64,000 nucleotides of DNA from an uncultured Gammaproteobacteria bacterium (GTDB lineage Bacteria; Pseudomonadota; Gammaproteobacteria; Steroidobacterales; Woeseiaceae): positions 213 to 64,212 of the forward strand of contig CAWJBO010000005.1 in NCBI GenBank assembly GCA_963841145.1, given 5' to 3'. Positions 1 through 64,000 of the stretch are shown here, one piece after another; within the stretch, counting starts at the first letter, position 1, and each line of letters begins with the position of its first letter. The notes below the pieces were generated by a model. That model was not told the DNA's origin and ran no database searches. It worked only from the letters and a program-made list of their open reading frames with translations. The position numbers and the translations under genes are program-made.

Positions 1-444
1 CAAGCCTCGGAATCCGGACCAGGTATCCGCGTCAATTGATCCTTCTTCTGCCAGACGAAGCATTTCCTGTAACTGGTAGTAGGTAGACATGTAGTACGCA
101 CTGAATCTTAGTCGTTCGTCACCACGCAGAGCTCCATAGTTCTGTGCACCACGAATGTACAGGCAAGTGAAATCCGGATTGTCGACATGCCTTTCCAATG
201 AACTGATGTAGTTGCTGACCGCTTGCTGGGTGGTCGCCCGAATCTGCGCTTCGCTGTTTTGTCGAATCTCGACTACTACAAACCCAACAGAAACGACCAC
301 TGCGAATGCCGCAACTAGTTCACCAATCTGCAGGATTTTACTGAGTGGCCAATTCACGTAGTTGGTATCCTCAAACAAGGCAAAGTCAATATTTCTGCGA
401 TTAGCATCGCAAAGCACCTTCCACTTTGGGTCAGTAGCTGCCAC
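1..444 (-). CDS. hypothetical membrane protein (partial; 3' end lies beyond the left window edge)
   Basis: My own translation of the minus strand gives an open frame from a candidate GTG at 444 (just after an in-frame TGA) to position 1 (...ILQIGELVAAFAVVVSVGFVVVEIRQNSEAQIR...YYQLQEMLRLAEEGSIDADTWSGFRGL). It has one hydrophobic helix. It is not in the ORF track because its stop is outside the window. No family recognised. Confidence 0.4.
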   Translation of the reverse strand, partial: MAATDPKWKVLCDANRRNIDFALFEDTNYVNWPLSKILQIGELVAAFAVVVSVGFVVVEIRQNSEAQIRATTQQAVSNYISSLERHVDNPDFTCLYIRGAQNYGALRGDERLRFSAYYMSTYYQLQEMLRLAEEGSIDADTWSGFRGL

Positions 445-569
445 TCAGGCTAATCTAAATCCGATGGCGGCTTTCCGGGGCAAAACGGACATTCGAACAA
501 CAGTATTTCAAAGAGACCGCATCGCCAGTGCGGGCTCCCACAAGCCAATTTCGAACGATTGATCGAGTG

Positions 570-1019
570 TTAGCCGTCGGGTGCCTGCTGCCACAACACC
601 TGCACAATCATCCAATTGCCATCGTACTTGGCCAAAGTCATGTAGTCGGATCCCCACCATGCGTACACTTTGGCGACCGCAGTCTGATCAAGGACGTCAA
701 GGACCTCTACACTTTTAGGGGCTTTTTCGTCGGGATAATCACCCGACGCTTTCACTTCTTCGGCGTATGCCAACATCTCGTCGAACGACATTGGAGTACT
801 TTTGTATTTGCCATCTTGTATGTAGAAGCCAAACTTGTGGGCATCCGGGTGAACACTTTGGCGAAGCTTGTCCGTCGAGCCCTCGTAAAAACCTTCCAGG
901 TAATTGAGTGCAGCGCGCTCAACAGCGGCGCGATCATCTGGTGTTTGGGCCAGTGAAATAGTGGAAATCGCGAGCAACCCGATCGAGATGGCAAATTTGT
1001 TAAATCTAGCGATATTCAT
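570..1019 (-). CDS. secreted NTF2-like / putative lumazine-binding family protein
   Basis: Lies within the 177-aa ORF. The internal Met at 1019 gives MNIARFNKFAISIGLLAISTISLAQ, a signal peptide. The mature part (AAVERAALNYLEGFYEGSTDKL...WMIVQVLWQ) looks like a SnoaL/NTF2-like fold. Family assignment is from memory. Confidence 0.65.
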   Translation of the reverse strand: MNIARFNKFAISIGLLAISTISLAQTPDDRAAVERAALNYLEGFYEGSTDKLRQSVHPDAHKFGFYIQDGKYKSTPMSFDEMLAYAEEVKASGDYPDEKAPKSVEVLDVLDQTAVAKVYAWWGSDYMTLAKYDGNWMIVQVLWQQAPDG

Positions 1020-1191
1020 AACAGGGTCTCCATAGTCGTCAATACGAACGATTAGGCTCTCTTTGAAAAATGTCGATGTACGCTTTGGGTTATCAGCCGA
1101 CATTTTACCTCAGATTGTCAGAATGGCGGCTATGCGCGGTGAAGCGGCCATTCTCTCAGAATTTCGATGGGCAGCCGCGAATAGCGAGCAA

Positions 1192-2028
1192 TTACCACTG
1201 CCTTGTCTCTCCAGGCTGTGTGAATATATCCAGACCTTTGAATTCCGGGGGACGGCGGGCCGGGTTGTCAGGCACGCTCTTTTGCACGTGCATGCCGATA
1301 GCATGCTCCGCGTCTACATGCTCATTCACAGCGTTACGTCCCTTTTCCGATAGAAGCAGCCAGACGGGCACCAACGCCAGGTCAGATGAGCGGTCCCGCC
1401 AGTAAGAAGCATGCGCTACGTAATGTTCTCTTCCGGGATCAGCGTCACCCAAGTGCATCACTGTAGCCGCGTTGTCGAGCGTAACTCGAAACACGATGTT
1501 TTCTACGTTGGCGTGGCGATTGGGCCAGCCGCCGTGCGCGATTCGCACCGCTTCAACAAGCAGTCCGTCCATCTCCAGCCGCACCGCTACACTATCGCGC
1601 TCAAGTTTAAGGCCGTGAACACGATCGAGTGAGAGCTCGCCCGGCCCGTCTTCCAGAGCCAGCAACGCATCAACTGCCTGCTGCGGTGCATAGAGGTTGA
1701 CCATGGGCCAACGGCGCAAGAATCTTGAAACAACAGACGGATCGAAATGATCACCGTGATGATGGCTAATGAAGATCGCGTCGATGCCGTCCCACGGCGG
1801 CGTGCCGGCGAAAAGTGCCGCTTCCATTTCCCTCGGCATAAGGTCGTACTGACCGAAGTCGCTTCGGAAAAACGGATCGAATAGTATTTTCGTATCGCCC
1901 TGCTCTATCATCACCCCAGCATTGGCAAGATAGCGAGCGCCCCACGGCCGCTCGTCGCCGGCATAGGTCGCAGTGGACAGTGCCGCGAGAACCACTAGTA
2001 CGTGAATTCGAATCTTCGTCATCTCCAT
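1192..2028 (-). CDS. MBL-fold metallo-hydrolase with signal peptide
   Basis: 278-aa ORF with an N-terminal signal sequence (VLVVLAALSTATYA) and the HxHxDH motif (ISHHHGDHFD) typical of the metallo-beta-lactamase fold. Confidence 0.8.
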   Translation of the reverse strand: MEMTKIRIHVLVVLAALSTATYAGDERPWGARYLANAGVMIEQGDTKILFDPFFRSDFGQYDLMPREMEAALFAGTPPWDGIDAIFISHHHGDHFDPSVVSRFLRRWPMVNLYAPQQAVDALLALEDGPGELSLDRVHGLKLERDSVAVRLEMDGLLVEAVRIAHGGWPNRHANVENIVFRVTLDNAATVMHLGDADPGREHYVAHASYWRDRSSDLALVPVWLLLSEKGRNAVNEHVDAEHAIGMHVQKSVPDNPARRPPEFKGLDIFTQPGETRQW

Positions 2029-2193
2029 ACAAGGTTTTCCAGGTACACCGTTCGTCCTGGACGATTCCGAGAGCTGCAGCGATTGCGGGTGACCGCTTTG
2101 GATCGTTGGCAGCCTACCAATATCATATCAGTCCGATCTGGGCTTTTGGGCGCCGAGCGGTCGATGAGCGCTACGGCGATTGACCAATCGGCT

Positions 2194-2491
2194 TGGTCGG
2201 GGCGAGAAGATGAGCGCTGCGCGCTTGTCGGTCGACTACGTCGACCTCGGCGCGAACCTGGAATCGGTCCGCAATCCCCGCCAGATTTGCCACAAAAAAA
2301 CCCGCTCACTAAAAGTGAGAGCGGGTTCTTTTTGTTAGTAAATGGTCGGGGCGAGAAGATGAGCGCTGCGCGCTTGTCGGTCGACTACGTCGACCTCGGC
2401 GCGAACCTGGAATCGGTCCGCAATCCCCGCCAGATTTGCCACAAAAAAACCCGCTCACTAAAAGTGAGAGCGGGTTCTTTTTGTTAGTAAA
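2194..2491. repeat. two apparently identical 149-bp tandem units, each starting with the last 17 nt of tRNA-Pro and containing its terminator
   Basis: The units at 2194-2342 and 2343-2491 match by eye. Both begin tggtcggggcgagaaga, the same string as the 3' end of the adjacent tRNA-Pro gene at 2492-2508. Confidence 0.9.
2443..2483 (-). terminator. intrinsic terminator downstream of tRNA-Pro (duplicated at 2294-2334)
   Basis: Hairpin cccgctcact-aaaa-gtgagagcggg (2450-2474), flanked by an A-run and a T-run. On the minus strand it reads GC-rich hairpin followed by TTTTTTT. Confidence 0.7.
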
Positions 2492-2568
2492 TGGTCGGGG
2501 CGAGAAGATTCGAACTTCCGACCCCCACAACCCCATTGTGGTGCGCTACCAGGCTGCGCTACGCCCCG
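2492..2568 (-). tRNA. tRNA-Pro (anticodon GGG)
   Basis: The reverse complement, CGGGGCGTAGCGCAGCCTGGTAGCGCACCACAATGGGGTTGTGGGGGTCGGAAGTTCGAATCTTCTCGCCCCGACCA, folds as a cloverleaf. Anticodon loop is AUGGGGU, T-loop is GTTCGAATC, and CCA is encoded. It closely resembles E. coli proL. Confidence 0.95.
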
Positions 2569-2651
2569 ACCGAACTGCAAACGGCGAATCGAAGTCACAT
2601 CTGCAGGGCCGCAATGATACGTGCCGTCGTCGTCTGATGGAAGCCTAGAAT

Positions 2652-3008
2652 TTAGCGGCGCAGTAACTTAAGAACTTGTTCAAGTTCCATGCGTATCTGC
2701 TTGATAATCTGCTGACTTTGAGAGACATCAGTCTTTGCATCGTCGCCCGTCAGGCGCTGGCGCGCCCCGCCGATCGTGAAGCCCTCGTCGTACAGGAGTC
2801 CGCGGATCTGCCGAATGATCAACACATCCTGTCGCTGGTAATAGCGGCGATTACCCCGTCGCTTAACGGGCTTCAGTTGTGGAAACTCCTGCTCCCAGTA
2901 CCTAAGTACGTGCGGCTTGACCGCACAAAGATCGCTGACCTCACCTATGGTGAAGTAACGCTTACCTGGTATTGGAGGGAGTTCGTCGTTATTCCCCGGT
3001 TCCAGCAT
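2652..3008 (-). CDS. MerR family transcriptional regulator
   Basis: 118-aa ORF. N-terminal MerR-type HTH ([25 protein letters not shown]). It occupies the usual position immediately downstream of, and overlapping, ihfA. Confidence 0.85.
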
Positions 3009-3288
3009 ATGCCTCTACTCGGGCCTTTAGTTTTTGTCCTGGCCGGAAAGTCACCACGCGACGTTCGCTGATTGGAATTTCCTCTCCGGTTTTCGGGTTT
3101 CTGCCTGGACGTTCTTTTTTATCCCGAAGATCAAAATTTCCAAAACCGGAAAGTTTGACCTGCTCCCCAACTGCAAGTGATGCACGCAGTTCTTCAAAGT
3201 ACATGTCGACAAGTTCGCGCGCTTCCCTTTTGTTGAGACCAAGCTCGTTGAACAGCGACTCTGCCATTTCTGCTTTTGTCAGTGCCAT
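2989..3288 (-). CDS. ihfA: integration host factor subunit alpha
   Basis: 99-aa ORF ([13 protein letters not shown]...[26 protein letters not shown]), near-collinear with E. coli IhfA. Located downstream of pheT. Confidence 0.95.
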
Positions 3289-3293
3289 CGGGT

Positions 3294-5672
3294 TTAGTCT
3301 CTTAGTTCTGCAGCGAATTTGTCTTTTAATTTGCTGAGCGCCGCGGCCATCACGACGTCCGCATCTTCGTCAGTAAGGGTGCGGGATGTTTCCTGTAAAA
3401 TCAAGCCTATTGCGACGCTTTTTCGCCCAGCTTCTATACCCGTACCTGTGTAAATGTCAAAAATCCTGACACCTTTGATCAACTTCGGATCCGCGGATGC
3501 AACGGTTTCCACCAGGTCACTCGCCGATATGTTGTCATCCACGATCACCGCAATGTCGCGGCGGATCGCAGGAAACTTGGAGATAGCCGTTGCCACCGGC
3601 GAGGCTGTTGCCAGCGATTTCTCGGCATCCAGTTCAAAGAGATAAACCGGTCGCTTCAGGTCATAGCGTTTTGCGAGACTTGGGTGCAGTTTCCCAACTA
3701 CGCCAATTGCTTCACCGTTGCGGCGAATTTCCGCGGCCTGGCCCGCTTGCAGCGCGACGTGCGTTACCGGCACGAAGCTCAGCTCGCTCGCATCAGCGCC
3801 AAGCAAGAGCAAAACCTCTACATCGGCCTTTATGTCAAAGAAGTCCGCGTTCTCGCCCTTGCTGCTCCACTGCTCCGGTGCAACAGGGCCAGTAACCAGT
3901 CCCGCGATACGGACGACTTCCGAGTGATCGCCAACGCGACCGTGAAAGGACTTGCTGGCCTCGAAAATTCTGACCCTGTCCTGCTGACGGGCAACGTTTG
4001 CCGATGCCGCAGCGACCATTCCTGGCCACAGCGATGCGCGCATCACGGACATCTCGGAAGAGATCGGGTTGCTCAGAACCAGATCGGATTCGTTGCCGGT
4101 GAATGCCTTGTTCGCCTCCGCATCGATGAAGCTGTATGTAACGACTTCCTGATAGTCACGAGCGATCAGGACCTCAGCAGCACGCTCCAGTTCGATGCGG
4201 GTCTCGGTGACGGTCTCGAGCGGCGCCTGCGCAAATGCGGTTGTCTCGGGAATGGAATCGTAACCATGTATGCGCGCCACTTCCTCGATAAGGTCGGCTT
4301 CAATAGATATATCGAAGCGGTGACTCGGCGGCGTTACGTTCCAGTCGTCGCCAACGATCTCTACGTCCAGCTCCAGTCCCTGGAGAATCGTTGTTACCGT
4401 CTCTTTATCAACCTCAAGTCCGAGCAGGCGCGTCAGCCTGTCTTTGCGCAGGAGAATCGCGCTACGCTGCGGTAAGTATTCTTCGGCTGACTCCACGACC
4501 AGTGGTCCGGCTTCGCCACCGGAGATCTCCAGCAACAGCTGCGTTGCGCGTTCGACCGCGCGGCCCTGCCCGTCCGGATCCACGCCCCGCTCGAATCGCA
4601 GGGATGCATCTGTGTGCATTCCGTAGGCGCGAGCCCGGCCAGCCATGAAATCGGGCGGCCAGTACGCAGCCTCGAAGAACACGTCGGTCGTATCGTCAGA
4701 CACCGCAGTGCTCAGCCCGCCCATGATGCCGGCCATGCCGATGGGGCCGCTATCGTCAGTAATGATCAGCGTGTCGTTGTTCAGTGCCAGCTCTTTGCCG
4801 TCGAGCAACGTGACCCGCTCGCCGGCCTTTGCAAGGCGCGGTCGAATCGGCCCGTTGAGGCGCTGGCCGTCATACGCGTGCAACGGCTGCCCCAGCTCCA
4901 GCATGACGTAGTTTGTTATGTCCACGACCGGCGAAATAGCACGCAATCCGGCTCGACGGAGTCGTTCCGTCATCCAGACGGGGGATTGGGCATCGGGACG
5001 CATACCACGAATAAGGCGCCCTGCAAATCTCGGGCAACCCGCTGGTTCAACCAGCTCGACAGGCTGCACATCCTTGATGGTTGCCGCGACCGGCTCCAAT
5101 ACCGCCGACTTCAGCGCGGCACCAGTCAGTGCCGACACGTCGCGGGCGATTCCGAGCACGCTGAAACAGTCGCCACGATTTGGCGTCAGGTCGAGATCGA
5201 TGACGGCGTCCGGCAAAGCCAGGAAATCCACCAGGCTCGAACCCACCGGCGCGTCCTCGGGCAACTCAATGATGCCGTCCGACTCATCGCCCAGTCCAAG
5301 CTCCGTCGCTGAACACAGCATACCGTTGGAGATCACGCCACGAATCTTGGACTTACGAAGCTTCAGGCCGTTTGGCAGCTTCGTTCCGGGTTTCGCCAGC
5401 GGGCTTTTCATGCCTTTCTTGACGTTGGGAGCACCGCAAACCACGTCGACAACGTCGCCGCTGCCGTCAGACACCTTGCAAACGCTGAGTCGATCGGCGT
5501 CAGGGTGTTTGCCGCACTCGATTACCTCGGCAATTACAACCGCAGCGATACCATCGCCCTCTATCGTAATACCGTCGACTTCGTGGCCAAGCATCGTGAG
5601 CTGGTGGCCCAGCGCCGCCGTATCGAGCTCGGGATCAACCCATTCGCGTAACCAGGATTCTGCAATCTTCAT
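3294..5672 (-). CDS. pheT: phenylalanine--tRNA ligase beta subunit
   Basis: 792-aa ORF with an N-terminal tRNA-binding domain, B3/4 and B5 regions and a C-terminal FDX-ACB region. Lies in pheS-pheT synteny. Confidence 0.97.
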
Positions 5673-5677
5673 CGCGC

Positions 5678-6712
<1,035 letters not shown>

Positions 6713-7081
6713 TTAACCAGTCGCTTGCTCGAGACCGGCTTTGGCAGCCTCCGCAATCGCACCAAAAGCCTCGGGATCGTGCACCGCGATATCGGCGAGT
6801 ACCTTGCGGTCCACTTCGATATTGGCACGATTCAGGCCATTGATGAGACGGCTGTAGGAGAGGTCGTGCAGACGAGCCGCCGCATTGATTCGAGCAATCC
6901 ATAGCGCTCGAAACTGACGCTTGCGCTGACGACGATCGCGGTACGCGTACTGACCCGCTTTGATGACCGCCTGCTTGGCGGTCTTGAATAATTTGCTGCG
7001 CGCGCCGTAGTAGCCCTTCGCTTTACCGAGGACTTTCTTATGGCGGGCTTTGGCGGTAACGCCATTCTTGACTCTGGCCAT
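6713..7081 (-). CDS. rplT: 50S ribosomal protein L20
   Basis: 122-aa ORF ([18 protein letters not shown]...[16 protein letters not shown]). Confidence 0.97.
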
Positions 7082-7095
7082 TTCTCAATCTCCTC

Positions 7096-7293
7096 TTAGC
7101 TGTAGGGAAGCATGCGCTTCACGGCCTTAACATCGGCATCTGCGACCTGTAGGGTCGAACCGAGCTGGCGTTTACGCTTGGACTTCTTCTTGGTAAGAAT
7201 GTGATTGAGATGGGACTGGGAGCGCTTGAAGCCGCCCTTGCCCGTCTTGCTGAAGCGCTTCGCGGCGCCTCGATTGGTTTTCATCTTAGACAT
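7096..7293 (-). CDS. rpmI: 50S ribosomal protein L35
   Basis: 65-aa ORF ([24 protein letters not shown]). Confidence 0.95.
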
Positions 7294-7416
7294 GTTTTAC
7301 TCACTTTTTAGCCATGCCACGTACCGGGTTATTCCGGCCGCTGCAGGCGGGTAGAGCCTTTATGGTTGTCACACCGTCAGGCTATTACTCACTTTTTCTG
7401 GTGGTCGATGTCGAAC

Positions 7417-7977
7417 CTAGTGCTTCCTGGGCGCGATCACCATGACCATTTGGCGTCCTTCCAATTGCGGCATCTGTTCCACAGAGCCGTATTCTTCCAG
7501 GTCGTCCCGCACCCGTGCCAGCAGTTGTGCGCCCAATTCCTTGTGCGCCATCTCCCGACCTCTGAATCTCAACGTGACTTTTGTTTTGTCACCGTCTTCA
7601 AGAAAAGCTATCAGCTTCTTGAGCTTGATCTTGTAATCGCCGTCCTCTGTTCCAGGACGGAATTTGATCTCTTTAACATGAACCTGTTTCTGCTTGCGCT
7701 TCGCCGACTGGTTTTTCTTGTTTTGCTCAAACAAGTACTTACCGAAGTCCATAATTCGGCAAACCGGAGGTTCGGCCATCGGTGACACTTCGACGAGGTC
7801 CAGGCTCTCTTCCTTGGCCAGTTCAATCGCCGCGGCGAGACCCATGACCCCTGCCTGCTCACCATCGGACTGAATAACTCGTACCTCGGTGGCCTCAATT
7901 TCTTCGTTGCGTCTTACTCGCTTTGTGGCTGCGATACCAAAATCCTCCAGAAACCCATCGGTTCCCGCTTGTTTCAA
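7417..7977 (-). CDS. infC: translation initiation factor IF-3
   Basis: The ORF is collinear with E. coli IF3 (...[16 protein letters not shown]...[17 protein letters not shown]...[10 protein letters not shown]). The track start at 7977 is TTG. IF3 genes normally use an atypical AUU/AUC-type start, and an in-frame ATC at 7935 is an alternative, so the 5' end is uncertain. Confidence 0.85.
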
Positions 7978-8131
7978 ACCACGGCAAAACGCCGCAACGC
8001 CAGCGGGAACGAGATTCTATATAGCCGAATGCAAAGAAACAACTGCCGAAACGGCCATTTCTTCAAAAAAATCAGGTGTTTTGTGGCCCGAGAGCCACAT
8101 TTTCGCTGACCCGGTTGGCCGTGGCAGGAAT

Positions 8132-8206
8132 TGGTGGGCGATGGTGGTCTCGAACCACCGACCTCCACGATGTCAACGTGGCGCTCTACCCCTGAGCTAA
8201 TCGCCC
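8132..8206 (-). tRNA. tRNA-Val (anticodon GAC)
   Basis: The reverse complement, GGGCGATTAGCTCAGGGGTAGAGCGCCACGTTGACATCGTGGAGGTCGGTGGTTCGAGACCACCATCGCCCACCA, folds as a cloverleaf. Anticodon loop is UUGACAU and CCA is encoded. Confidence 0.93.
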
Positions 8207-8305
8207 AATCCGACTGTCTGTGCCTTCGTTCTTATGCCCCTGAGCTAATCGCCCAATCCGCTTGTCTGTGCCTTCGTTCTTATGCCCCTGAGCGAATCGC
8301 GCGTC
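8189..8305. repeat. 48-bp tandem repeat (2 full units plus a partial one) that reiterates the first ~18 nt of tRNA-Val and its 30-nt upstream flank
   Basis: Unit cccctgagctaatcgcccaatccgactgtctgtgccttcgttcttatg at 8189-8236. It repeats at 8237-8284 with 2 mismatches, and a degenerate start (cccctgagcgaatcgcgcg) follows at 8285. Confidence 0.85.
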
Positions 8306-8408
8306 AATTCGACCTGCCGATGCACTCGGCCCGGGTGCTGGCTTCACGCCTGCCCTGAGCGAAGGGAGCCGTAAGATACTGAAGCATCAGCCCTTCTGCA
8401 AGGCCTTC

Positions 8409-10475
8409 TCAGCCGGCCTTTTGATCGGTCAGGCCTAAACCATGATCGCGCACGATCTGGATCTCGTCCCGGAGCCTCGCCGCCTCCTCGAATTCGAGAT
8501 CCCGGGCGTGTTTGAGCATCTGTTTCTCAAGCTTCGCCGCTCGCTTCATCAGCTGTTGAGACGTCATCAATTCATAGCGCGGCGTGTCGTCGGCTACCTT
8601 GCGGCGACCTTTCTGCGGCGCCGGATAGGCAGCCTCCATGATGTCGGATACCTGCTTGACGATGGTTGCGGGAGTAATATTGTGCTCGGCATTGAACGCG
8701 AGTTGCGTTTCGCGTCGACGACCGGTCTCCTCGAGCGCTCTCTGCATGGAACCGGTTATCTTGTCCGCATACAGAATCGCCTTGCCGTTCACGTTGCGCG
8801 CCGCCCGCCCGATCGTCTGGATCAGGGACCGATCGGACCTGAGGAAGCCCTCCTTGTCCGCGTCGAGGATCGCTACCAGCGACACCTCCGGCATGTCCAG
8901 GCCCTCGCGCAGCAGATTGATCCCGACCAGCACATCGAATGCGCCCAACCGAAGGTCGCGAATGATCTCGGTGCGCTCGACCGTGGCGATGTCCGAATGC
9001 AGGTAGCGGACCCGAACACCATGCTCCCTGAGGTAATCAGTCAGATCCTCCGCCATGCGTTTCGTTAGCGTCGTGATCAGGACGCGCTCGTTGTCGGCGA
9101 CGCGCAGGGAGATTTCCGACAACACGTCGTCTACCTGTGTTTTTGCGGGCCGAATCTCGACGGTCGGGTCGATGAGACCCGTCGGCCTGACAAGTTGTTC
9201 CACGACATTGTCGGCATGTTGGTTCTCGTACTTGCCTGGTGTCGCGGAGACATAAATAGTCTGCGGCGAATGAGCCTCAAATTCATCAAACCGGAGTGGC
9301 CGGTTATCAAGCGCCGACGGCAATCTGAAGCCGTGCTCCACCAGTGTCTCTTTGCGCGAGCGGTCACCTTTGTACATACCGCCGAGCTGCGGCACCGTCA
9401 CGTGGCTTTCGTCGATAATGAGCACCGCATTATCAGGCACGTAGTCGAACAGGCACGGCGGCGGCTCGCCAACATTACGCCCGGATAAATAGCGGGAGTA
9501 ATTCTCGATCCCTGAGCAATAGCCCAGCTCCCTGATCATCTCTAAATCAAATAAAGTTCTTTGTTCAAGTCTCTGAGCTTCAAGGAGTTTATTGTTCTTA
9601 CGCAGATACTCCAGACGCTCCTTCAGCTCTACCTTGATCAGGTCACAGGCTTCCAGCAGGCGCTCCCGAGGGGTGACGTAATGTGTCTTGGGGAAGACCG
9701 TCAGGCGCGCGACGCGTCGCACGACCTCGCCCGTCAGCGGGTCGAAATACGACAACGACTCAATCTCGTCGTCGAACAATTCGATGCGGACCGCGTCGCG
9801 GTCTGAATCCGCCGGGAAAATATCGATGACGTCTCCACGAACGCGGTAGGTGCCATGCGAGAAGTCGAGTTCGTTTCGCTGGTACTGGAGCTCGGCAAGG
9901 CGACGCAGGATCGAGCGCTGGTCGATACGGTCGCCGCGCACCAGGTGCAGCACCATGCTGAAGTAGGCCTCGGGATCGCCGAGGCCATAAATGGCGGATA
10001 CCGTGGCTACGATGATTACGTCCGGTCGTTCGATCAGCGCCTTGGTTGCGGACAGCCGCATTTGCTCGATGTGCTCGTTGATCGAGGCGTCTTTCTCGAT
10101 GAACGTGTCGGAGCTGGGAACGTAGGCTTCCGGCTGGTAGTAATCGTAGTACGACACGAAGTACTCCACCGCGTTCTGCGGGAAAAATTCCCGCATTTCC
10201 CCGTAGAGCTGAGCCGCCAATGTCTTGTTCGGTGCGAGAATGATGGCCGGGCGTTGCAAACGCTCGAGTACGCTGGCCACGGTAAAGGTCTTGCCCGAGC
10301 CGGTGACACCCAGCAGCGTCTGGCGAGCGAGTCCATCCTCGAGGCCCTCGCACAATCCTTGGATCGCGGCACCCTGGTGCCCGGCCGGTTCAAAATCGGA
10401 CACCAGTGTGAGGCGATCGCGCTCCTCAGTTTGTTTGTTGGGAAGGCTTTTGCTTTCACGTACCATGAGCATCAA
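8409..10475 (-). CDS. uvrB: excinuclease ABC subunit B
   Basis: 688-aa ORF collinear with E. coli UvrB: [10 protein letters not shown] Walker [24 protein letters not shown], and a C-terminal UVR domain ([13 protein letters not shown]). The exact Met among MMLM is uncertain. Confidence 0.97.
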
Positions 10476-10492
10476 TCTATCGGAGGCAACAA

Positions 10493-11677
10493 GTGAGTTT
10501 ATCAGTTTCCAAACGGATGGCGGCCGTCCGGCCGTCCCCTACCGGCGCCGTGCTCGCGCTCGCCACCGAATTACGCGCCGCCGGCCGTGACATTCTCAGT
10601 CTCGGCACGGGCGAGCCCGACTTCGATACGCCTCAACACATCAAGGATGCCGCGATCGCTGCGATCGGCGCCGGCCAGACCAAGTACACGCCGATCGACG
10701 GCACAGCGACGCTGAAAGCGGCGATTCAGCGCAAATTTGCGCGCGACAATCAGCTCGACTATGCGCCCGACGAGATTCTCGTCACGAGCGGCGCAAAGCA
10801 GGCACTGTTTAATCTGTGTATCGCGCTGCTCGGACCCGGCGATGAGGCAATAATTCCCGCCCCATACTGGGTCTCGTACCCGGACATGGTGCGATTGGCA
10901 GGTGCTGAGCCGGTCGCCGTGTCTGCAGGAATTGAGCGTGACTTCAAGATTACGGCGGAACAGCTGGAGACCGCTATTACGAAGAACACGAAACTGTTCA
11001 TCCTCAATAGCCCATCGAATCCGACAGGTGCAAGCTATACCCGGGCGGAGCTGGCGGCGCTCGGGGAGGTGCTTCAACAGCACCCCTCCATCGTCACGGT
11101 GTCGGACGATATCTACGAACACATCCACTGGGCCGACGAGCCGTTCAGCAGTTTCGCCACGGCCTGCGCGAATCTCCGTGACCGCGTCGTGACCACCAAC
11201 GGGGTCTCCAAGGCCTATGCCATGACCGGCTGGAGGATCGGCTGGGCCGCCGGACCTAAATGGCTTATCGAGGCCATGAGGACCGTACAGAGTCAAAGTA
11301 CCTCCAATGCCTGTAGCATCTCGCAGGCGGCCGCCGAAGCCGCTCTGGATGGCGATCAATCGGTAGTAGCGGAGATGACTGCTGCCTATAAGGCACGACA
11401 CGACTTCCTTGTCGCGGCGCTAAATGACATCGAGGGCTTTGACTGCCGGGCGGGTGAAGGCACCTTCTACGCATTTCCCAGGGTAGCCGGCGCCATGGCG
11501 CGCCTCGGCATGGAAACCGACATCGAACTCACGGAAAGGCTGCTTGGCAAGGCGGACATTGCCTGCGTCCCGGGCTCAGCCTTCGGCGCACCGGACTACC
11601 TGCGCCTGTCGTTTGCCTGCTCGATGGAATCGCTTGAGGATGCAGTTAATCGCATAAAACGCGGCCTTGCAGCTTGA
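10493..11677 (+). CDS. pyridoxal phosphate-dependent aminotransferase (aspartate/aromatic class I)
   Basis: 394-aa ORF with a GTG start. Carries the class I aminotransferase signature around the PLP lysine ([16 protein letters not shown]). Confidence 0.9.
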
Positions 11678-11732
11678 CTTCAGCCGGGTGCTGGTCGAAA
11701 ATTCCGGCCCGCATCAAGTGGTGCTGGATTAT

Positions 11733-11808
11733 TCCCCGATAGCTCAGTTGGTAGAGCGTCTGACTGTTAATCAGAATGTCCGTGGTTCGAGTCCGCGTCG
11801 GGGAGCCA
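11733..11808 (+). tRNA. tRNA-Asn (anticodon GTT)
   Basis: TCCCCGATAGCTCAGTTGGTAGAGCGTCTGACTGTTAATCAGAATGTCCGTGGTTCGAGTCCGCGTCGGGGAGCCA folds as a cloverleaf. Anticodon loop is CUGUUAA. It resembles E. coli asnT. Confidence 0.95.
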
Positions 11809-11816
11809 GATTAATG

Positions 11817-11847
11817 AAAAGGGCCTTCAATGAAGGCCCTTTTTTTG
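11817..11847 (+). terminator. intrinsic terminator after tRNA-Asn
   Basis: Hairpin gggccttca-a-tgaaggccc followed by TTTTTTT. Confidence 0.8.
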
Positions 11848-11901
11848 TTGGCTGCTTTGCTGGCGCAATCGCAGCGCAGCGACGGTTCGCCCTGCCCACC
11901 G

Positions 11902-12369
11902 CTAGATGAGCACACCTCGCTGATACATTACGCGGCTGTAAACAACGAGTGCGATCGAGACCACGATAATGATCCCCGTGAACATCATGGAAAACGGATC
12001 GCCCATCACCTCAAGGCCATTGGACAAGACAAAATTCTGAAATGAAGTAATTGCCATCCCGATCAGCGAAGCGACAAACGCGCCCAGGGCATGGCGTCGT
12101 CGCAGCAGCAACAGAATGGATCCAAGCACGCCTCCCCATACGGCGAATGCCCACGAGGCAACAGCCCACGCAGGAATGCCGTAGAAAAACTCGAGCTGCT
12201 CAGGCGTGAACGCGCTCATGTATTCCTCATTGCGAGTCTGCGTCATGAGATAGTCCATCGCCCCGACGGCAGCCCACAACAATGATACGACCCCGACCAC
12301 CCAAAGATGCCAGGGTGCTGCCTGCCTGATGTTTTCATTTGCATCGGACATATTTTCCTCCTTCGTCAC
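11902..12369 (-). CDS. hypothetical integral membrane protein (about 4 TM helices)
   Basis: 155-aa ORF with four hydrophobic stretches (WHLWVVGVVSLLWAAVGA, AWAVASWAFAVWGGVLGSILLLL, ALGAFVASLIGMAITSF, FTGIIIVVSIALVVY). No family recognised. Confidence 0.65.
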   Translation of the reverse strand: MTKEENMSDANENIRQAAPWHLWVVGVVSLLWAAVGAMDYLMTQTRNEEYMSAFTPEQLEFFYGIPAWAVASWAFAVWGGVLGSILLLLRRRHALGAFVASLIGMAITSFQNFVLSNGLEVMGDPFSMMFTGIIIVVSIALVVYSRVMYQRGVLI

Positions 12370-12834
12370 AAGACGATACGGTCGCTATGGCGCCGTTTTT
12401 CTTTTTAAATAACTTCGTTTTTATGTATATTTTTCAATATTTTAATTTTGTAATATAAAGTTTTTTATAGAATAGAGATTGGCGCCGCATGCGTGCGCCA
12501 GATCCAGTATTCACCGGTGGGAGCGATAACACAAATAGGGCCCTGGCCATTGGTGGTCACTTATGAAACGTGGCTTTCTGATTACGTGACCAAGGCCCCT
12601 GGTTGCCTTGATGGCTGCAAGCGCCCGTATGTATGGCTTATGCCGTGGCGCAATCTATGCGGGCAGGACAAGTTAGATGGGCCTATTACACGAGCCAGTC
12701 TTTTCCGGCACCCTTGTGCACGAACGGATCACGATCGAATCAGCGGGATCACAGGTGACTTGATGACGGTATTGATACCAGACGTGCCAGCGGCCTACCT
12801 CAGTCCTGGCAGGACGGATGCCGGGGACCGACCT

Positions 12835-13712
12835 CTAATCGGTAAGCAGCGTCTTGAGGTGCTCTCTAAATCCGGCGCCGGTGTCAGGGTGCTCCAGACC
12901 ATAGGCAACAGTCGCCTGCAGATACCCCAGCTTGCTGCCGCAGTCGTAACGGACACCTTCGAACGCATAGGCGTAGACCGCTGCGTCGTCTGAGCAGGTC
13001 GGCAATACCGTCGGTGAGTTGAATCTCGCCGCCGGCCCCTGTGCCGATACGCTCCAGCTTGTCGAATATCTCCGGACTCAACAGGTATCGCCCGACAACC
13101 GCCGAATTTGACGGCGCGTCGGCAGGGTCCGGCTTTTCGACGATCTGTGGTGATTCGATCCTGATCTTCGTTATCCACCGCGACGATGCCGTAGCTCGAC
13201 GTTGTCTCTCGCGGCACCGTTTCGACCGCGATGACGCTGCCACCGTGACGGTCGTATTCACCGGCCATCTGGGAAAGGCAACCTGGCGTTCCGGCAATCA
13301 GGTCATCCGCAAGGTGGACGAAGAAAGGCTCGTTACCTACGGCCGGGCGGGCGCACAACACCGCATGCCCAAGGCCCAGCGGCTTGCCCTGTCGTATGTA
13401 AATGCAGGAGACACCCGGCGGAACGATCCCCTGGATCAGTGCCAGGAGTTCTTTCTTGCCGGATTCGATCAGCGCCTGCTCAAGCTCCGGATCGGTGTCA
13501 AAATGATCTTCAATTGCGCGCTTCGAGCTACCCGTCACGAAGATCAGCCGGGTCGCACCCGCCTCTATTGCCTCTTCGACCGCGTACTGGATCAGCGGCT
13601 TGTCGACGATTGGCAGCATCTCCTTGGGGCTCGCCTTGGTTGCTGGCAAGAACCGGGTACCCCGTCCTGCGACGGGGAACACGGCTGCTCTAACTCGTTG
13701 GCCCAACTGCAT
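12835..13712 (-). pseudogene. galU: UTP--glucose-1-phosphate uridylyltransferase, interrupted by two frameshifts
   Basis: The N-terminus is in one frame ([43 protein letters not shown]...). The middle is in a second frame ([51 protein letters not shown]). By my own translation the C-terminus is in the third frame ([51 protein letters not shown], stop at 12835-12837). Confidence 0.85.
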
Positions 13713-13850
13713 ACTCCACAAATGCGATTCAGGCTCGGATCATAGCGAAAAGCAAAGGCCCGCGTCATGACGTAGCTCACGGCACTGCGCGCGAAAGAGC
13801 TCGCGTCAACGGGTTGTCGACGCGACTGCAGGTCGCCTGGCGAGTAGAGG

Positions 13851-14126
13851 CTACTTTTTCTTTGGACTGGACACCTGGATATCGGATCGGTTGATTTCCA
13901 CGGTGCGCTCGCCAATACCCTTTACGAGCGAGAGATCGCCCGGACTCTGAAATGGTCCGTGTTTCTTTCGATACTCAACGATCGCGTTCGCTTTGGAAAG
14001 CCCGACGCCCTTCAGCTCGGCCGCAATCGCCTCGGCATCAGCCGTATTGATATTGACAGGGCCTGCGGCGGCGAACCACGGCAATAGCAACCAAACCAGT
14101 GCCAGTGTAAGTCTGCGTGTTTTCAT
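13851..14126 (-). CDS. comEA: ComEA-family helix-hairpin-helix DNA-binding protein
   Basis: 91 aa from ATG 14126, which is preceded by GAGGAG. Has a signal peptide (MKTRRLTLALVWLLLPWFAAAG) and then an HhH motif (NINTADAEAIAAELKGVGLSKANAIVEYRKKHGPFQSPGDLSLVKGIGERT). The 235-aa track ORF is an artefactual 5' extension that runs into lapB. Confidence 0.85.
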   Translation of the reverse strand: MKTRRLTLALVWLLLPWFAAAGPVNINTADAEAIAAELKGVGLSKANAIVEYRKKHGPFQSPGDLSLVKGIGERTVEINRSDIQVSSPKKK

Positions 14127-14241
14127 AACTAAGCTCCTCATCGTGATGACAGTACCGCACGGGTTGCGGCAACGAAGAGCATAGTTTTTGAGAACTGGCT
14201 GCGCCGCGGATAAAAGTCCGCTGTTTGCGCTAAAACGGTAG

Positions 14242-15444
14242 TCAGCGGTTGGTAATACTGTGCTGCAACAACGTGTCGAACTGCACACGCGACGCCGGTC
14301 GTTGTGTTTCCCAATTCCGGCAACTGGGACATTGCCAGAGCAAACGCTGGCTGGAAAAACCACATTCCTGGCACTGGTACCTGGGTGTAGCGCCTGCCAG
14401 TTTGGACAATGCTCGGCGGACTTTTGCCAGGGCCGAATCGTGCGAACCCTTGTCCCCTTCCGACAACTGCTGCAACTCGACAAATTCACCCAGCGTCGGT
14501 TCGTTGAGCATGTATTCCTCAACGCATTGATCGATGACCGGCACACCCCCCAGGTCATTGACGATGGCCGTATACGCGATCAGTGAACTCGACTCCGGGT
14601 TTCTCGCTAACAATGTTGTCAGCGCTTTTTCCAGGTCCTTGATCGCGTCCTCACGCCTGTAGATCGAAACGATCTCCGGCAAGGCCTCTGCAATCAGGTA
14701 AGTATTCTCGTCGATAATACGGTGATAGAGCTTCAGGGCGGTCTTGTTGTCACCCGTGTCCCGAGCGATATGCGCACGCGTCAATGCGCCGCGCATCGTG
14801 CGTGGGCGGCCCGCCTGCGCCTTCTTGACGTACTCACGCGCCGCAGTGAAGTTATTCTCCGCTGCCGCAGACTCGGCCAGCTCACAATAATAGTGCGCTA
14901 TTTGTAGCGCCAGGGATCGCCCACTGAGTACCTCCAGGCGCTGACCGGCATCGACCGCTTTCTCCCAGTCACGCTCCTGCTCGTATATCCGCACCAGGTT
15001 CTCCAGTGCCTGGACCTGGTACCGCGAGCCCTCCGCCAGGCGCGCGAAAATCTTCTCGGCACGATCGAGCAGTCCGGCAGCAAGATAGTCCTTTGCCAGT
15101 GAAAATAGCGCCTGATCACGTTGTTCGGCGGCCAGGTCCGGCCGCGCAATGATGTTCTGGTGAATCCGGATAGCCCGATCCATTTCGCCGCGACGCCGGA
15201 ACAGACTACCCAGCGCAAAGTGGGTTTCAATGGTCTTGTCGTCAACACGCACCATGCGCAGGAAATGCTCCAGCGCCTGGTCGGTTTGCTCGTTCAGAAG
15301 GAAATTCAGACCCTTGAGGTAGTCGATGTTGATCGGTGGCGGAGCGTCTTCTTCGTCGCGTTCCTCAAACCGTCCCATCAGCCAGCCAGCAGCCGCCAGC
15401 AGCAGGAACAGGCCGGCAAGCAGAAAAGCTGATTCAGTCGGCAT
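14242..15444 (-). CDS. lapB: lipopolysaccharide assembly protein LapB (YciM)
   Basis: 400-aa ORF with an N-terminal TM helix, TPR repeats and a C-terminal rubredoxin-like motif (CQECGFSSQRLLWQCPSCRNW). Lies in lapA-lapB synteny after ihfB. Confidence 0.92.
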   Translation of the reverse strand: MPTESAFLLAGLFLLLAAAGWLMGRFEERDEEDAPPPINIDYLKGLNFLLNEQTDQALEHFLRMVRVDDKTIETHFALGSLFRRRGEMDRAIRIHQNIIARPDLAAEQRDQALFSLAKDYLAAGLLDRAEKIFARLAEGSRYQVQALENLVRIYEQERDWEKAVDAGQRLEVLSGRSLALQIAHYYCELAESAAAENNFTAAREYVKKAQAGRPRTMRGALTRAHIARDTGDNKTALKLYHRIIDENTYLIAEALPEIVSIYRREDAIKDLEKALTTLLARNPESSSLIAYTAIVNDLGGVPVIDQCVEEYMLNEPTLGEFVELQQLSEGDKGSHDSALAKVRRALSKLAGATPRYQCQECGFSSQRLLWQCPSCRNWETQRPASRVQFDTLLQHSITNR

Positions 15445-15730
15445 CGTTTAAGGGCAATCCACGCAGACTGGTGACCTCGCTCTCAGACAGACGCAATGAA
15501 CGGCGTAGCACGCGGCGCTCATTGATCAGCTTGATGGCGAAGAACCCCATGCAAAGAATGCCGAACAGCCAGCCGACCGCGAAGCTCACCGTCAGGACCA
15601 ACGGCAAAGGCTTTGTGAATTTGGCAAACGCCAGGTCAATGTCGACGCTGCCGGTATTGATAGCCGTAAACGTGGCCATCAGGATGGCGATGACAATGAT
15701 GAGGACTAGCAGGCTGACGCGCTTCAGCAT
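15434..15730 (-). CDS. lapA: lipopolysaccharide assembly protein LapA (YciS)
   Basis: 98-aa two-TM protein that overlaps the lapB start. The position is conserved. Confidence 0.85.
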   Translation of the reverse strand: MLKRVSLLVLIIVIAILMATFTAINTGSVDIDLAFAKFTKPLPLVLTVSFAVGWLFGILCMGFFAIKLINERRVLRRSLRLSESEVTSLRGLPLNDAD

Positions 15731-15793
15731 GCGCTTACTCCAGGGCTGTCAAGCAAGAAGGGAAACCAAATCGACGCACCTTGATGTGCGCAG

Positions 15794-16096
15794 TCAATTC
15801 TTGATTGGAAAGTGGCGACTGCCGTTAACCCGTTCGCGCAGGTCTTTTCCCGGTTTGAAGTGCGGCACGTATTTGCCGGACAACGCTACGGCCTCGCCCG
15901 TCTTCGGATTGCGTCCGATACGCGGCGGACGATAGTGCAAAGAAAAACTGCCGAAGCCACGAATTTCTATGCGCTGCCCTTGCGCAAGGGAGTCACTCAT
16001 AAGATCGAGCAAATGCTTGACCGCCAGCTCAACGTCTTTGGCTGGCAAGTGCTTTTGCTTGCGGGAGATTGATTCTATCAGTTCAGATTTTGTCAT
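15794..16096 (-). CDS. ihfB: integration host factor subunit beta
   Basis: 100-aa ORF ([27 protein letters not shown]...[24 protein letters not shown]). Confidence 0.95.
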
Positions 16097-16152
16097 TTTA
16101 CTTGTCGCCGTACCGCCCTGTCAGCGTAACCCACGGATAGTAAAGACAATAA

Positions 16153-16186
16153 TAGCCCGGACCGGGCGGTCCGGGCTACCTTTTTT
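16153..16186. terminator. strong hairpin between rpsA and ihfB (terminator-like on both strands)
   Basis: 10-bp stem tagcccggac/gtccgggcta with a 6-nt loop. There is a T6 run on the plus side and a T-rich tract on the minus side. Confidence 0.5.
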
Positions 16187-16191
16187 ACTTA

Positions 16192-17874
16192 TTATTTGCT
16201 TCCGCCGGACATCTTTTCCTTCAGAAGCTCGCCAAGGGTCGTTCCGACAGGCGCTGCGGCCGAATCAGCCTTGTAACTGCTCATCGCTTCAGCCTCGTCG
16301 TGGACCTCCTTAGCTTTGATCGACAGCGCAATTGCGCGGTTCTTTCGATCGACATTCGTGAACTTGGCCTCGATTTCCTCGCCGACCTTGATCATCGTCC
16401 GGGCATCCTCGACGCGGCCACGAGCCAGTTCGGAAGCCCGCAAGCTGCCAAACACCCCGTCGCCGAGATCGACCGTGGCGCCACGAGCATCCACCTCGGT
16501 GACCGTGCCTTTGACGATCGTGTTCTTCGGATGCGCCGCAAGCCAGTTCGAGAACGGATCTTTTTCGAGCTGCTTGATACCCAGCGATATCCGCTCACGA
16601 TCCGCATCGATTGCCAGCACTGCAGCCTCGATCTCCTGACCTTTCTTGTAATTACGCACGGCCTCTTCGCCCGGGTAATCCCATGAAATGTCCGAAAGGT
16701 GCACCAGTCCGTCGATGCCACCATCCAGGCCAATGAAGATACCGAAATCGGTGATCGACTTGATCTGTCCCGAGACCTTGTCGCCACGATTGAAGGTGAC
16801 TGCAAACTCGGCCCATGGGTTGGACTTGCACTGCTTGACGCCAAGCGAAATACGACGACGTTCCTCGTCGATTTCGATAACCATGACTTCGACTTCCTCA
16901 CCGATCGAGACCACGCGAGAAGGATTCACGTTCTTATTGGTCCAGTCCATCTCGGATACGTGAACCAGGCCTTCGACCCCGTCCTCGATCTCGACGAAGC
17001 AACCGTAGTCAGCAATATTGGTAACCTTGCCGAAAATGCGCGTGTTCTGCGGGTAACGGCGTGCCAGATCTTGCCACGGGTCATCGCCCAGCTGCTTCAT
17101 ACCCAGCGATACACGCTGGCGCTCGCGGTCGAATTTGAGGATCTTGACGTCAATTTCCTGGCCGACTTCAACCACCTCGGACGGATGCTTGACGCGTTTC
17201 CAGGCCATATCGGTAATGTGCAGAAGTCCATCAATGCCACCCAGATCGACAAACGCGCCGTAGTCCGTGAGGTTCTTGACGATACCCTTCGCCATGCTGC
17301 CTTCCTGCAGCTCTTTGAGAAGCGCCTCGCGCTCCGCAGAGAATTCTTTCTCAACAACGGCGCGTCGGGAGACGACAACGTTGTTGCGTTTCTGGTCAAG
17401 CTTGATCACCTTGAACTCGAGACTCTTGCCTTCGAGATACGCGGGGTCACGAACCGGACGAACGTCAACCAGCGATCCCGGCAGGAACGCCCGAACGCTG
17501 TCGATCTCGACGGTAAAGCCACCCTTGACGCGACCATTGATGATGCCTTCCACGACCTCCCCGGCTTCGAACGATTTCTCGAGCTCGATCCAGGTGCGGG
17601 CGCGAATCGCCTTTTCCCGTGACAGTTTGGTCTCACCGAATCCGTCTTCGACGGCATCCAGTGCGACTTCGACCGTATCGCCAACGGATATACCGCCTTC
17701 GATCTTGTCGTTCTTGAACTGCTCCAGGGGAATGACGGCCTCGGACTTGAGGCCTGCGCTGACGAGGACTACATCGTCATTTACGGCGACAACAATACCG
17801 GTGATGATTGAACCCGGCTTTATTTGTTTGCTGGCGAAACTTTCTTCAAATAATTCTGCAAAACTTTCAGTCAT
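16192..17874 (-). CDS. rpsA: 30S ribosomal protein S1
   Basis: Six S1 domains. The start is taken at [12 protein letters not shown] (ATG 17874), matching E. coli MTESFAQLFEES. The track ORF begins 5 codons upstream. Confidence 0.96.
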
Positions 17875-18001
17875 GTTAAAAAAATCCAAGGGAACATCAG
17901 GTTCCCACCCAAACGCCTGGTTGCATCCTGCTACCGACGGTCATTAGAAAAAAGGAACGAACATCCTGTCCGATCCCGACCTCAAAATCCTTAAGGAGAT
18001 G

Positions 18002-18679
18002 TTAGAGTTCTGCGACCCAATCAAGGATGGTCTTGGTGACCGCCTCGATGGACTGACCGGAGGAATCCAGAATCCTGGCATCCTCGGCCGGCCTCAGCGG
18101 GGCCACCGATCGCTCGGTATCCCGCCGGTCACGGTCCTCTATGTCCCGTGAAAGGGCGGCAAGGCTAACATCCATCCCCTTGTCTTTCAACTGCTTATGG
18201 CGCCTTCTGGCCCGTTCCTCGGCGCTTGCCGTCAGGTAGATCTTGAGTCGCGCGCCGGCGAACACGTGGGTCCCCATATCCCGGCCATCCGCAACCAGGC
18301 CAGGTGCCTGCTGGAAAGCCCGCTGGCGCTCCAGAAGCGCCGCCCGAACGGCCGGTATCGCCGCTACCGCCGAGGCCCCGGCACCGGTATCCTCGGTTCG
18401 CACCTCGCCCGTTACGTCCTCATCGTCCAGCCAGATTCGCTCGGATCCGTCCCGATGACTGTCAAATCGAACATCCAGCGTGCTGGCCAGTTCCGCCAGG
18501 CGGCTGGCATCATCCAGCGGCACCCCGGACTTTCCGGCAGACAGCGCCACGAGGCGATACAGTGCACCGCTGTCCAGCAGGTGCCAGCCCAGCGCTTTCG
18601 CGACCCGATGCGCAATCGTGCCTTTGCCGGAGCCACTCGGTCCGTCGATGGCAATGACCGGAATGCGCTTGTTCGTCAC
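18002..18679 (-). CDS. cmk: (d)CMP kinase
   Basis: 225-aa ORF with a P-loop (IAIDGPSGSGKGT). Lies in aroA-cmk-rpsA synteny. Confidence 0.95.
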   Translation of the reverse strand: MTNKRIPVIAIDGPSGSGKGTIAHRVAKALGWHLLDSGALYRLVALSAGKSGVPLDDASRLAELASTLDVRFDSHRDGSERIWLDDEDVTGEVRTEDTGAGASAVAAIPAVRAALLERQRAFQQAPGLVADGRDMGTHVFAGARLKIYLTASAEERARRRHKQLKDKGMDVSLAALSRDIEDRDRRDTERSVAPLRPAEDARILDSSGQSIEAVTKTILDWVAEL

Positions 18680-19983
18680 GCGACGCCGCTCTCACTGCGG
18701 ATGTCCGCGCCGATAGCCACCATGCAATCGGCGAAACCCGGGAACGACGTATCGACAGCATCGACGTCATTTACGACAACCGGGTCACTGGCGATCGTCC
18801 CGGCCAAGGCCAGGGACATTGCCACACGGTGATCGCCGAAACTCTCAACGGTGCCGCCTGTGAAACGCCCGCCGTGCACAACCGCACCGTCCGGCGACTC
18901 GTCGACGGTAATCCCCAGTTCGCGCATACCGGCTGCCATTGCCGCGATACGGTCGCTCTCCTTCACGCGAAGCTCACCAATACCGGAGAAAACAGTTTCG
19001 CCTTCAGCTGCCGCGGCGGCGACGAACAGCACTGGAAATTCATCAATCGCCAGCGACACCAGCGCCGGGTCGACCGTGCCTCCCCGCAACCGCGACGACC
19101 GCACGCGAATGTCTGCAACAGGCTCCTCGCCCAGCGTGCGCGAATTCTCGAGCACGATGTCCGCGCCCATCGCCTGCAAAATATCGACGACCCCGGTGCG
19201 TGTCGGGTTGATGCCGACGTTGGTGACAAGGATGTCAGCACGCTCAGACAGAAGTGCGGCCAGGATGACGAAGGCGGCCGACGACAGGTCTGCCGGAACC
19301 TCGATGTGACAGGCCGACAGTTGCTGCCCACCCGCGATCGATATTTGATGTCCGTTCGTGCGTACGTCAGCGCCCATCGTGCGCAGCATACGTTCCGTAT
19401 GATCTCGCGTAATAGCCGGCTCCGTAACACTCGTCGTACCCGTCGCGTAAAGCCCGGCCAGAAGCACAGAAGACTTCACCTGTGCACTCGCGACCGGCAT
19501 GTCGTAGTCAATGCCCTGAAGACCGTTGACGCCAAATACACGAAGCGGCGGTTTGCCGTCGTTGCTTTCGATGCGTGCGCCCATCTGTGCAAGCGGCTTG
19601 ATAATTCGACCCATCGGCCGCCCGCTCAGTGAGTCGTCGCCGGTGAGCACACTATCAAACCCCTGCCCGCTTAACAGGCCCGTCATCAGCCGAATAGCCG
19701 TTCCGGAATTGCCAAGATCGAGCGCGGCTGCCGGCGCCGCGAGCCCGTGCAGACCCACCCCCTGGATCGACATCTGCGTGGCAGCCGACTGCTCGATCAC
19801 CGCGCCCATGGAGCGCATTGCATGCAGCGTGCAGAGGCAATCTTCACCGGCGAGAAAGCCACTTATATCACTACGACCTTGCGCAATGCTGCCCAGCATC
19901 AATGCGCGATGCGAGATGGACTTGTCGCCCGGTACCGTGACGTTGCCGTCGCCAACTCTTGATGGAGTTACGTTGAAATGCAC
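18676..19983 (-). CDS. aroA: 3-phosphoshikimate 1-carboxyvinyltransferase (EPSP synthase)
   Basis: 435-aa ORF with EPSP synthase motifs (LPGDKSISHRALML-like: VPGDKSISHRALMLGS; LGNSGTAIRL). Confidence 0.95.
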   Translation of the reverse strand: MHFNVTPSRVGDGNVTVPGDKSISHRALMLGSIAQGRSDISGFLAGEDCLCTLHAMRSMGAVIEQSAATQMSIQGVGLHGLAAPAAALDLGNSGTAIRLMTGLLSGQGFDSVLTGDDSLSGRPMGRIIKPLAQMGARIESNDGKPPLRVFGVNGLQGIDYDMPVASAQVKSSVLLAGLYATGTTSVTEPAITRDHTERMLRTMGADVRTNGHQISIAGGQQLSACHIEVPADLSSAAFVILAALLSERADILVTNVGINPTRTGVVDILQAMGADIVLENSRTLGEEPVADIRVRSSRLRGGTVDPALVSLAIDEFPVLFVAAAAAEGETVFSGIGELRVKESDRIAAMAAGMRELGITVDESPDGAVVHGGRFTGGTVESFGDHRVAMSLALAGTIASDPVVVNDVDAVDTSFPGFADCMVAIGADIRSESGVA

Positions 19984-19995
19984 GAAGTGAATGTC

Positions 19996-21108
19996 CTAAC
20001 CGATTGCCTTCGGATAGGCACCAAGTACCTTGAATAATGAACTGCGTTCTTCGAGCTGTGCCAGTGCATCGGACACTGGCGCCTCCTCGGCATGGCCTTC
20101 TATATCAATAAAGAAAACGTAGTCCCATTTGCGGCGCCGTGATGGCCGCGACTCGATTCGAGTCATGCTCACACCGTTATCCGAAAGTGGCTGAAGCAGT
20201 TGGTGCAACACGCCTGCCCCGTCCCCTGTGTCACTGGTGGATACCAGCAAGGTGGTTTTGTCCGCGCCGCTCGACGCCAGCAGCTTGCGGCCGACGACCA
20301 GGAAACGCGTCGCATTATCGGGTCGATCTTCAACGTTGTTCACCATGATCTCGAGCTCGTAAACATCGGCTGCGACTTCGGGACCGATCGCGGCGGTGCC
20401 ATCCTCATCGCGGGCGCGCCGAGCGCCTGCGGCGTTACTCGACATGCCGATCAACTCGACGTGCGGCAGGTTCTCGCGAATCCAGCCTCGACATTGCGCC
20501 AACGACTGCTCGTGCGCACAGATGCGGTCGATATTCTCAAGTCCCTTGAACTTGCTCATCAGGTGCTGTTCGATCTTGAGCTCGATCTCGCCCGCGATTT
20601 TCAGCGGCGATGTGAGGAACATGTCCAGCGTGTTATTGACGGACCCTTCGGTCGAGTTTTCGATCGGAACCACACCGAAGTCCGCAGCACCGCTTTCTAC
20701 TTCCTGAAATACTTCGTCAATTGTGTGAAAAGGCAACGCCCGGACCGAATGTCCGAAGTGCTTGTAAACGGCCGTCTGCGTGAAGGTCCCCTCCGGACCG
20801 AGAAAGCCGATCTTCAGCGGCTCCTGCTGTGCAAGACAGGCCGACATGATTTCGCGGAAGAGACGCAGCATCTCCTCATCGCGCATCGGACCCTCGTTCC
20901 GATCCAGCACGGCTCGCAGAACCTCCGCCTCCCGCTCAGGTCGGTAGTAGTCTACCGCCGACGCAAGCTCGCCTTTGGCTACTCCCACCTGCTGGGCAAT
21001 CTTCGCACGATCGTTGATCAGCGACTGAAGCTGCTCATCAATCGAGTTGATGCGGCGCCGAATCTCTGCCAGATCCGGCGTTGACGACTTTTTATCCGAC
21101 CGTGACAT
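19996..21108 (-). CDS. pheA: bifunctional chorismate mutase / prephenate dehydratase
   Basis: 370-aa ORF with an N-terminal chorismate mutase helix (LAEIRRRINSIDEQLQSLINDRAK), a PDT domain and a C-terminal ACT domain (ESRPS motif: IESRPSRRRKWDYVFFID). Confidence 0.95.
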   Translation of the reverse strand: MSRSDKKSSTPDLAEIRRRINSIDEQLQSLINDRAKIAQQVGVAKGELASAVDYYRPEREAEVLRAVLDRNEGPMRDEEMLRLFREIMSACLAQQEPLKIGFLGPEGTFTQTAVYKHFGHSVRALPFHTIDEVFQEVESGAADFGVVPIENSTEGSVNNTLDMFLTSPLKIAGEIELKIEQHLMSKFKGLENIDRICAHEQSLAQCRGWIRENLPHVELIGMSSNAAGARRARDEDGTAAIGPEVAADVYELEIMVNNVEDRPDNATRFLVVGRKLLASSGADKTTLLVSTSDTGDGAGVLHQLLQPLSDNGVSMTRIESRPSRRRKWDYVFFIDIEGHAEEAPVSDALAQLEERSSLFKVLGAYPKAIG

Positions 21109-21169
21109 TTAATCCCTGTTAGCGTCCTGATCCATTAATCCGCGACACTAGAAAACCGTAACGGAATCC

Positions 21170-22348
21170 TCAGGTTACAGGCTTACCGAGATTTCGCAAC
21201 GTCAAAACGCCTTCAATCGCGCCAATCTCTGACAGTAGCTCGGCGGTTGGCTCCTTATTAACGTCAACAATCGTGTAGGCGAAATCACCAACCGACTTGT
21301 TGAGAAGGTCTTCGATATTCAGGCCTGCATTCGCGAGATCGGTCGAGATCTGACCGACCATGTTGGGAACATTGGCGTTCGCAACCGTTATACGCCACGC
21401 GTCGAGCCGTGGCAGGCGCGCCTCCGGGAAATTAACCGAGTGGCGGATATTGCCGTTTTCCAGGTAATCCTTGACGTTCTCGGCGACCATGATCGCGCAA
21501 TTTTCTTCCGCCTCACTCGTCGAGGCACCGAGATGCGGCAATGCAACGACCTTCGGGTGAGCTATCAGTTCCGGCGTCGGAAAATCAGTAACGTAGGCAT
21601 GTAGCTTGCCGCTATCCAATGCCGCCAATGCTGCCGCGTCGTCCACGACACCACCACGCGCGAAGTTAATCAAGACCGCGCCGTCGTTCATCAGTGCCAG
21701 TCGGTCGGCGTTCACCATGTTTCGGGTTGCGTCCATAAGGGGCACATGCACCGTAACGAAGTCTGCGTGCTGAAAGAGCTGGTCCAATGTGTCTTCTTGC
21801 TGGACACCGGATGACAACTGCCACGCGTTTCGAACCGTAATCGAGGGATCAAATCCATCAACTTTCATTCCGAGGTCAAGCGCCGCATTGGCAACCTCCA
21901 CGCCGATCGCTCCCAGGCCGACGACTCCCAGCGCCTTGCCCGGCAATTCGAAGCCCACGAACTGTTTCTTGCCCGCTTCAACGGCTTTGTTCAATGCATC
22001 GCCGGTCTCAGTCAAAGAACTGACGTATTCCCGTGCATTACAAAGGTTGCGAGCGCCGATCAGCATCCCCGCGATCGCGAGCTCTTTTACCGCGTTCGCA
22101 TTCGCGCCCGGCGCGTTGAAAACGGGCACACCGCGGGCGCTCATAGCATCAATCGGAATATTGTTGGTGCCGGCACCGGCTCGGCCAATCGCCGCGACCG
22201 TGTCGGGAATATCCATATCATGCATATTGTGGGATCGTAGAAGAATCGCGTCAGGATGTGCGATTTCCGATGCCACCTCGTAGCGTTCGCGTGGCAGTCG
22301 GCGCAGTCCCTCGACTGCGATGTTATTAAGCGTCAGTACCTTGAACAT
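21170..22348 (-). CDS. serA: D-3-phosphoglycerate dehydrogenase-type 2-hydroxyacid dehydrogenase with C-terminal ACT domain
   Basis: 392-aa ORF with a Rossmann GxGxxG motif (VVGLGAIGVEV), catalytic R/E/H region (NFARGGVVD...HLGAST) and an ACT-like tail. It lies between serC and pheA. The symbol is assigned by similarity and context only. Confidence 0.8.
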   Translation of the reverse strand: MFKVLTLNNIAVEGLRRLPRERYEVASEIAHPDAILLRSHNMHDMDIPDTVAAIGRAGAGTNNIPIDAMSARGVPVFNAPGANANAVKELAIAGMLIGARNLCNAREYVSSLTETGDALNKAVEAGKKQFVGFELPGKALGVVGLGAIGVEVANAALDLGMKVDGFDPSITVRNAWQLSSGVQQEDTLDQLFQHADFVTVHVPLMDATRNMVNADRLALMNDGAVLINFARGGVVDDAAALAALDSGKLHAYVTDFPTPELIAHPKVVALPHLGASTSEAEENCAIMVAENVKDYLENGNIRHSVNFPEARLPRLDAWRITVANANVPNMVGQISTDLANAGLNIEDLLNKSVGDFAYTIVDVNKEPTAELLSEIGAIEGVLTLRNLGKPVT

Positions 22349-22352
22349 GGTG

Positions 22353-23432
22353 TTACCCGTTAGATTTTTCGAAGTCGGACATGAAGTCGATCAACGTATC
22401 GACCGCTTCTTCACTGACCGCATTATAGATGGAGGCACGCATGCCACCGACAGAGCGATGGCCTTTCAAATTGGTCAGCCCTGCGGCGCTGGATTCCTCG
22501 AGAAACTTTCCGTCCAGCGAACTATCGGCGAGGATAAACGGCACATTCATCCACGAACGGCAGTCCTTGTTGACCGGGTTGGTATAGAAGCCAGATGCGT
22601 CGATCGCCTCGTATAGCTTACTGGCCTTGCGCCGATTGACCTCACCCATGGCCGCAAGTCCACCCCGATCCTTCAAATACTGGAATACAAGATCCGCAAC
22701 GTACCAGGCGAAGGTCGGCGGCGTATTAGTCATCGAGTCCGACTCCGCATACGACTTCCAGGTCATCAGGTGGGCGTTATTCGGTCGCACCCTGTCCAAT
22801 AGATCATTTCGCACGATAACGAGCGTGATACCTGCGGGACCAATATTCTTCTGTGCGCCCGCGTAGATGACGCCGAAGCGGCTAACGTCGATGGGCCGCG
22901 ACAAGATTGTGCTCGACATGTCGGCAACAAGCGGTACGTCGCCACCCGGCACAAAATGAAACTCGACTCCGGCGATCGTTTCATTGGGCGTGTAGTGCAA
23001 GTAAGCAGCGTTGTCGCTGCGCTTCCAGGACGACTCTTCCGGTATGTAAGTGAAGTTCTTGTCAGAGGCGTCGGCAACTACCGTGGCATTGCAGAATTTG
23101 CCCGCCTCGCCAGCCGCTTTCTTGCCCCAGCTACCCGTTACGATGTAGTCCGCCGTATCGCCCGCGCCGGTCAGATTCAATGGCACCATTGACATCTGGA
23201 GCGTCGCACCGCCCTGCGGAAAGAGCACGCTGTAGTTGTCAGGAATCCCGAGCAATTCCCGGACGTTCGCCTCCGCGCGAGCCGCCACCTCAACGAAATG
23301 CTTGCCGCGATGGCTGACCTCCATGACCGTCATGCCGGTACCTTGCCAGTCGGGAATATCGTTACGGATGGTTTCGAGAACTTCTAAGGGCAGCGCCGCC
23401 GGACCGGCACTAAAATTGAAAACGCGCGACAT
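22353..23432 (-). CDS. serC: phosphoserine aminotransferase
   Basis: 359-aa ORF (MSRVFNFSAGPAALP...GAQKNIGPAG...GGMRASIYNA). Lies in gyrA-serC synteny. Confidence 0.96.
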   Translation of the reverse strand: MSRVFNFSAGPAALPLEVLETIRNDIPDWQGTGMTVMEVSHRGKHFVEVAARAEANVRELLGIPDNYSVLFPQGGATLQMSMVPLNLTGAGDTADYIVTGSWGKKAAGEAGKFCNATVVADASDKNFTYIPEESSWKRSDNAAYLHYTPNETIAGVEFHFVPGGDVPLVADMSSTILSRPIDVSRFGVIYAGAQKNIGPAGITLVIVRNDLLDRVRPNNAHLMTWKSYAESDSMTNTPPTFAWYVADLVFQYLKDRGGLAAMGEVNRRKASKLYEAIDASGFYTNPVNKDCRSWMNVPFILADSSLDGKFLEESSAAGLTNLKGHRSVGGMRASIYNAVSEEAVDTLIDFMSDFEKSNG

Positions 23433-23584
23433 GTCGCTATGTTCCTGTGAGATTTGGGAGGGACCCGATTTTAGGCCCGCTATTGTTACGGTTTAACTAC
23501 TCAAATGCACTAAGAGAATACCGTAAAGGAATATGGCTGGCGTGACGCTCAGTGGGCAGGCCGAGAGCGCACCAAAACAGTGCG

Positions 23585-26123
23585 CTATTCGTCCTCTTCT
23601 ATTCCCTCAATACGTGCCAGGCCAACGAGCCGCTGACCGCTTTCTACGCGAATCAGGCGCACACCCTGGGTGTTGCGTCCCATGATCGAGATGTCTTCGA
23701 CGCCGGTGCGCACCAGCGTGCCGTTCGAGCTAATGAGCATGATCTCGTCTTCATCTTCGACCTGGACGGCGCCAACCGTCCTGCCGTTGCGGCCTGTCGT
23801 CTGAATCCCGATCACACCTTGCCCACCACGACCCTGCAACGGGAAGTCTTCAACGAGGCGTGCGCTTTCCGTACCCGTTTTCAGTGGCGGTCAGGATCAG
23901 CCCGTCCCGCATGATGGTCAATGCGATGACTTCATGACCGGCTGGCAGCTTGATCCCACGCACACCCGCGGCACCGCGTCCCATTGGGCGGACATCGGAT
24001 TCCGGGAAACGTATCGCTTTGCCGTGGCTGGCAACCAGCAGAATCTGTGCGGTGCCATCAGTTAGCGCCACGTCGACAAGCTTGTCTTCGCCTCGCAGAT
24101 CGACAGCGATGATGCCGTTCGCCCGGGGTCTCGAGAATTGCTTCAGCGGCGTCTTCTTGACGGTACCACCCGACGTTGCCATGAATACGAAATGGCCTTC
24201 GTCGTACTCCCGAATAGGCAGCACTGCGTTGATTCTCTCGTCTTTCTCAAGCGGCAGCAGGTTCACAATAGGTTTGCCGCGTGAACCGCGGCTCGCTTGT
24301 GGAACCTGGTAGACCTTGAGCCAGTACATTTTGCCACGGCTGGAGAAGCACAAAATCGTGTCGTGTGTATTGGCGACGAACAGGTTGTCTATGAAATCTT
24401 CATCTTTAACCTTGGTTGCCGAACGGCCTCGACCACCGCGTTTTTGCGCCTGGTAAACATCGATCGGCTGAGCCTTTGCGTAACCACCGTGCGAGAGCGT
24501 TACGACTACCTCCTCCTCCGGAATGAGGTCCTCAACACTCAGGTCCGAATGATCCTGCACAATCTCGGTGCGACGCTCATCGCCGTAGTTTTCACGAATC
24601 TCGAGGAGCTCATCGCGAATCACCTGGATGAGGCGATCCGGGTCCGCCAAGATATCAGAAAGATCTTTAATTTTAACCAGTATCTCTTTGTATTCTTTAA
24701 CTATTTTATCTTGTTCGAGACCTGTCAGGCGGTGCAGGCGGAGATCGAGAATGGCCTGGGCCTGCACGGCTGACAGCCGGTACTCGCCGTCAATAAGGCC
24801 GCTGCCGGGCGCCAGCTCGTCAGGCCGCGTATCCGTATCGCCGGCGCGTTCGAGCATCCCGGTGACTTCGCCAGGTGCCCATGCCCGCCCCATCAATCCA
24901 ACCTTCGCTTCGGCCGGCGACGCTGAGCTTTTTATAAGCGCGATAACGTCGTCGATGTTCGCCAGGGCTACCGTCTGCCCTTCCAGTACATGAGCACGAT
25001 CACGCGCCTTGCGAAGATCAAATATCGTTCGCCGGGTGACCACTTCGCGGCGATGCGCGAGGAACGACTCGAGGACCTGCTTCAGGTTCAGCAGTTTCGG
25101 CTGGCCGTCGCGAAGCGCGACCATATTGATGCCGAAGACAGTCTGCAGAGCCGTGTGTTTATAAAGGTTGTTCAGAACAACGTCGCTAATCTCACCGGTG
25201 CGCAGCTCGATGACGATACGCATGCCGTCCTTATCGGATTCGTCACGCAACTCGCTGATGCCCTCGATACGCTTCTCGCGTACAAGGTCCGCAATCTTCT
25301 CGATAAGGCGGGCTTTATTGACCTGGTAAGGCAGCTCGGTCACGACGATGGCCTCTTTGCCACGTGCGTTGATCATCTCGATGTGCGTGCGCCCACGGAT
25401 GTGGACGCGTCCTCGTCCGGTGCGGTAAGCCGAGTAAATGCCCTGCGCGCCGTTGATGATCCCTGCTGTCGGGAAATCGGGCCCCGGGATGTGCTCCATC
25501 AGCCCCGGTGTATCGATCGCCGGGTTTTCAATCATGGCCAGGCAGGCATTGATGACCTCGGTCAGGTTGTGGGGCGCGATATTGGTCGCCATACCGACCG
25601 CAATGCCCGATGAGCCGTTGACCAGCAGATTGGGGATGCGCGTCGGCATAACCGAAGGTTCGCTCTCGGAACCATCGTAGTTTTCTACGAAATCGACCGT
25701 TTCTTTTTCTATATCCGCGATCAGCTCATGCGCGATCTTCGACATGCGCACTTCCGTATAACGCATGGCAGCCGGCGAGTCGCCATCGACCGAGCCGAAG
25801 TTACCCTGGCCGTCGACCAGCATGTAACGCATCGAGAACGGCTGAGCCATGCGTACGATCGTGTCGTAGACGGCCGAATCACCGTGCGGATGGTATTTAC
25901 CAATCACATCACCGACAACGCGAGCGGACTTCTTGTAGGGTTTGTTGAAGTCATTGCCCAGTACACGCATCGCATGCAGGACTCGTCGGTGGACCGGCTT
26001 GAGCCCGTCCCGAACATCGGGCAGGGCCCGCCCTACAATCACGCTCATCGCGTAGTCAAGATAGGACTGCTGCATCTCCTCTTCGAGACTTACAGACAGC
26101 AATTCCTGTGCAACTTCAGCCAT
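23585..26123 (-). CDS. gyrA: DNA gyrase subunit A, with one frameshift near the 3' end in this assembly
   Basis: The 757-aa ORF (23850-26123) is collinear with GyrA and ends ...[10 protein letters not shown]. The next frame continues with the expected sequence [24 protein letters not shown]...[11 protein letters not shown]...IEGIEEDE (ORF 23585-23839). The join lies at about 23853-23862, in acgcctc/gttgaagac. Confidence 0.9.
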
Positions 26124-26377
26124 AGTTCCTACTTTCCTGGATCAAAATCCGAGCGCATATCGGCACCCGGAGGTGCGAAATGTGAGCGGCAATCTGTGGT
26201 GGATTTGTACGGGATCAGAATCTCGATTTCGACGGCCCCAAATGGCGTTTTTCAAGCTTCGGATCAGGAGACAAATAGTACCACAACGAGCGTCTGAACA
26301 GCAGCGTTTTGGCGACAATTTCGGCGCTGAGACGCAGCGCTGGCGCTGCTCGCAGCGACGCGTATACTGCGGCGACT

Positions 26378-27736
26378 ATGCAGCATTGCGACACCCTGAT
26401 TGCGCCCCGCTGGTGCGTCCCCGTTGAGCCTTCCGGGGTGGTCCTGAGCGACCACGCCGTCATCGTTACGGACGGCCGGATCATGGACCTGCTGCCGCTC
26501 CCGGAAGCCCTGGAAAACTACCAGCCCAGCGTTCAGGTTCAGCGTCCTGATCATGTGCTGATACCCGGACTTGTGAATGCTCACACGCATGCGGCGATGA
26601 CGCTGCTTCGCGGTCTTGGCGGCGATTTGCCGCTCGAGCAATGGCTTCGGAATGCGATCTGGCCGACGGAGCAGCGCTGGGTCAGCGCAGAAATGGTCCG
26701 AGACGGCACGGAGCTGGCCATAGCCGAGATGATGCGAGCCGGCGTTACCTGCTTCAGTGATCAGTACTTTTTCCCGGAAATCGTGGCTGAGACGGCCGTC
26801 GACCTCAATATGCGGGCGATGATTGGCACCCCTGTCATCGATGTCCCGACCAGCTGGGCAAGAGACGCCGAGGAATACCTGCGCAAGGGCTCTGACCTCG
26901 TCCACGACGCCTATGCCTCGCATCCGCTGATATCCAGCTGCTATGCGCCCCACTCGTCAAGCGCCCTGTCGGACGAATCCTTTACAGAGCTTCGCGTCAT
27001 GGCCGACCAGCTGGATGTTCCGGTGCAGATCCACTTGCACGAAACGACAGCTGAGATCGAAGCGTCGGTCGCGCGCACAGGCTCGCGGCCTTTCGAGCGG
27101 CTCGAAGCCCTGGGCCTAGTGAACGCTTCTTTGCTCGCCGTTCACGCCGTGCACATGACGGATTCCGAAATTACTCGTTTCGCAGAGGCCGGCGTCAACA
27201 TTGCGCACTGCCCTCGATCAAATCTCAAGCTCGCGAGCGGTATCGCCCCGATCCGCCGCTACAGGTCGGCCGGGGTCAACGTCGGCATTGGCACTGACGG
27301 CGCCGCCAGCAACAATGTTCTCGATGTTCTCGCCGAAATCAGGCTTGCGGCACTCCTGGCAAAAACACAATCGGACGACGCCGCCGCGATCTCGGCAGCG
27401 GACGCCCTGCGCATGGGAACACTCGACGGCGCTCGGGCGCTGGGACTGGCACACTCCATCGGCTCCATCGAAGCCGGCAAGTGGGCCGATTTCGCCTGTA
27501 TCGACCTCTCGAGCCTCAACAGCCGGCCCGTCTATGACGTAATCTCGCAGATTGTATTCACCGCCAACGCCAGCCAGGTCTCCGACCTCTGGGTTGCCGG
27601 CAAGCATCAGCTGGACAACGGCAGACTCGTCCCCATTAATACGCAGGAACTGCTGGATCGATGCAATGAATGGCGCGATCGAATTGCAGCAACAAACGAC
27701 CAGGTAGCAAGGCCAAAAACTCATGACAATTCCTGA
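26378..27736 (+). CDS. mtaD: 5-methylthioadenosine/S-adenosylhomocysteine deaminase (TRZ/ATZ amidohydrolase)
   Basis: The start is taken at [15 protein letters not shown] (ATG 26378). Carries the amidohydrolase metal motif ([13 protein letters not shown]). The mtaD-ubiG adjacency matches Pseudomonas. Confidence 0.85.
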
Positions 27737-28436
27737 CAAGAATGTCGATCCCGCCGAACTCGCGAAGTTCGATTCCCTGGCATCACGCTGGTGGGACACG
27801 GACGGCGATTTCAAATCACTGCACGAAATCAATCCGCTGCGGCTTGGCTGGATTCGTGGGCACGTCGATCTTGAAGGACGCCAAGCGCTGGATATCGGTT
27901 GCGGCGGCGGAATCCTGGCCGAATCCATGGCAGTGGCCAAAGCTGTCGTAACCGGTATCGATATGGCTGACGGCCCGCTGTCTGTCGCGCGCCTGCACCA
28001 GCTCGAATCCGGCGCGAAGGTCGACTACCAGAAGATGACTGCGGAAGACCTGGCCGAAAAGGATGCCGGCAAGTACGACGTAGTGACCTGCCTCGAAATG
28101 CTCGAGCACGTGCCGGACCCGTCACAGGTCATTCGTTCATGTGCTGAGCTCGTACGCCCGGGCGGTCACGTCTTCTTTTCCACCATCAATCGCAACCCCA
28201 AGTCATTCCTGTTTGCGATCGTTGGTGCCGAGTACGTCTTGAAGCTGTTACCCAGCGGCACGCATGAATATGCAAAGTTCATCAAGCCGTCGGAACTCGA
28301 GAATTGGGCACGTCAGGCGGGCCTCGCGCTCGTCGAGAGTATTGGCATGCAATACAACCCGCTCACGAAAGAGTATTCATTCGCGGCTGACCTGGACGTC
28401 AACTACCTGATGTATTTTCAGCGGCCGGCCGCCTGA
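27723..28436 (+). CDS. ubiG: bifunctional 3-demethylubiquinol 3-O-methyltransferase
   Basis: 237-aa ORF ([10 protein letters not shown]...[15 protein letters not shown] motif...[14 protein letters not shown]). Confidence 0.93.
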
Positions 28437-29122
28437 TGCAGATCCAGGACAATGCATTCGATCTCGTGCTTTTCGATCTCGACGGCACGCTTGCCGATAC
28501 GGCACCCGACATGGTCGCAACGCTGCAGGAAATGCAGGCCGATCACGGCTACGAACCGATCGGCTACGAGCTGGCGCGCTCAAACGTGTCGAACGGCGCG
28601 ATGGGACTGCTGCGCGTAGGGTTTGCTGACCTCGAGGACGAGCATCGCCAGACAATGGTCGACGAATACGTCGAACGCTACGCGGATAGACTTTGCGATC
28701 TGACGCGCGTGTTCGCCGGCGTGGACACCCTGCTCGACCGCCTGGACGAGGCTGGCTGTCCCTGGGGCGTGGTGACCAACAAGCCCGAACATCTGACGAA
28801 CCCGTTGCTTGAAGGGCTCGGACTCGCGGATCGCAGCGTCTGTGCCGTCAGCGGCGATACGCTTTCGGTACGCAAACCCGAGCCGGGGCCTATCCTCCTC
28901 GGTTGCGATATTGCCGGCGTCGACGCGTATCGATCGATCTATATCGGCGATGCCTCTCGCGACATCGAGGCCGGCCTGCGAGCCGGTTCGGCGACTATCG
29001 CGGCGGCCTACGGGTACATTACCGAAGATGACGACCCCCGGGAATGGGGTGCCGATATCATCGCCATCGATGCGGAAGAACTGACGCAAATCGTGCTCAA
29101 AGCGGTTAACCTTGAGCTCTGA
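28436..29122 (+). CDS. HAD-family phosphatase (phosphoglycolate phosphatase / MupP-like)
   Basis: 228-aa ORF with HAD motif I (LVLFDLDGTLADT) and motif IV (YIGDASRDIEAG). It follows ubiG, as mupP does in Pseudomonas. Confidence 0.8.
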   Translation: MQIQDNAFDLVLFDLDGTLADTAPDMVATLQEMQADHGYEPIGYELARSNVSNGAMGLLRVGFADLEDEHRQTMVDEYVERYADRLCDLTRVFAGVDTLLDRLDEAGCPWGVVTNKPEHLTNPLLEGLGLADRSVCAVSGDTLSVRKPEPGPILLGCDIAGVDAYRSIYIGDASRDIEAGLRAGSATIAAAYGYITEDDDPREWGADIIAIDAEELTQIVLKAVNLEL

Positions 29123-30405
29123 TGATCTCCGTAACCATAGACCCTGTTTACATTGAAGTAGGGCTGCCCGCACTCGCGATCGGTCTCGCGATCGGCGCAC
29201 TGGTCGTCGGCCTGGTAGGTCTGCAGCGTCGCAAGAAACTTATCGCGCAGATACGACTCACTGAGAGCGAACTCAAGAATCAGGAAACCCTGCAAGGTGA
29301 GCGTGAGGCCGCATTCGATCTCGCGAACGCCAAGCTGACGGCTGCTTTTTCTAACCTCGCCAATCAGTCTCTGCAATCCAATAGCGAGAACTTTCTAAGG
29401 CTGGCTGAGCAGAACCTCGGCACCCAGCAGGAAAAGGCCAAGCGGGAATTAAGCGAACGCGAGAAGGCGGTCGAGGCGCTGGTAAAACCGATCAGCGATG
29501 CGCTCGAGGCATCGCAAAAGCAAATTTCTGAGCTGGAGAAGGCCCGCAGCCAGGCCTATGGCGGCATCAAGAATCAGCTCGAGGCCATGCAGCTCGGCCA
29601 AAAGTCCCTCGCGAAGGAGACACAGAACCTGGTCAACGCGTTGCGGCGACCCGAGGTCCGCGGTCGCTGGGGTGAGATTACGCTGCGACGCCTGGTCGAA
29701 CTCGCCGGCATGGTCGAGCATTGCGATTTCAACGAGCAGGTTCATACGTCTGGAGAAACGCAGGCTATTCGTCCGGACATGATCGTCAGGATGCCGGACC
29801 AGCGCATGCTGGTGGTTGACGTCAAGACCCCGCTGGACGCCTACCTCGCCGCAGCCGAAGCACCCGATGACGCACAGCGAAAGCTAGGCCTTGAGCGACA
29901 TGCCAAGAATGTTCGTGCACACATTCGCATGCTGTCGTCGAAGTCATACTGGGATCAGTTTGACGAGAGTCCCGAGTTCGTGATCCTGTTTATTCCAGGC
30001 GACCAGTTTCTCAGCGCCGCGCTCAACGAACAGCCGGACCTCATCGAGTACGCACTCTCCAAACAGATCATCCTCGCAACGCCAACCAGCTTCGTGGCCT
30101 TGCTTAAAGCCGTCGCATACGGCTGGCGTCAGCTGGCGCTTGCCGAAAACGCCAAGGAGATCCGTATCCTGGCCGAAGACCTGTACGGCCGGCTCGCTAC
30201 GTTTGTTACCCACATGAATCGAGTCGGTCGCCAGCTCGCCAGCAGCGTTGAGAACTACAACAAGGCGGTGGGATCGCTGGAACGCAACGTGCTGCCAGGC
30301 GCCCGCAAATTTGTAGAGCTGGGCGCGCACGCCAGGAAGGAAGTCGAGCCCCTGGAGAGGCTGGAGTCGGTACCGAGGACCATGTCGGAAGAAATTGAGT
30401 CGTAG
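29122..30405 (+). CDS. rmuC: DNA recombination protein RmuC
   Basis: 427-aa ORF with an N-terminal TM helix, a coiled coil, and the RmuC nuclease-like C-terminal region (RPDMIVRMPDQRMLVVDVKTPL...FVILFIPGDQF). Confidence 0.88.
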   Translation: MISVTIDPVYIEVGLPALAIGLAIGALVVGLVGLQRRKKLIAQIRLTESELKNQETLQGEREAAFDLANAKLTAAFSNLANQSLQSNSENFLRLAEQNLGTQQEKAKRELSEREKAVEALVKPISDALEASQKQISELEKARSQAYGGIKNQLEAMQLGQKSLAKETQNLVNALRRPEVRGRWGEITLRRLVELAGMVEHCDFNEQVHTSGETQAIRPDMIVRMPDQRMLVVDVKTPLDAYLAAAEAPDDAQRKLGLERHAKNVRAHIRMLSSKSYWDQFDESPEFVILFIPGDQFLSAALNEQPDLIEYALSKQIILATPTSFVALLKAVAYGWRQLALAENAKEIRILAEDLYGRLATFVTHMNRVGRQLASSVENYNKAVGSLERNVLPGARKFVELGAHARKEVEPLERLESVPRTMSEEIES

Positions 30406-30407
30406 CG

Positions 30408-31157
30408 ATGGACCCAAGAACCTACGAATACGCCGGCGATGTGCTGAAGGATCGAATTATCCTCATAACCGGGGCTACGGACGGTATCGGCAGGGCGCTG
30501 GCGGTGCATGCTGCAAACCTCGGGGCCCAGGTGATTCTGCACGGCAGGAACGTAAACAAGCTGGAGAAGGTCTACGACACGCTGGACGCCATTGAGGGCG
30601 CGCCTCGACCGTCGATCGCCGTTCTCGATCTCGCATCCGCCAACAGCGAGTCCTATATCTCGCTTGCGAGCAGCGTCGAGCAGGAGTTTGGCCGGCTGGA
30701 TGGCCTCGTATTGAACGCCAGCATGCTGGGCGAACGGTACTCGATCGAGCAGTACGACGCGGTCCTTTGGCAGCGTGTCATGCACGTCAATGTGACTGCG
30801 GCATTTGCCCTGACTCAGGTCCTGCTGCCGATGCTTCACAACTCCGACGACCCCTCTGTCATCTACACGAGCAGCGGCGTTGGTCGCACGGGAAAGGCAT
30901 TCTGGGGTGCCTACGCCGTGTCGAAATTCGCGACCGAGGGCTTGTCCCAGGTACTCGCTGACGAGCATCGTCAGGGGAAGCTGCGAGCCAACTGCGTCAA
31001 CCCCGGGCCGACGCGCACCGGAATGCGGCTGGCGGCTTACCCGGCCGAGGATCGGGGTAAGCTGAAGGGCCCCGAGGAGGTGCTCGCTCCCTACGTTTAC
31101 CTGCTGGGCGCTGACAGTAAGGGTGTAACCGGCCAGAGCTTCGACGCACAGCAATAA
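30408..31157 (+). CDS. YciK-family SDR oxidoreductase
   Basis: 249-aa ORF with TGATDGIGRA Rossmann and YAVSKFA catalytic motifs. Confidence 0.85.
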   Translation: MDPRTYEYAGDVLKDRIILITGATDGIGRALAVHAANLGAQVILHGRNVNKLEKVYDTLDAIEGAPRPSIAVLDLASANSESYISLASSVEQEFGRLDGLVLNASMLGERYSIEQYDAVLWQRVMHVNVTAAFALTQVLLPMLHNSDDPSVIYTSSGVGRTGKAFWGAYAVSKFATEGLSQVLADEHRQGKLRANCVNPGPTRTGMRLAAYPAEDRGKLKGPEEVLAPYVYLLGADSKGVTGQSFDAQQ

Positions 31158-31185
31158 TTCACATTAAGTACGCGTCCTAAGCTCA

Positions 31186-31970
31186 TTATTTTTTAAACTT
31201 TTGTTTGCGCTTTTTTGCCGCATACACATCGGCTGGCGGTTGCAGGCCTGCGGCATGGTACAAGGTTCGCACCTGCGCCGGGGCCAGTGCCTCGTAGCGA
31301 CCGCGACGCACTTTTCGCGGCAGCGCCACCGGACCGTAGGCCGTGCGGATAAGTCGGCTGACCTCATAGCCGATCGCTTCCCACAGTCGCCGAACCTCAC
31401 GATTACGCCCCTCCTTAAGAGTGACGTTGAACCAGCGATTCGCGCCGTCTCCACCGGCGTGCTCGATTGAGTCAAAACGAGCCGGACCATCGGCTAGCTC
31501 GACCCCTGCCTCAAGACGTTCCAGCTCCGCCCGTGCGGACTGCCATGCACGCGCACGGCGTACTCGCGGACGATCTCGGAGGAAGGATGCATCAGCGCAT
31601 TCGCCAGTGCCCCATCGGTCGTGAAAAGAAGCAGACCAGTTGTCGCCAGATCCAGCCGCCCGACCGCCACCCAGCGGGCGCCCTTCAGCTTCGGCAGGGC
31701 ATCGAATACAAGTTTCCGGCCCTCTGGGTCCTCGCGACTCGTAACTTCGTCGCCGGGCTTGTTGTAGAGGATATGGCGATGCGCATGGGCAGCGTGCTTC
31801 AGAGACAGCGGACGCCCGTCGAGCGTGATTCTCTCGCTTCCCTCGATCGATTCGCCGAGCTGCACGTCACGGCCGTCGATCTTGAGTCGCCCTTCCCTGA
31901 TCCAGGTTTCGACTTTACGACGTGAGCCATGGCCTGCGGCCGCCAGGACTTTCTGAATTCGGTCAGCCAA
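31186..31970 (-). CDS. rluB: 23S rRNA pseudouridine(2605) synthase RluB, with one frameshift in this assembly
   Basis: The S4 domain and catalytic region are in the frame of the track ORF ([20 protein letters not shown]...[20 protein letters not shown]...REYAVRVHG). By my translation the C-terminus is in another frame ([71 protein letters not shown]...KKRKQKFKK, stop 31186-31188). The candidate TTG start at 31970 is uncertain. Confidence 0.8.
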
Positions 31971-32757
31971 CCGGGTCAGGCCACTCGGAAACCACCAGCT
32001 CCTCGATTTTTTCTTCTTTTTCGGCGTGACCTTCGGGGAACAGGACTGGAACATCGTTGGCGGCCGGCGCGACTTGATCCGCCATTTCCGGGAGCGCTTC
32101 CTCTTCGATAGCTCCCAGGTCGGGCAGGTCCTCCCCATCTTGCTCCTCCACGGGTCCCTCCAGGAGCACATCCTCACCGCTTTCCGACTGGCCCTCGACC
32201 TCTGGAAGGTTCAGCTGCACGCGCAAGCTCTCCCAGTCGGAGAGGTCTGCCAGTGGCGGCAGGTCATCAAGTTTCTTCAAACCGAAGTAGTCCAGAAAGA
32301 CCTTGGTCGTGCCGAACATCGCTGGACGACCAGGGACATCACGATGCCCCAAAACCCGGACCCAGTCGCGCTCAAGCAACTGCCGTACAATGTTCGAGCT
32401 GACTGCGACTCCGCGTATCTCTTCGATCTCGCCGCGAGTGATGGGCTGGCGATAAGCGATGAGCGCCAGGGTCTCAAACAACGCCCTGGAGTAGCGCGGT
32501 GGACGCTCCTCCCAGAGCTTCTGCAGTCTGTCTGACATCGACGTCTTGATTTGCATGCGAAAGCCGGAAGCGACCTCAGACACAACGATGCCACGCTGGT
32601 CGTAGTCGTCGTTCAGCGCCGCTACTGCCGCCCGTATTTCAGCCTTTTCCGGCGTCATACGACCGTCAAAAAGTCCTTGGAGCTGATCGACGTTTAGCGG
32701 ACGCCCTGCTGCCAGCAGGGCCGCTTCTACAAAGTACTTAATCTCAGTTTGTTCCAT
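31963..32757 (-). CDS. scpB: SMC-Scp complex subunit ScpB
   Basis: 264-aa ORF with the winged-helix ScpB core ([26 protein letters not shown]) and an acidic tail. Lies downstream of scpA. Confidence 0.9.
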
Positions 32758-32811
32758 TCAAAAATATCTTTTTATTCAAAGTCATCGTTCTGCGCGCCGG
32801 TCTCCTGACCG

Positions 32812-33684
32812 TCATCCGGACACCAGCCGCACCGCCGATGCCGCACGCACATGCAGCGGCGCGTACTCTCCGGACTGAACCACCTCGACGACCGATTCAC
32901 GCAGCAGCTCAAGCACTGCGATAAAGGTAACAGCGACACCCATGCGGCCCTCCTCCGGGTCGAACAGGTCGGCAAAGCTCGTGAACGTATTTGCCTTAAC
33001 TCGCGAGAGGATTTCACTCATCCGCTGCCGAACTGACAATGGCTCGCGCGCCATTTGCAGGTTGGAGAACATCTCTGCTCGTTGTAATACATCGTGAAAC
33101 GCAAGCAGCAGCTCTTTCAACGTGACATCCGGCAGCTTGGTCACGACCTTGCGCTCCGGCGCATCAGCCGTGGCAACGAACACATCGCGCTCAAGCCGCG
33201 GCAGATCACCGATGTCTTCGGCGGCTTTTTTGTAACGTTCGTATTCCTGCAATCGCCGCACCAGCTCCGCACGCGGATCGTCTTCTTCCTCCGCCTCGAC
33301 CTGAGGCCTCGGCAACAGCATCCGTGATTTGATCTCGGCCAGCATCGCCGCCATCAGCAGATACTCACCGGCGAGCTCCAACTGCAACTCGTGCATCAGC
33401 TCAATGTACTGCACGTACTGTTTTGTAATCTCCGCAATTGGGATATTCAGGATGTCGATGTTCTGGCGCCGGATCAGGTACAGCAAAAGATCAAGCGGCC
33501 CCTCAAAGGCCTCCAGGAAGACTTGCAGCGCGTAGGGCGGTATGTAGAGGTCTTGCGGGAGCGTCGTAACGGGCTCGCCGTCCACGACCGCAAACGGCAT
33601 CTCGGCCTGGGCAGGGGACTGTTTTTCGTCCTGAGCGGGCTTTGGTGCATCCTCAGGGGTCAGGACTTTCAGTTCGGGCTTCAT
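32812..33684 (-). CDS. scpA: segregation and condensation protein A (kleisin)
   Basis: 290-aa ORF (FEGPLDLLLYLIRRQNIDILNIPIAEITKQY). Confidence 0.9.
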   Translation of the reverse strand: MKPELKVLTPEDAPKPAQDEKQSPAQAEMPFAVVDGEPVTTLPQDLYIPPYALQVFLEAFEGPLDLLLYLIRRQNIDILNIPIAEITKQYVQYIELMHELQLELAGEYLLMAAMLAEIKSRMLLPRPQVEAEEEDDPRAELVRRLQEYERYKKAAEDIGDLPRLERDVFVATADAPERKVVTKLPDVTLKELLLAFHDVLQRAEMFSNLQMAREPLSVRQRMSEILSRVKANTFTSFADLFDPEEGRMGVAVTFIAVLELLRESVVEVVQSGEYAPLHVRAASAVRLVSG

Positions 33685-33730
33685 ACGTTTTCCAGCGTCG
33701 ATTCTTTCATTCTATCGCATATCCCGAGGG

Positions 33731-34351
33731 TCAAGCGAACTGACTGACGTCGCCCTTTCCGACTCGTAATATCTCCACTGAGTCCTTGGAGAGATCGAGT
33801 ACTGTCGTCGGTTCGATGCCCGTCGGACCCGAGTCAATAATGGCCTCGATTTCGTGCCCGATCCGATCCTCTATATCCAGCGGGTCCGTTAGCGGCAGAT
33901 CGTCGCCGGGCAGCAAGAGCGTTGAACTCATTATCGGTTCGCCCAGCTCCTCGAGCATGGCATGCACCAGTACGTGGTCTGGCACACGCAGACCGATCGT
34001 TCGTCTTTTAGGGTTCTGTAGGCGCTTGGGTACTTCCCTGGTCGCGGGTAGCACGAATGTATAAGGGCCCGGCGTCATGGATTTGAGCAGTCGATACGCC
34101 CAGTTGTCGACCCGCGCGTACACGCTGATCTCCGTGAGATCGGCGCAGACCAGCGTGAAATTGTGCTTTTTGTCGGTTCTCCGAATTCGGTGAATTCGGT
34201 CAATCGCCTTCTTGTCGCCAATGTGACATCCGAAGGCGTAACTCGAATCTGTCGGGTACGCAATAAGACCGCCGTTGCGAATTATTTCGACTACGGCCTT
34301 CACGCGCCGCGGCTGCGGGTCTTGCGGATGGATTTCGATGAGTTTTGCCAC
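33731..34351 (-). CDS. L-threonylcarbamoyladenylate synthase family protein (YciO/YrdC/Sua5)
   Basis: 206-aa ORF (IAYPTDSSYAFGC...GPYTFVLPA...SSTLLLPGD). Confidence 0.88.
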   Translation of the reverse strand: MAKLIEIHPQDPQPRRVKAVVEIIRNGGLIAYPTDSSYAFGCHIGDKKAIDRIHRIRRTDKKHNFTLVCADLTEISVYARVDNWAYRLLKSMTPGPYTFVLPATREVPKRLQNPKRRTIGLRVPDHVLVHAMLEELGEPIMSSTLLLPGDDLPLTDPLDIEDRIGHEIEAIIDSGPTGIEPTTVLDLSKDSVEILRVGKGDVSQFA

Positions 34352-34463
34352 GCGCGGATTGTAGGGGAGCCGAGGCGGCGCGCCTAGCCATTTTTGCCAT
34401 AGAACCCGGGTATCAATCTAGGCTACCATTCGCCACCCCTTCAAGACGAGGTGCGGGCGCGCA

Positions 34464-35033
34464 ATGAATCTGCTGTTCGAGTTTCTCCCCCTGATACTGT
34501 TTTTCGGTGCCTTCTTTTATAAGGGTATCTACTTCGCGCTGGTCGTATTGATGATCGCCATGCCCATAGGCCTGTTGGTCAAATACGTGCGGACGCAGAC
34601 CTTTGACAAAATGTACTTTTGGTCAACGGTGTTCTTGCTGGTCGCAGGAGCGCTCACCCTGTACTTCAGAAACCCGTTGTTTCTCTACTGGAAGCCAACC
34701 GTCTTCTACTGGGTTGTTGCCATCGCTTTTGCCGGGAGTTTCTGGATTAGTGAAAAAACGCTCGTCCAACGGTTCTTTGGACTGGTCGAGGGCATGCCGA
34801 CGGAGAGGATTACGCAGTCACAATGGAACAGGCTGAACCTGGTTTGGGTGCTTTTCTTTGTAGGCGCCGGGATACTGAATATCTACGTTGCCTATAATTT
34901 CTCTCAGGAAACCTGGGTGAAATTCAAGGTGTTTGGGCTGATGGCATTGATGTTCGTCTTCTTGCTGGTCCAGACATTCTGGATCGCCAACTTGATCGGC
35001 GACGACAGCAACGCGGATGATCTGGAGCAGTAA
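34464..35033 (+). CDS. yciB: septation protein A / inner membrane protein YciB
   Basis: 189-aa polytopic membrane protein ([18 protein letters not shown]...). Lies in yciB-yciI synteny. Confidence 0.88.
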
Positions 35034-35035
35034 CG

Positions 35036-35335
35036 ATGTGGTACGTGGTAATGAGTGAAGATCACGAAGGTTCACTGGAAAAGCGCAAACGCGCTCGCCC
35101 CGCTCACCTGGCACGATTGCAGGCGATGCTTGACGATGGTCGCCTGCTGCTAGCGGGCCCTCTGCCCGCAATCGATTCACCTGACCCTGGACCGGCCGGT
35201 TTTACCGGCAGTCTGGTTATTGTCGACTTTCCTGCCCTCGATGAAGCGAAAACATGGGCTGACGAAGATCCCTATTGCACCGCAGGCGTTTACAAGAGAG
35301 TTACCGTGAAACCGTTTAACAGAGTCCTTCCATGA
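35036..35335 (+). CDS. YciI family protein
   Basis: 99-aa ORF ([23 protein letters not shown]...[11 protein letters not shown]). Confidence 0.85.
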
Positions 35336-35604
35336 CGGCCGAACGCGTCAAGCTAATTGAGGAAAAACTCACTGAAGTTCTCTCACCTGACATGCTGCAA
35401 GTCAAAGACCAAAGTCATCTACATGCAGGCCATGAAGGCGCAAAGTCGGGTGGCGGCCATTTCGACGTCAGGATAGTGTCCGCAGCGTTTCAGGGGCAAC
35501 GGCCGTTACAGCGCCATCGAATGGTCTTCGACGCCCTCGGCTCAATGATGGAGGCGGAGATTCATGCTCTGCGTATCACTGCAAAAACACCGGACGAACT
35601 TTAG
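35332..35604 (+). CDS. BolA family transcriptional regulator / iron-sulfur cluster-related protein
   Basis: 90-aa ORF with the BolA signature ([27 protein letters not shown]...IHALRI). Confidence 0.85.
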
Positions 35605-35695
35605 GCCTGGCCAGCATCAAAATTTTCGGGACCTTTCTCGCGCCTATAACGTCATATCGTTTATCATGCGCCAACTTCGCAAAAAGGACATCACC

Positions 35696-36502
35696 ATGAC
35701 ATTGAACCATCGTTCCCGCCTGCAGGGACTTCGTCTAACGGGGGCACTGACCGCGTTCACGGCTCTGCTCGCCGGCAGCCCGCTTGCGGCACAAACCATC
35801 GATACGGTAAACGGAGCCGAGATTAGTGCCGACGTTTTTAACATGTACCTTGAATCCCGTATTCAAAAGCCGGTCGACCAGGCCACGCCGACCGAGCGAA
35901 CTCGTTTCTTAAGTGAACTGCAGGACATTTACCTCCTGACCACTCAATCGAGCGCCAAAGAGCTCGCTGAAACGCCACGCAACAGAGCGATGATCGAACT
36001 GCAGACTCGTGGCATCCTCGCCCAGGCTGTCGCGGCAGACTTCCTCGATAAGAACGCGGCAACTGACGCTGAAATAGAAGCGGCCTACAAGGAACAAATT
36101 TCCGTTGCGCCACCGCTGGAGTTCAAGGCAAGACACATTCTCGTGGAAACACAGAGCGAGGCCAACAGTATTGTTACCGAGCTCGAGGGCGGAGCAAACT
36201 TCGCCGAGTTGGCGAAAACAAAATCGACCGGACCATCGGGCCCTAACGGCGGCGATCTCGGGTGGTTCGCACCTAATCAGATGGTTGCCCCATTCTCGCA
36301 GGCTGTAGCGGGATTAGAGAACGGTGCATTTAGCAAGGCGCCCGTGCAAACCCAATTCGGCTGGCACGTTATTCTGCGAGAGGACTCTCGCGAAGCAATG
36401 CCGCCAACATTGGAAAGTGTTCGTGACATGATCAAGCAGCGTGTAGAACAAGGGAAACTCCAGGATTACCTGGAAGGTCTGCGCGCGAGTCTCGACAAGT
36501 GA
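35696..36502 (+). CDS. parvulin-type peptidyl-prolyl cis-trans isomerase, secreted
   Basis: The start is taken at ATG 35696, after AAGGA. Has a signal peptide (LTGALTAFTALLAGSPLAAQ) and a PpiC domain (FKARHILVETQSEANSIV...GGDLGWFAPNQMVAPF...QFGWHVILRE). Confidence 0.85.
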   Translation: MTLNHRSRLQGLRLTGALTAFTALLAGSPLAAQTIDTVNGAEISADVFNMYLESRIQKPVDQATPTERTRFLSELQDIYLLTTQSSAKELAETPRNRAMIELQTRGILAQAVAADFLDKNAATDAEIEAAYKEQISVAPPLEFKARHILVETQSEANSIVTELEGGANFAELAKTKSTGPSGPNGGDLGWFAPNQMVAPFSQAVAGLENGAFSKAPVQTQFGWHVILREDSREAMPPTLESVRDMIKQRVEQGKLQDYLEGLRASLDK

Positions 36503-36538
36503 TAGCTACTTAACTTAATACGACTGTTTTCTTACTCG

Positions 36539-36565
36539 AAGGGCGCCTAATGGCGCCCTTTTTTT
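36539..36565 (+). terminator. intrinsic terminator after the PPIase gene
   Basis: Hairpin gggcgcc-taat-ggcgccc followed by TTTTTTT. Confidence 0.8.
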
Positions 36566-36857
36566 ATTCTGAGACTTATTTGTGAAGCTCGTCACACCTC
36601 GATACGGGTAAGGCACCTAGTATTCTCTCCGAGTCATTCCTAATCGCTCGGGGATGGCTCCTCCAACCCTCGCATCTCCCTAACAGGCTGATACGAGATC
36701 TAAGTCGGCAGGGACGCCGACTTTTTTTATTCCCCTGAATCCGCAGACAAAAAAAAAGGCCACCGAGGTGACCTTCTTCTTTGTTCATGACGAGGACCAG
36801 CTGTTCTAAGCGTTCAGCTCCTGATGAGCGATATCAGGTCAATCCTCCAGAACAGAA

Positions 36858-38225
36858 CTAATCTATATCGCCGGATCGATCCGAAAGCATCACACCACGC
36901 TGAGCGGGCCGGATACCTTTGAAGCTCCAGATTGCGCCTGACGGTGCCCCTGAACTCCCGAGACTCGCGGTATAGTCGATCTTCAGGTCGCCAATTTGCG
37001 CGATTCCGGTTTCACTATCGACAGATGACAGCAGACCCGTTACGAAGACTTCGGTTGCTCCCGGAACGTAACTATCAGCCGAGACCGATACATCGTCCGC
37101 GTAAAGCCAGCCCTGAGAAACCACGGATCCTGCGACGGAGACGAAATCCCCTTCGCGCATGCCGGCGAGCATCCTGGGCGAAGCCATCACGATTTGCCCC
37201 ATGGATTCGAAAACGCCGTTGACCCTGTCGATGGAATCGACTGGTCCGGCAAGAATGTCGGTTCCGCCGTTGGCATCAATACCGGTCACGCCGTTGCCGT
37301 CGATTCCGGTTACGCCAGTGGCATCTATACCGATCACGCCATTGGCATCAATACCGGCTCCACCGTTGGCGTCTATTCCGGTTCCACCGTTGGCATCAAT
37401 ACCGGTTCCGCCGTTGGCGTCTATTCCGGTTCCACCGTTGGCATCAATACCGGTTCCGCCGTTGGCGTCTATTCCGGTTCCGCCGTTGGCGTCTATTCCG
37501 GTTCCACCATTGGCATCAATACCGGTTCCGCCGTTGGCGTCTATTCCGGTTCCGCCGTTGGCGTCTATTCCGGTTCCACCGTTGGCATCAATACCGGTTC
37601 CGCCGTTGGCATCTATTCCGGTTCCACCATTGGCATCAATACCGGTTCCGCCGTTGGCGTCTATTCCGGTTCCACCATTGGCATCAATACCGGTTCCGCC
37701 GTTGGCGTCTATTCCGGTTCCACCGTTGGCATCTATTCCGGTTCCGCCATTGGCATCAATACCGGTTCCGCCATTGGCATCAATACCGGTTCCGCCATTG
37801 GCATCAATACCGGTTCCACCGTTGGCGTCTATTCCGGTTCCACCATTGGCATCAATACCGGTTCCGCCGTTGGCGTCTATTCCGGTTCCGCCATTGGCAT
37901 CAATACCGGTTCCGCCATTGGCATCAATACCGGTTCCGCCGTTGGCGTCTATTCCGGTTGCACCGTTGGCATCAATACCGGTTCCGCCATTGGCATCAAT
38001 ACCGGTTCCGCCATTGGCATCTATTCCAGTTCCACCATTGGCATCAATACCGGTTCCACCGTTGGCGTCTATTCCGGTTCCACCGTTGGCATCAATACCG
38101 GTTCCGCCATTGGCGTCAATACCCTTCAAACCACTTGACTCAACACCAGCAAATGCAGGTGCGGTAGCCACAAGTAGCGTCGCTCCCAAAGCGGCAACCG
38201 CTTTGGCGCTTCTTGGAATACGCAT
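36858..38225 (-). CDS. secreted protein with 36 tandem GIDANGGT octapeptide repeats and a 133-aa non-repetitive C-terminal domain
   Basis: ATG 38225 is preceded by AAGGAG. Signal peptide MRIPRSAKAVAALGATLLVATAPAFA. Then 288 aa of 8-residue repeats, then DILAGPVDSIDRVNGVFESMGQIVMASP...GVMLSDRSGDID. The opposite-strand ORFs over the repeat are shadows. No family recognised. Confidence 0.8.
   Translation of the reverse strand: MRIPRSAKAVAALGATLLVATAPAFAGVESSGLKGIDANGGTGIDANGGTGIDANGGTGIDANGGTGIDANGGTGIDANGGTGIDANGATGIDANGGTGIDANGGTGIDANGGTGIDANGGTGIDANGGTGIDANGGTGIDANGGTGIDANGGTGIDANGGTGIDANGGTGIDANGGTGIDANGGTGIDANGGTGIDANGGTGIDANGGTGIDANGGTGIDANGGTGIDANGGTGIDANGGTGIDANGGTGIDANGGTGIDANGGTGIDANGGTGIDANGGTGIDANGGAGIDANGVIGIDATGVTGIDGNGVTGIDANGGTDILAGPVDSIDRVNGVFESMGQIVMASPRMLAGMREGDFVSVAGSVVSQGWLYADDVSVSADSYVPGATEVFVTGLLSSVDSETGIAQIGDLKIDYTASLGSSGAPSGAIWSFKGIRPAQRGVMLSDRSGDID
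37260..38123 (-). repeat. 24-bp tandem coding repeat, 36 units
   Basis: There are two interleaved unit types (coding sense aacggcggaaccggtattgatgcc and aacggtggaaccggaatagacgcc), and both encode NGGTGIDA. Units degenerate at the C-terminal end (GIDANGVI, GIDATGVT, GIDGNGVT). Confidence 0.95.
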
Positions 38226-38321
38226 TTTTCGCTCCTTAAATTTTTGCTCCAACCCTCTTTTCGCTCACGTGACTAACCGATCTCCAATTCGGTTTATCAC
38301 CGTAAGGCGCACATTCATTTC

Positions 38322-39194
38322 TCAGCCGTCAGATTCAACTCCTCTTTCGATCAAGAGTTGTCGCAGCGATCCTAGATCACCCTCATCCTCAACATAGTGA
38401 ACCATATAGAGACCTGTTTCCTTTCGCTCTTCTCCAGGCTTGTTCATGTCACGTCGTGAGGAAAACCAAACATCCATTTCCTCCAGAAACGCTTGACCAT
38501 GCGACTCTTATGTATTCATCAAATGCCCCGATTACCTCGTCCGTACATCCATCATCTGCATATACGAATCTATCAAAATGTCTTTCTGTATCATCCTGTC
38601 TGTCGATGTTCTTGGCCGCTGAGGAAAAAACTCGATAACCAACCTCTCCTAGCCTGACAATGGACGATGGTGATAGTTGTGAGTGCATGTATGCACGATT
38701 CACCGCTTTGTAACGCCCATCAGTTCTCGACTACCGATCCAGACTCCAATCAGTTGGTTTAGCATCTGGCTAGGCGCCATATCTCCGCTGTATCGTTTTA
38801 CTAATTCCATAAAACTCGGAACGTCCGTCACTCGGAATTATCGTATGGCAGCTCCAGCGGTATTCCGTACGGCCCTTGAAACATCGGGTCTGAATACCAA
38901 CCGGTGAGTACACGCGCCGGCCTCGAGTACGTTTTCTCCTTGTGATCCGAAGAAAGCGATCGATCTATTACGTTTTTTACTTCTTTTCTTGTTAGCCCCG
39001 TCAGTATCGCTACGCGCGACTTATTAATTCGACCTTCAGTTTCAAAATGTCGCAGCGCTGTTTCGACATATACTTCTTTGGCTGTCTCCGAAAACTCCGC
39101 GTGCGTAACGCCTTGTGCAATCAGACAGACGCACCAATGGCTTGAACATTAGCGAGAGGGCGCGCCTCAGGTGGTCTTTTACTTCTTGCCCCAT
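38322..39194 (-). pseudogene. HTH-like hypothetical protein, paralogue 2, with at least four frameshifts
   Basis: By my translation the pieces follow each other in shifting frames: MGQEVKDHLRRALSLMFKPLVRL | LIAQGVTHAEFSETAKEVYVETALRHFETEGRINKSRVAILTGLTRKEVKNVIDRS...GIPLELPYDNSE | VTDVPSFMELVKRYSGDMAPSQMLNQLIGV | DGRYKAVNRAYMHSQLSPSSIVRLGEVGYRVF...FDEYIR | SHGQAFLEEMDV...KETGLYMVHYVEDEGDLGSLRQLLIERGVESDG. It aligns along its length with the gene at 39645-40513. Confidence 0.6.
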
Positions 39195-39312
39195 TTCAGG
39201 CCACATCTCTTGCGTAATATGTAAAGTATATTGGAGTGCTAGCCTATGCAAGGCGGCACAAAACATCTAAATGGGGCATTTTTTCCCATATTTGGTGACT
39301 ATCCTGATTATG

Positions 39313-39618
39313 TCAATAACTTGACTTCGCTTTGTTGCAGGCCACAACAACGGCCTTATGTAAGATACTGTTTATGTTGCTGTTTTTCGACGGTCTCAAA
39401 TAGCGGTTTTGCGAAACGTTGAAACCCCCACCGTAGTCCCAATAATAGATTTTTTCAGGAATTGTAAGCAAATCCCTTTCGGCCGCTGCGTAGACCACGG
39501 AAAAATGCGCAGCGTGACTATCGACAGCAGCGTCGACCGAATAAATTTGGGTTTGTTAACCGACGAGAACGAGCTGCCTTTGTGTCCTTGCGTCTATGTC
39601 GAAATCAACGGAATCCAT
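39313..39618 (-). pseudogene. small hypothetical ORF interrupted by an in-frame TAA
   Basis: ATG 39618 gives MDSVDFDIDARTQRQLVLVG, then TAA at 39556-39558, then the same frame continues as QTQIYSVDAAVDSHAAHFSVVYAAAERDLLTIPEKIYYWDYGGGFNVSQNRYLRPSK...KSSY. No family recognised, and it may not be a gene at all. Confidence 0.3.
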
Positions 39619-39644
39619 TGCGCAATCTAAGACGGAATTCAGGT

Positions 39645-40513
39645 TCAGACAATGATAAGTTCTTCAAACAAATCTACCAAGTGTACTTGGCATTCGTATC
39701 TCGCTCTTCGAAGTAGATACAAACCGACAGACACTATATTCTCTTTGTCGTCACCGTTCTCAGCGTTTAGAGATTCATAGGCAATGAACAGATCATCAAA
39801 TGATTCCGCAGTATCAGACAACCTGTCGTAGCTAATACGACGAAGCCGTTGCAAGATCTGCATCGCGAATTCTCAGAGAGTACACAGTGAATTGAGGCAT
39901 AACATCTTGATCGCTTTCCGAATTAGTATTCGTCTCAACGGTCGACAAGATCGGATAAACGCCGTGAACTAGCGATGAAAGTAGATTGTCGACCTGGTCC
40001 GCTGGAATGACGCTTCGTCTCTTCATCGTCAGCCGACCTTTATCGTCCTCTCCAATTGAACCAACCCGTCTTGAGCTCTGTTCGCATTGCGCCTGGCGGG
40101 ACATCGCCACCAAACTTTCTGAACTAAGTCGGAGAACGAACCTTCTCCCTCCGAGAAATGCAGCGCCTTTGGACGGCCGCTGCTGTCAAGAAAGTCTGGT
40201 TCCGCATGCCATCGACTGAGTACCTCGGCCATAGGCGTTGACTTGACTGAAACGAAGTTCTGCCCTCGTTCCAGTTCGTCGCGGATTCGACGAACCTCTT
40301 TTCGAGTCAGACCGGTTATTACAGCGACTCGAGAGATATTTGTCGGACGACCGCGAATTCCAAACTCCGACGAAGCGATATCAACAAATGCGGTCTTGGC
40401 GACTTCGGCAAATTCTCGATAACCGATCCCGTATCTCAACAGAATCTTCGGACAACTGGTCGCAGGACTAGAAGAAAGGCATTCAGGACGCGTTTTTTTA
40501 GGTCATCATTCAT
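39645..40513 (-). pseudogene. HTH-like hypothetical protein, paralogue 1, with at least four frameshifts
   Basis: ATG 40513 gives MNDDLKKRVLNAFLLVLRPVVR | ILLRYGIGYREFAEVAKTAFVDIASSEFGIRGRPTNISRVAVITGLTRKEVRRIRDELERG...GSFSDLVQKV | GGDVPPGAMRTELK | RVGSIGEDDKGRLTMKRRSVIPADQVDNLLSSLVHGVYPIL... | ...RLSDTAESFDDLFIAYESL...LVDLFEELIIV. It resembles an uncharacterised proteobacterial family (possibly the one catalogued as DUF6502, which I cannot verify here). Confidence 0.6.
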
Positions 40514-40683
40514 CGAGAGGGAATATATTGTGCAAATGTAAAATTATCTATATCAACTACGCGTATGGGACTAATTGCCCAATAATCACGCCGCCAAACG
40601 CCGACCGGCTAGCAACAAATATGAACGAAGAGCAGCGAAATGCCGCTTGGAACAGAGCCTCCTTGGCAAAATACAGCTCTCTT

Positions 40684-42736
<2,053 letters not shown>

Positions 42737-43390
42737 TCAGGCCACGAGAATGCTGTGCTGGTATTTGATGATCTCTTCGCGAAGGTAACGCTCTCGTTGA
42801 ATACTCAGCGTACTGCCCGATTCGTCAAGCAGCTCTCCGTCCAGTGATTGCGACAAGGTACGCGCCGCTGCCATCATGAGGTCGAATGACTCAACGCTGT
42901 CGATTGGGCCCGGTAAGACGAGAAAAAGGCTGATGCCAGGAATTTGTTGATCCTTGATATTCGCAAGGTCAAAACTGCCAGGCTCTACCAGGCTGGCGGC
43001 GCTGAATATCGTCCGCGTTTCATCATTGCCATCGTAGCGATGAAATATTCCGAATTTGCCATGCCGCAGGCCGATACCACGGAGACTCAGAATCAGGTCA
43101 TCTCCTTTGAATGCAGTTTTTTCGCCCGCGACGAGTCGCAATGTCACGATCATCTGCGGCACTTTATCCAGGGATGCCTCTTCGACCAGATCGCTATCAG
43201 GTGCGTCAATACCTTCATCGACAGGCACATCGGTATCAGCAACATCATCTTTGAGCTGCAAGGTTGGCTCGACCCGCCTTACATCAACGGCGTTCTCGTC
43301 CGATTTTTCCTTGTCACGTCGGCTATAGAGGTAAACGCCGGCGATCACCAGTATTCCAAATAACAACAGTAACCAACGCAGTCCGTCCAT
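42737..43390 (-). CDS. zipA: cell division protein ZipA
   Basis: 217-aa ORF with an N-terminal TM anchor (LRWLLLLFGILVIAGVYLY), a charged linker, and a C-terminal FtsZ-binding domain (GIFHRYDGNDETRTIFSAASLVEPGSFD). Lies between smc and ligA. Confidence 0.88.
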   Translation of the reverse strand: MDGLRWLLLLFGILVIAGVYLYSRRDKEKSDENAVDVRRVEPTLQLKDDVADTDVPVDEGIDAPDSDLVEEASLDKVPQMIVTLRLVAGEKTAFKGDDLILSLRGIGLRHGKFGIFHRYDGNDETRTIFSAASLVEPGSFDLANIKDQQIPGISLFLVLPGPIDSVESFDLMMAAARTLSQSLDGELLDESGSTLSIQRERYLREEIIKYQHSILVA

Positions 43391-43411
43391 TTCTCAAACT
43401 CGCATTGCTGG

Positions 43412-46400
43412 CTAACTCGCGGCCATCTTCACCGCTGCATCGAGGTCCACCGAAACCAACCGTGAGACACCTGGCTCCTGCATAGTGACACCCGATAACT
43501 GTCGAGCCAGCTCCATCGTGACTTTATTGTGGGTGATAAAGATAAACTGCACCTGCTCAGACATGTCCTTGACGATTTCGCAAAAGCGACCGACGTTGGC
43601 GTCATCAAGAGGCGCGTCAACCTCATCCAGCATGCAGAAAGGTGCCGGGTTCAACTCAAAAATCGCAAACACCATGGCAACCGCAGTAAGCGCCTTCTCG
43701 CCACCCGACAAAAGGTGAATCGTGCTGTTGCGCTTGCCAGGTGGACGGGCCATAACCGTCACGCCGGCAGACAGCAGATCATCGCCGGTCATCTCAAGGT
43801 AAGCGTGGCCGCCGCCGAAGAGCTTCGGAAAGAGACGTTTGAAACCATCGTTTACATTATTGAATGTCTCCTGGAAACGTGTGCGTGTCTCGCGGTCAAT
43901 CTTGCGAATAGCTCCCTCAAGGGTTTCCAGAGCGTCATTCAGATCTGCAAGCTGCGAGTCCAGGTACTCCTTGCGCTCGTTCTGTTCTTTAAATTCATCG
44001 ATAGCGGCGAGGTTGATCGGCCCAAGACGATCAATTCGCAGGCGCAACTTCGCGAGTTTCTCTTCCCAACCCTCGATCGTTGCCGTCTCGTCCATTTCCT
44101 CCAGCAACGATTCAAGTTCGAACTCGGTTTGGGACAGCTGATCAGCAAATCCCTCATGTCGCACCCGAAGCTCTTGCACCGCCATTTCCGCTTCGCTCAC
44201 GTGTGTACGCGCGGCGTCGACTGACTGATCTACCTGCAGCCGCGACTGATCCAGTTCTCGCAGCTCGGCTTCGATCTTCTCGACAACCTGCCGTGCAGCA
44301 GCGAGTTCTTCCTCGACGACGAGTCTTACTGCGAGCTGTTCTTCAAGCGACGTCTTGTTTTCGGCAAGCGGCGCCACACTCTGCTGCAATTGCTCGCGAA
44401 TCTCTTGTTCTCGAGATTGGAACTGGTTCAGCTGAGCCTGCATACGCGCGAGGTTCTGCGCAGCTGACTCCTTGCTCGTACGACGGCTTTCAAACTGAAT
44501 TGCAGTGCTCTGAACGCTCTGTCGATCTTCTTCTGACTGCGCCCGGACTCGCTGCAACTCCGACCGTAGCTCCTCACGCTGCGACTCCAGGCTGGTCTTT
44601 TCAGCTTCAAGCCGCTCCATAGAATCGATAGCTTGACCGTGAACCCGTCGCGACTCTCGCAACTGCTCTTCAGCGGATATCTTCTCGCCATCAAGTTCAC
44701 TCGCCTCTTCAGCGAGCGCAAGCGTACGGGCCGCAGCCTGGTCCATTTTAAACCGGGCGGATTCCATCGCAGCCTTGATCTCGGAGTATTCGTTGAGCAC
44801 CGATGACGCGTCCTGCTGCATGGTTTCGCGGCGCTCTTCAAGTTGCGTCAGACGCATCCGGCCGTCGCGCTGGAGTTTCCGGGTACTTTCGAAGCGTGCC
44901 AGCATCTCGCGGAGATCAGCTTTCATACGGCGCATTTCATGCTCGCGTGCCAGCACGCCCGCTTTGCCATCCTGGGTTCGTGCGACGCGCAGCCAATTTT
45001 GGCCCAGCCAGATGCCGTCATCGGTAACTACCGACTCGCCAGCGCCGAGCGACTCGCGAATTGACAGGGCGTCACCGAGCGACGTTGCGACTCTTACCTG
45101 GCCGAGTATCTGCACGACTGCCGCCGGTGCCCCGGCAACTTTGCCAGCCAAGGTGCTGTCGGCGGCCGAAAAATCGCCGTCTCTCGCCTGTTCGCGGAAC
45201 ACAGTCAGGCTGCCGCTCTTTAAACTTGTTATCGACTCGGCAACCGGCGTGATATCTGAGACGCATACGGCCTGAAGGTAATCGCCCAATACCGTTTCGA
45301 CCGCCCGATCCCAACCGCTGGCAACGTCCAGCGTCTGTGCGACGCGTCGGTTGCCCTCAAGGCCTGCGCCCGCAAGCCAGCGCTTGGTGCTGTCATCGCC
45401 CGTTCCCAACGCCGCGTCCTGAAGTGCCTCCAGCGATGCAAACTTGCCCTGCGATTCATGCAGTGTGGTGCGGCGCTCTTCGACCAGGCGGGTCAATTTC
45501 TGATCTTGTTCGCGGAGCTTGCGGATCTTCTCCGCGGTATCTGTCAGATGCCGCTCGAACTCATCTCGTGCCTGGCGCTTCCTGAGCTCCTGTTCGGCCA
45601 GCTCGTCGTGCTTCGTCTTTAGTTCCACAGGGCTCGCGACGGTTTGCGCATCGTCGATCTTCTTGCGACGCTCCGAAAAGCTCTGCAGACGCGACTCAAT
45701 TTGTTCGGCGCGAGTATTCTCGACGTTCTGCTGCTGCAGCGCCTGGTTGTATCGCAGCGCATGGGCGTCCCACTGCTTCTGCCACTCAGCTAGCGCCGTT
45801 TCGGCACGCTGCAGCGACTCCGACGAAGAACGCTCGCTCTGCCGCGCTTGCTCCAGACCAGGCACCAGCTCACTCAGCGTGAGCTCGAGCTGCTCAATCT
45901 CGTCACGGTCCTGATTGATGTGCGCTGTGATTTCCCTGGCGCCGAGGACGGCCTGATCGAGGTCGGCCTCCTGTCGCTCCCGCAGGTCACGTGCGTGTTC
46001 TATCGATTGCTCCAGACGGGCGATGTCTGAGCCAACCTTGTAGTAGCGACCTTGTACGGCATTGAACTCGTCAGCGCGCTCGCTCTGCACAACGCGTGTG
46101 TCTTCCAAAGCGGCTTCGAGGCTGCGTTGTTTAGCGATAGCGGCTTCCAGCCGCGTCTTCTGCTCTTCAAGGCGTGTTTTCGCAGCGGTGGCCCGCTCGT
46201 CAACGTCCTGCGTTCGCAGCGCAAGGACTTCGGCCGACATCCTGCGTTCTTCGTTCTTATAGCGGCTGTATCGTTCTGCCGTTTTGGCCTGCCGGTCGAG
46301 GTGTTTGATCTGCTTTTCGACCTCGTCGAGCACGTCTAGAAGTCGATCCAGGTTTTCCTTGGTGTGCTTGATTCGGTTCGAAGTCTCGCGACGACGCTCT

Positions 46401-46921
46401 TTGTACTTCGAAATCCCCGCAGCCTCTTCGAGGAATACGCGCATCTCTTCCGGCTTCGCCTCGATAAGCCGGGAAATCATACCCTGCTCAATAATGGAAT
46501 AGCTGCGTGGACCGAGGCCAGTACCGAGGAAAACGCCTGTGATGTCCTTACGGCGACAGCGCGTACCGTTCAGGAAATAATTGGAAATGCCGTCTCGGCT
46601 TACTTCGCGGCGAATCGAGATCTCGGCGTACTGGGCGTACTGCCCTTCCAACGTGGTTTCGGTATTGTCGAACAGCAACTCAACGGATGCCGAGCCAATC
46701 GGCTTGCGTGAGCTCGAACCATTGAAGATCACGTCGGTGATGGAGTCGCCACGGAGGCGGCTGGCCGAACTCTCGCCCATAACCCAGCGCACGGCATCGA
46801 TGACATTCGACTTACCACAGCCGTTCGGCCCGACAACGCCAACCAGGCTACTTGGAAATGTGATCGTTGTTGGGTCGACGAAGGATTTGAAGCCGGCGAG
46901 CTTGATCTTGCTTAATCGCAT
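43412..46921 (-). CDS. smc: chromosome segregation protein SMC
   Basis: 1169-aa ORF with Walker A (GPNGCGKSNVIDA), long coiled coils, a hinge, a signature motif (LSGGEKALTAVA) and Walker B (FCMLDEVDAPLDD). Confidence 0.97.
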   Translation of the reverse strand: MRLSKIKLAGFKSFVDPTTITFPSSLVGVVGPNGCGKSNVIDAVRWVMGESSASRLRGDSITDVIFNGSSSRKPIGSASVELLFDNTETTLEGQYAQYAEISIRREVSRDGISNYFLNGTRCRRKDITGVFLGTGLGPRSYSIIEQGMISRLIEAKPEEMRVFLEEAAGISKYKERRRETSNRIKHTKENLDRLLDVLDEVEKQIKHLDRQAKTAERYSRYKNEERRMSAEVLALRTQDVDERATAAKTRLEEQKTRLEAAIAKQRSLEAALEDTRVVQSERADEFNAVQGRYYKVGSDIARLEQSIEHARDLRERQEADLDQAVLGAREITAHINQDRDEIEQLELTLSELVPGLEQARQSERSSSESLQRAETALAEWQKQWDAHALRYNQALQQQNVENTRAEQIESRLQSFSERRKKIDDAQTVASPVELKTKHDELAEQELRKRQARDEFERHLTDTAEKIRKLREQDQKLTRLVEERRTTLHESQGKFASLEALQDAALGTGDDSTKRWLAGAGLEGNRRVAQTLDVASGWDRAVETVLGDYLQAVCVSDITPVAESITSLKSGSLTVFREQARDGDFSAADSTLAGKVAGAPAAVVQILGQVRVATSLGDALSIRESLGAGESVVTDDGIWLGQNWLRVARTQDGKAGVLAREHEMRRMKADLREMLARFESTRKLQRDGRMRLTQLEERRETMQQDASSVLNEYSEIKAAMESARFKMDQAAARTLALAEEASELDGEKISAEEQLRESRRVHGQAIDSMERLEAEKTSLESQREELRSELQRVRAQSEEDRQSVQSTAIQFESRRTSKESAAQNLARMQAQLNQFQSREQEIREQLQQSVAPLAENKTSLEEQLAVRLVVEEELAAARQVVEKIEAELRELDQSRLQVDQSVDAARTHVSEAEMAVQELRVRHEGFADQLSQTEFELESLLEEMDETATIEGWEEKLAKLRLRIDRLGPINLAAIDEFKEQNERKEYLDSQLADLNDALETLEGAIRKIDRETRTRFQETFNNVNDGFKRLFPKLFGGGHAYLEMTGDDLLSAGVTVMARPPGKRNSTIHLLSGGEKALTAVAMVFAIFELNPAPFCMLDEVDAPLDDANVGRFCEIVKDMSEQVQFIFITHNKVTMELARQLSGVTMQEPGVSRLVSVDLDAAVKMAAS

Positions 46922-47102
46922 TGGTGGTGTAGGCCGATATCCCGTAAAAGGCGGTTAGTGTAATGCAATTCCGGCAATAAAACGATTGTCGCCCAAAAAA
47001 GACAATATCGGCAAAAGGCCAGCAAATACAGGGGCTGCGGGGGCTTTACGTGGTTCTGAAACAGCGGGCAAAAATAAGGCTTCCATAGGGCTACCAGCCA
47101 TG

Positions 47103-47108
47103 TATAAT
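47103..47108 (+). promoter_or_regulatory. candidate -10 hexamer for the lysine-rich DksA gene
   Basis: Perfect TATAAT lies 35 nt upstream of ATG 47143. An AGGAG Shine-Dalgarno sits at 47131-47135 with a 7-nt spacer to the ATG. Only a weak -35 is visible. Confidence 0.45.
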
Positions 47109-47142
47109 CGCGGCCTTTTCTGTCCCCGGCAGGAGCAAATTG

Positions 47143-48162
47143 ATGCCCGTAAAGAAAGCAACGAGCAAGAAGCGAAAGTCGACGACGGCTCGCAAGAAAG
47201 TTACCCGTAAAAAGGCCACGGCGAAGAAAGCCACCGCCAAGCGGAAAACAGCGAGCAAAACGAAGGCGCCCGCTCGAAAGAGCGCGCGCAAGAAAAAAGC
47301 GAGTAAGAAGAAAGTGACCAAAAAGAAATCGGCGGCCAAGAAGAAAGTGAGCAAGAAGAAGCCGGCGGCCAGGAAGAAGGTCAGCAAGAAGAAGCCAGCG
47401 GCCAGGAAGAAGGTCAGCAAGAAGAAGCCGGCGGCCAGGAAGAAGGTCAGCAAGAAGAAGCCGGCGGCCAGGAAGAAGGTCAGCAAGAAGAAACCGGCGG
47501 CCAGGAAGAAGGTCAGCAAGAAGAAACCGGCAGCCAAGAAAAAGGCCACCAAGAAAATCGCCAAGAAGAAGCCCGTGTCGCGTAAGAAGGCGCCTGCCAG
47601 GAAGAAGGCAAGCAGCAAGAAACACGTGCCCAGCGTCAAGAAGGCGGCCGTCAAGAAACGCGTACCCTCCCGGGAACCCGTCGCTCGAAAAGCGCCCGCC
47701 ACTCCGCGAGCCAGGCGCGACGTCATGTCCGGACCTATTCATGGTATTGCGCCGTACAAGCCAAAGCGCGGCGAGGAATTCATGAGCGACGCGCAGATAG
47801 AACATTTTCGGAAAATACTGTCAGCCTGGAAGAACGAACTGATTTTCGAGGTTGACCGTACCGTGCATCACATGCAGGACGAGGCAGCCAACTTCCCGGA
47901 CCCGAATGACCGAGCCACACAGGAGTCCGAATTCGGCCTGGAACTTCGAACGCGTGATCGCGAACGCAAGTTGCTGCGAAAAATCGAACAGGCGCTGGCT
48001 CGCCTGGATGATGGAAGCTACGGATTCTGCGATGAGACCGGCGAAGAGATCGGACTCAAGCGCCTCGAGGCACGCCCGGTAGCAACGCTCTGCCTGGAAG
48101 CACAAGAGCGGCGTGAACTTGCCGAGCGGCAGTTCCGCGACAGGGACGATCGTTACCGGTAG
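47143..48162 (+). CDS. dksA: RNA polymerase-binding transcription factor DksA with an N-terminal lysine-rich histone H1/AlgP-like repeat extension
   Basis: The C-terminal ~145 aa are collinear with E. coli DksA (GEEFMSDAQIEHFRKILSAWKNEL...HMQDEAANFPDPNDRATQESEFGLELRTRDRERKLLRKIEQAL...LEARP). The same frame is open for ~195 codons upstream and encodes a K/A/P/R-rich sequence (75 Lys in the first 190 residues by hand count). The SD and -10 precede the upstream ATG. gluQ follows immediately, as is typical. Confidence 0.8.
   Translation: MPVKKATSKKRKSTTARKKVTRKKATAKKATAKRKTASKTKAPARKSARKKKASKKKVTKKKSAAKKKVSKKKPAARKKVSKKKPAARKKVSKKKPAARKKVSKKKPAARKKVSKKKPAARKKVSKKKPAAKKKATKKIAKKKPVSRKKAPARKKASSKKHVPSVKKAAVKKRVPSREPVARKAPATPRARRDVMSGPIHGIAPYKPKRGEEFMSDAQIEHFRKILSAWKNELIFEVDRTVHHMQDEAANFPDPNDRATQESEFGLELRTRDRERKLLRKIEQALARLDDGSYGFCDETGEEIGLKRLEARPVATLCLEAQERRELAERQFRDRDDRYR
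47341..47538 (+). repeat. 33-bp tandem coding repeat x6 (KKVSKKKPAAR units)
   Basis: aagaaggtcagcaagaagaagccggcggccagg is repeated six times with a few substitutions. It lies inside the lysine-rich domain. Confidence 0.95.
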
Positions 48163-48177
48163 GCCGGATCGCCGACG

Positions 48178-49110
48178 GTGACGCGCGAGCCAGCCCAATA
48201 CGTCGGCCGGTTCGCGCCTTCACCCACCGGGCCACTCCATTTTGGCTCGCTGGTCGCGGCCACCGCCAGTTACCTGCAAGCGCGGTCGATGAACGGTCGA
48301 TGGCTGCTGCGCATCGAGGACATCGACCCGCCGCGGGCGCAGCCTGGTGCCAGCGACGCTATCCTGAAAGCACTTGAGCGGTACGCCTTCGAGTGGCACT
48401 CGGATGTCATATTCCAGAGCAGCAGCCAGGAAGCCCACGAGGCGGCACTGCGAACCCTGCTTGAGCAGGGCCACGCCTATGCCTGCGGCTGTTCACGCCG
48501 CGACCTCGCGGATGCAGCACGGGGCCCTCTTGGCACGATCTATCCTGGCACCTGTCGGAATGGCTGCGACGCCCCCGAAACGGCCATTCGCGTCAGAACG
48601 ACAGATGCCCCAATCTCGTTCATCGACGGATTACAGGGTCCCCACACCCAGGCGCTGGAAAGTGAGTCAGGCGACTTTGTGATTCGACGCCGCGACGGGC
48701 TCATCGCCTACCATCTGGCCGTGGTAGTGAATGACGCGCTTGAAGGCATTTCGGAGATTGTGCGTGGCATTGACCTGATGGACTCAACGCCACGACAGAT
48801 CTGGCTACAGAAACTGCTCGGCTTCCCCACACCGGGTTACCTCCATATCCCTGTCGTCACCCACCCGAACGGCGACAAACTCAGCAAACTGACGGGCGCG
48901 CGGGCGGTGCCACTGGACGATGCCGAACGGGCGCTGTTCGGTGCCCTCGTGGCGCTGCAGCAGGAGCCGCCGGCATCGCTGCGATACGCCTCACTCACTG
49001 AAATCTGGCGGTGGGGCCTGACGAACTGGCGCATTGAGGTGCTGCAAGGCAAAGTCGCTGTTCCTACTGATAGCACCGCTTTGGCGGCTCTTGGCCCCGG
49101 ACTCTGGTGA
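48178..49110 (+). CDS. gluQ: tRNA glutamyl-Q(34) synthetase
   Basis: 310-aa ORF with a GTG start. Has a GluRS-like catalytic core without an anticodon-binding domain (GRFAPSPTGPLHFGSLVAA...LLRIEDID...KLSK motif: DKLSKLTG). The dksA-gluQ pair is conserved. Confidence 0.92.
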   Translation: MTREPAQYVGRFAPSPTGPLHFGSLVAATASYLQARSMNGRWLLRIEDIDPPRAQPGASDAILKALERYAFEWHSDVIFQSSSQEAHEAALRTLLEQGHAYACGCSRRDLADAARGPLGTIYPGTCRNGCDAPETAIRVRTTDAPISFIDGLQGPHTQALESESGDFVIRRRDGLIAYHLAVVVNDALEGISEIVRGIDLMDSTPRQIWLQKLLGFPTPGYLHIPVVTHPNGDKLSKLTGARAVPLDDAERALFGALVALQQEPPASLRYASLTEIWRWGLTNWRIEVLQGKVAVPTDSTALAALGPGLW

Positions 49111-49145
49111 GCGACGCATCTTGACATTAACCCCAGAAATACAAT

Positions 49146-49258
49146 AGCTTCACCCTTGCAACGGGGATACGCTCCCCCGCCCCCTGTTGCAAATGCCTGA
49201 AGGTGAAATCACTCTACGGCGGGCCCCCTGCGCAAGCGGGGGGCCATTTTTTTTGCCA
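49146..49258 (+). ncRNA. candidate structured small RNA or leader ending in an intrinsic terminator
   Basis: Nested helices (ttcacc/ggtgaa, ttgcaac/gttgcaa, gggga/tcccc) are followed by ggccccc-N10-gggggcc plus T8. It lies in the 188-nt gap between gluQ and the hydrolase gene. No known family recognised. Confidence 0.25.
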
Positions 49259-49298
49259 GTTTCCTCTCTCCTATCGCAAATTCGGCTTATTTCCGACG

Positions 49299-50327
49299 AT
49301 GTCCTCTGACGCCCACGACAAACGCATCATTCCCAGCACGTTCCGGGCAGCCCGCTGGCTTCGCAACCGGCACGCTCAGACGATCTATCCGAGCATGCCG
49401 TGGGCCTGGCGCGGTAAGCCTGCGCTACGCCGAGACAGCCTCGAATTGCCGGACGGTGACATCACGGCCGTCGACTGGCTGGTCGAGGCGGACGACACGC
49501 CGGATGCCGCGCCACTGCTCATTATCCTGCATGGTCTCGAGGGATCCGCCGAGTCGTCGTATGCGCGCATGCTCATGGAGGCAGCGAGGGACCGGGGCTG
49601 GCGTTCCTGCGTCCTGCATTTTCGAGACTGCGGCGACTACACGAACAGACTGCCGCGGCGCTACCATGCCGGCGAGACCAATGACTTGCGCTTCTTCCTG
49701 AACCGCCTGCAGGCCGAACGCGAGGGCTCACAGAACCCGGGCCCGCTACTGGCGGTCGGCTATTCTCTGGGCGGCAACGTACTCTTGAAATATCTCGGCG
49801 AATCGGGCGCGGACACACCGTTAGACGCCGCCTGTGCCGTCTCGGTCCCCTTGGATCTTCACGAATGTGCCGATGCATTAGATATAGGTTTTTCAAAGAT
49901 TTATAGGCATTATCTCTTAAAACGCATGAAGTCTGCCGTGACACGGAAATTCGACCAGCATACGGCCGCTTTCGACTGGAACCGAGCCATGAACGCCCGC
50001 ACGTTTGCCGAATTCGATGATGCGGTCACGGCACCACTGCATGGGTTCCAGGGCAAACAGGACTACTATGATCGCTGCAGCTCTGTGCACTATCTGCAGG
50101 GAATCGAGACGCCAACGCTGGTCATCAACGCGCTGGACGATCCCTTCATGACACCCAACGTGATCCCGACGGCCGATCGACTCTCTGCGAGCGTGACTCT
50201 CGAAGTCGCGGAAAATGGTGGCCATGTGGGCTTTATTGATGGGGGTCCGCCCTGGCGACCGACCTTCTACCTGCCGGCCCGGATACTGGAGTTCCTGGAA
50301 CCGTTTGCGGCCAAACCGGGGCTATAA
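49299..50327 (+). CDS. YheT-like alpha/beta-fold hydrolase
   Basis: The start is taken at MSSDAHDKRIIPS (ATG 49299). Carries the HGLEGS motif (LIILHGLEGSAESSY), a nucleophile elbow (GYSLGGN) and C-terminal His (GGHVGF). Confidence 0.85.
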   Translation: MSSDAHDKRIIPSTFRAARWLRNRHAQTIYPSMPWAWRGKPALRRDSLELPDGDITAVDWLVEADDTPDAAPLLIILHGLEGSAESSYARMLMEAARDRGWRSCVLHFRDCGDYTNRLPRRYHAGETNDLRFFLNRLQAEREGSQNPGPLLAVGYSLGGNVLLKYLGESGADTPLDAACAVSVPLDLHECADALDIGFSKIYRHYLLKRMKSAVTRKFDQHTAAFDWNRAMNARTFAEFDDAVTAPLHGFQGKQDYYDRCSSVHYLQGIETPTLVINALDDPFMTPNVIPTADRLSASVTLEVAENGGHVGFIDGGPPWRPTFYLPARILEFLEPFAAKPGL

Positions 50328-50362
50328 AAAAAGGCCAGATCGCAGTAGCAATCTGGCCTTCT
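50326..50362. terminator. bidirectional intrinsic terminator between the hydrolase gene and pnp
   Basis: Hairpin aggccagat-N10-atctggcct flanked by A7 upstream and a T-rich tract downstream. The two genes converge on it. Confidence 0.7.
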
Positions 50363-50432
50363 GTGCTTTGCTTGAAGTGCCTGACCAGGCGGCGTCGACT
50401 TCCTTCATGGAAAGACGGCGGCCCTTGCCGAA

Positions 50433-52520
50433 CTACGCAGCATCCACTTCCTTCATGGAAAGACGTACCCTGCCCTGGCGATCGACTTCGAGTACCTTGA
50501 CGCGAACCGCATCACCCTCGGCGAGCTTGTCGCTAACCTTCTCAACGCGCTCATTCGAGATCTGCGAGATGTGTACCAGGCCGTCCTTGCCCGGAAGGAT
50601 GGTCACAAACGCGCCGAAGTCCATCAGGCGAGCAACCTTGCCGTCGTAGATTCTGCCAACCTCGACATCTGCCGTGATCATCTCAATCCTGCGGCTTGCT
50701 TCCTTGCCGGACGCACCGTCGACCGAAGCAATACGAATGGTGCCGTCATTGTCGATATCAACAGACGCGCCGGTTTCCTCGGTGATCGCGCGAATTACCG
50801 CGCCACCCTTGCCGATAACATCGCGAATCTTGTCGGGGTCGATCTTCATGGTCATGATGGTCGGTGCCCACTCGGACATCGTTTCACGCGGCTCGCTAAT
50901 GACCTTGTTCATCTCGTCAAGGATATGCAGCCGTGCATCGCGAGCCTGATCGAGCGCCTTGCTCATGATCTCGCGCGTGATGCCCTGGATCTTGATATCC
51001 ATCTGCAGGGCCGTGATGCCGCCGTCCGTGCCGGCTACCTTAAAGTCCATGTCGCCGAGATGATCTTCGTCGCCGAGGATATCGGTAAGAACGGCATATT
51101 CATCGCCCTCTTTCACGAGACCCATGGCAATACCGGCAACCGGTGCCTTGATAGGAACACCCGCGTCCATGAGTGCGAGGCTGGTGCCGCAAACCGACGC
51201 CATTGAACTCGAACCGTTGGATTCGGTGATCTCCGAAACAACGCGTATTACGTAGCCAAACTCGTCCATATCAGGCATAACCGCCTGAATACCACGGCGA
51301 GCCAGCTTGCCATGGCCTATTTCGCGTCGCTTCGGTGAGCCGGTGAAGCCGGTCTCACCAACGCAGAATGGCGGGAAATTGTAGTGCAGCATGAACGGCT
51401 CTTTGCGCTCGCCCAGGATGGCATCAATGATCTGCGCGTCTCGGCCGGTACCCAGCGTCGTTACGACAATGGCCTGGGTCTCACCGCGTGTGAACAATGC
51501 GGAGCCGTGGGCCCGCGGCAACAGGCCAACGCTAACCTCGATCGGTCGAACAGTCGACTGGTCGCGGCCATCGATACGGGGTTCACCCTTGATGACACGC
51601 TGGCGAACGATAGTCTTCTCGAGCTTCGACAACGCGCCCTTGACCTCGTCGGCCGACCAGCGTGACTCTTCTCCGCCGCAGAGCGATTCAGTCGACGCCG
51701 ACTTGGCTGCCGAAACGGCCGCCTGGCGATCCTGCTTGTCCGTGATGCGATAGGCTTCGGCCAATCCGGACTCGGACTCGGCCGCAACAGCAGCTGCGAG
51801 ATCTTTGTCCTCTTCCGGTGCCTGCCAGTCCCAGGCCGGCTTGCCGACTTCGGCGGCGAGCTCGTTGATCGTGTCAATAACGACCTGCATTTGCTCGTGA
51901 CCAAACATGACCGCGCCAAGCATGACTTCCTCTGACAAGCCAGTGGCTTCAGATTCCACCATTAGCACCGCGTCTTTCGTGCCAGCTACAACCAGCTCGA
52001 GATCCGAATCAGCAACCGCGGCGACGCCGGGGTTGAGGATGTACTCGCCGTCCTTATAGCCGACCTTGGCGGCGCCAATCGGTCCCGCAAACGGCATGCC
52101 GGAAATAGCCAGCGCCGCGGACGCACCGATCAGTGCCGGAATGTCAGGATCCACATCAGGATTCAATGACATCACCGTAGCGATGATCTGAACTTCATTT
52201 TTGAAGCCCTTGGGAAACAGCGGGCGAACAGGCCGGTCAATCAGGCGGCACGTCAGTACCTCTTTTTCACCCGGACGACCCTCACGCTTGAAGAACCCGC
52301 CCGGAATCTTGCCGGCCGCGTAGGTCTTCTCCTGGTAATTGACGGTCAGCGGGAAAAAGTCCCTGCCCGGATCTGCCGCTTTGCGACCAACGGCGGTCAC
52401 GAGGACGATCGTTTCGCCCATATCAACGATGACTGCACCGTCGGCCTGACGAGCGATCGCGCCCGTATCAATGGTTACCTTGTGTTCCCCATACTGGAAC
52501 GTCTTACTAGTGGATTTCAC
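50433..52520 (-). CDS. pnp: polyribonucleotide nucleotidyltransferase (PNPase)
   Basis: 695-aa ORF with two RNase PH domains, a KH domain and an S1 domain. Lies in rpsO-pnp synteny. Confidence 0.97.
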
Positions 52521-52623
52521 GATGATTTCTCAGATAGATGATGTGTGGGCAATATCAATCGACCGCGAACCCCGAAGGGGTGCGACGTGTCGATTGATTA
52601 CACTGCCAAAATCGCTCGCTGAA

Positions 52624-52893
52624 TTAGCGGCGCAGACCGAGCCGGGAAATCAGCTCGCGGTAGCGGTCCTGGTCTTTGGACTTGAGGTAATCAAGCAGCT
52701 TGCGACGCTTGTTTACCATCTTCAAAAGGCCTTGACGGCTATGGTGATCCTTCTTGTGCTCGCCGAAGTGCTCGGTTAGCTCGGAAATTCTTTTTGAAAG
52801 CAGCGCGACCTGGACCTCGGGGGAGCCGGTATCGCCCTCGCCTCGTGCATAATCCGCGACGACGCTCTGCTTTGCTTCACTGGAAAGTGACAT
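52624..52893 (-). CDS. rpsO: 30S ribosomal protein S15
   Basis: 89-aa ORF ([33 protein letters not shown]...). Confidence 0.96.
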
Positions 52894-52989
52894 CTCTCAA
52901 TTACTCCAATTAACTCTATATATAGGCCTTTTTCGAAGCGCGGTATTCTAGCGCCTGTGCGAGCCCATTAACACCCCAAAATCAAATAT

Positions 52990-53931
52990 CTACGGGGTTT
53001 TTTCCTGCATGAGAAAGACCCGCCGTGGCGCAAGCGTGCCCTCGCCCACAAGCTCTCCCACTCCCAAAAATCGGTCCCTCACGCCGTACACGCGAGCCAG
53101 TCCTGCGCGGCTCTCGGCGGCCACAGGGACCGCCTGTCCGCCCCTGAAACGCTCATCGGCGCCCTCATCGAGGGTGACCGAGGGAAATTCCTGCAACGCC
53201 ACATCGGGCGCCAGCAGCCGCTCCTTGAGGGCAGCCACGTCTTCCTCCGCCAGGCTCTCTACCGCCGTGAGATCCAGCATATCTTCGGGCCGGAAGTGCC
53301 CGACCGTTTCCCGGTGCAATCTCGCCGTATGCGCGAGGGTCCCGGCGCGCTGCGCTATATCCTCGACCAGCGTCCTCACGTAGGTACCCTTGGAGCACGA
53401 GACTCGGAACACGAGCCGTGACCCCGCCAGCTCCAGGAGCTCAATATCGTGGATAGTGATCGGCCGAGGCTCTCGCTCAACGACCTCTCCCTTCCTGGCG
53501 AGCTCGTAGAGCCGCTTGCCGTCTTTCTTCAGCGCCGAGTACATCGGCGGGATCTGCGTGGACTGACCACGAAACCCGTCCAGCACGCTGAGCCACTCGT
53601 CTCGCGAAAGCTCTGGAACATTCGCGGTCGCGACCTCCTTGCCATCCGCATCGCCGGTGTCGGTTTTGCTACCGAGCTTCGCAGTCACCCGGTAGGTCTT
53701 GTCTGCATCCAGCAGGTAGGCACACACCTTGGTTGCCTCACCGAAACAAAGTGGCAGCATGCCGGTGGCCGCGGGATCGAGACTCCCCGTGTGGCCTGCC
53801 TTTTTCGCGTTCAGCAGCCGCTTGACTATCTGCAGCGCCCGGTTCGACGTAATGCCACTGGGTTTGTTCAATAACAACAACCCGTCGACCGCCTCTTTCG
53901 GGCGTCTTACCTGCTTCACGCTTGCGCTCAC
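52990..53931 (-). CDS. truB: tRNA pseudouridine(55) synthase
   Basis: 313-aa ORF (GLLLLNKPSGITSN...GHTGSLDPAATGMLPLCFG). Confidence 0.95.
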   Translation of the reverse strand: MSASVKQVRRPKEAVDGLLLLNKPSGITSNRALQIVKRLLNAKKAGHTGSLDPAATGMLPLCFGEATKVCAYLLDADKTYRVTAKLGSKTDTGDADGKEVATANVPELSRDEWLSVLDGFRGQSTQIPPMYSALKKDGKRLYELARKGEVVEREPRPITIHDIELLELAGSRLVFRVSCSKGTYVRTLVEDIAQRAGTLAHTARLHRETVGHFRPEDMLDLTAVESLAEEDVAALKERLLAPDVALQEFPSVTLDEGADERFRGGQAVPVAAESRAGLARVYGVRDRFLGVGELVGEGTLAPRRVFLMQEKTP

Positions 53932-54290
53932 TGTGACGCGTCAGACTTTAGTGCGCCGTCGATCAGCTCGGCGATACGCTGCCCTTCAGCCGCGCTGTCG
54001 TCGTGCTCAAATCGCAATTCCGGAACATGTCGTACCTTGATCGCCTGACCGAGTTTCGCGCGCAGGAACCCGGAAGCTTTCTCCAGGCCAGTCTGCGCCT
54101 GCACCGGATCGGCAGCAGGGTCCAGCAGGCTGAAATACACACGTGCAACGCTCAGGTCCCTTGTCAGATCGACGGCAGACAGCGACACACCGTCGAGGCG
54201 AGGGTCCTTGGTCTCAAAGCGCAACAACTCGTTCAGCGTGCGCAATACCTGGTTGCCGAGACGTTGATTTCGTGTGAATTCGCGAGCCAT
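53928..54290 (-). CDS. rbfA: ribosome-binding factor A
   Basis: 120 aa from ATG 54290 (MAREFTRNQRLGNQVLRTLNELL...). The longer track ORF is a 5' extension that overlaps infB. Confidence 0.92.
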   Translation of the reverse strand: MAREFTRNQRLGNQVLRTLNELLRFETKDPRLDGVSLSAVDLTRDLSVARVYFSLLDPAADPVQAQTGLEKASGFLRAKLGQAIKVRHVPELRFEHDDSAAEGQRIAELIDGALKSDASQ

Positions 54291-54306
54291 ATTGTTTCGC
54301 TGCCGA

Positions 54307-56835
54307 CTATGAGTCGAGCGTTCTTGCGACCTCGATGCGCTCGAAACACTCGATCTGGTCGCCAACCTTGACGTCCGCATAGTTCTTGACGCCGATGCCG
54401 CATTCCGTACCGGAACGGACCTCGTTGACGTCGTCCTTGAAGCGTCGCAGCGACTCCAGCTCGCCCTCGTAGATAACGACGTTGTCACGCAGTACACGAA
54501 TCGGATTCGAGCGTTTCACGTAGCCCTCACTAACGATACAGCCTGCGATGTCACCGAATTTCGGTGAACTGAATACGTCCTTGACCTCGGCGAGCCCGAC
54601 GATCTGCTCACGAATCTCAGGAGCGAGCAAGCCGGTTAGCGCCAATCTGACGTCGTCAATAGCTTCGTAGATGATGCTGTAGTAACGCACGTCGACGCCG
54701 GACTCTTTGATAGCCGTACGTGCCGCCGCATCGGCGCGAACATTGAAGCCGATAATTACAGCTTTGGAAGCTGCCGCAAGGTTGGCGTCTGTTTCCGTGA
54801 TACCACCGACGCCCGAACTCAGGACGTTAACCTTGACCTCGTCGTTAGACAGTTTTGTCAGCGCGTCGCGCAACGCCTCAGCACTACCATGCACATCGGA
54901 CTTGATGATCACCGGCACCGTAGAAGCCTCGCCGTCCTGCATCTTGCTGAACATGTCCTCCAGCTTCGAGGCCTGTTGCTGTGCAAGCTTCGCCTCGCGC
55001 GTCTTGCCCTGGCGGAACTCCGCAACTTCTCGCGCCTTGCGCTCGTTCTTCACCACAAGAAAGTCGTCACCGGCGCTCGGCGTTTTGGATAGCCCGAGTA
55101 CGACCGCGGGCGAAGAAGGACCCGCCTCTTTAATCGATGTGCCCGTCTCGTCGAACATGTTGCGAATTCGCCCATATTCTTCGCCGGCGATGATCATGTC
55201 ACCCTGGCGCAGCGTTCCCGATTGCACCAGCAGCGTGGCAACAGAGCCGCGACCTTTCTCCAGGCTACCCTCGATCACCAGACCATGAGCCGGCCCTTCG
55301 GTAACTGCCTTGAGATCCATGACCTCGGCCTGCAGCAGAATCGCGTCGAGCAGCGCGTCAACGCCGTCACCAGTAATGGCCGAAACGTTTGCGAACATCT
55401 GTTCGCCACCCCAATCCTCGGGAATCACTTCGTGTTGTGTCAGCTCGTTCTTCACACGCTCGGGATCGGCATTCTCGCGATCGATCTTGTTGATGGCGAC
55501 AACCAACGGCACGCCGGCCGCCTTCGAGTGCTTAATGGCCTCGATCGTCTGCGGCATCACCCCATCATCAGCGGCAACGACCAGCACTACGATGTCCGTT
55601 GCCTGCGCGCCGCGTGCACGCATCGCGGTAAACGCGGCGTGTCCCGGTGTATCCAGGAACGTAATTTTGCCCTTTTCCGTCTCGACGGAATACGCGCCAA
55701 TATGCTGCGTTATGCCGCCCGCCTCGTGATCGGCCACCTTCGTGCGGCGAATGTAATCAAGCAACGACGTCTTGCCGTGATCGACATGGCCCATGATCGT
55801 CACGACCGGTGAACGGGGAAGCTGATCGCCCGTCTGCTGCTCTTCACCGGCAAGCAGCTGCTCGTCCATCTCGGCCGACTCGACCTGCTTCGCTATGTGA
55901 CCAAGCTCTTCGACGACCAGCGTTGCGGTGTCCTGATCGATAACCTGGTTGATGGTGACCATCGCGCCCATGTTGAACAGGATCTTGACAACCTCGTTGC
56001 CCTTGATGGCCATCTGCTGCGCCAAATCGGCAACAGAGATGTTCTCGGGGATCTCCACCTCGTGGATGACCGGCGCAGTTGGCCGCTCAAAACCGTGCTT
56101 CGAATCGCCGCCCATCGATACGGGACGGCGGCGCGTAGGTGTCTTGCGCTTGCGGCGACCGCTCTTGTCACCGGCAACGTGAAGTTCCTTGCGACCATAG
56201 CGCGTTTCCGCGCGACCCTGCTTCGGCTTCGCTTTTTCCTTCGTGCGTCGGGCCCTGGCATCGGCCTCGGCTTTCTCGAGTCGCGTCTTTTCTTCAGCAG
56301 CGTCCCGCACCGCGTTCTCCGCAGCGACGCGCGCCTGTTCTTCAGCACTCGCCTGCGCCTGCTTTTCTTTCTCGAGCTCGGCCACTTTGCGCTTTTCGGC
56401 CTCTTCCTTCTCTACCTTCAGCCGCTCTTCCTCGCGCGCAGCGGCGGCGATACGTTCCTCTTCCTCATGCCGAACGCGATCGAGCTCGTCCTGCTCATCC
56501 TGCGCCTGCTTCTCGAGTACGTCGCGCTTAATATAGGTACGCTTGCGGCGAACTTCGACGTTCACCGTACGTGAGCGCCCCTGGTTGCCGGAAAGTCGCA
56601 GCTCGCTCTGCGACTTGCGCTTCAGCGTAATGCTTCGCGGCGCCGCAGCCGTCGCCGGAGTGTCGTCCTGCCCGTGCGCCCGGCGCAGGTGAGACAACAA
56701 CTCGAGCTTCGCGTCTTCGCTGATCATGTCGTCGGATCCGCTGACCTTAATGCCAGCCTCATCGAGCTGCGTCAGCAGCTTCTCGACCGGTACTTTCAGT
56801 ACCTCAGCAAATTGTGTAATTGTCACATCAGCCAT
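54307..56835 (-). CDS. infB: translation initiation factor IF-2
   Basis: 842-aa ORF with a charged N-terminal region and a GTPase domain ([25 protein letters not shown]). Confidence 0.97.
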
Positions 56836-56866
56836 TCGTAAACTCCGTACCTAATTCTTGAGGCCG

Positions 56867-58369
56867 TTACGCCTGCTGTTCTTCTTCGAACCAGTGAGCG
56901 CGCGCTTTCATAATCAGCGCCGCGGCATCTTCCGCGTCCATCTCATGGATCTCAAGAAGATCGTCGGTCGCCAGCTCGGCGAGATCCTCGCGAGTAACAA
57001 CACCCTTACTGGCCAGCAAAAACGCCAGCCCTTTATCCATGCCTTCAAGACTCAACAAGTCTTCGGCAGGCTCTACTTCGTCTATCTTCTCTTCCTGAAC
57101 GATCGCCTGCGTCAGCAGCACGTCGCGTGCGCGACTCCGCAACTCGTCAACGATGCCCTCATCAAATTCTTCAATCTCAACAAGCTCAGACGCGGGCACA
57201 TAGGCGACTTCCTCGATCGTCGAAAAGCCTTCCTGAACGAGGATCAGGGAGACTTCTTCGTCCACGTCCAGCTGCTTCGAGAACAGCGCGATCAGATCGC
57301 GCATCTCGGATTCGCTCTTCTCTTCAGCGTCGGCCGCCGTCATGACATTGAGCTCCCAGCCGGTCAGCTCGCTCGCCAGTCGTATGTTCTGACCGCCGCG
57401 GCCAATCGCCTGCGAAAGCTTGTCCTCTTCGACGGCGATATCCATGCTGTGCTTGTCTTCATCAACGACGATCGAAACCACCTCGGCGGGTGACATCGAA
57501 TTAACGACAAACTGCGCCGTGTTGTCGTCCCAGAGAATGATGTCTACACGCTCGCCTGCAAGCTCGTTAGAAACCGCCTGCACACGTGAACCACGCATAC
57601 CCACACACGCGCCGACAGCGTCAATGCGACTGTCATTGCTGCGTACGGCGATTTTCGCGCGCAGGCCGGGGTCGCGAGCTGCGCCGAGAATATCGATCAG
57701 GCCCTGGCCGACCTCGGGTACTTCGATCTTGAAAAGCTCAACCAGGAACTGCGGCGACGTGCGCGTCATAAAGAGCTGCGGTCCGCGAGGCTCGGAACGA
57801 ACCTCCGTCAGCAGCGCCTTGATACGATCCTGGGGCCGCACCGGCTCACGAGGCACCATATGCTCGCGCGGCACGAAACCTTCCGCATTGCCACCGAGGT
57901 CGATATACACGCCATTACGATCGACGCGCTTGACAAGCCCGGACAGCATCTCGCCTGCGCGATCCTGGTACTCTTCGACAACCTGCTCGCGCTCGGCCTC
58001 GCGGACCTTCTGCACGATGACCTGTTTTGCCGTCTGTGCCGCAATGCGACCGAATTCTACCGACTCCATCGGAATCTCGACGTAGCCACCCGGCTCCGCG
58101 TCTTCGTCAACATCGACAGCATCGATCATGCGCAACTCGCGATCAGGCACCTCCAGCTCCGTGGATTCGTCCTCGAACACCAGCCAGCGTCGAAACGTGT
58201 CGTAATCGCCGGTTTCACGGTCAATCGCGACACGGACTTCGATGTCCTCGCCGTGCTTTCTCCGCGTTGCTGACGCCAGCGCCGCTTCGATTGCCTCGAA
58301 TATGATGTCCTTCTCAACGCCCTTTTCGTTCGAAACGGCGTCAACAACCATCAGGATCTCTTTGCTCAT
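56867..58369 (-). CDS. nusA: transcription termination/antitermination factor NusA
   Basis: 500-aa ORF with an N-terminal domain, S1, KH1/KH2 and C-terminal acidic repeats. Confidence 0.97.
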   Translation of the reverse strand: MSKEILMVVDAVSNEKGVEKDIIFEAIEAALASATRRKHGEDIEVRVAIDRETGDYDTFRRWLVFEDESTELEVPDRELRMIDAVDVDEDAEPGGYVEIPMESVEFGRIAAQTAKQVIVQKVREAEREQVVEEYQDRAGEMLSGLVKRVDRNGVYIDLGGNAEGFVPREHMVPREPVRPQDRIKALLTEVRSEPRGPQLFMTRTSPQFLVELFKIEVPEVGQGLIDILGAARDPGLRAKIAVRSNDSRIDAVGACVGMRGSRVQAVSNELAGERVDIILWDDNTAQFVVNSMSPAEVVSIVVDEDKHSMDIAVEEDKLSQAIGRGGQNIRLASELTGWELNVMTAADAEEKSESEMRDLIALFSKQLDVDEEVSLILVQEGFSTIEEVAYVPASELVEIEEFDEGIVDELRSRARDVLLTQAIVQEEKIDEVEPAEDLLSLEGMDKGLAFLLASKGVVTREDLAELATDDLLEIHEMDAEDAAALIMKARAHWFEEEQQA

Positions 58370-58398
58370 TACCTAAAACTCCAAATATCCCGCGCGGG

Positions 58399-58851
58399 TT
58401 AAGCCGCTTCGGGTACCAGCCGGGCCGTATCAATCGTCGTCAGCGCCAGGCTGTGCTTCTGACCGTCTACCTCGACCACAATCTTTTCCTCATCCACCGA
58501 CATCAGTTTGCCGCGGAATCGCCTGCGTCCCTCTACCGGGAAGCGCATCGTCACTTTCAGAGTCTCACCCATAAACCTCTGAAAATGCTCAATTTTCGTT
58601 AACTTCCTATCCAGCCCGGGCGACGACACTTCAAGGTCGTAGTTGCCCGGCACCGGGTCGTCTACATCCAGCAGCGCGCTCACCGCCGCGCTGACTTTTT
58701 CACAATCGCCAAGCCCAATACCATCAGGTTTGTCGATAAACACTCGCACCAGGCCGCCCTTACTGCCCAACCGGACTTCCAGGTCCGCCAGTTCGTAGCC
58801 AAGCCTTTCGATGGCCGGTTCAAGCAAAGCCATTAACTCATCTGCCGTCAT
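58399..58851 (-). CDS. rimP: ribosome maturation factor RimP
   Basis: 150 aa from ATG 58851, after AGGA (MTADELMALLEPAIERLGYELADLEV...). The track ORF has a 22-codon extension. Confidence 0.9.
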   Translation of the reverse strand: MTADELMALLEPAIERLGYELADLEVRLGSKGGLVRVFIDKPDGIGLGDCEKVSAAVSALLDVDDPVPGNYDLEVSSPGLDRKLTKIEHFQRFMGETLKVTMRFPVEGRRRFRGKLMSVDEEKIVVEVDGQKHSLALTTIDTARLVPEAA

Positions 58852-58948
58852 TTTCCTGCCCGCGCTACGCCTAACTACTTGTTTCAAAAACAAAAAAAGG
58901 GCCATTGGCCCATTCATTCCCAGCGCAAAATCGTGTTGTCAAGACAAC

Positions 58949-59050
58949 AAAAAACCCCTGAGCGGGGCCTGTATCTACCAAGAACCTGGTAGCGAGGCAT
59001 ACTGAACTTGCCTCCCTGCGGGCCCTAACAACAGCCCCTTGGTGCGCTGG
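58949..59050 (-). ncRNA. candidate ~100-nt small RNA upstream of rimP
   Basis: On the minus strand: TTGCGC (59086-59081), an 18-nt spacer, then a perfect TATAAT (59062-59057). Two internal hairpins follow (gaggca/tgcctc and ctacca/tggtag). It ends in the terminator ccccgctcagggg plus T6 (58967-58949). No tRNA cloverleaf and no known family recognised. Confidence 0.3.
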
Positions 59051-59193
59051 CGCCGGATTATACGGCAATCGCGGCCGCCCGCGCAATGGCGAAATGAGCC
59101 CCGGTTTACCATCAAAAAAAAGCCTGCTCCCGGGCCCTTGAGATGGCAAAATTCAGGTTCTCATATCCGCAATCCTGAACCCTGGATACGACC

Positions 59194-60651
59194 ATGCTCA
59201 CGCTGAAAGACCAATCGCTGCTCAGACGCCAGAACTTCATCGATGGAGCGTGGGTGGACGGCGGCGCGGGCTCGATAGACGTTACCAACCCTGCCAACGG
59301 CGAAGTCGTTGTCACAACAGCGAACGGTGATGCCGCGGATGCCGAGCGCGCTGTTGAGTCTGCCGCAGCGGCCTTCAAGACGTGGAGTCGTGTACCGGCC
59401 CGGCAGCGCGCCGTGCTGCTCAGAAATTGGTTCAACCTGTTAATGGAAAACGCCGATGACCTGGGCGCAATCATGACCGCCGAGCAGGGCAAACCGCTGT
59501 TCGAGTCCGTCGGCGAGGTCGCCTACGGCGCCTCCTTCATCGAGTATTACGCGGAAGAATGCAAACGCGTAATGGGCGATACGATCCCGACAATCGCCAA
59601 CGATCGCCGTCTGCAGACCTACAAGCAGCCGGTGGGGGTCGTCGGATGCATTACGCCGTGGAACTTCCCCAACGCGATGATTGGTCGGAAAGCGGGCCCT
59701 GCACTTGCCGCCGGCTGCACGATCGTCATCAAACCCGCCACAGAAACACCGCTCTCGGCCCTGGCGATGTGTGACCTCGCAGACCGCGCCGGCATTCCGA
59801 AAGGCGTCATCAACGTCGTTGCAGGAAAAGACTCGAGCGGTATAGGCAAGGTCCTCACCCAGCACGACAAGATCGGCAAATTCACATTCACCGGATCAAC
59901 AGCGGTCGGCAAGATGCTGATGGCGCAGTGTGCAAAGGGCGTCAAAAAACTCTCGCTCGAACTTGGCGGCAACGCGCCATTTATCGTCTTCGACGACGCC
60001 GACATCGACGCTGCCGTAGCAGACTGCATGGGTACCAAGTTCCGCAACTGTGGGCAGACCTGCGTCTGTACAAATCGAATCTATGTGCAAAACGGGGTCG
60101 CCGAGGCATTCACCGCGAAACTGCAGGCCGCCATCGAAGCGCTTCGAGTTGGTGATGGCTTCGACACAGACACGACGACTGGTCCGCTGGTGAACCAGGC
60201 CGCAATGGTCGATATGCAGGCCTTTGTCGATGACGCCGCCGCAAAAGGTGCCAATGTTGTCACCGGTGGCGGGAAGCATGCCCTGGGCCACTGTTTTTTC
60301 GAACCGACCCTGCTGACGGGTATCTCGAGCGACATGCGCGTTGCAAATGAAGAAATATTTGGCCCGATTGCCGCGGTCCAGACCTTTGAGAACGAAGACG
60401 AGGTCATCGCGCGGGCAAATGATACCGAGTACGGTCTCGCCGCTTATTATTTCACACGTGATATCGGCCGCGTCATGCGGGTTGCCGAGCGGCTTGAATA
60501 CGGCATCGTCTGCTCCAACTCCGGCGTATTCTCCACCGAGGTAGCGCCGTTTGGTGGCTGGAAACAGTCGGGTCTCGGCTCCGAGGGCGGCAAAGAAGGC
60601 ATTGCGGAATACTTCGAGACCAAGTTCCACTCGATGGGCGGCATCGAATAG
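59194..60651 (+). CDS. gabD: NAD(P)-dependent succinate-semialdehyde dehydrogenase
   Basis: 485-aa ORF with aldehyde dehydrogenase motifs (LELGGNAPFIVFDDAD, FRNCGQTCVCTNR, EEIFGP). Confidence 0.9.
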   Translation: MLTLKDQSLLRRQNFIDGAWVDGGAGSIDVTNPANGEVVVTTANGDAADAERAVESAAAAFKTWSRVPARQRAVLLRNWFNLLMENADDLGAIMTAEQGKPLFESVGEVAYGASFIEYYAEECKRVMGDTIPTIANDRRLQTYKQPVGVVGCITPWNFPNAMIGRKAGPALAAGCTIVIKPATETPLSALAMCDLADRAGIPKGVINVVAGKDSSGIGKVLTQHDKIGKFTFTGSTAVGKMLMAQCAKGVKKLSLELGGNAPFIVFDDADIDAAVADCMGTKFRNCGQTCVCTNRIYVQNGVAEAFTAKLQAAIEALRVGDGFDTDTTTGPLVNQAAMVDMQAFVDDAAAKGANVVTGGGKHALGHCFFEPTLLTGISSDMRVANEEIFGPIAAVQTFENEDEVIARANDTEYGLAAYYFTRDIGRVMRVAERLEYGIVCSNSGVFSTEVAPFGGWKQSGLGSEGGKEGIAEYFETKFHSMGGIE

Positions 60652-60678
60652 CCGCGATCGTGCTACGCGACTAATATC

Positions 60679-61911
60679 ATGTATGACTACGTCTTAATTG
60701 GTGGGGGGATCGTCGGCTTATCAACGGCGTGGCAGCTCAAGCAGCGGCATCCGGAAAAAAGCGTGCTGTTACTTGAGAAAGAAGCGCAGGTCACGAGCCA
60801 CCAGACGGGACACAACAGCGGCGTCATTCATGCCGGTGTCTACTACGAGCCGGGCAGCCTGAAAGCCGAGTTGTGCAAAGCCGGCATGGCGGCAACCATC
60901 GAGTTTTGCGAAAGCAACGACATACCCTACGAGCAATGCGGCAAGCTACTGGTCGCTACCGACGATATCGAACTCGAACGCATGCAGGCGCTGTACGAGC
61001 GTGCAAAAGACAATGGCCTCGATGTTGAGCTAATCAGCGCCGACGAATTGCGTCGCCGCGAACCCAACGTCGAAGGCGTAGGCGCATTCCTGGTCCGGTC
61101 GACGGGCATCGTTGATTACCGGCAAATAGGCCAGCGGATGGCCGAACTGTTCACACAACTGGGCGGCGAAATTCGGCTGAGTGCCCGCGTTACGGAGCTT
61201 CATGAAGACGCCAACTGCATCACCATCACGACTGCAGACGGCGAGACCATTGAGGCGCGTTACCTGATCGCCTGCGCCGGCCTGATGGCCGATCGTGTTA
61301 TGCGCATGCAGGGTCTCAATCCCGACTTTCAGATCGTCCCTTACCGTGGCGAGTACTTTCGACTACCGGCGAAGATGAACAGTATCGTCAGGCATCTGAT
61401 CTACCCGATACCCGACCCGGAATTGCCGTTTCTCGGTGTACACCTGACACGCATGATCGACGGCTCCGTCACTGTAGGCCCGAACGCGGTTCAAGGCTGG
61501 AAGCGAGAGGGCTACGGCGCAATCAATTTCAGCCCGCGCGACGTTGCCGACATGCTCGGGTTCCCGGGCTTCTGGAAGGTAGCGATGAAGAACCTCGGAA
61601 CCGGCATCGCCGAAACCTGGGACTCACTCTGGAAACCGGGCTACCTCAAGCGAGTGCAGAAGTACTGTCCGTCGATTCAGTTGAAGGACCTCGAGCCCTA
61701 CCCCGCCGGGATCCGCGCGCAGGCGGTGCTGCGCGACGGCACTCTCGTGCACGACTTCCTGTTTGCGGACAGCCCGCGCAGCCTGCACGTCTGTAATGCA
61801 CCATCGCCCGCAGCAACGTCTGCGATTCCGATCGGCGAGTACATCTGCGACAAGGTTATGCAATCTCAGGAAATTGACACGCGGCTCGTCGGCGGACTCG
61901 TATCAGAGTGA
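60679..61911 (+). CDS. lhgO: L-2-hydroxyglutarate oxidase (FAD-dependent)
   Basis: 410-aa ORF with an FAD-binding N-terminus (YDYVLIGGGIVGLSTAW) and HQTGHNSGVIHAGVYY. It is adjacent to gabD. Confidence 0.85.
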   Translation: MYDYVLIGGGIVGLSTAWQLKQRHPEKSVLLLEKEAQVTSHQTGHNSGVIHAGVYYEPGSLKAELCKAGMAATIEFCESNDIPYEQCGKLLVATDDIELERMQALYERAKDNGLDVELISADELRRREPNVEGVGAFLVRSTGIVDYRQIGQRMAELFTQLGGEIRLSARVTELHEDANCITITTADGETIEARYLIACAGLMADRVMRMQGLNPDFQIVPYRGEYFRLPAKMNSIVRHLIYPIPDPELPFLGVHLTRMIDGSVTVGPNAVQGWKREGYGAINFSPRDVADMLGFPGFWKVAMKNLGTGIAETWDSLWKPGYLKRVQKYCPSIQLKDLEPYPAGIRAQAVLRDGTLVHDFLFADSPRSLHVCNAPSPAATSAIPIGEYICDKVMQSQEIDTRLVGGLVSE

Positions 61912-64000
61912 GGCGGGATCGAACTCGCGTTCCTGCTTACGAAGATCCGCCTCGATATCGGCGACAATCGATTTGAAATCATCACTGTCCCGGACGGCGT
62001 CCAGGTGGTGCGTCCGCTGTGCGTAGAATTGCCAGCTCATGCGCCAGCCATCTTCAAACAGACGACGCAACTCCGACAATGCCTGGTCACGACGACCCAG
62101 CAGGGCAAGCGCCTCAACCTTAGAAATACCGAGCGGGTAATTTGCAGACCCCAGCGCGTACTCATCGTCAAAAGTCTCAACCACTGTCTCCAGCAAGTAC
62201 TGTGCTTTTGCCTCATTCGCCCGACGCGAGCAGCAGGTGACCCAGATCAACCGCTTTCAGAATATTGGTCGAATCGACCTGAGGTAGTTCGCCAAGCAGT
62301 TCCGGCACCTTTTGCTCGAACCACGCCAATGCCTCCTGGTAGCGCCCGGAAGTCAACGCGTCGTCGGCAATCAGTCGGAGAAAAACTCCGTCCGAGCCCC
62401 AGCGATCGTCGAGCCCCTTCGTCAGCGACGCCCTGGCGATATCGATGGCCCTGTCCCGCTCTCCGGTATGCAGCAGGAAGTAGGCCTGCGCCGACAGCGG
62501 GTACGGTTCCTCCGGCCCGAGTTGGAGCGCTTCAAGCATCCGACGTTCTGCCATCTCCATGTTTCCGGCGCTAACGTAGATGAATACCGATGTTGAAGGA
62601 TTCTCGTAGTCGGCCGGGTCCATATTCGCTGCTTCGTCAGACCAGTAGCCAGCCTCGACCAGTTGGCCGCTCAGGATGGTCGCCATGCCTGCACCATGCG
62701 CGGCATAAGGGTTGCCGGGGTTGATTTGCGAAATCCGCCTGAATGCCTTGAGTGCGGGCTCGAAATTCCCCATCCATAAATTCACACGGCCAAGATCGTG
62801 ATACAGAAGGACGTTCAGCGGATCGAGATCCAGCGCGCGCTCGAGAATCGGCAGCGCTTCTTCACTGCGACGCGCAGTCCGAAGATGTGCGGCATAGATA
62901 TTGAGCACATCGACGTCATTCGGTGCGAGCGTCAGAGCATGTAGGAACAATTCCTCCGCTACCGGATCATCTGCCGCCACCGCGTATCGCGCCAGCACCG
63001 CCTGTACGAAGCCATTGTCCGGGTCCAACGCCACGGCCCTGTCAATATGCTCGCGACCCTGTGCCGTCATCTCGGCGATCGAAATCGCGCCAGTGCTGGC
63101 CATCGAAGCATAGGAGTTCGCGAGCGCCGCATGCGCCAGGACATACTCGGGATCCAGTTTAATGGCGTTCCGAAAGCGGTCGATAGCCACATTCAATGCA
63201 TCAAACGAAGCGCGTGCCATTTCCTGCTTACCACGCGTGAACTCGCGAAATGCTTCGAGGTTATCCGTACGATCGCGGCTGATACGGTCGCGCTCTTGCG
63301 GTGTCAGGGTCGCGGCGAGCTGGGCAGCTATTGTCTCGACGATCTCACTTTGAATGGCAAACAGGTTCTGTATCGACAATTCCCGATCGTAAGTATGTGC
63401 CCACAGATGCTCATCGGTCTCGGCATCGATCAACTGCACATTAATTCGTACATTGTCACCAGCCTGCTGCACGCCACCCTCGAGAATATTGGCAGCGCCG
63501 AGCTCGCGTCCTATTTGCCGGATCTTCTTGGTGGTCTCCCGATATTCAAGTACGGACGTCCGCGAAATGACCTTCAGCGCCGCGACCTTGGATAAGGTCG
63601 TCAGGAGATCGTCGTGAATGCCGTCGGCGAAATAGGCCGTACCTTCGACGCTGCTGCGCGTAACGAATGGCAGCACAGCGATAGAAAATGGATCGACATC
63701 GCGATGCACTACGTCGCTCGCCGACTGTTCAGGCGGCTCTTCCGCTATTCGCCCTGCCAGCAACCAGCCACTGCCAATCACCACGGCGAGAAACGCGACC
63801 AGGATGACAAAATCGCTCGCTTTGAGAGTGAGGTCTTCGCTGCCGGATGCCGGCGGCGTGCGGACAATGCCGCCCGGCGTAATGTCGTAGCGCCAGCCAA
63901 AGACCAGGGCAAGCGGGAACAGCACAAGCGCGGCGATCCAGACGTATCGCAGCGCCGTATCAGGCAAGCCCCAGGATGCGAACGCAAGGTCACACACCTG
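61903..64000 (-). CDS. TPR-repeat protein with membrane anchor and TolB-N-like domain (5' end beyond the window; one frameshift near the 3' end)
   Basis: The 594-aa frame is open to the right edge. It has TM helices (YVWIAALVLFPLALVF, FVILVAFLAVVIGSGWLL), then FSIAVLPFVTRSS...ISRTSVLEY...ANILEGGVQQAGDNVRINVQLID (typical of TolB-N-like modules in TPR or cyclase-type regulators), then TPRs. It ends ...DLGHLLLASGE*, and the sequence continues in the next frame (ANEAKAQYLLETVVETFDDEY...RKQEREFDPASL, ORF 61903-62250). Confidence 0.7.

Follow-up and report, generated by a model that had tools for sequence, protein, structure and literature searches.

An exported octapeptide-repeat protein with a predicted DUF5666-like double barrel, and a candidate small RNA, at a conserved Woeseiaceae locus

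The window analyzed here is a 64,000-nt stretch of DNA from an uncultured gammaproteobacterium of the family Woeseiaceae. Its minus strand carries a gene for a repeat protein, flanked on one side by genes for ScpA, YciO, IspA, YciI, BolA, and a PPIase and on the other by two DUF6502 genes and genes for LigA, ZipA, and SMC (Table 1). The start codon is the ATG at 38225, preceded by AAGGAG. The TTG at 38252, at which the mechanical ORF begins, was rejected as the true start and sits within a conserved element of the 5′ UTR, and two opposite-strand ORFs of 412 and 314 aa are mirror images of the repeat rather than genes. The intrinsic terminator of the repeat gene was missed by a consensus scan. 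The predicted signal peptide has a basic n-region, a hydrophobic core, and an AFA/GV cleavage site, and its pattern M-x-x-A-[KR]-S-A-[KR]...LGATLI is kept in 30 orthologues, which together bear out the Sec signal proposed in an earlier note on this DNA. In several orthologues, the first G-I unit begins exactly at the predicted cleavage site. The 36-unit octapeptide array that the note described (288 of the 455 residues) was likewise confirmed, with 31 identical and 5 variant units, and the 133-aa C-terminal domain has the extent and sequence quoted there. No type I secretion system (T1SS) genes occur within ~8 kb of the repeat gene, again as the note had it. It could not assign the repeat or the C-terminal domain to a known family, and neither the whole protein nor its parts matched a Pfam, NCBIfam, or PADLOC model; an exact-sequence look-up returned no identical record.

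Table 1. Positions of the features at the repeat-protein locus, in window coordinates
Feature	Position	Strand	Basis or detail
Repeat-protein CDS	36858..38225	minus	ORF and translation; 455 aa plus stop
Signal peptide, aa 1-26 (MRIPRSAKAVAALGATLLVATAPAFA)	38148..38225	minus	-3/-1 rule; predicted cleavage AFA/GV
36-unit octapeptide array, aa 35-322	37260..38123	minus	31 x GIDANGGT, 16 distinct DNA versions
Barrel 1 of C-terminal domain, aa 323-385, DUF5666-like	37071..37259	minus	AlphaFold2, family profile
Barrel 2 of C-terminal domain, aa 386-455	36861..37070	minus	AlphaFold2; internal repeat of barrel 1
Intrinsic terminator of repeat gene, AAGGUCAC-CUCG-GUGGCCUU then U run	36749..36775	minus	Sequence reading
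DUF6502 gene B, immediately upstream, split over 4 frames	38325..39148	minus	HMM built from DUF6502, six-frame ORFs
DUF6502 gene A, split over 3 frames	39648..40502	minus	Pfam PF20112 match on fragment 40029-40439; HMM scan
Conserved 5′-UTR element GAGGGTTGGAG (38257-38247) and Shine-Dalgarno AAGGAG (38237-38232)	38232..38257	minus	30-region alignment
Candidate ~100-nt sRNA, convergent with repeat gene	36630..36730	plus	Conservation, covariation, terminator
sRNA stem-loop 1	36631-36641 / 36650-36660	plus	RNAalifold, compensatory pairs
sRNA unpaired invariant CUCCAACC	36661-36668	plus	11-nt complement CUCCAACCCUC = 36661-36671
sRNA stem-loop 2, then terminator plus U7	terminator 36702-36723	plus	Terminator found
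Putative sRNA promoter	36581..36623	plus	CRP-type TGTGAAGCTCGTCACA 36581-36596; -10 TAGTAT 36618-36623

The array consists of exactly 36 in-frame 8-residue units spanning 864 nt, and four of the five variant units fall within the last five. Tandem Repeats Finder placed its limits at 37259 and 38123 and reported repeat periods of 48, 72, and 120 nt that scored 1121-1296, with matches of 87-91 %. Comparison of the window's units with one another gave pS 0.42 and pN 0.024 (pN/pS 0.06), and pN/pS ranged from 0 to 0.27 at pS 0.31-0.71 across 14 arrays. These values reflect purifying selection among units and support coding; we read the repeat gene as real, with a product exported through Sec by its predicted signal peptide. 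Judged from the substitution patterns, selection at the protein level keeps the units homogeneous despite their silent divergence. Over 62 loci, the unit consensus is G-I-[DSTN]-G-G-[DGS]-[VIA]-[LA], in which the Ile is conserved in 100 % and the preceding Gly in 80 %. The composition is one of Gly, Asp, Asn, Ser, Thr, and Ala; each unit bears one Asp in ~78 % of arrays. The next relatives carry GIDANGVL or GIDGSGGT units, and some orthologues have units devoid of any acidic residue (AITGGSxx, GITGAGTT, and GISGGSVT). Two units, or 16 residues, form the commonest super-periodicity. Between close species pairs, the unit differs at 0.42-0.46 per site versus 0.14-0.27 for the end domain, so the unit evolves faster between species, and the G-I boundary is unchanging across the arrays compared. 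Such a history, in which the protein stays the same while silent sites are scrambled and the unit changes quickly between species, is unusual in repeat biology.

Variation in repeat number among relatives, a check proposed in the earlier note, was examined in more than 25 genomes with fully assembled arrays. These hold 15-49 units, mostly 27-43, so the 36 units of the window are typical. Short-read assemblies break or collapse the array and in this way truncate the gene systematically; the fully assembled set nevertheless includes short-read contigs with heterogeneous units (loci L044, L058, and L068). Because ligA and both DUF6502 genes carry frameshifts, the window assembly must be regarded as error-prone. 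DUF6502 gene B is intact in ~25 related genomes and fragmented in ~7 long-read "contig_" assemblies. Alignment of the DUF6502 genes to those of locus L009 (71 % identity) was too noisy to place the frameshifts relative to homopolymers. The closest relative, L154, shares 97 % identity downstream of the array and ~77 % upstream; we left this step uninterpreted because a chimeric join through a collapsed repeat in a short-read contig is likely.

The earlier note could not assign the C-terminal domain to a family, a view that did not hold. Structure prediction, also proposed there, modeled this domain confidently (AlphaFold2 pLDDT 89.3, as opposed to ~50 for the array) as two five-stranded OB-like barrels, with strands at domain residues 3-11, 16-19, 22-25, 38-48, and 51-63 for barrel 1 and 70-81, 86-89, 92-95, 110-116, and 124-131 for barrel 2. 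Read from the sequence, both halves start with G-x-[VL]-x-S-[IV]-D-x-x-x-G, and the best-conserved columns of the family are Y64 V65 P66 G67 ... T93 I94 D95 Y96 T97. The window protein itself gave no match to DUF5666 (PF18914), even at an E value of up to 10. Among 92 family members, 62 matched DUF5666 below its gathering score of 27 bits (best, 23.2 bits), and in divergent members barrel 1 aligns to the entire 60-residue model. Conversely, a profile of the C-terminal domain retrieved the bona fide DUF5666 proteins P0195 (E = 3e-14), P0190 (1.5e-14), and P0162 (2e-22), whose PF18914 scores are 41.5, 27.3, and 785.9 bits, respectively. The predicted fold and the profile matches show that the domain belongs to the DUF5666 superfamily and consists of two OB-like barrels in tandem. 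Foldseek, run with the domain against PDB and BFVD and with the full-length model against PDB, found generic OB folds and nothing else (E ≥ 0.0085). When the domain, the array, the family profile, or a DUF6502 profile was searched against PDB sequences, matches stayed at chance level, for instance, those to adenovirus fibre (E = 0.04) and circumsporozoite repeats. DUF5666 has no known function, and in the literature consulted it appears only as a table entry.

The domain has 124 close homologues, and 892 representative clusters match its profile. In most full-length members, a signal peptide and the domain are combined with repeats that have a period of 7-14 and share the core [GSA]-I-x-G-[GST]-[GDS]; the array lies either N- or C-terminal to the domain. 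These searches show that the repeat protein belongs to a large, unnamed, and uncharacterized family of ~900 clusters, characterized by the joining of a ~130-residue double barrel to a lengthy run of such repeats. The gene occupies the identical core-genome position in all 65 of the Woeseiaceae-type species-representative genomes returned by the scan, establishing it as a syntenic core gene in Woeseiaceae. The phylogenetic distribution that the earlier note wished to see checked is thus that of a Woeseiaceae core gene within a family extending well beyond. Woeseiaceae rank with the most abundant bacteria in marine sediments. Related modules occur widely in metagenomes of soil and sediment. Literature searches for the repeat strings or for a Woeseia repeat protein found nothing relevant.

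Two DUF6502 genes lie upstream of the repeat gene at every locus with sufficient flanking sequence. Two to three adjoin it in all four distant homologues checked, and two to four flank it in all lineages checked; a reciprocal search starting from DUF6502 confirmed the linkage. Two Pfam domains of unknown function, one DUF5666-like and the other DUF6502, are in this way joined in one conserved module. DUF6502 shows weak winged-helix similarity, and our searches found no literature on it; the two upstream proteins are candidate regulators of the repeat gene. A gene for an OppA-like SBP_bac_5 lipoprotein lies between the DUF6502 genes of 13 soil-type modules, whereas the Woeseiaceae modules have no OppA-type binding protein.

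Beyond the 3′ end of the repeat gene, column conservation of at least 90 % extends over more than 100 nt across 64 genomes and delineates a candidate sRNA. Its stem-loop 1 has double changes in 5 of 11 pairs. Overall, 48 double-change cells were counted, versus 14.4 ± 4.9 after shuffling (0 of 500 shuffles as high) and at most 16 in slid controls, and the G-U pairs are compatible with the plus strand only. Rfam returned no family at threshold; RF02278 came closest, with 15 bits (E = 0.88) where the gathering score is 50. Upstream, TGTGA-N6-TCACA occurs as a single perfect copy in the window, where 0.10 would be expected. Across the 64 genomes, both CRP half-sites are invariant, as are -10 positions 1, 2, 5, and 6, while the spacers vary, and the center of the site lies 41.5 nt from the inferred sRNA start, which is class II spacing. 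On this consensus and spacing, the promoter is putatively CRP-type.

A possible target lies in the 5′ UTR of the repeat gene, whose core GGTTGGAG is found in at least 90 % of 30 aligned upstream regions. GGGTTGGAG has two matches in the 64 kb, where 0.46 would be expected. The element is located 18-29 nt before the ATG in 22 of 28 loci, and there the sRNA and the UTR share 7-12 nt of complementarity; by comparison, 2.5 % of random 80-mers show complementarity of at least 8 nt. The 8-mer common to both elements is present upstream in 33/33 loci with upstream sequence still available, and 65/69 loci have it downstream. RNAduplex gave -31 kcal/mol for the sRNA seed against the UTR over a 75-nt segment, with the best non-self 50-nt windows at -30 to -32 and a background of -13.4 ± 4.5. 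Since the UTR score is close to those of the best non-self windows, duplex energy alone is nondiscriminating, and it is conservation that discriminates. The unpaired CUCCAACC(CUC) of the sRNA may pair with GAGGGUUGGAG in the 5′ UTR, 20-30 nt before the start codon, and a CRP-driven sRNA acting in this manner would couple synthesis of the repeat protein to cAMP and carbon status. We infer sRNA, promoter, and target as candidates from conservation, covariation, and complementarity; the shared 8-mer could instead act, at its two sites, as an operator bound by a protein. The candidate offers an explicit, testable promoter, seed, and target.

For the protein, we favor, at a probability of roughly 35 %, a reading in which the array is a regular Ile-stacked parallel beta rod capped by the double barrel, an envelope or matrix element regulated by DUF6502 proteins and the sRNA. 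After export, the array would adopt a regular parallel beta-structure in which the invariant Ile residues stack, probably with the help of a cofactor or through self-association, either as a two-unit (16-residue) solenoid or as an interdigitated triple beta-helix of the gp5 type. By gp5 scaling, the 36 units would make a rod of ~15 nm on which Asp, Asn, and Thr side chains recur as a periodic lattice; the double barrel would serve as its cap and as the part that binds a partner. The protein would accordingly be structural, and neither an enzyme nor a toxin. The AlphaFold2 models are of the monomer only, and in them the array reaches a pLDDT of 32-60, with isolated bridges every 8 residues, as obligate oligomerization would explain; the array may be a fold beyond the reach of monomer AlphaFold. 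Structural constraint on the units speaks for the rod, as seen in the invariant Ile, the largely conserved Gly before it, the low pN/pS values, and the frequent two-unit periodicity; the period of 8, the beta-branched anchor, and the link to an OB fold are also reminiscent of T4 gp5. Counting against the rod are the lack of a confident AlphaFold fold for the array and the very Gly-rich unit with its one or two hydrophobic residues. The missing N-terminal cap (the mature protein begins with a unit in several orthologues) and the periods of 7-14 among relatives, which are hard to fit to a single fixed solenoid cross-section, also weigh against it. When the units were compared with the gp5 repeat VxGxxxxx, the best of the 8 rotations was the one with Ile in the Val register, and a permutation test with Ile fixed was not significant (p = 0.31). 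Gp5_C (PF06715) and Phage_base_V matched neither the window protein nor any of 92 relatives, and Foldseek did not retrieve the OB domains of gp5 or VgrG with the C-terminal-domain model. Gp5_trimer_C gave 2 weak matches at E 0.013.

The low pLDDT along the entire array would also be expected if it were an intrinsically disordered, polyanionic, Gly-rich segment (net charge of about -36 in the window protein) serving as an entropic spacer, a hydrogel or matrix, or a low-affinity binder of cations or minerals, with the barrels alone folded. The G/D/N/S/T/A composition with its one Asp per unit in most arrays, the variable period and the N- or C-terminal placement in relatives, and the free, uncapped end fit that reading too. 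We consider it rather unlikely, as an invariant Ile and a near-invariant Gly hold set positions in 62 species-level arrays and the strong purifying selection that keeps whole units identical would be unusual for a mere spacer. Cation binding, moreover, cannot be the shared function, because some orthologue units have no acidic residue.

Units kept the same in the protein despite synonymous divergence might alternatively be products, the protein being a multicopy precursor cut, once exported, before each G-I into ~36 identical octapeptides that serve as lineage-specific signals, are taken up by an OppA-type binding protein, and are sensed by cytoplasmic DUF6502 proteins. The faster change of the unit than of the end domain at a fixed G-I boundary, the start of the array right at the signal-peptidase site in several orthologues, and a K or R directly before [GSA]-I in many relatives speak for such processing. 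So do the adjacent genes, with two to four cytoplasmic DUF6502 proteins always present and the OppA-like lipoprotein in the 13 soil-type modules. Against this, the module contains no protease or exporter, the binding protein is missing in Woeseiaceae, and the peptides would be unusually polar and Gly-rich. The barrel domain is the most conserved part, needless for a simple carrier, and the gene is a syntenic core gene and not an accessory, pherotype-like locus. We know of no precedent for octapeptide-precursor signaling of such a kind in Gram-negative bacteria, and we hold the precursor reading to be unlikely. Its full extension, a new Gram-negative signaling route from polyprotein through octapeptides and OppA-type capture to DUF6502, gated in Woeseiaceae by CRP and the sRNA, is quite improbable.

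The window unit, written GGTGID-AN, fits the GGxGxD of RTX proteins and carries one Asp, and the earlier note accordingly saw a resemblance to the calcium-binding RTX nonapeptide short of one residue, which would make the array an RTX-type beta-roll. The resemblance did not survive comparison. GGxGxD is limited to the GIDANGGT unit and is lost from the 62-locus consensus (GGDVLGIS in the same register) as well as from GIDANGVL and GIDGSGGT, and some orthologues lack the Asp altogether. HemolysinCabind (PF00353) matched neither the whole protein nor a fragment of signal peptide plus repeats at E ≤ 10. RTX beta-rolls are usually modeled confidently by AlphaFold, which builds none from this array, and the N-terminal Sec signal without nearby T1SS genes is equally at odds with an RTX protein, making this origin of the array very improbable. 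Membership among the ice-nucleation proteins, whose period the note had also mentioned, found no backing either: PF00818 did not match, and the units have no Tyr or TxT ladder.

That the array is an assembly artefact, a noncoding repeat, or a DNA-level element (iterons, or sites for neighboring DNA-binding proteins) is suggested by the frameshifted window assembly, the breakage or collapse of arrays in short-read assemblies, and the chromosome-segregation genes close by, but this is highly improbable. The 864 nt stay in frame, and more than 20 independent genomes, some assembled from long reads and others from short ones, have an array of comparable length (~27-49 units) in that position. Unit DNA varies by species whereas the DUF6502 helix-turn-helix region is conserved, and variation among units is almost wholly synonymous, the opposite of a DNA-level prediction and the reason for which we reject a DNA-level function.

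The protein has partial counterparts in several known systems. With the T4 gp5 and VgrG spikes, it shares the period of 8, a beta-branched opener per unit, and an OB-type domain in the same chain; Gly follows two residues after the opener in 52-62 % of family units, and distant relatives share the gp5 order of domain and then repeats. It differs in being Sec exported rather than cytoplasmic or virion-borne and in its longer array (288 aa versus 187 aa in gp5), which is far more Gly-rich. Like RTX beta-rolls, it has short Gly/Asp-rich tandem repeats, with GGTGID contained in the window unit, but the unit is of 8 residues and not 9, its hydrophobic residue is placed differently, and its signal is of the Sec type, where RTX proteins have a C-terminal one for T1SS. 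Ice-nucleation proteins, with their 8/16/48 hierarchy, have the octapeptide period and the common 16-residue super-period, and the argument that protein-level selection keeps units identical despite silent differences has been made for the ina genes too. Their AGYGSTxT-type Tyr/Thr/Ser ladders are missing from the window array, and in place of their N- and C-terminal domains the protein has a signal peptide and, at its end, the OB-like domain.

The end domain resembles DUF5666 proteins, which are signal-peptide proteins of all-beta, OB-like fold with up to 16 copies in members found by the profile; the Pfam description does not appear to include a second barrel, a repeat array, or a DUF6502 linkage. 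The best structural neighbor of the barrels is PilY2 (PDB 3tdq; target TM-score of 0.55-0.62 over 65-73 residues), and other small OB folds such as CusF and RPA subunits neighbor each barrel. These matches cover a single barrel at ~20 % identity and E 0.015 or worse, and the PilY2-type likeness, being one of generic fold, allows no transfer of function. Finally, the candidate sRNA is previously undescribed. Seen only at Woeseiaceae-type loci and below every Rfam threshold, it differs in these respects from CRP-dependent Hfq-type sRNAs such as CyaR and from the C-rich anti-Shine-Dalgarno family RF02278 (Betaproteobacteria toxic sRNA). It nonetheless resembles them in its length of ~100 nt, 5′ stem-loop, unpaired C-rich seed, Rho-independent terminator, and putative 5′-UTR target beside the Shine-Dalgarno sequence, and its putative promoter, with a perfect CRP palindrome at class II distance, would be like those of CRP-dependent sRNAs.

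The repeat protein typifies a large, undescribed family and a module that joins its gene to two upstream DUF6502 genes. The repeat gene lies on the minus strand and is intact in the window. Its mechanical open reading frame (ORF; 36858..38252) begins at TTG in the ORF listing; translation really begins with ATG at 38225, AAGGAG lying seven bases ahead, and the product has 455 aa. Counting on the translation confirmed the 36-octapeptide array and the 133-aa C-terminal domain described in the earlier note, and the Sec signal peptide proposed there, with cleavage at AFA/GV, has the typical features. The feature is thus confirmed, and its interpretation was borne out only in part. GIDANGGT accounts for 31 of the 36 units, four of the five variants falling among the last five units, and Tandem Repeats Finder scored the array at 1121-1296. 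Two plus-strand ORFs antisense to the array (37159-38397, 412 aa; 37194-38138, 314 aa), with PLASIPVP... and GINTGSAV... repeats, are mirror-image by-products of the repeat that could be mis-called as genes.

Features of the repeat-gene region, in window coordinates
Feature	Position	Strand	Description
13-mer ACTTAACTTAATA	36506-36518	plus	GATTAAGTTAAGT on other strand; directly after PPIase stop codon
PPIase terminator	36538-36561	plus	strong
Putative sRNA promoter region	36581-36623	plus	CRP-type palindrome at class II spacing
Candidate sRNA	36630-36730	plus	~100 nt, between repeat gene and PPIase gene
sRNA terminator	36702-36723	plus	strong, with U7
Hairpin and U-run	36775-36749	minus	after stop codon of repeat gene
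C-terminal domain			133 aa
Octapeptide array	38123-37260	minus	aa 35-322; exactly 36 units, all in-frame
Linker			8 residues, between signal peptide and array
N-terminal segment			basic n-region, hydrophobic core, AFA/GV; Sec signal peptide type
Conserved 5'-UTR element GAGGGTTGGAG	38257-38247	minus	20-30 nt ahead of repeat-gene ATG
Two DUF6502 genes	38325-39148, 39648-40502	minus	each broken over 3-4 frames
ligA (NAD-dependent DNA ligase)	40684-42718	minus	split into at least three frames: 143-aa, 192-aa and 340-aa pieces

At a cutoff as lax as E <= 10, the HMM search suggested in the earlier note still found no Pfam or NCBIfam match to the whole protein, its repeats or its C-terminal domain, and a PDB sequence search returned nothing. 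Searching with the C-terminal domain retrieved 124 proteins, none informatively named; those with a named source came from Woeseiaceae or unclassified gammaproteobacterial MAGs. These homologues share the signal peptide and end domain, and their octapeptides vary (GIDGSGGT, GIDAGGVQ/LL, GITSADAL, GINGGDVL, GISGGDTA, GIHGSSVD, AIDSSSAF). The consensus over 62 loci reads G (0.80), I (1.00), [D/S/T/N], G (0.62), G (0.58), [D/G/S], [V/I/A], [L/A/x], and several orthologues have units devoid of acidic residues. The RTX-like GGTGID reading put forward earlier is therefore peculiar to the window's orthologue, and RTX membership was rejected, as was the suggested ice-nucleation kinship, which found no match in either database.

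The C-terminal domain, formerly unrecognised, was modelled by AlphaFold2 (92-sequence alignment; pLDDT 89.3, pTM 0.83) as two successive five-stranded barrels. Its Foldseek neighbours were weak and exclusively OB-folds (PolD DP1 OB domain, PilY2 [3tdq], SSB, RPA), with best E-values of 0.015 (PDB) and 0.0085 (BFVD). Scanned one by one, 62 of 92 family members gave a sub-threshold DUF5666 match across the first barrel, and an exhaustive profile search (892 representative clusters at E <= 1e-3, 183 at E <= 1e-10) retrieved genuine DUF5666 proteins: P0195 (41.5 bits), P0190 (27.3 bits) and P0162 (16 copies). On these profile matches, we assign the domain to the DUF5666 superfamily as a divergent, tandem member. 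Most full-length representatives combine the signal peptide and domain with a tandem array of core [GSA]-[I/V/Q]-x-G-[GST]-[GDS]. Across this wider family the period is 7 to 14 residues (e.g., SIGGSDxxxR, GIVGGDTSVN, SISGTG..., GQTGSGxxxx), and the array lies N- or C-terminal to the domain.

Repeat number, which the earlier note had proposed to compare among relatives, does vary. In a scan with one genome per species (65 loci, all from MAGs named Woeseiaceae, Chromatiales, unclassified Gammaproteobacteria or Proteobacteria), arrays inside long contigs had 15-49 units, mostly 27-43, against 36.0 in the window. About 30 short-read contigs stop inside the array; in those that span it the count is often as low as 5-10 units, about the length of one k-mer or read, and such arrays are probably collapsed. 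L013, L014, L019, L024, L028 and about 25 more loci fall into one or other of these two groups. Public protein entries of the family (about 200 aa, often "partial") therefore suffer systematically from truncation or collapse. Arrays of 33-37 units also occur in three short-read contigs whose units are heterogeneous (L044, L058, L068), so long arrays are not a long-read artefact. The closest relative, L154, a 1973-nt short-read contig with the unit GIDGSGGT, was compared with window 35901-38800. It is 97% identical from the array end through the C-terminal domain, intergenic region and PPIase gene, and upstream, in the signal peptide and DUF6502, identity falls to about 77%; this step has arisen through recombination at the array or through chimeric joining at a collapsed repeat.

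Between units of one array (14 arrays), synonymous divergence was 0.31-0.71 and non-synonymous 0-0.10 (pN/pS 0-0.27); the window's values were 0.42, 0.024 and 0.06. In L012, 11 different DNA units encode 35 identical peptides. This divergence pattern in the coding sequences shows selection for identical units and rules out a DNA-level role. Between species the unit diverges more quickly than the end domain (for close pairs, 0.42-0.46 differences per site against 0.14-0.27), and its G-I is never altered. Two-unit periodicity is commonest among arrays; the window has a five-unit one.

Woeseiaceae gene order is always smc-zipA-ligA-DUF6502-DUF6502-repeat gene, with PPIase-bolA-yciI-ispA convergent. 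Two same-strand DUF6502 genes occur in every locus with enough upstream DNA, and two or three adjoin the distant soil-type homologues in all four cases looked up. Reciprocally, about 44 of 79 metagenome DUF6502 loci have the C-terminal domain next door, and about 19 others break off in a 24/30/48-nt coding array; the remainder are too short to tell. DUF6502 proteins are without a signal peptide and give weak winged-helix matches around a conserved ...TGLTRKEV... segment; the literature, PDB, NCBIfam and PADLOC gave no match. Their breakage in the window explains why the stretch upstream of the repeat gene, with a lower GC content (0.44-0.47), seems free of ORFs. Both genes and ligA are intact in most relatives, ligA as a single 673-681-aa gene; the split ligA reflects either assembly indel errors or a pseudogene, and the window assembly probably contains indel errors. 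Further long-read ("contig_") MAGs (L001, L011, L017, L022) show the same DUF6502 fragmentation.

Toward the PPIase gene, the intergenic region is at least 90% conserved over >100 nt (64 genomes), far above coding DNA, and ACTTAACTTAATA is at least 90% conserved across 65 aligned loci. On the plus strand follow the PPIase terminator, palindrome, TAnnAT, a stem-loop, an unpaired CUCCAACC, a second helix and a terminator; the two terminators, on the same strand, are 140 nt apart. TGTGA-N6-TCACA is invariant, has no other perfect copy in 64 kb (0.10 expected) and is centred 41.5 nt from the inferred start; TAnnAT, CUCCAACC and the second helix are likewise invariant. The first stem-loop shows compensatory changes in 5 of 11 pairs (48 double-change cells versus 14.4 +/- 4.9 in shuffles, 0/500 as high), with G-U pairs valid on the plus strand only. 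The window has 11 nt of complementarity between CUCCAACC and the 5'-UTR element, and 22 of 28 loci have 7-12 nt; at least 8 nt occurred in 2.5% of random 80-mers. Rfam has no matching family, and the element is confined to Woeseiaceae-type loci. In 65 of 69 loci a second copy of the 5'-UTR 8-mer lies about 200 nt beyond the stop codon, and elsewhere in the 12-kb loci the 8-mer is almost absent; alternatively, it may be a DNA operator rather than an sRNA seed and target. We read the element as a putative CRP-dependent trans-acting sRNA that would target the repeat-gene mRNA.

Our best mechanistic guess, with a probability of roughly 0.35, is an exported protein whose array would stack on Ile into a beta rod, whose double barrel would be the binding part, and whose gene would be controlled by the DUF6502 proteins and the sRNA. 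In the AlphaFold2 monomer model of the full mature protein, pLDDT is 32-60 across the array, and isolated bridges of a single residue recur every 8 residues. That the array is a disordered polyanion seems unlikely. Somewhat less likely still is a multi-copy peptide precursor, supported mainly by an OppA/DppA-type SBP_bac_5 lipoprotein gene embedded in 13 soil-type modules (L007; L136-L152); this gene has the orientation of one DUF6502 gene and diverges from the pair formed by DUF6502 and the repeat protein. An RTX-type roll, an artefact and a DNA-level array are each highly improbable.

For the beta rod, the most attractive structural hypothesis, kept only as such, is a trimeric beta-helix like that of T4 gp5, a triple-stranded structure built on a VxGxxxxx motif, with an OB-fold in the same protein (PMC4576200) and a length of 100 Å per 187 residues. 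HMM and Foldseek searches gave no link of the repeat protein to gp5 or VgrG, and with Ile fixed, 31% of column permutations are just as good a fit to the gp5 profile. Interdigitation of three chains in one helix would account for the monomer model's failure, and 36 units would span about 15 nm if scaled from gp5. Read from Ile, the repeat-protein unit is I-x-G-x-x-x-x-x, with the same period and anchor as the gp5 motif.

Follow-up and report, generated by a model that had tools for sequence, protein, structure and literature searches.

The question raised by this locus is whether a gammaproteobacterial DksA is made as one protein with a long tail resembling histone H1 and, if it is, what the tail may do. 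The window, that is, the whole stretch of 64,000 nucleotides analysed from an uncultured Woeseiaceae bacterium, was predicted from its letters to contain a reading frame that ends in DksA and remains open for about 195 codons further upstream. The 339-residue translation and the matches to family models confirm this. The ORF listing opens the frame at TTG 47140 (47140-48162), one codon before ATG 47143; this TTG is a possible alternative start, and the nearest upstream in-frame stop lies at 47086. The features of the locus are listed in the table.

Table. Features of the dksA-gluQ locus; positions are those of the window.
Feature	Position	Strand	Details and basis
-35-like hexamer CTTCCA	47080..47085	+	3/6 match to TTGACA; 17 nt upstream of -10
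-10 hexamer TATAAT	47103..47108	+	cross-locus conservation
Shine-Dalgarno GGCAGGAG	47128..47135	+	core AGGAG 47131-47135, 7 nt before ATG 47143
Long DksA coding sequence	47143..48162	+	339 aa plus stop; sequence, ORF listing, translation
Lys-rich N-terminal extension, predicted intrinsically disordered	47143..47724	+	residues 1-194; composition, AlphaFold2
Tandem array of 33-bp (11-codon) units encoding KKVSKKKPAAR	47307..47555	+	TRF
Internal ATG (Met195), tail/core junction	47725..47727	+	not a conserved start
DksA core	47725..48159	+	residues 195-339; Pfam, NCBIfam, 1TJL alignment, model
Coiled-coil tip DPNDRA (DxxDxA)	47899..47916	+	residues 253-258
Two-cysteine finger C296-x2-T299-x17-C317-x2-A320	48028..48102	+	alignment
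gluQ (tRNA glutamyl-Q34 synthetase)	48178..49110	+	NF004314 match 5.5e-111, above cut-off

The assignment to the canonical dksA-gluQ locus was borne out by the GluQRS gene, which begins 15 nt past the dksA stop, so that the gene order of Gammaproteobacteria is kept. A scan of 46850-48350 found no terminator-like site on the plus strand in the gap between the two genes, and they are probably co-transcribed. The terminator-like matches that the scan did return are all on the minus strand, within coding sequence, and were disregarded. Two minus-strand ORFs (46912-47805 and 47091-47726) were rejected as genes, having no family matches and being the expected shadow of a purine-rich repeat. The Rfam scan of the entire window yielded three tRNAs only, all located elsewhere; the region is therefore not explained by a known RNA element.

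By sequence comparison, the C-terminal 145 residues are the orthologous DksA of the cell. The Pfam models DksA_N (1e-33) and zf-dskA_traR (4.7e-12) match above their cut-offs, as do TIGR02420 (162 bits, cut-off 115.5), PF21157 (115.9 against 27) and PF01258 (46.1 against 24.9). The enterobacterial equivalog NF008045 scores 183 against 289, which is below the cut-off, as expected for a non-enteric orthologue. Residues 198-331 align without gaps to residues 16-149 of E. coli DksA (offset 182) with about 57-60% identity (1e-50 to 1TJL). The AlphaFold2 model of residues 200-335 has a pLDDT of 72-95, and a Foldseek search matched it with probability 1.00 to 1TJL (TM 0.84) and to 5VSW and 7KHI, which are RNAP-DksA-ppGpp complexes (TM 0.82-0.84 over the three). 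The core comprises an N-terminal strand region, a coiled coil (helices 216-248 and 257-290), a globular and finger region and a C-terminal helix. The tip residues D253, D256 and A258 correspond to E. coli D71, D74 and A76 and are invariant in all 70 aligned homologues; LEARP occupies residues 308-312. The family models, the 1TJL alignment and the fold thus agree with the original prediction that the last ~145 residues are a DksA with DPNDRA and LEARP.

In E. coli DksA, residues R91, L95, K98, R129 and K139 have roles in ppGpp site 2 (PMC7676912). Four of the five are conserved here as R273, L277, K280 and R311, but the equivalent of K139 is Q321, a point against the preferred reading given below; the change may affect ppGpp binding. 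The finger also departs from that of E. coli: in place of four cysteines its positions read C296, T299, C317 and A320. The same CxxT-x17-CxxA arrangement is found in P. aeruginosa DksA2 (4IJJ), with a near-identical local sequence (ETGE.IGL+RL..RP.ATLC.EA). However, the core is far closer to DksA (1TJL, 1e-50) than to DksA2 (4IJJ, 9e-22), and the gene occupies the housekeeping dksA-gluQ locus, whereas DksA2 is a Zur-regulated paralogue without a tail, expressed under zinc starvation only (PMC9213440). Two-cysteine DksA proteins of P. aeruginosa and Salmonella are reported to be zinc-free and functional (PMC4850274). The finger therefore marks a known functional subtype, and membership in the DksA family stands. 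Judged by sequence, the core differs only by this two-cysteine finger, which is presumably zinc-free here as well; like the E. coli gene, it retains DxxDxA, four of the five site-2 residues and gluQ downstream, and what sets the whole protein apart is the 194 extra polycationic residues at its N-terminus.

Two start codons come into question, ATG 47143 before the tail and the internal ATG 47725 before the core. Both the TATAAT and the AGGAG 7 nt before ATG 47143, as originally described, are present in the sequence. A G+C-rich discriminator, CGCGGCC (47109-47115), directly follows the TATAAT, and transcription would be expected to start near 47115. The consensus promoter scan of 46850-48350 called no sigma-70 site because the -35 hexamer is weak, so the promoter is argued from conservation across genomes and not from the scan. 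In 33 of 34 complete loci a TATAAT lies at most 60 nt from the start codon, mostly ending 33-34 nt before the ATG, and most Woeseiaceae loci have a (G)CTTCC(A) motif in the position of the -35-like hexamer. GGAG occurs 4-16 nt upstream of the start in all 34. The N-terminal peptide MPAKKAASKKRK, encoded by the first codons, is common to the Woeseiaceae-level loci, together with the TATAAT and the GGAG Shine-Dalgarno sequence.

The internal ATG has a different profile. Its predicted anti-Shine-Dalgarno pairing of -3.1 kcal/mol is close to the in-ORF background mean of -2.9, against -6.6 kcal/mol at 47143, in line with the earlier remark that no comparable Shine-Dalgarno sequence precedes it. 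The codon aligned to Met195 is ATG in four of 39 sequences, TTG in another four and a non-start codon (CTG, CTT, CTC, CTA, TTA, TTT, TTC, ACC or GTC) in the remaining 31; ATG, GTG and TTG are thus absent from those 31, while the sequence just after Met195, SGPIHGIxPYKPKRGEEYM, is conserved. The preference for the upstream start over the internal Met is therefore supported by the conserved TATAAT, GGAG and first codons on one side and by the lack of conservation of Met195 on the other.

It is highly improbable that only a 145-residue DksA is made, from ATG 47725, with the Lys-rich frame being an untranslated leader or an assembly artefact. An ATG is present at the junction in this genome, and the copy number of 33-bp units in a 250-bp array is open to short-read mis-assembly. 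However, ATG is missing in 35 of the 39 relatives though the residues after it are conserved, 47725 has no Shine-Dalgarno sequence, and the promoter, the Shine-Dalgarno sequence and the N-terminal peptide are all conserved at 47143. As for an artefact, the frame and the composition of the tail are maintained in thousands of proteins from independent assemblies, and the corresponding extension of Xanthomonas has been seen by mass spectrometry. The comparisons support a genuine fusion translated from 47143; a short DksA isoform may occur beside it, through internal initiation or processing.

An experimental precedent for the long form comes from Xanthomonas euvesicatoria: a mapped transcription start, mutagenesis of the start codon and a K/A/P-rich peptide, AAPAAAKPAAKPVASK, found by mass spectrometry led to the annotated DksA being lengthened from 147 to 256 aa (PMC5559785). 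This dksA is gammaproteobacterial too, and its upstream extension, though only about 109 aa long, is likewise in frame; a false opposite-strand gene was once annotated there, like the shadow ORFs described above. The cited work treats the extension as a correction of the annotation, without discussing its nature or function. A processed, shorter DksA variant was also seen (PMC5559785), and the full-length form is therefore not necessarily the sole active one.

In related genomes the frame is intact, as was expected of a true fusion. In all 33 complete Woeseiaceae-level loci the frame is single and uninterrupted; the extensions there measure 91-193 aa, against 194 in the window, and 20-45% of their residues are Lys. 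The tail of a cultured relative, Lentisalinibacter orientalis YNA5901, measures 116 aa. One additional metagenome-assembled genome (MAG, SHLT01000046) has a single in-frame TAG inside the tail, which suggests that a shortened tail may be tolerated, a sequence error being also possible. A separate H1-like gene joined to dksA by a frameshift or an assembly error was rejected, since the gene is one ORF in every complete relative. The suspicion that the repeat is an assembly artefact was not upheld, as the same units are present in independent assemblies; their copy number varies between near-identical homologues, always in frame, and indels among close homologues keep the frame as well.

The search with the whole protein found about 8000 homologues, the best 120 of which all have 265-348 aa and DksA domains. 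The search with the extension alone found 654 proteins, and the best 120 of these 654 all carry DksA domains too. Lys-rich extensions of 50 aa or more occur in 59 of the 150 best DksA cluster representatives, and the taxonomic spread is based on 80 titled genome loci and the literature. By these comparisons the fusion is real and conserved, and it is common in marine sediment bacteria. The view that a polycationic tail on DksA would be functionally unusual holds relative to E. coli but was overstated, since Lys-rich N-terminal extensions of DksA are widespread and have published precedents; this points to a known kind of protein in a variant that has received little study.

The tail itself is extreme in composition. 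The count of 75 Lys in the first 190 residues proved exact, and residues 1-194 contain 75 K, 36 A, 19 R, 17 S, 16 V, 15 P and 11 T with only two acidic residues, giving a pI of 12.0 and a net charge of about +91. Lysine makes up 38.7% of the extension, against 1.6-5.7% of the neighbouring proteins. AlphaFold2 models the tail without secondary structure, at a pLDDT of about 50. Of the six tandem KKVSKKKPAAR units originally described, five are exact and the sixth ends in K, a conservative R to K change. TRF finds 7.5 copies of the 33-bp unit with 93% matches (score 379), and the copies differ at six synonymous sites and the one R to K site. Such near-identity indicates recent amplification, and part of the 194-residue polycation goes back to in-frame tandem duplication of the 11-residue unit in the recent past. 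Both ends of the extension are conserved (residues 1-52, MPVKKA.SKKRK..., and about 150-194, ...VKKRVPSREPVARKAP...RRDV), while the middle varies among close homologues. Gapless Nei-Gojobori comparison of the ends gave dN/dS values of 0.27 and 0.09 for the closest pairs; the estimate is informative for the two closest loci only, and the other values were discarded because of saturation at synonymous sites and of indels that throw the alignment out of register.

It is rather unlikely that the tail is a loosely constrained low-complexity expansion without a specific ligand. On that view, replication slippage would lengthen and shorten what began as an ancestral Lys-rich N-terminus, and the effect of the tail would not go beyond some adjustment of solubility, abundance or turnover. 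The near-identical 33-bp copies fit such a history, as does the stop within the tail of one MAG. Tailless relatives still begin with MAQKKAKAQ or MAVKKKANTK, and in a single family tails of 91 aa and of 194 aa both occur. The tail evolves fast, and its repeat unit changes from one lineage to the next; a loosely constrained, composition-dependent role fits this as well as a specific one. On the other hand, a free-running tail would be expected to be lost frequently, yet no complete Woeseiaceae locus lacks it, and it occurs in many other lineages too, its Lys content steady at about 40%. Both its ends are also conserved, the closest pairs giving dN/dS values under 0.3.

The description of the tail as H1/AlgP-like is correct as to composition but not as to family membership. 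HC2 (PF07382) gives 17-19 bits against a cut-off of 40, NF038053 21-22 against 80 and NF038052 11 against 135. Since these cut-offs are missed by far, the likeness is compositional and is not evidence of common descent. The KPAA tails of the Pseudomonas proteins AlgP and PhaF bind DNA, and their repeat number varies between strains (PMC9239181). These tails, chlamydial Hc2 and the Burkholderia H1-like protein share with the present tail a K/A/P content with S/T/V, tandem short repeats including KPAA and predicted disorder, but they are C-terminal on other domains or stand alone. Here, in contrast, there are only six KPAA tetrapeptides, one in each 11-residue unit, and the tail is N-terminal and attached to DksA.

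The only fusion of this kind with a tail shown to bind and condense DNA is DdbA (SCO2075) of Streptomyces coelicolor; there the activity belongs to the H1-like N-terminal half and not to the DksA-like one (PMC3643593). DdbA and the protein in the window have their parts in the same order, with a Lys-rich N-terminus that contains repeats and, after it, a C-terminus of DksA type in which both tip aspartates are present. DdbA, however, is an actinobacterial paralogue with a C4 finger, and its extension is shorter, with 93 residues beyond E. coli DksA and five (S/T)(A/T)AKK repeats (PMC3643593). Since the core in the window is orthologous to E. coli DksA and DdbA is distant from it (8e-11, PMC3643593), the two fusions most likely arose independently; the published description, in which the N-terminus of DdbA was called Streptomyces-specific (PMC3643593), also sets it apart. 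Myxobacterial CarD variants (Garcia-Heras et al. 2009 PNAS, cited in PMC2919716) follow a similar design logic, combining an N-terminal RNA polymerase-interacting domain of the CarD_TRCF family with an H1-like or HMGA-like basic tail. Their module is unrelated (CarD/TRCF-RID, not entering the secondary channel) and their tail is C-terminal.

Sequence comparison establishes the fusion, its start site, the predicted disorder, the DksA fold and the conservation. We infer the action on RNA polymerase with ppGpp and the binding of DNA by the tail from analogy with the characterised proteins. It seems probable, with appreciable room for doubt, that the 339-residue protein initiated at ATG 47143 acts in the secondary channel as a canonical DksA does, while its polycationic disordered tail ties it to the nucleoid. 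The tail would bind DNA non-specifically, as other bacterial H1-like tails do, and keep DksA concentrated on the nucleoid near transcribing or initiating RNA polymerase, so that DNA compaction could be coupled to stringent control. Against this reading, the argument for DNA binding is drawn from composition, and the H1-like family models are missed.

Binding of RNA or ribosomes instead of DNA, which would bring DksA to nascent rRNA or mRNA or to complexes in which transcription and translation are coupled, is improbable. A composition of K, R, A and S that is nearly free of acidic residues is just as typical of tails that bind RNA. The position of the DksA N-terminus, outside the polymerase and on the secondary-channel rim (5VSW, 7KHI), also counts for an RNA-directed tail. 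However, no RNA-binding domain model matched the protein in the Pfam and NCBIfam profile searches, and the characterised bacterial H1-like tails found in the literature all bind DNA (PMC3643593, PMC9239181).

Polyphosphate (polyP) is another conceivable ligand, and it is unlikely, though worth weighing, that the tail is mainly a polyP-binding or starvation-responsive element. Starvation polyP would compete with DNA for the tail, and DksA could be drawn to polyP granules or trimmed to its short core by a polyP-stimulated protease. AlgP, with a similar KPAA tail, is found at polyP granules and sets their spacing (PMC9239181). Non-covalent lysine-polyP interaction is reported to target stretches of at least three consecutive lysines (PMC12077175), of which the tail has many. 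Xanthomonas makes a processed form of DksA (PMC5559785), and these papers cite Gray 2019 for a link between DksA and the accumulation of polyP. Yet any polycation binds polyP in vitro, and no ppk, ppx or granule genes adjoin dksA in the window. There is also a small chance that the tail works as a starvation switch, holding DksA on the nucleoid in growth until accumulated polyP out-competes DNA or recruits a trimming protease. The cut would fall at the conserved junction between R-(G/R)-D-V and (L/M)-S-G-P, either event would free or re-target a short E. coli-like DksA, and variation in repeat number would tune the threshold between strains.

The principle is not new, the architecture having been published for Streptomyces and the long form experimentally supported in Xanthomonas. 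What the locus adds is that the housekeeping DksA carries a histone-H1-like polycation of 90-200 residues in Woeseiaceae, which are abundant marine-sediment bacteria, and in several other gammaproteobacterial lineages, thousands of relatives of the window's long DksA having been found. Gene callers err at such loci, truncating starts to the internal Met, adding false leaders from an ATG in the -10 box and calling false genes on the opposite strand. Nor is the length of DksA to be assumed when the stringent-response regulation of environmental bacteria is interpreted. Should the tail fix DksA to DNA, in the way of the Streptomyces DdbA tail, then the local concentration of DksA, nucleoid compaction and stringent control would be physically linked in these bacteria.

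The open frame starting at ATG 47143 joins a Lys-rich N-terminal tail (residues 1–194) to a DksA core (residues 195–339), which confirms the original prediction of a Lys-rich region fused in frame to DksA. The core matches Pfam DksA_N (1e-33), zf-dskA_traR (4.7e-12) and TIGR02420 dksA (162 bits, cut-off 115.5), and aligns without gaps to residues 16–149 of E. coli DksA. In the AlphaFold2 model, residues 200–335 have pLDDT values of 72–95, helices 216–248 and 257–290 make up the coiled coil, and a Foldseek search of the PDB returned E. coli DksA (1TJL) and the RNAP-DksA-ppGpp complexes 5VSW and 7KHI (TM 0.82–0.84), followed by P. aeruginosa DksA2. Residues D253, D256 and A258 correspond to E. 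coli D71, D74 and A76 and are invariant in 70 homologues. Among the ppGpp site-2 residues (PMC7676912), R91, L95, K98 and R129 are kept, and the equivalent of K139 is Gln321. The finger has the two-cysteine (C2) pattern; relatives read CTCA, or CTSA with a single Cys (C1), at the four zinc-ligand positions. The same C2 pattern is found in P. aeruginosa DksA2, a zinc-free protein that reportedly functions in stringent control (PMC4850274). However, the core is much nearer to DksA (1e-50) than to DksA2 (9e-22) and sits at the canonical dksA-gluQ locus, whose recognition was correct, GluQRS being encoded directly downstream (5.5e-111).

The tail contains 75 Lys, all within its first 190 residues as had been counted by hand, 36 Ala, 19 Arg, 17 Ser, 16 Val, 15 Pro and 11 Thr, with only two acidic residues; its calculated pI is 12.0 and its net charge about +91. 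The Lys content is 38.7%, versus 1.6–5.7% in neighbouring proteins. One other Lys-rich stretch occurs in the whole window; judged by eye, its sequence resembles a segment of an ordinary IF3 (infC). The 33-bp array translates as five exact KKVSKKKPAAR units and a sixth that ends in Lys, so the six identical units first proposed are five and a variant; degenerate units flank both sides. Variation among these six copies is confined to six synonymous sites and one Arg/Lys site. Since KKVSKKKPAA(R/K) units are also found in independent assemblies of other origin (database proteins P0001 and P0003), the array itself is not an assembly artefact, though the precise number of copies could be one. In the AlphaFold2 model, for which 70 sequences were aligned, pLDDT is about 50 all along the tail and no secondary structure is predicted N-terminal of residue 199. 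With the tail as the sole query against 5.8 billion proteins, 654 were retrieved, and the best 120 of the 654 are all proteins of 265–340 aa with both DksA Pfam domains, so the tail is a lineage-specific, DksA-linked sequence beyond generic low complexity. In close homologues, in-frame indels are restricted to the mid-tail and both tail ends are conserved; dN/dS between the two closest loci is 0.27 for the first 50 tail codons, 0.09 for the last 44 and 0.01–0.06 for the core. One rival reading is that the tail is a loosely constrained expansion without a specific ligand.

The purine-rich repeat is also open in two minus-strand frames, so a long frame alone is weak evidence, and the case for translation from 47143 rests on comparison across genomes. 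A genome scan with the DksA core alone as query, one genome per species, gave 80 loci. The 38 closest, with 78–96% core identity, are mostly labelled Woeseiaceae and include the isolate Lentisalinibacter orientalis; 33 are complete with a single open frame, four are cut by a contig end and one has an in-frame TAG in the tail. Every complete locus (33/33) keeps the frame open between the basic region and DksA, as the original prediction implied. The extensions of these loci and of the window (34 sequences) comprise 91–194 residues with 20–45% Lys (median 145 residues, 40% Lys), the window's being the longest, and all complete loci share the N-terminal peptide M-(P/A)-(A/V)-K-K-A-A-S-K-K-R-K. 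The lone TAG (GCC TAG AAG) lies mid-tail in a close relative (L001:2482-3000, MAG SHLT01000046.1), where frame and composition go on beyond it; it reflects either an error in the sequence or a nonsense mutation of recent origin, which would leave a shorter tail. The TATAAT and AGGAG noticed earlier are both present, and TATAAT and GGAG are conserved in relatives. At the -35 position CTTCC(A) recurs across relatives, and the -10 is followed by a G+C-rich discriminator. Anti-SD pairing at 47143 reaches -6.6 kcal/mol (background mean -2.9). With the promoter so near ATG 47143, the Lys-rich codons should fall inside the mRNA, right behind a good ribosome-binding site. TTG 47140, one codon 5', is another possible start codon.

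Pairing at the internal Met195 (ATG 47725) is -3.1 kcal/mol, which is the background level and bears out the earlier remark that this codon has no comparable SD. In 39 aligned sequences this position reads ATG in 4, TTG in 4, CTG in 13, and CTT, CTC, CTA, TTA, TTT, TTC, ACC or GTC in 18. At the protein level, strong conservation extends over the following twenty residues, SGPIHGIxPYKPKRGEEYM; judging by the aligned codons, most relatives can only translate them via an upstream start. Expression of the short form alone, for which Met195 was the start candidate, is strongly disfavoured.

Other start codons at this locus have consequences for gene calling. An SD-like GCGAGGAA (-6.5 kcal/mol) precedes ATG 47782, which encodes Met214, an invariant residue of the GEE(Y/F)M motif. 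Several database gene calls use precisely this codon as their start (e.g., P0134, P0137, P0140-P0142), so that the predicted DksA is truncated. The ATG of ATGTATAAT overlaps the -10 box, about 42 nt 5' of the true start, and is in frame with dksA in many relatives (loci L004, L006, L009, L013 and others; protein P0121), so gene callers add a false leader 'MYNPxLF..RQE..'; its counterpart in the window (47100) is out of frame with dksA. The two minus-strand ORFs antisense to the repeat were rejected as genes, though gene callers could be misled by them. In Xanthomonas, a false gene, XCV2557, had been called opposite dksA (PMC5559785).

Features of the dksA locus and other features of the window
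Feature	Position	Strand	Remarks
Three tRNA genes	2495-2568, 8135-8206, 11733-11805
Other Lys-rich stretch	7567-7728	-
zipA, smc	42737-46921	-	divergent from dksA
Shadow ORF, 297 aa	46912-47805	-	antisense to Lys-rich repeat; no family match
Shadow ORF, 211 aa	47091-47726	-	antisense to Lys-rich repeat; no family match
-10 TATAAT	47103-47108	+	5' of conserved peptide in 33/34 complete sequences, end mostly 33-34 nt before ATG
Discriminator CGCGGCC	47109-47115	+	G+C-rich, after conserved -10; CCCGGCC or CCCGCCC in most relatives
Shine-Dalgarno AGGAG	47131-47135	+	7 nt 5' of ATG 47143; GGAG in 34/34 complete sequences
Long dksA ORF	ATG 47143 to stop 48160-48162	+	single open frame, 339 residues
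Tandem array, 33-bp unit	47307-47555	+	Tandem Repeats Finder: 7.5 copies, 93% matches, score 379
Region around ATG 47782 (Met214)	47765-47784	+	SD-like element 5' of the ATG
Finger CxxT-x17-CxxA	48028-48102 (residues 296-320)	+	zinc-ligand positions C, T, C, A
Alpha/beta hydrolase	49203-50327		after gluQ
pnp	50433-52520	-	beyond alpha/beta hydrolase gene

When 1.84 billion cluster representatives were searched exhaustively with HMMER, using only the core as query, 13,826 matched. Among the best 150 representatives, 90 have an N-terminal extension of at least 50 residues, 59 have one of at least 50 residues with at least 20% Lys, and 43 have 25 residues or fewer; these counts are not frequencies, because clustering at 50% identity over-represents the fast-evolving tailed forms. 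They show that a Lys-rich tail on DksA is widespread. Tails accompany C4 fingers as well as C2 or C1, and titled genome loci place them outside Woeseiaceae too, e.g., in Thiogranum and several unclassified Gammaproteobacteria. Kangiella, Thiodiazotropha, Halopseudomonas and Aliiglaciecola have just 8–10 residues N-terminal of the core, often still MAQKKAKAQ or similar, and tail-less DksA loci (L044, L047, L050-L056, L059, L066-L067, L071, L073, L075, L077-L079) have short Lys-rich starts, e.g., MAQKKAKAQ or MAVKKKANTK. This suggests that the long tails grew from an ancestral Lys-rich N-terminus by tandem duplication, with repeated expansion. Related long proteins are already named 'RNA polymerase-binding protein DksA' in public databases.

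Comparable proteins have been described. Streptomyces coelicolor DdbA (SCO2075) has an H1-like N-terminus and a DksA-like C-terminus. DNA is shifted and condensed by the whole of DdbA and by its N-terminal half, but not by its DksA-like half, and over-expression of DdbA suppresses a relA defect; its authors regarded the N-terminus as streptomycete-specific (PMC3643593). For Xanthomonas euvesicatoria dksA, peptides, start-codon mutagenesis and mapping of the transcription start led to a revised length of 256 aa in place of the annotated 147; a processed form was also seen, a supplementary peptide of the extension, AAPAAAKPAAKPVASK, is K/A/P-rich, and the nature of the extension was left undiscussed (PMC5559785). 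CarD has an N-terminal domain of the CarD_TRCF family, whose members interact with RNA polymerase, and an H1-like domain can stand in for its HMGA domain (Garcia-Heras 2009, cited in PMC2919716). The KPAA tails of AlgP and PhaF bind DNA, and AlgP is associated with polyphosphate granules and differs in repeat number among isolates (PMC9239181). The tail could alternatively bind polyphosphate or serve as a starvation switch, and RNA or ribosomes are further candidate ligands.

In the preferred reading, the C-terminal module is the organism's housekeeping DksA, which by analogy with characterised relatives would work in the secondary channel with ppGpp. The G+C-rich discriminator of its promoter is typical of promoters that DksA/ppGpp inhibits. 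It would fit negative autoregulation of dksA, as described for E. coli dksA (PMC4370453). Among the proposed roles of the tail, non-specific DNA binding by a disordered polycation is preferred, as carried over from the characterised analogues. The DNA-bound tail would retain DksA at the nucleoid, so that more of it is present close to RNA polymerase, with a possible share in compaction, and the 33-bp repeat would permit in-frame length variation.

The fusion and its upstream start were real and had been read correctly. The protein is a well-conserved addition to the H1-like/DksA fusion class and not a new kind of system; distinctive here is the fusion on a canonical gammaproteobacterial DksA, together with a finger of the zinc-free C2 pattern, which is of relevance to annotators and to stringent-response researchers.
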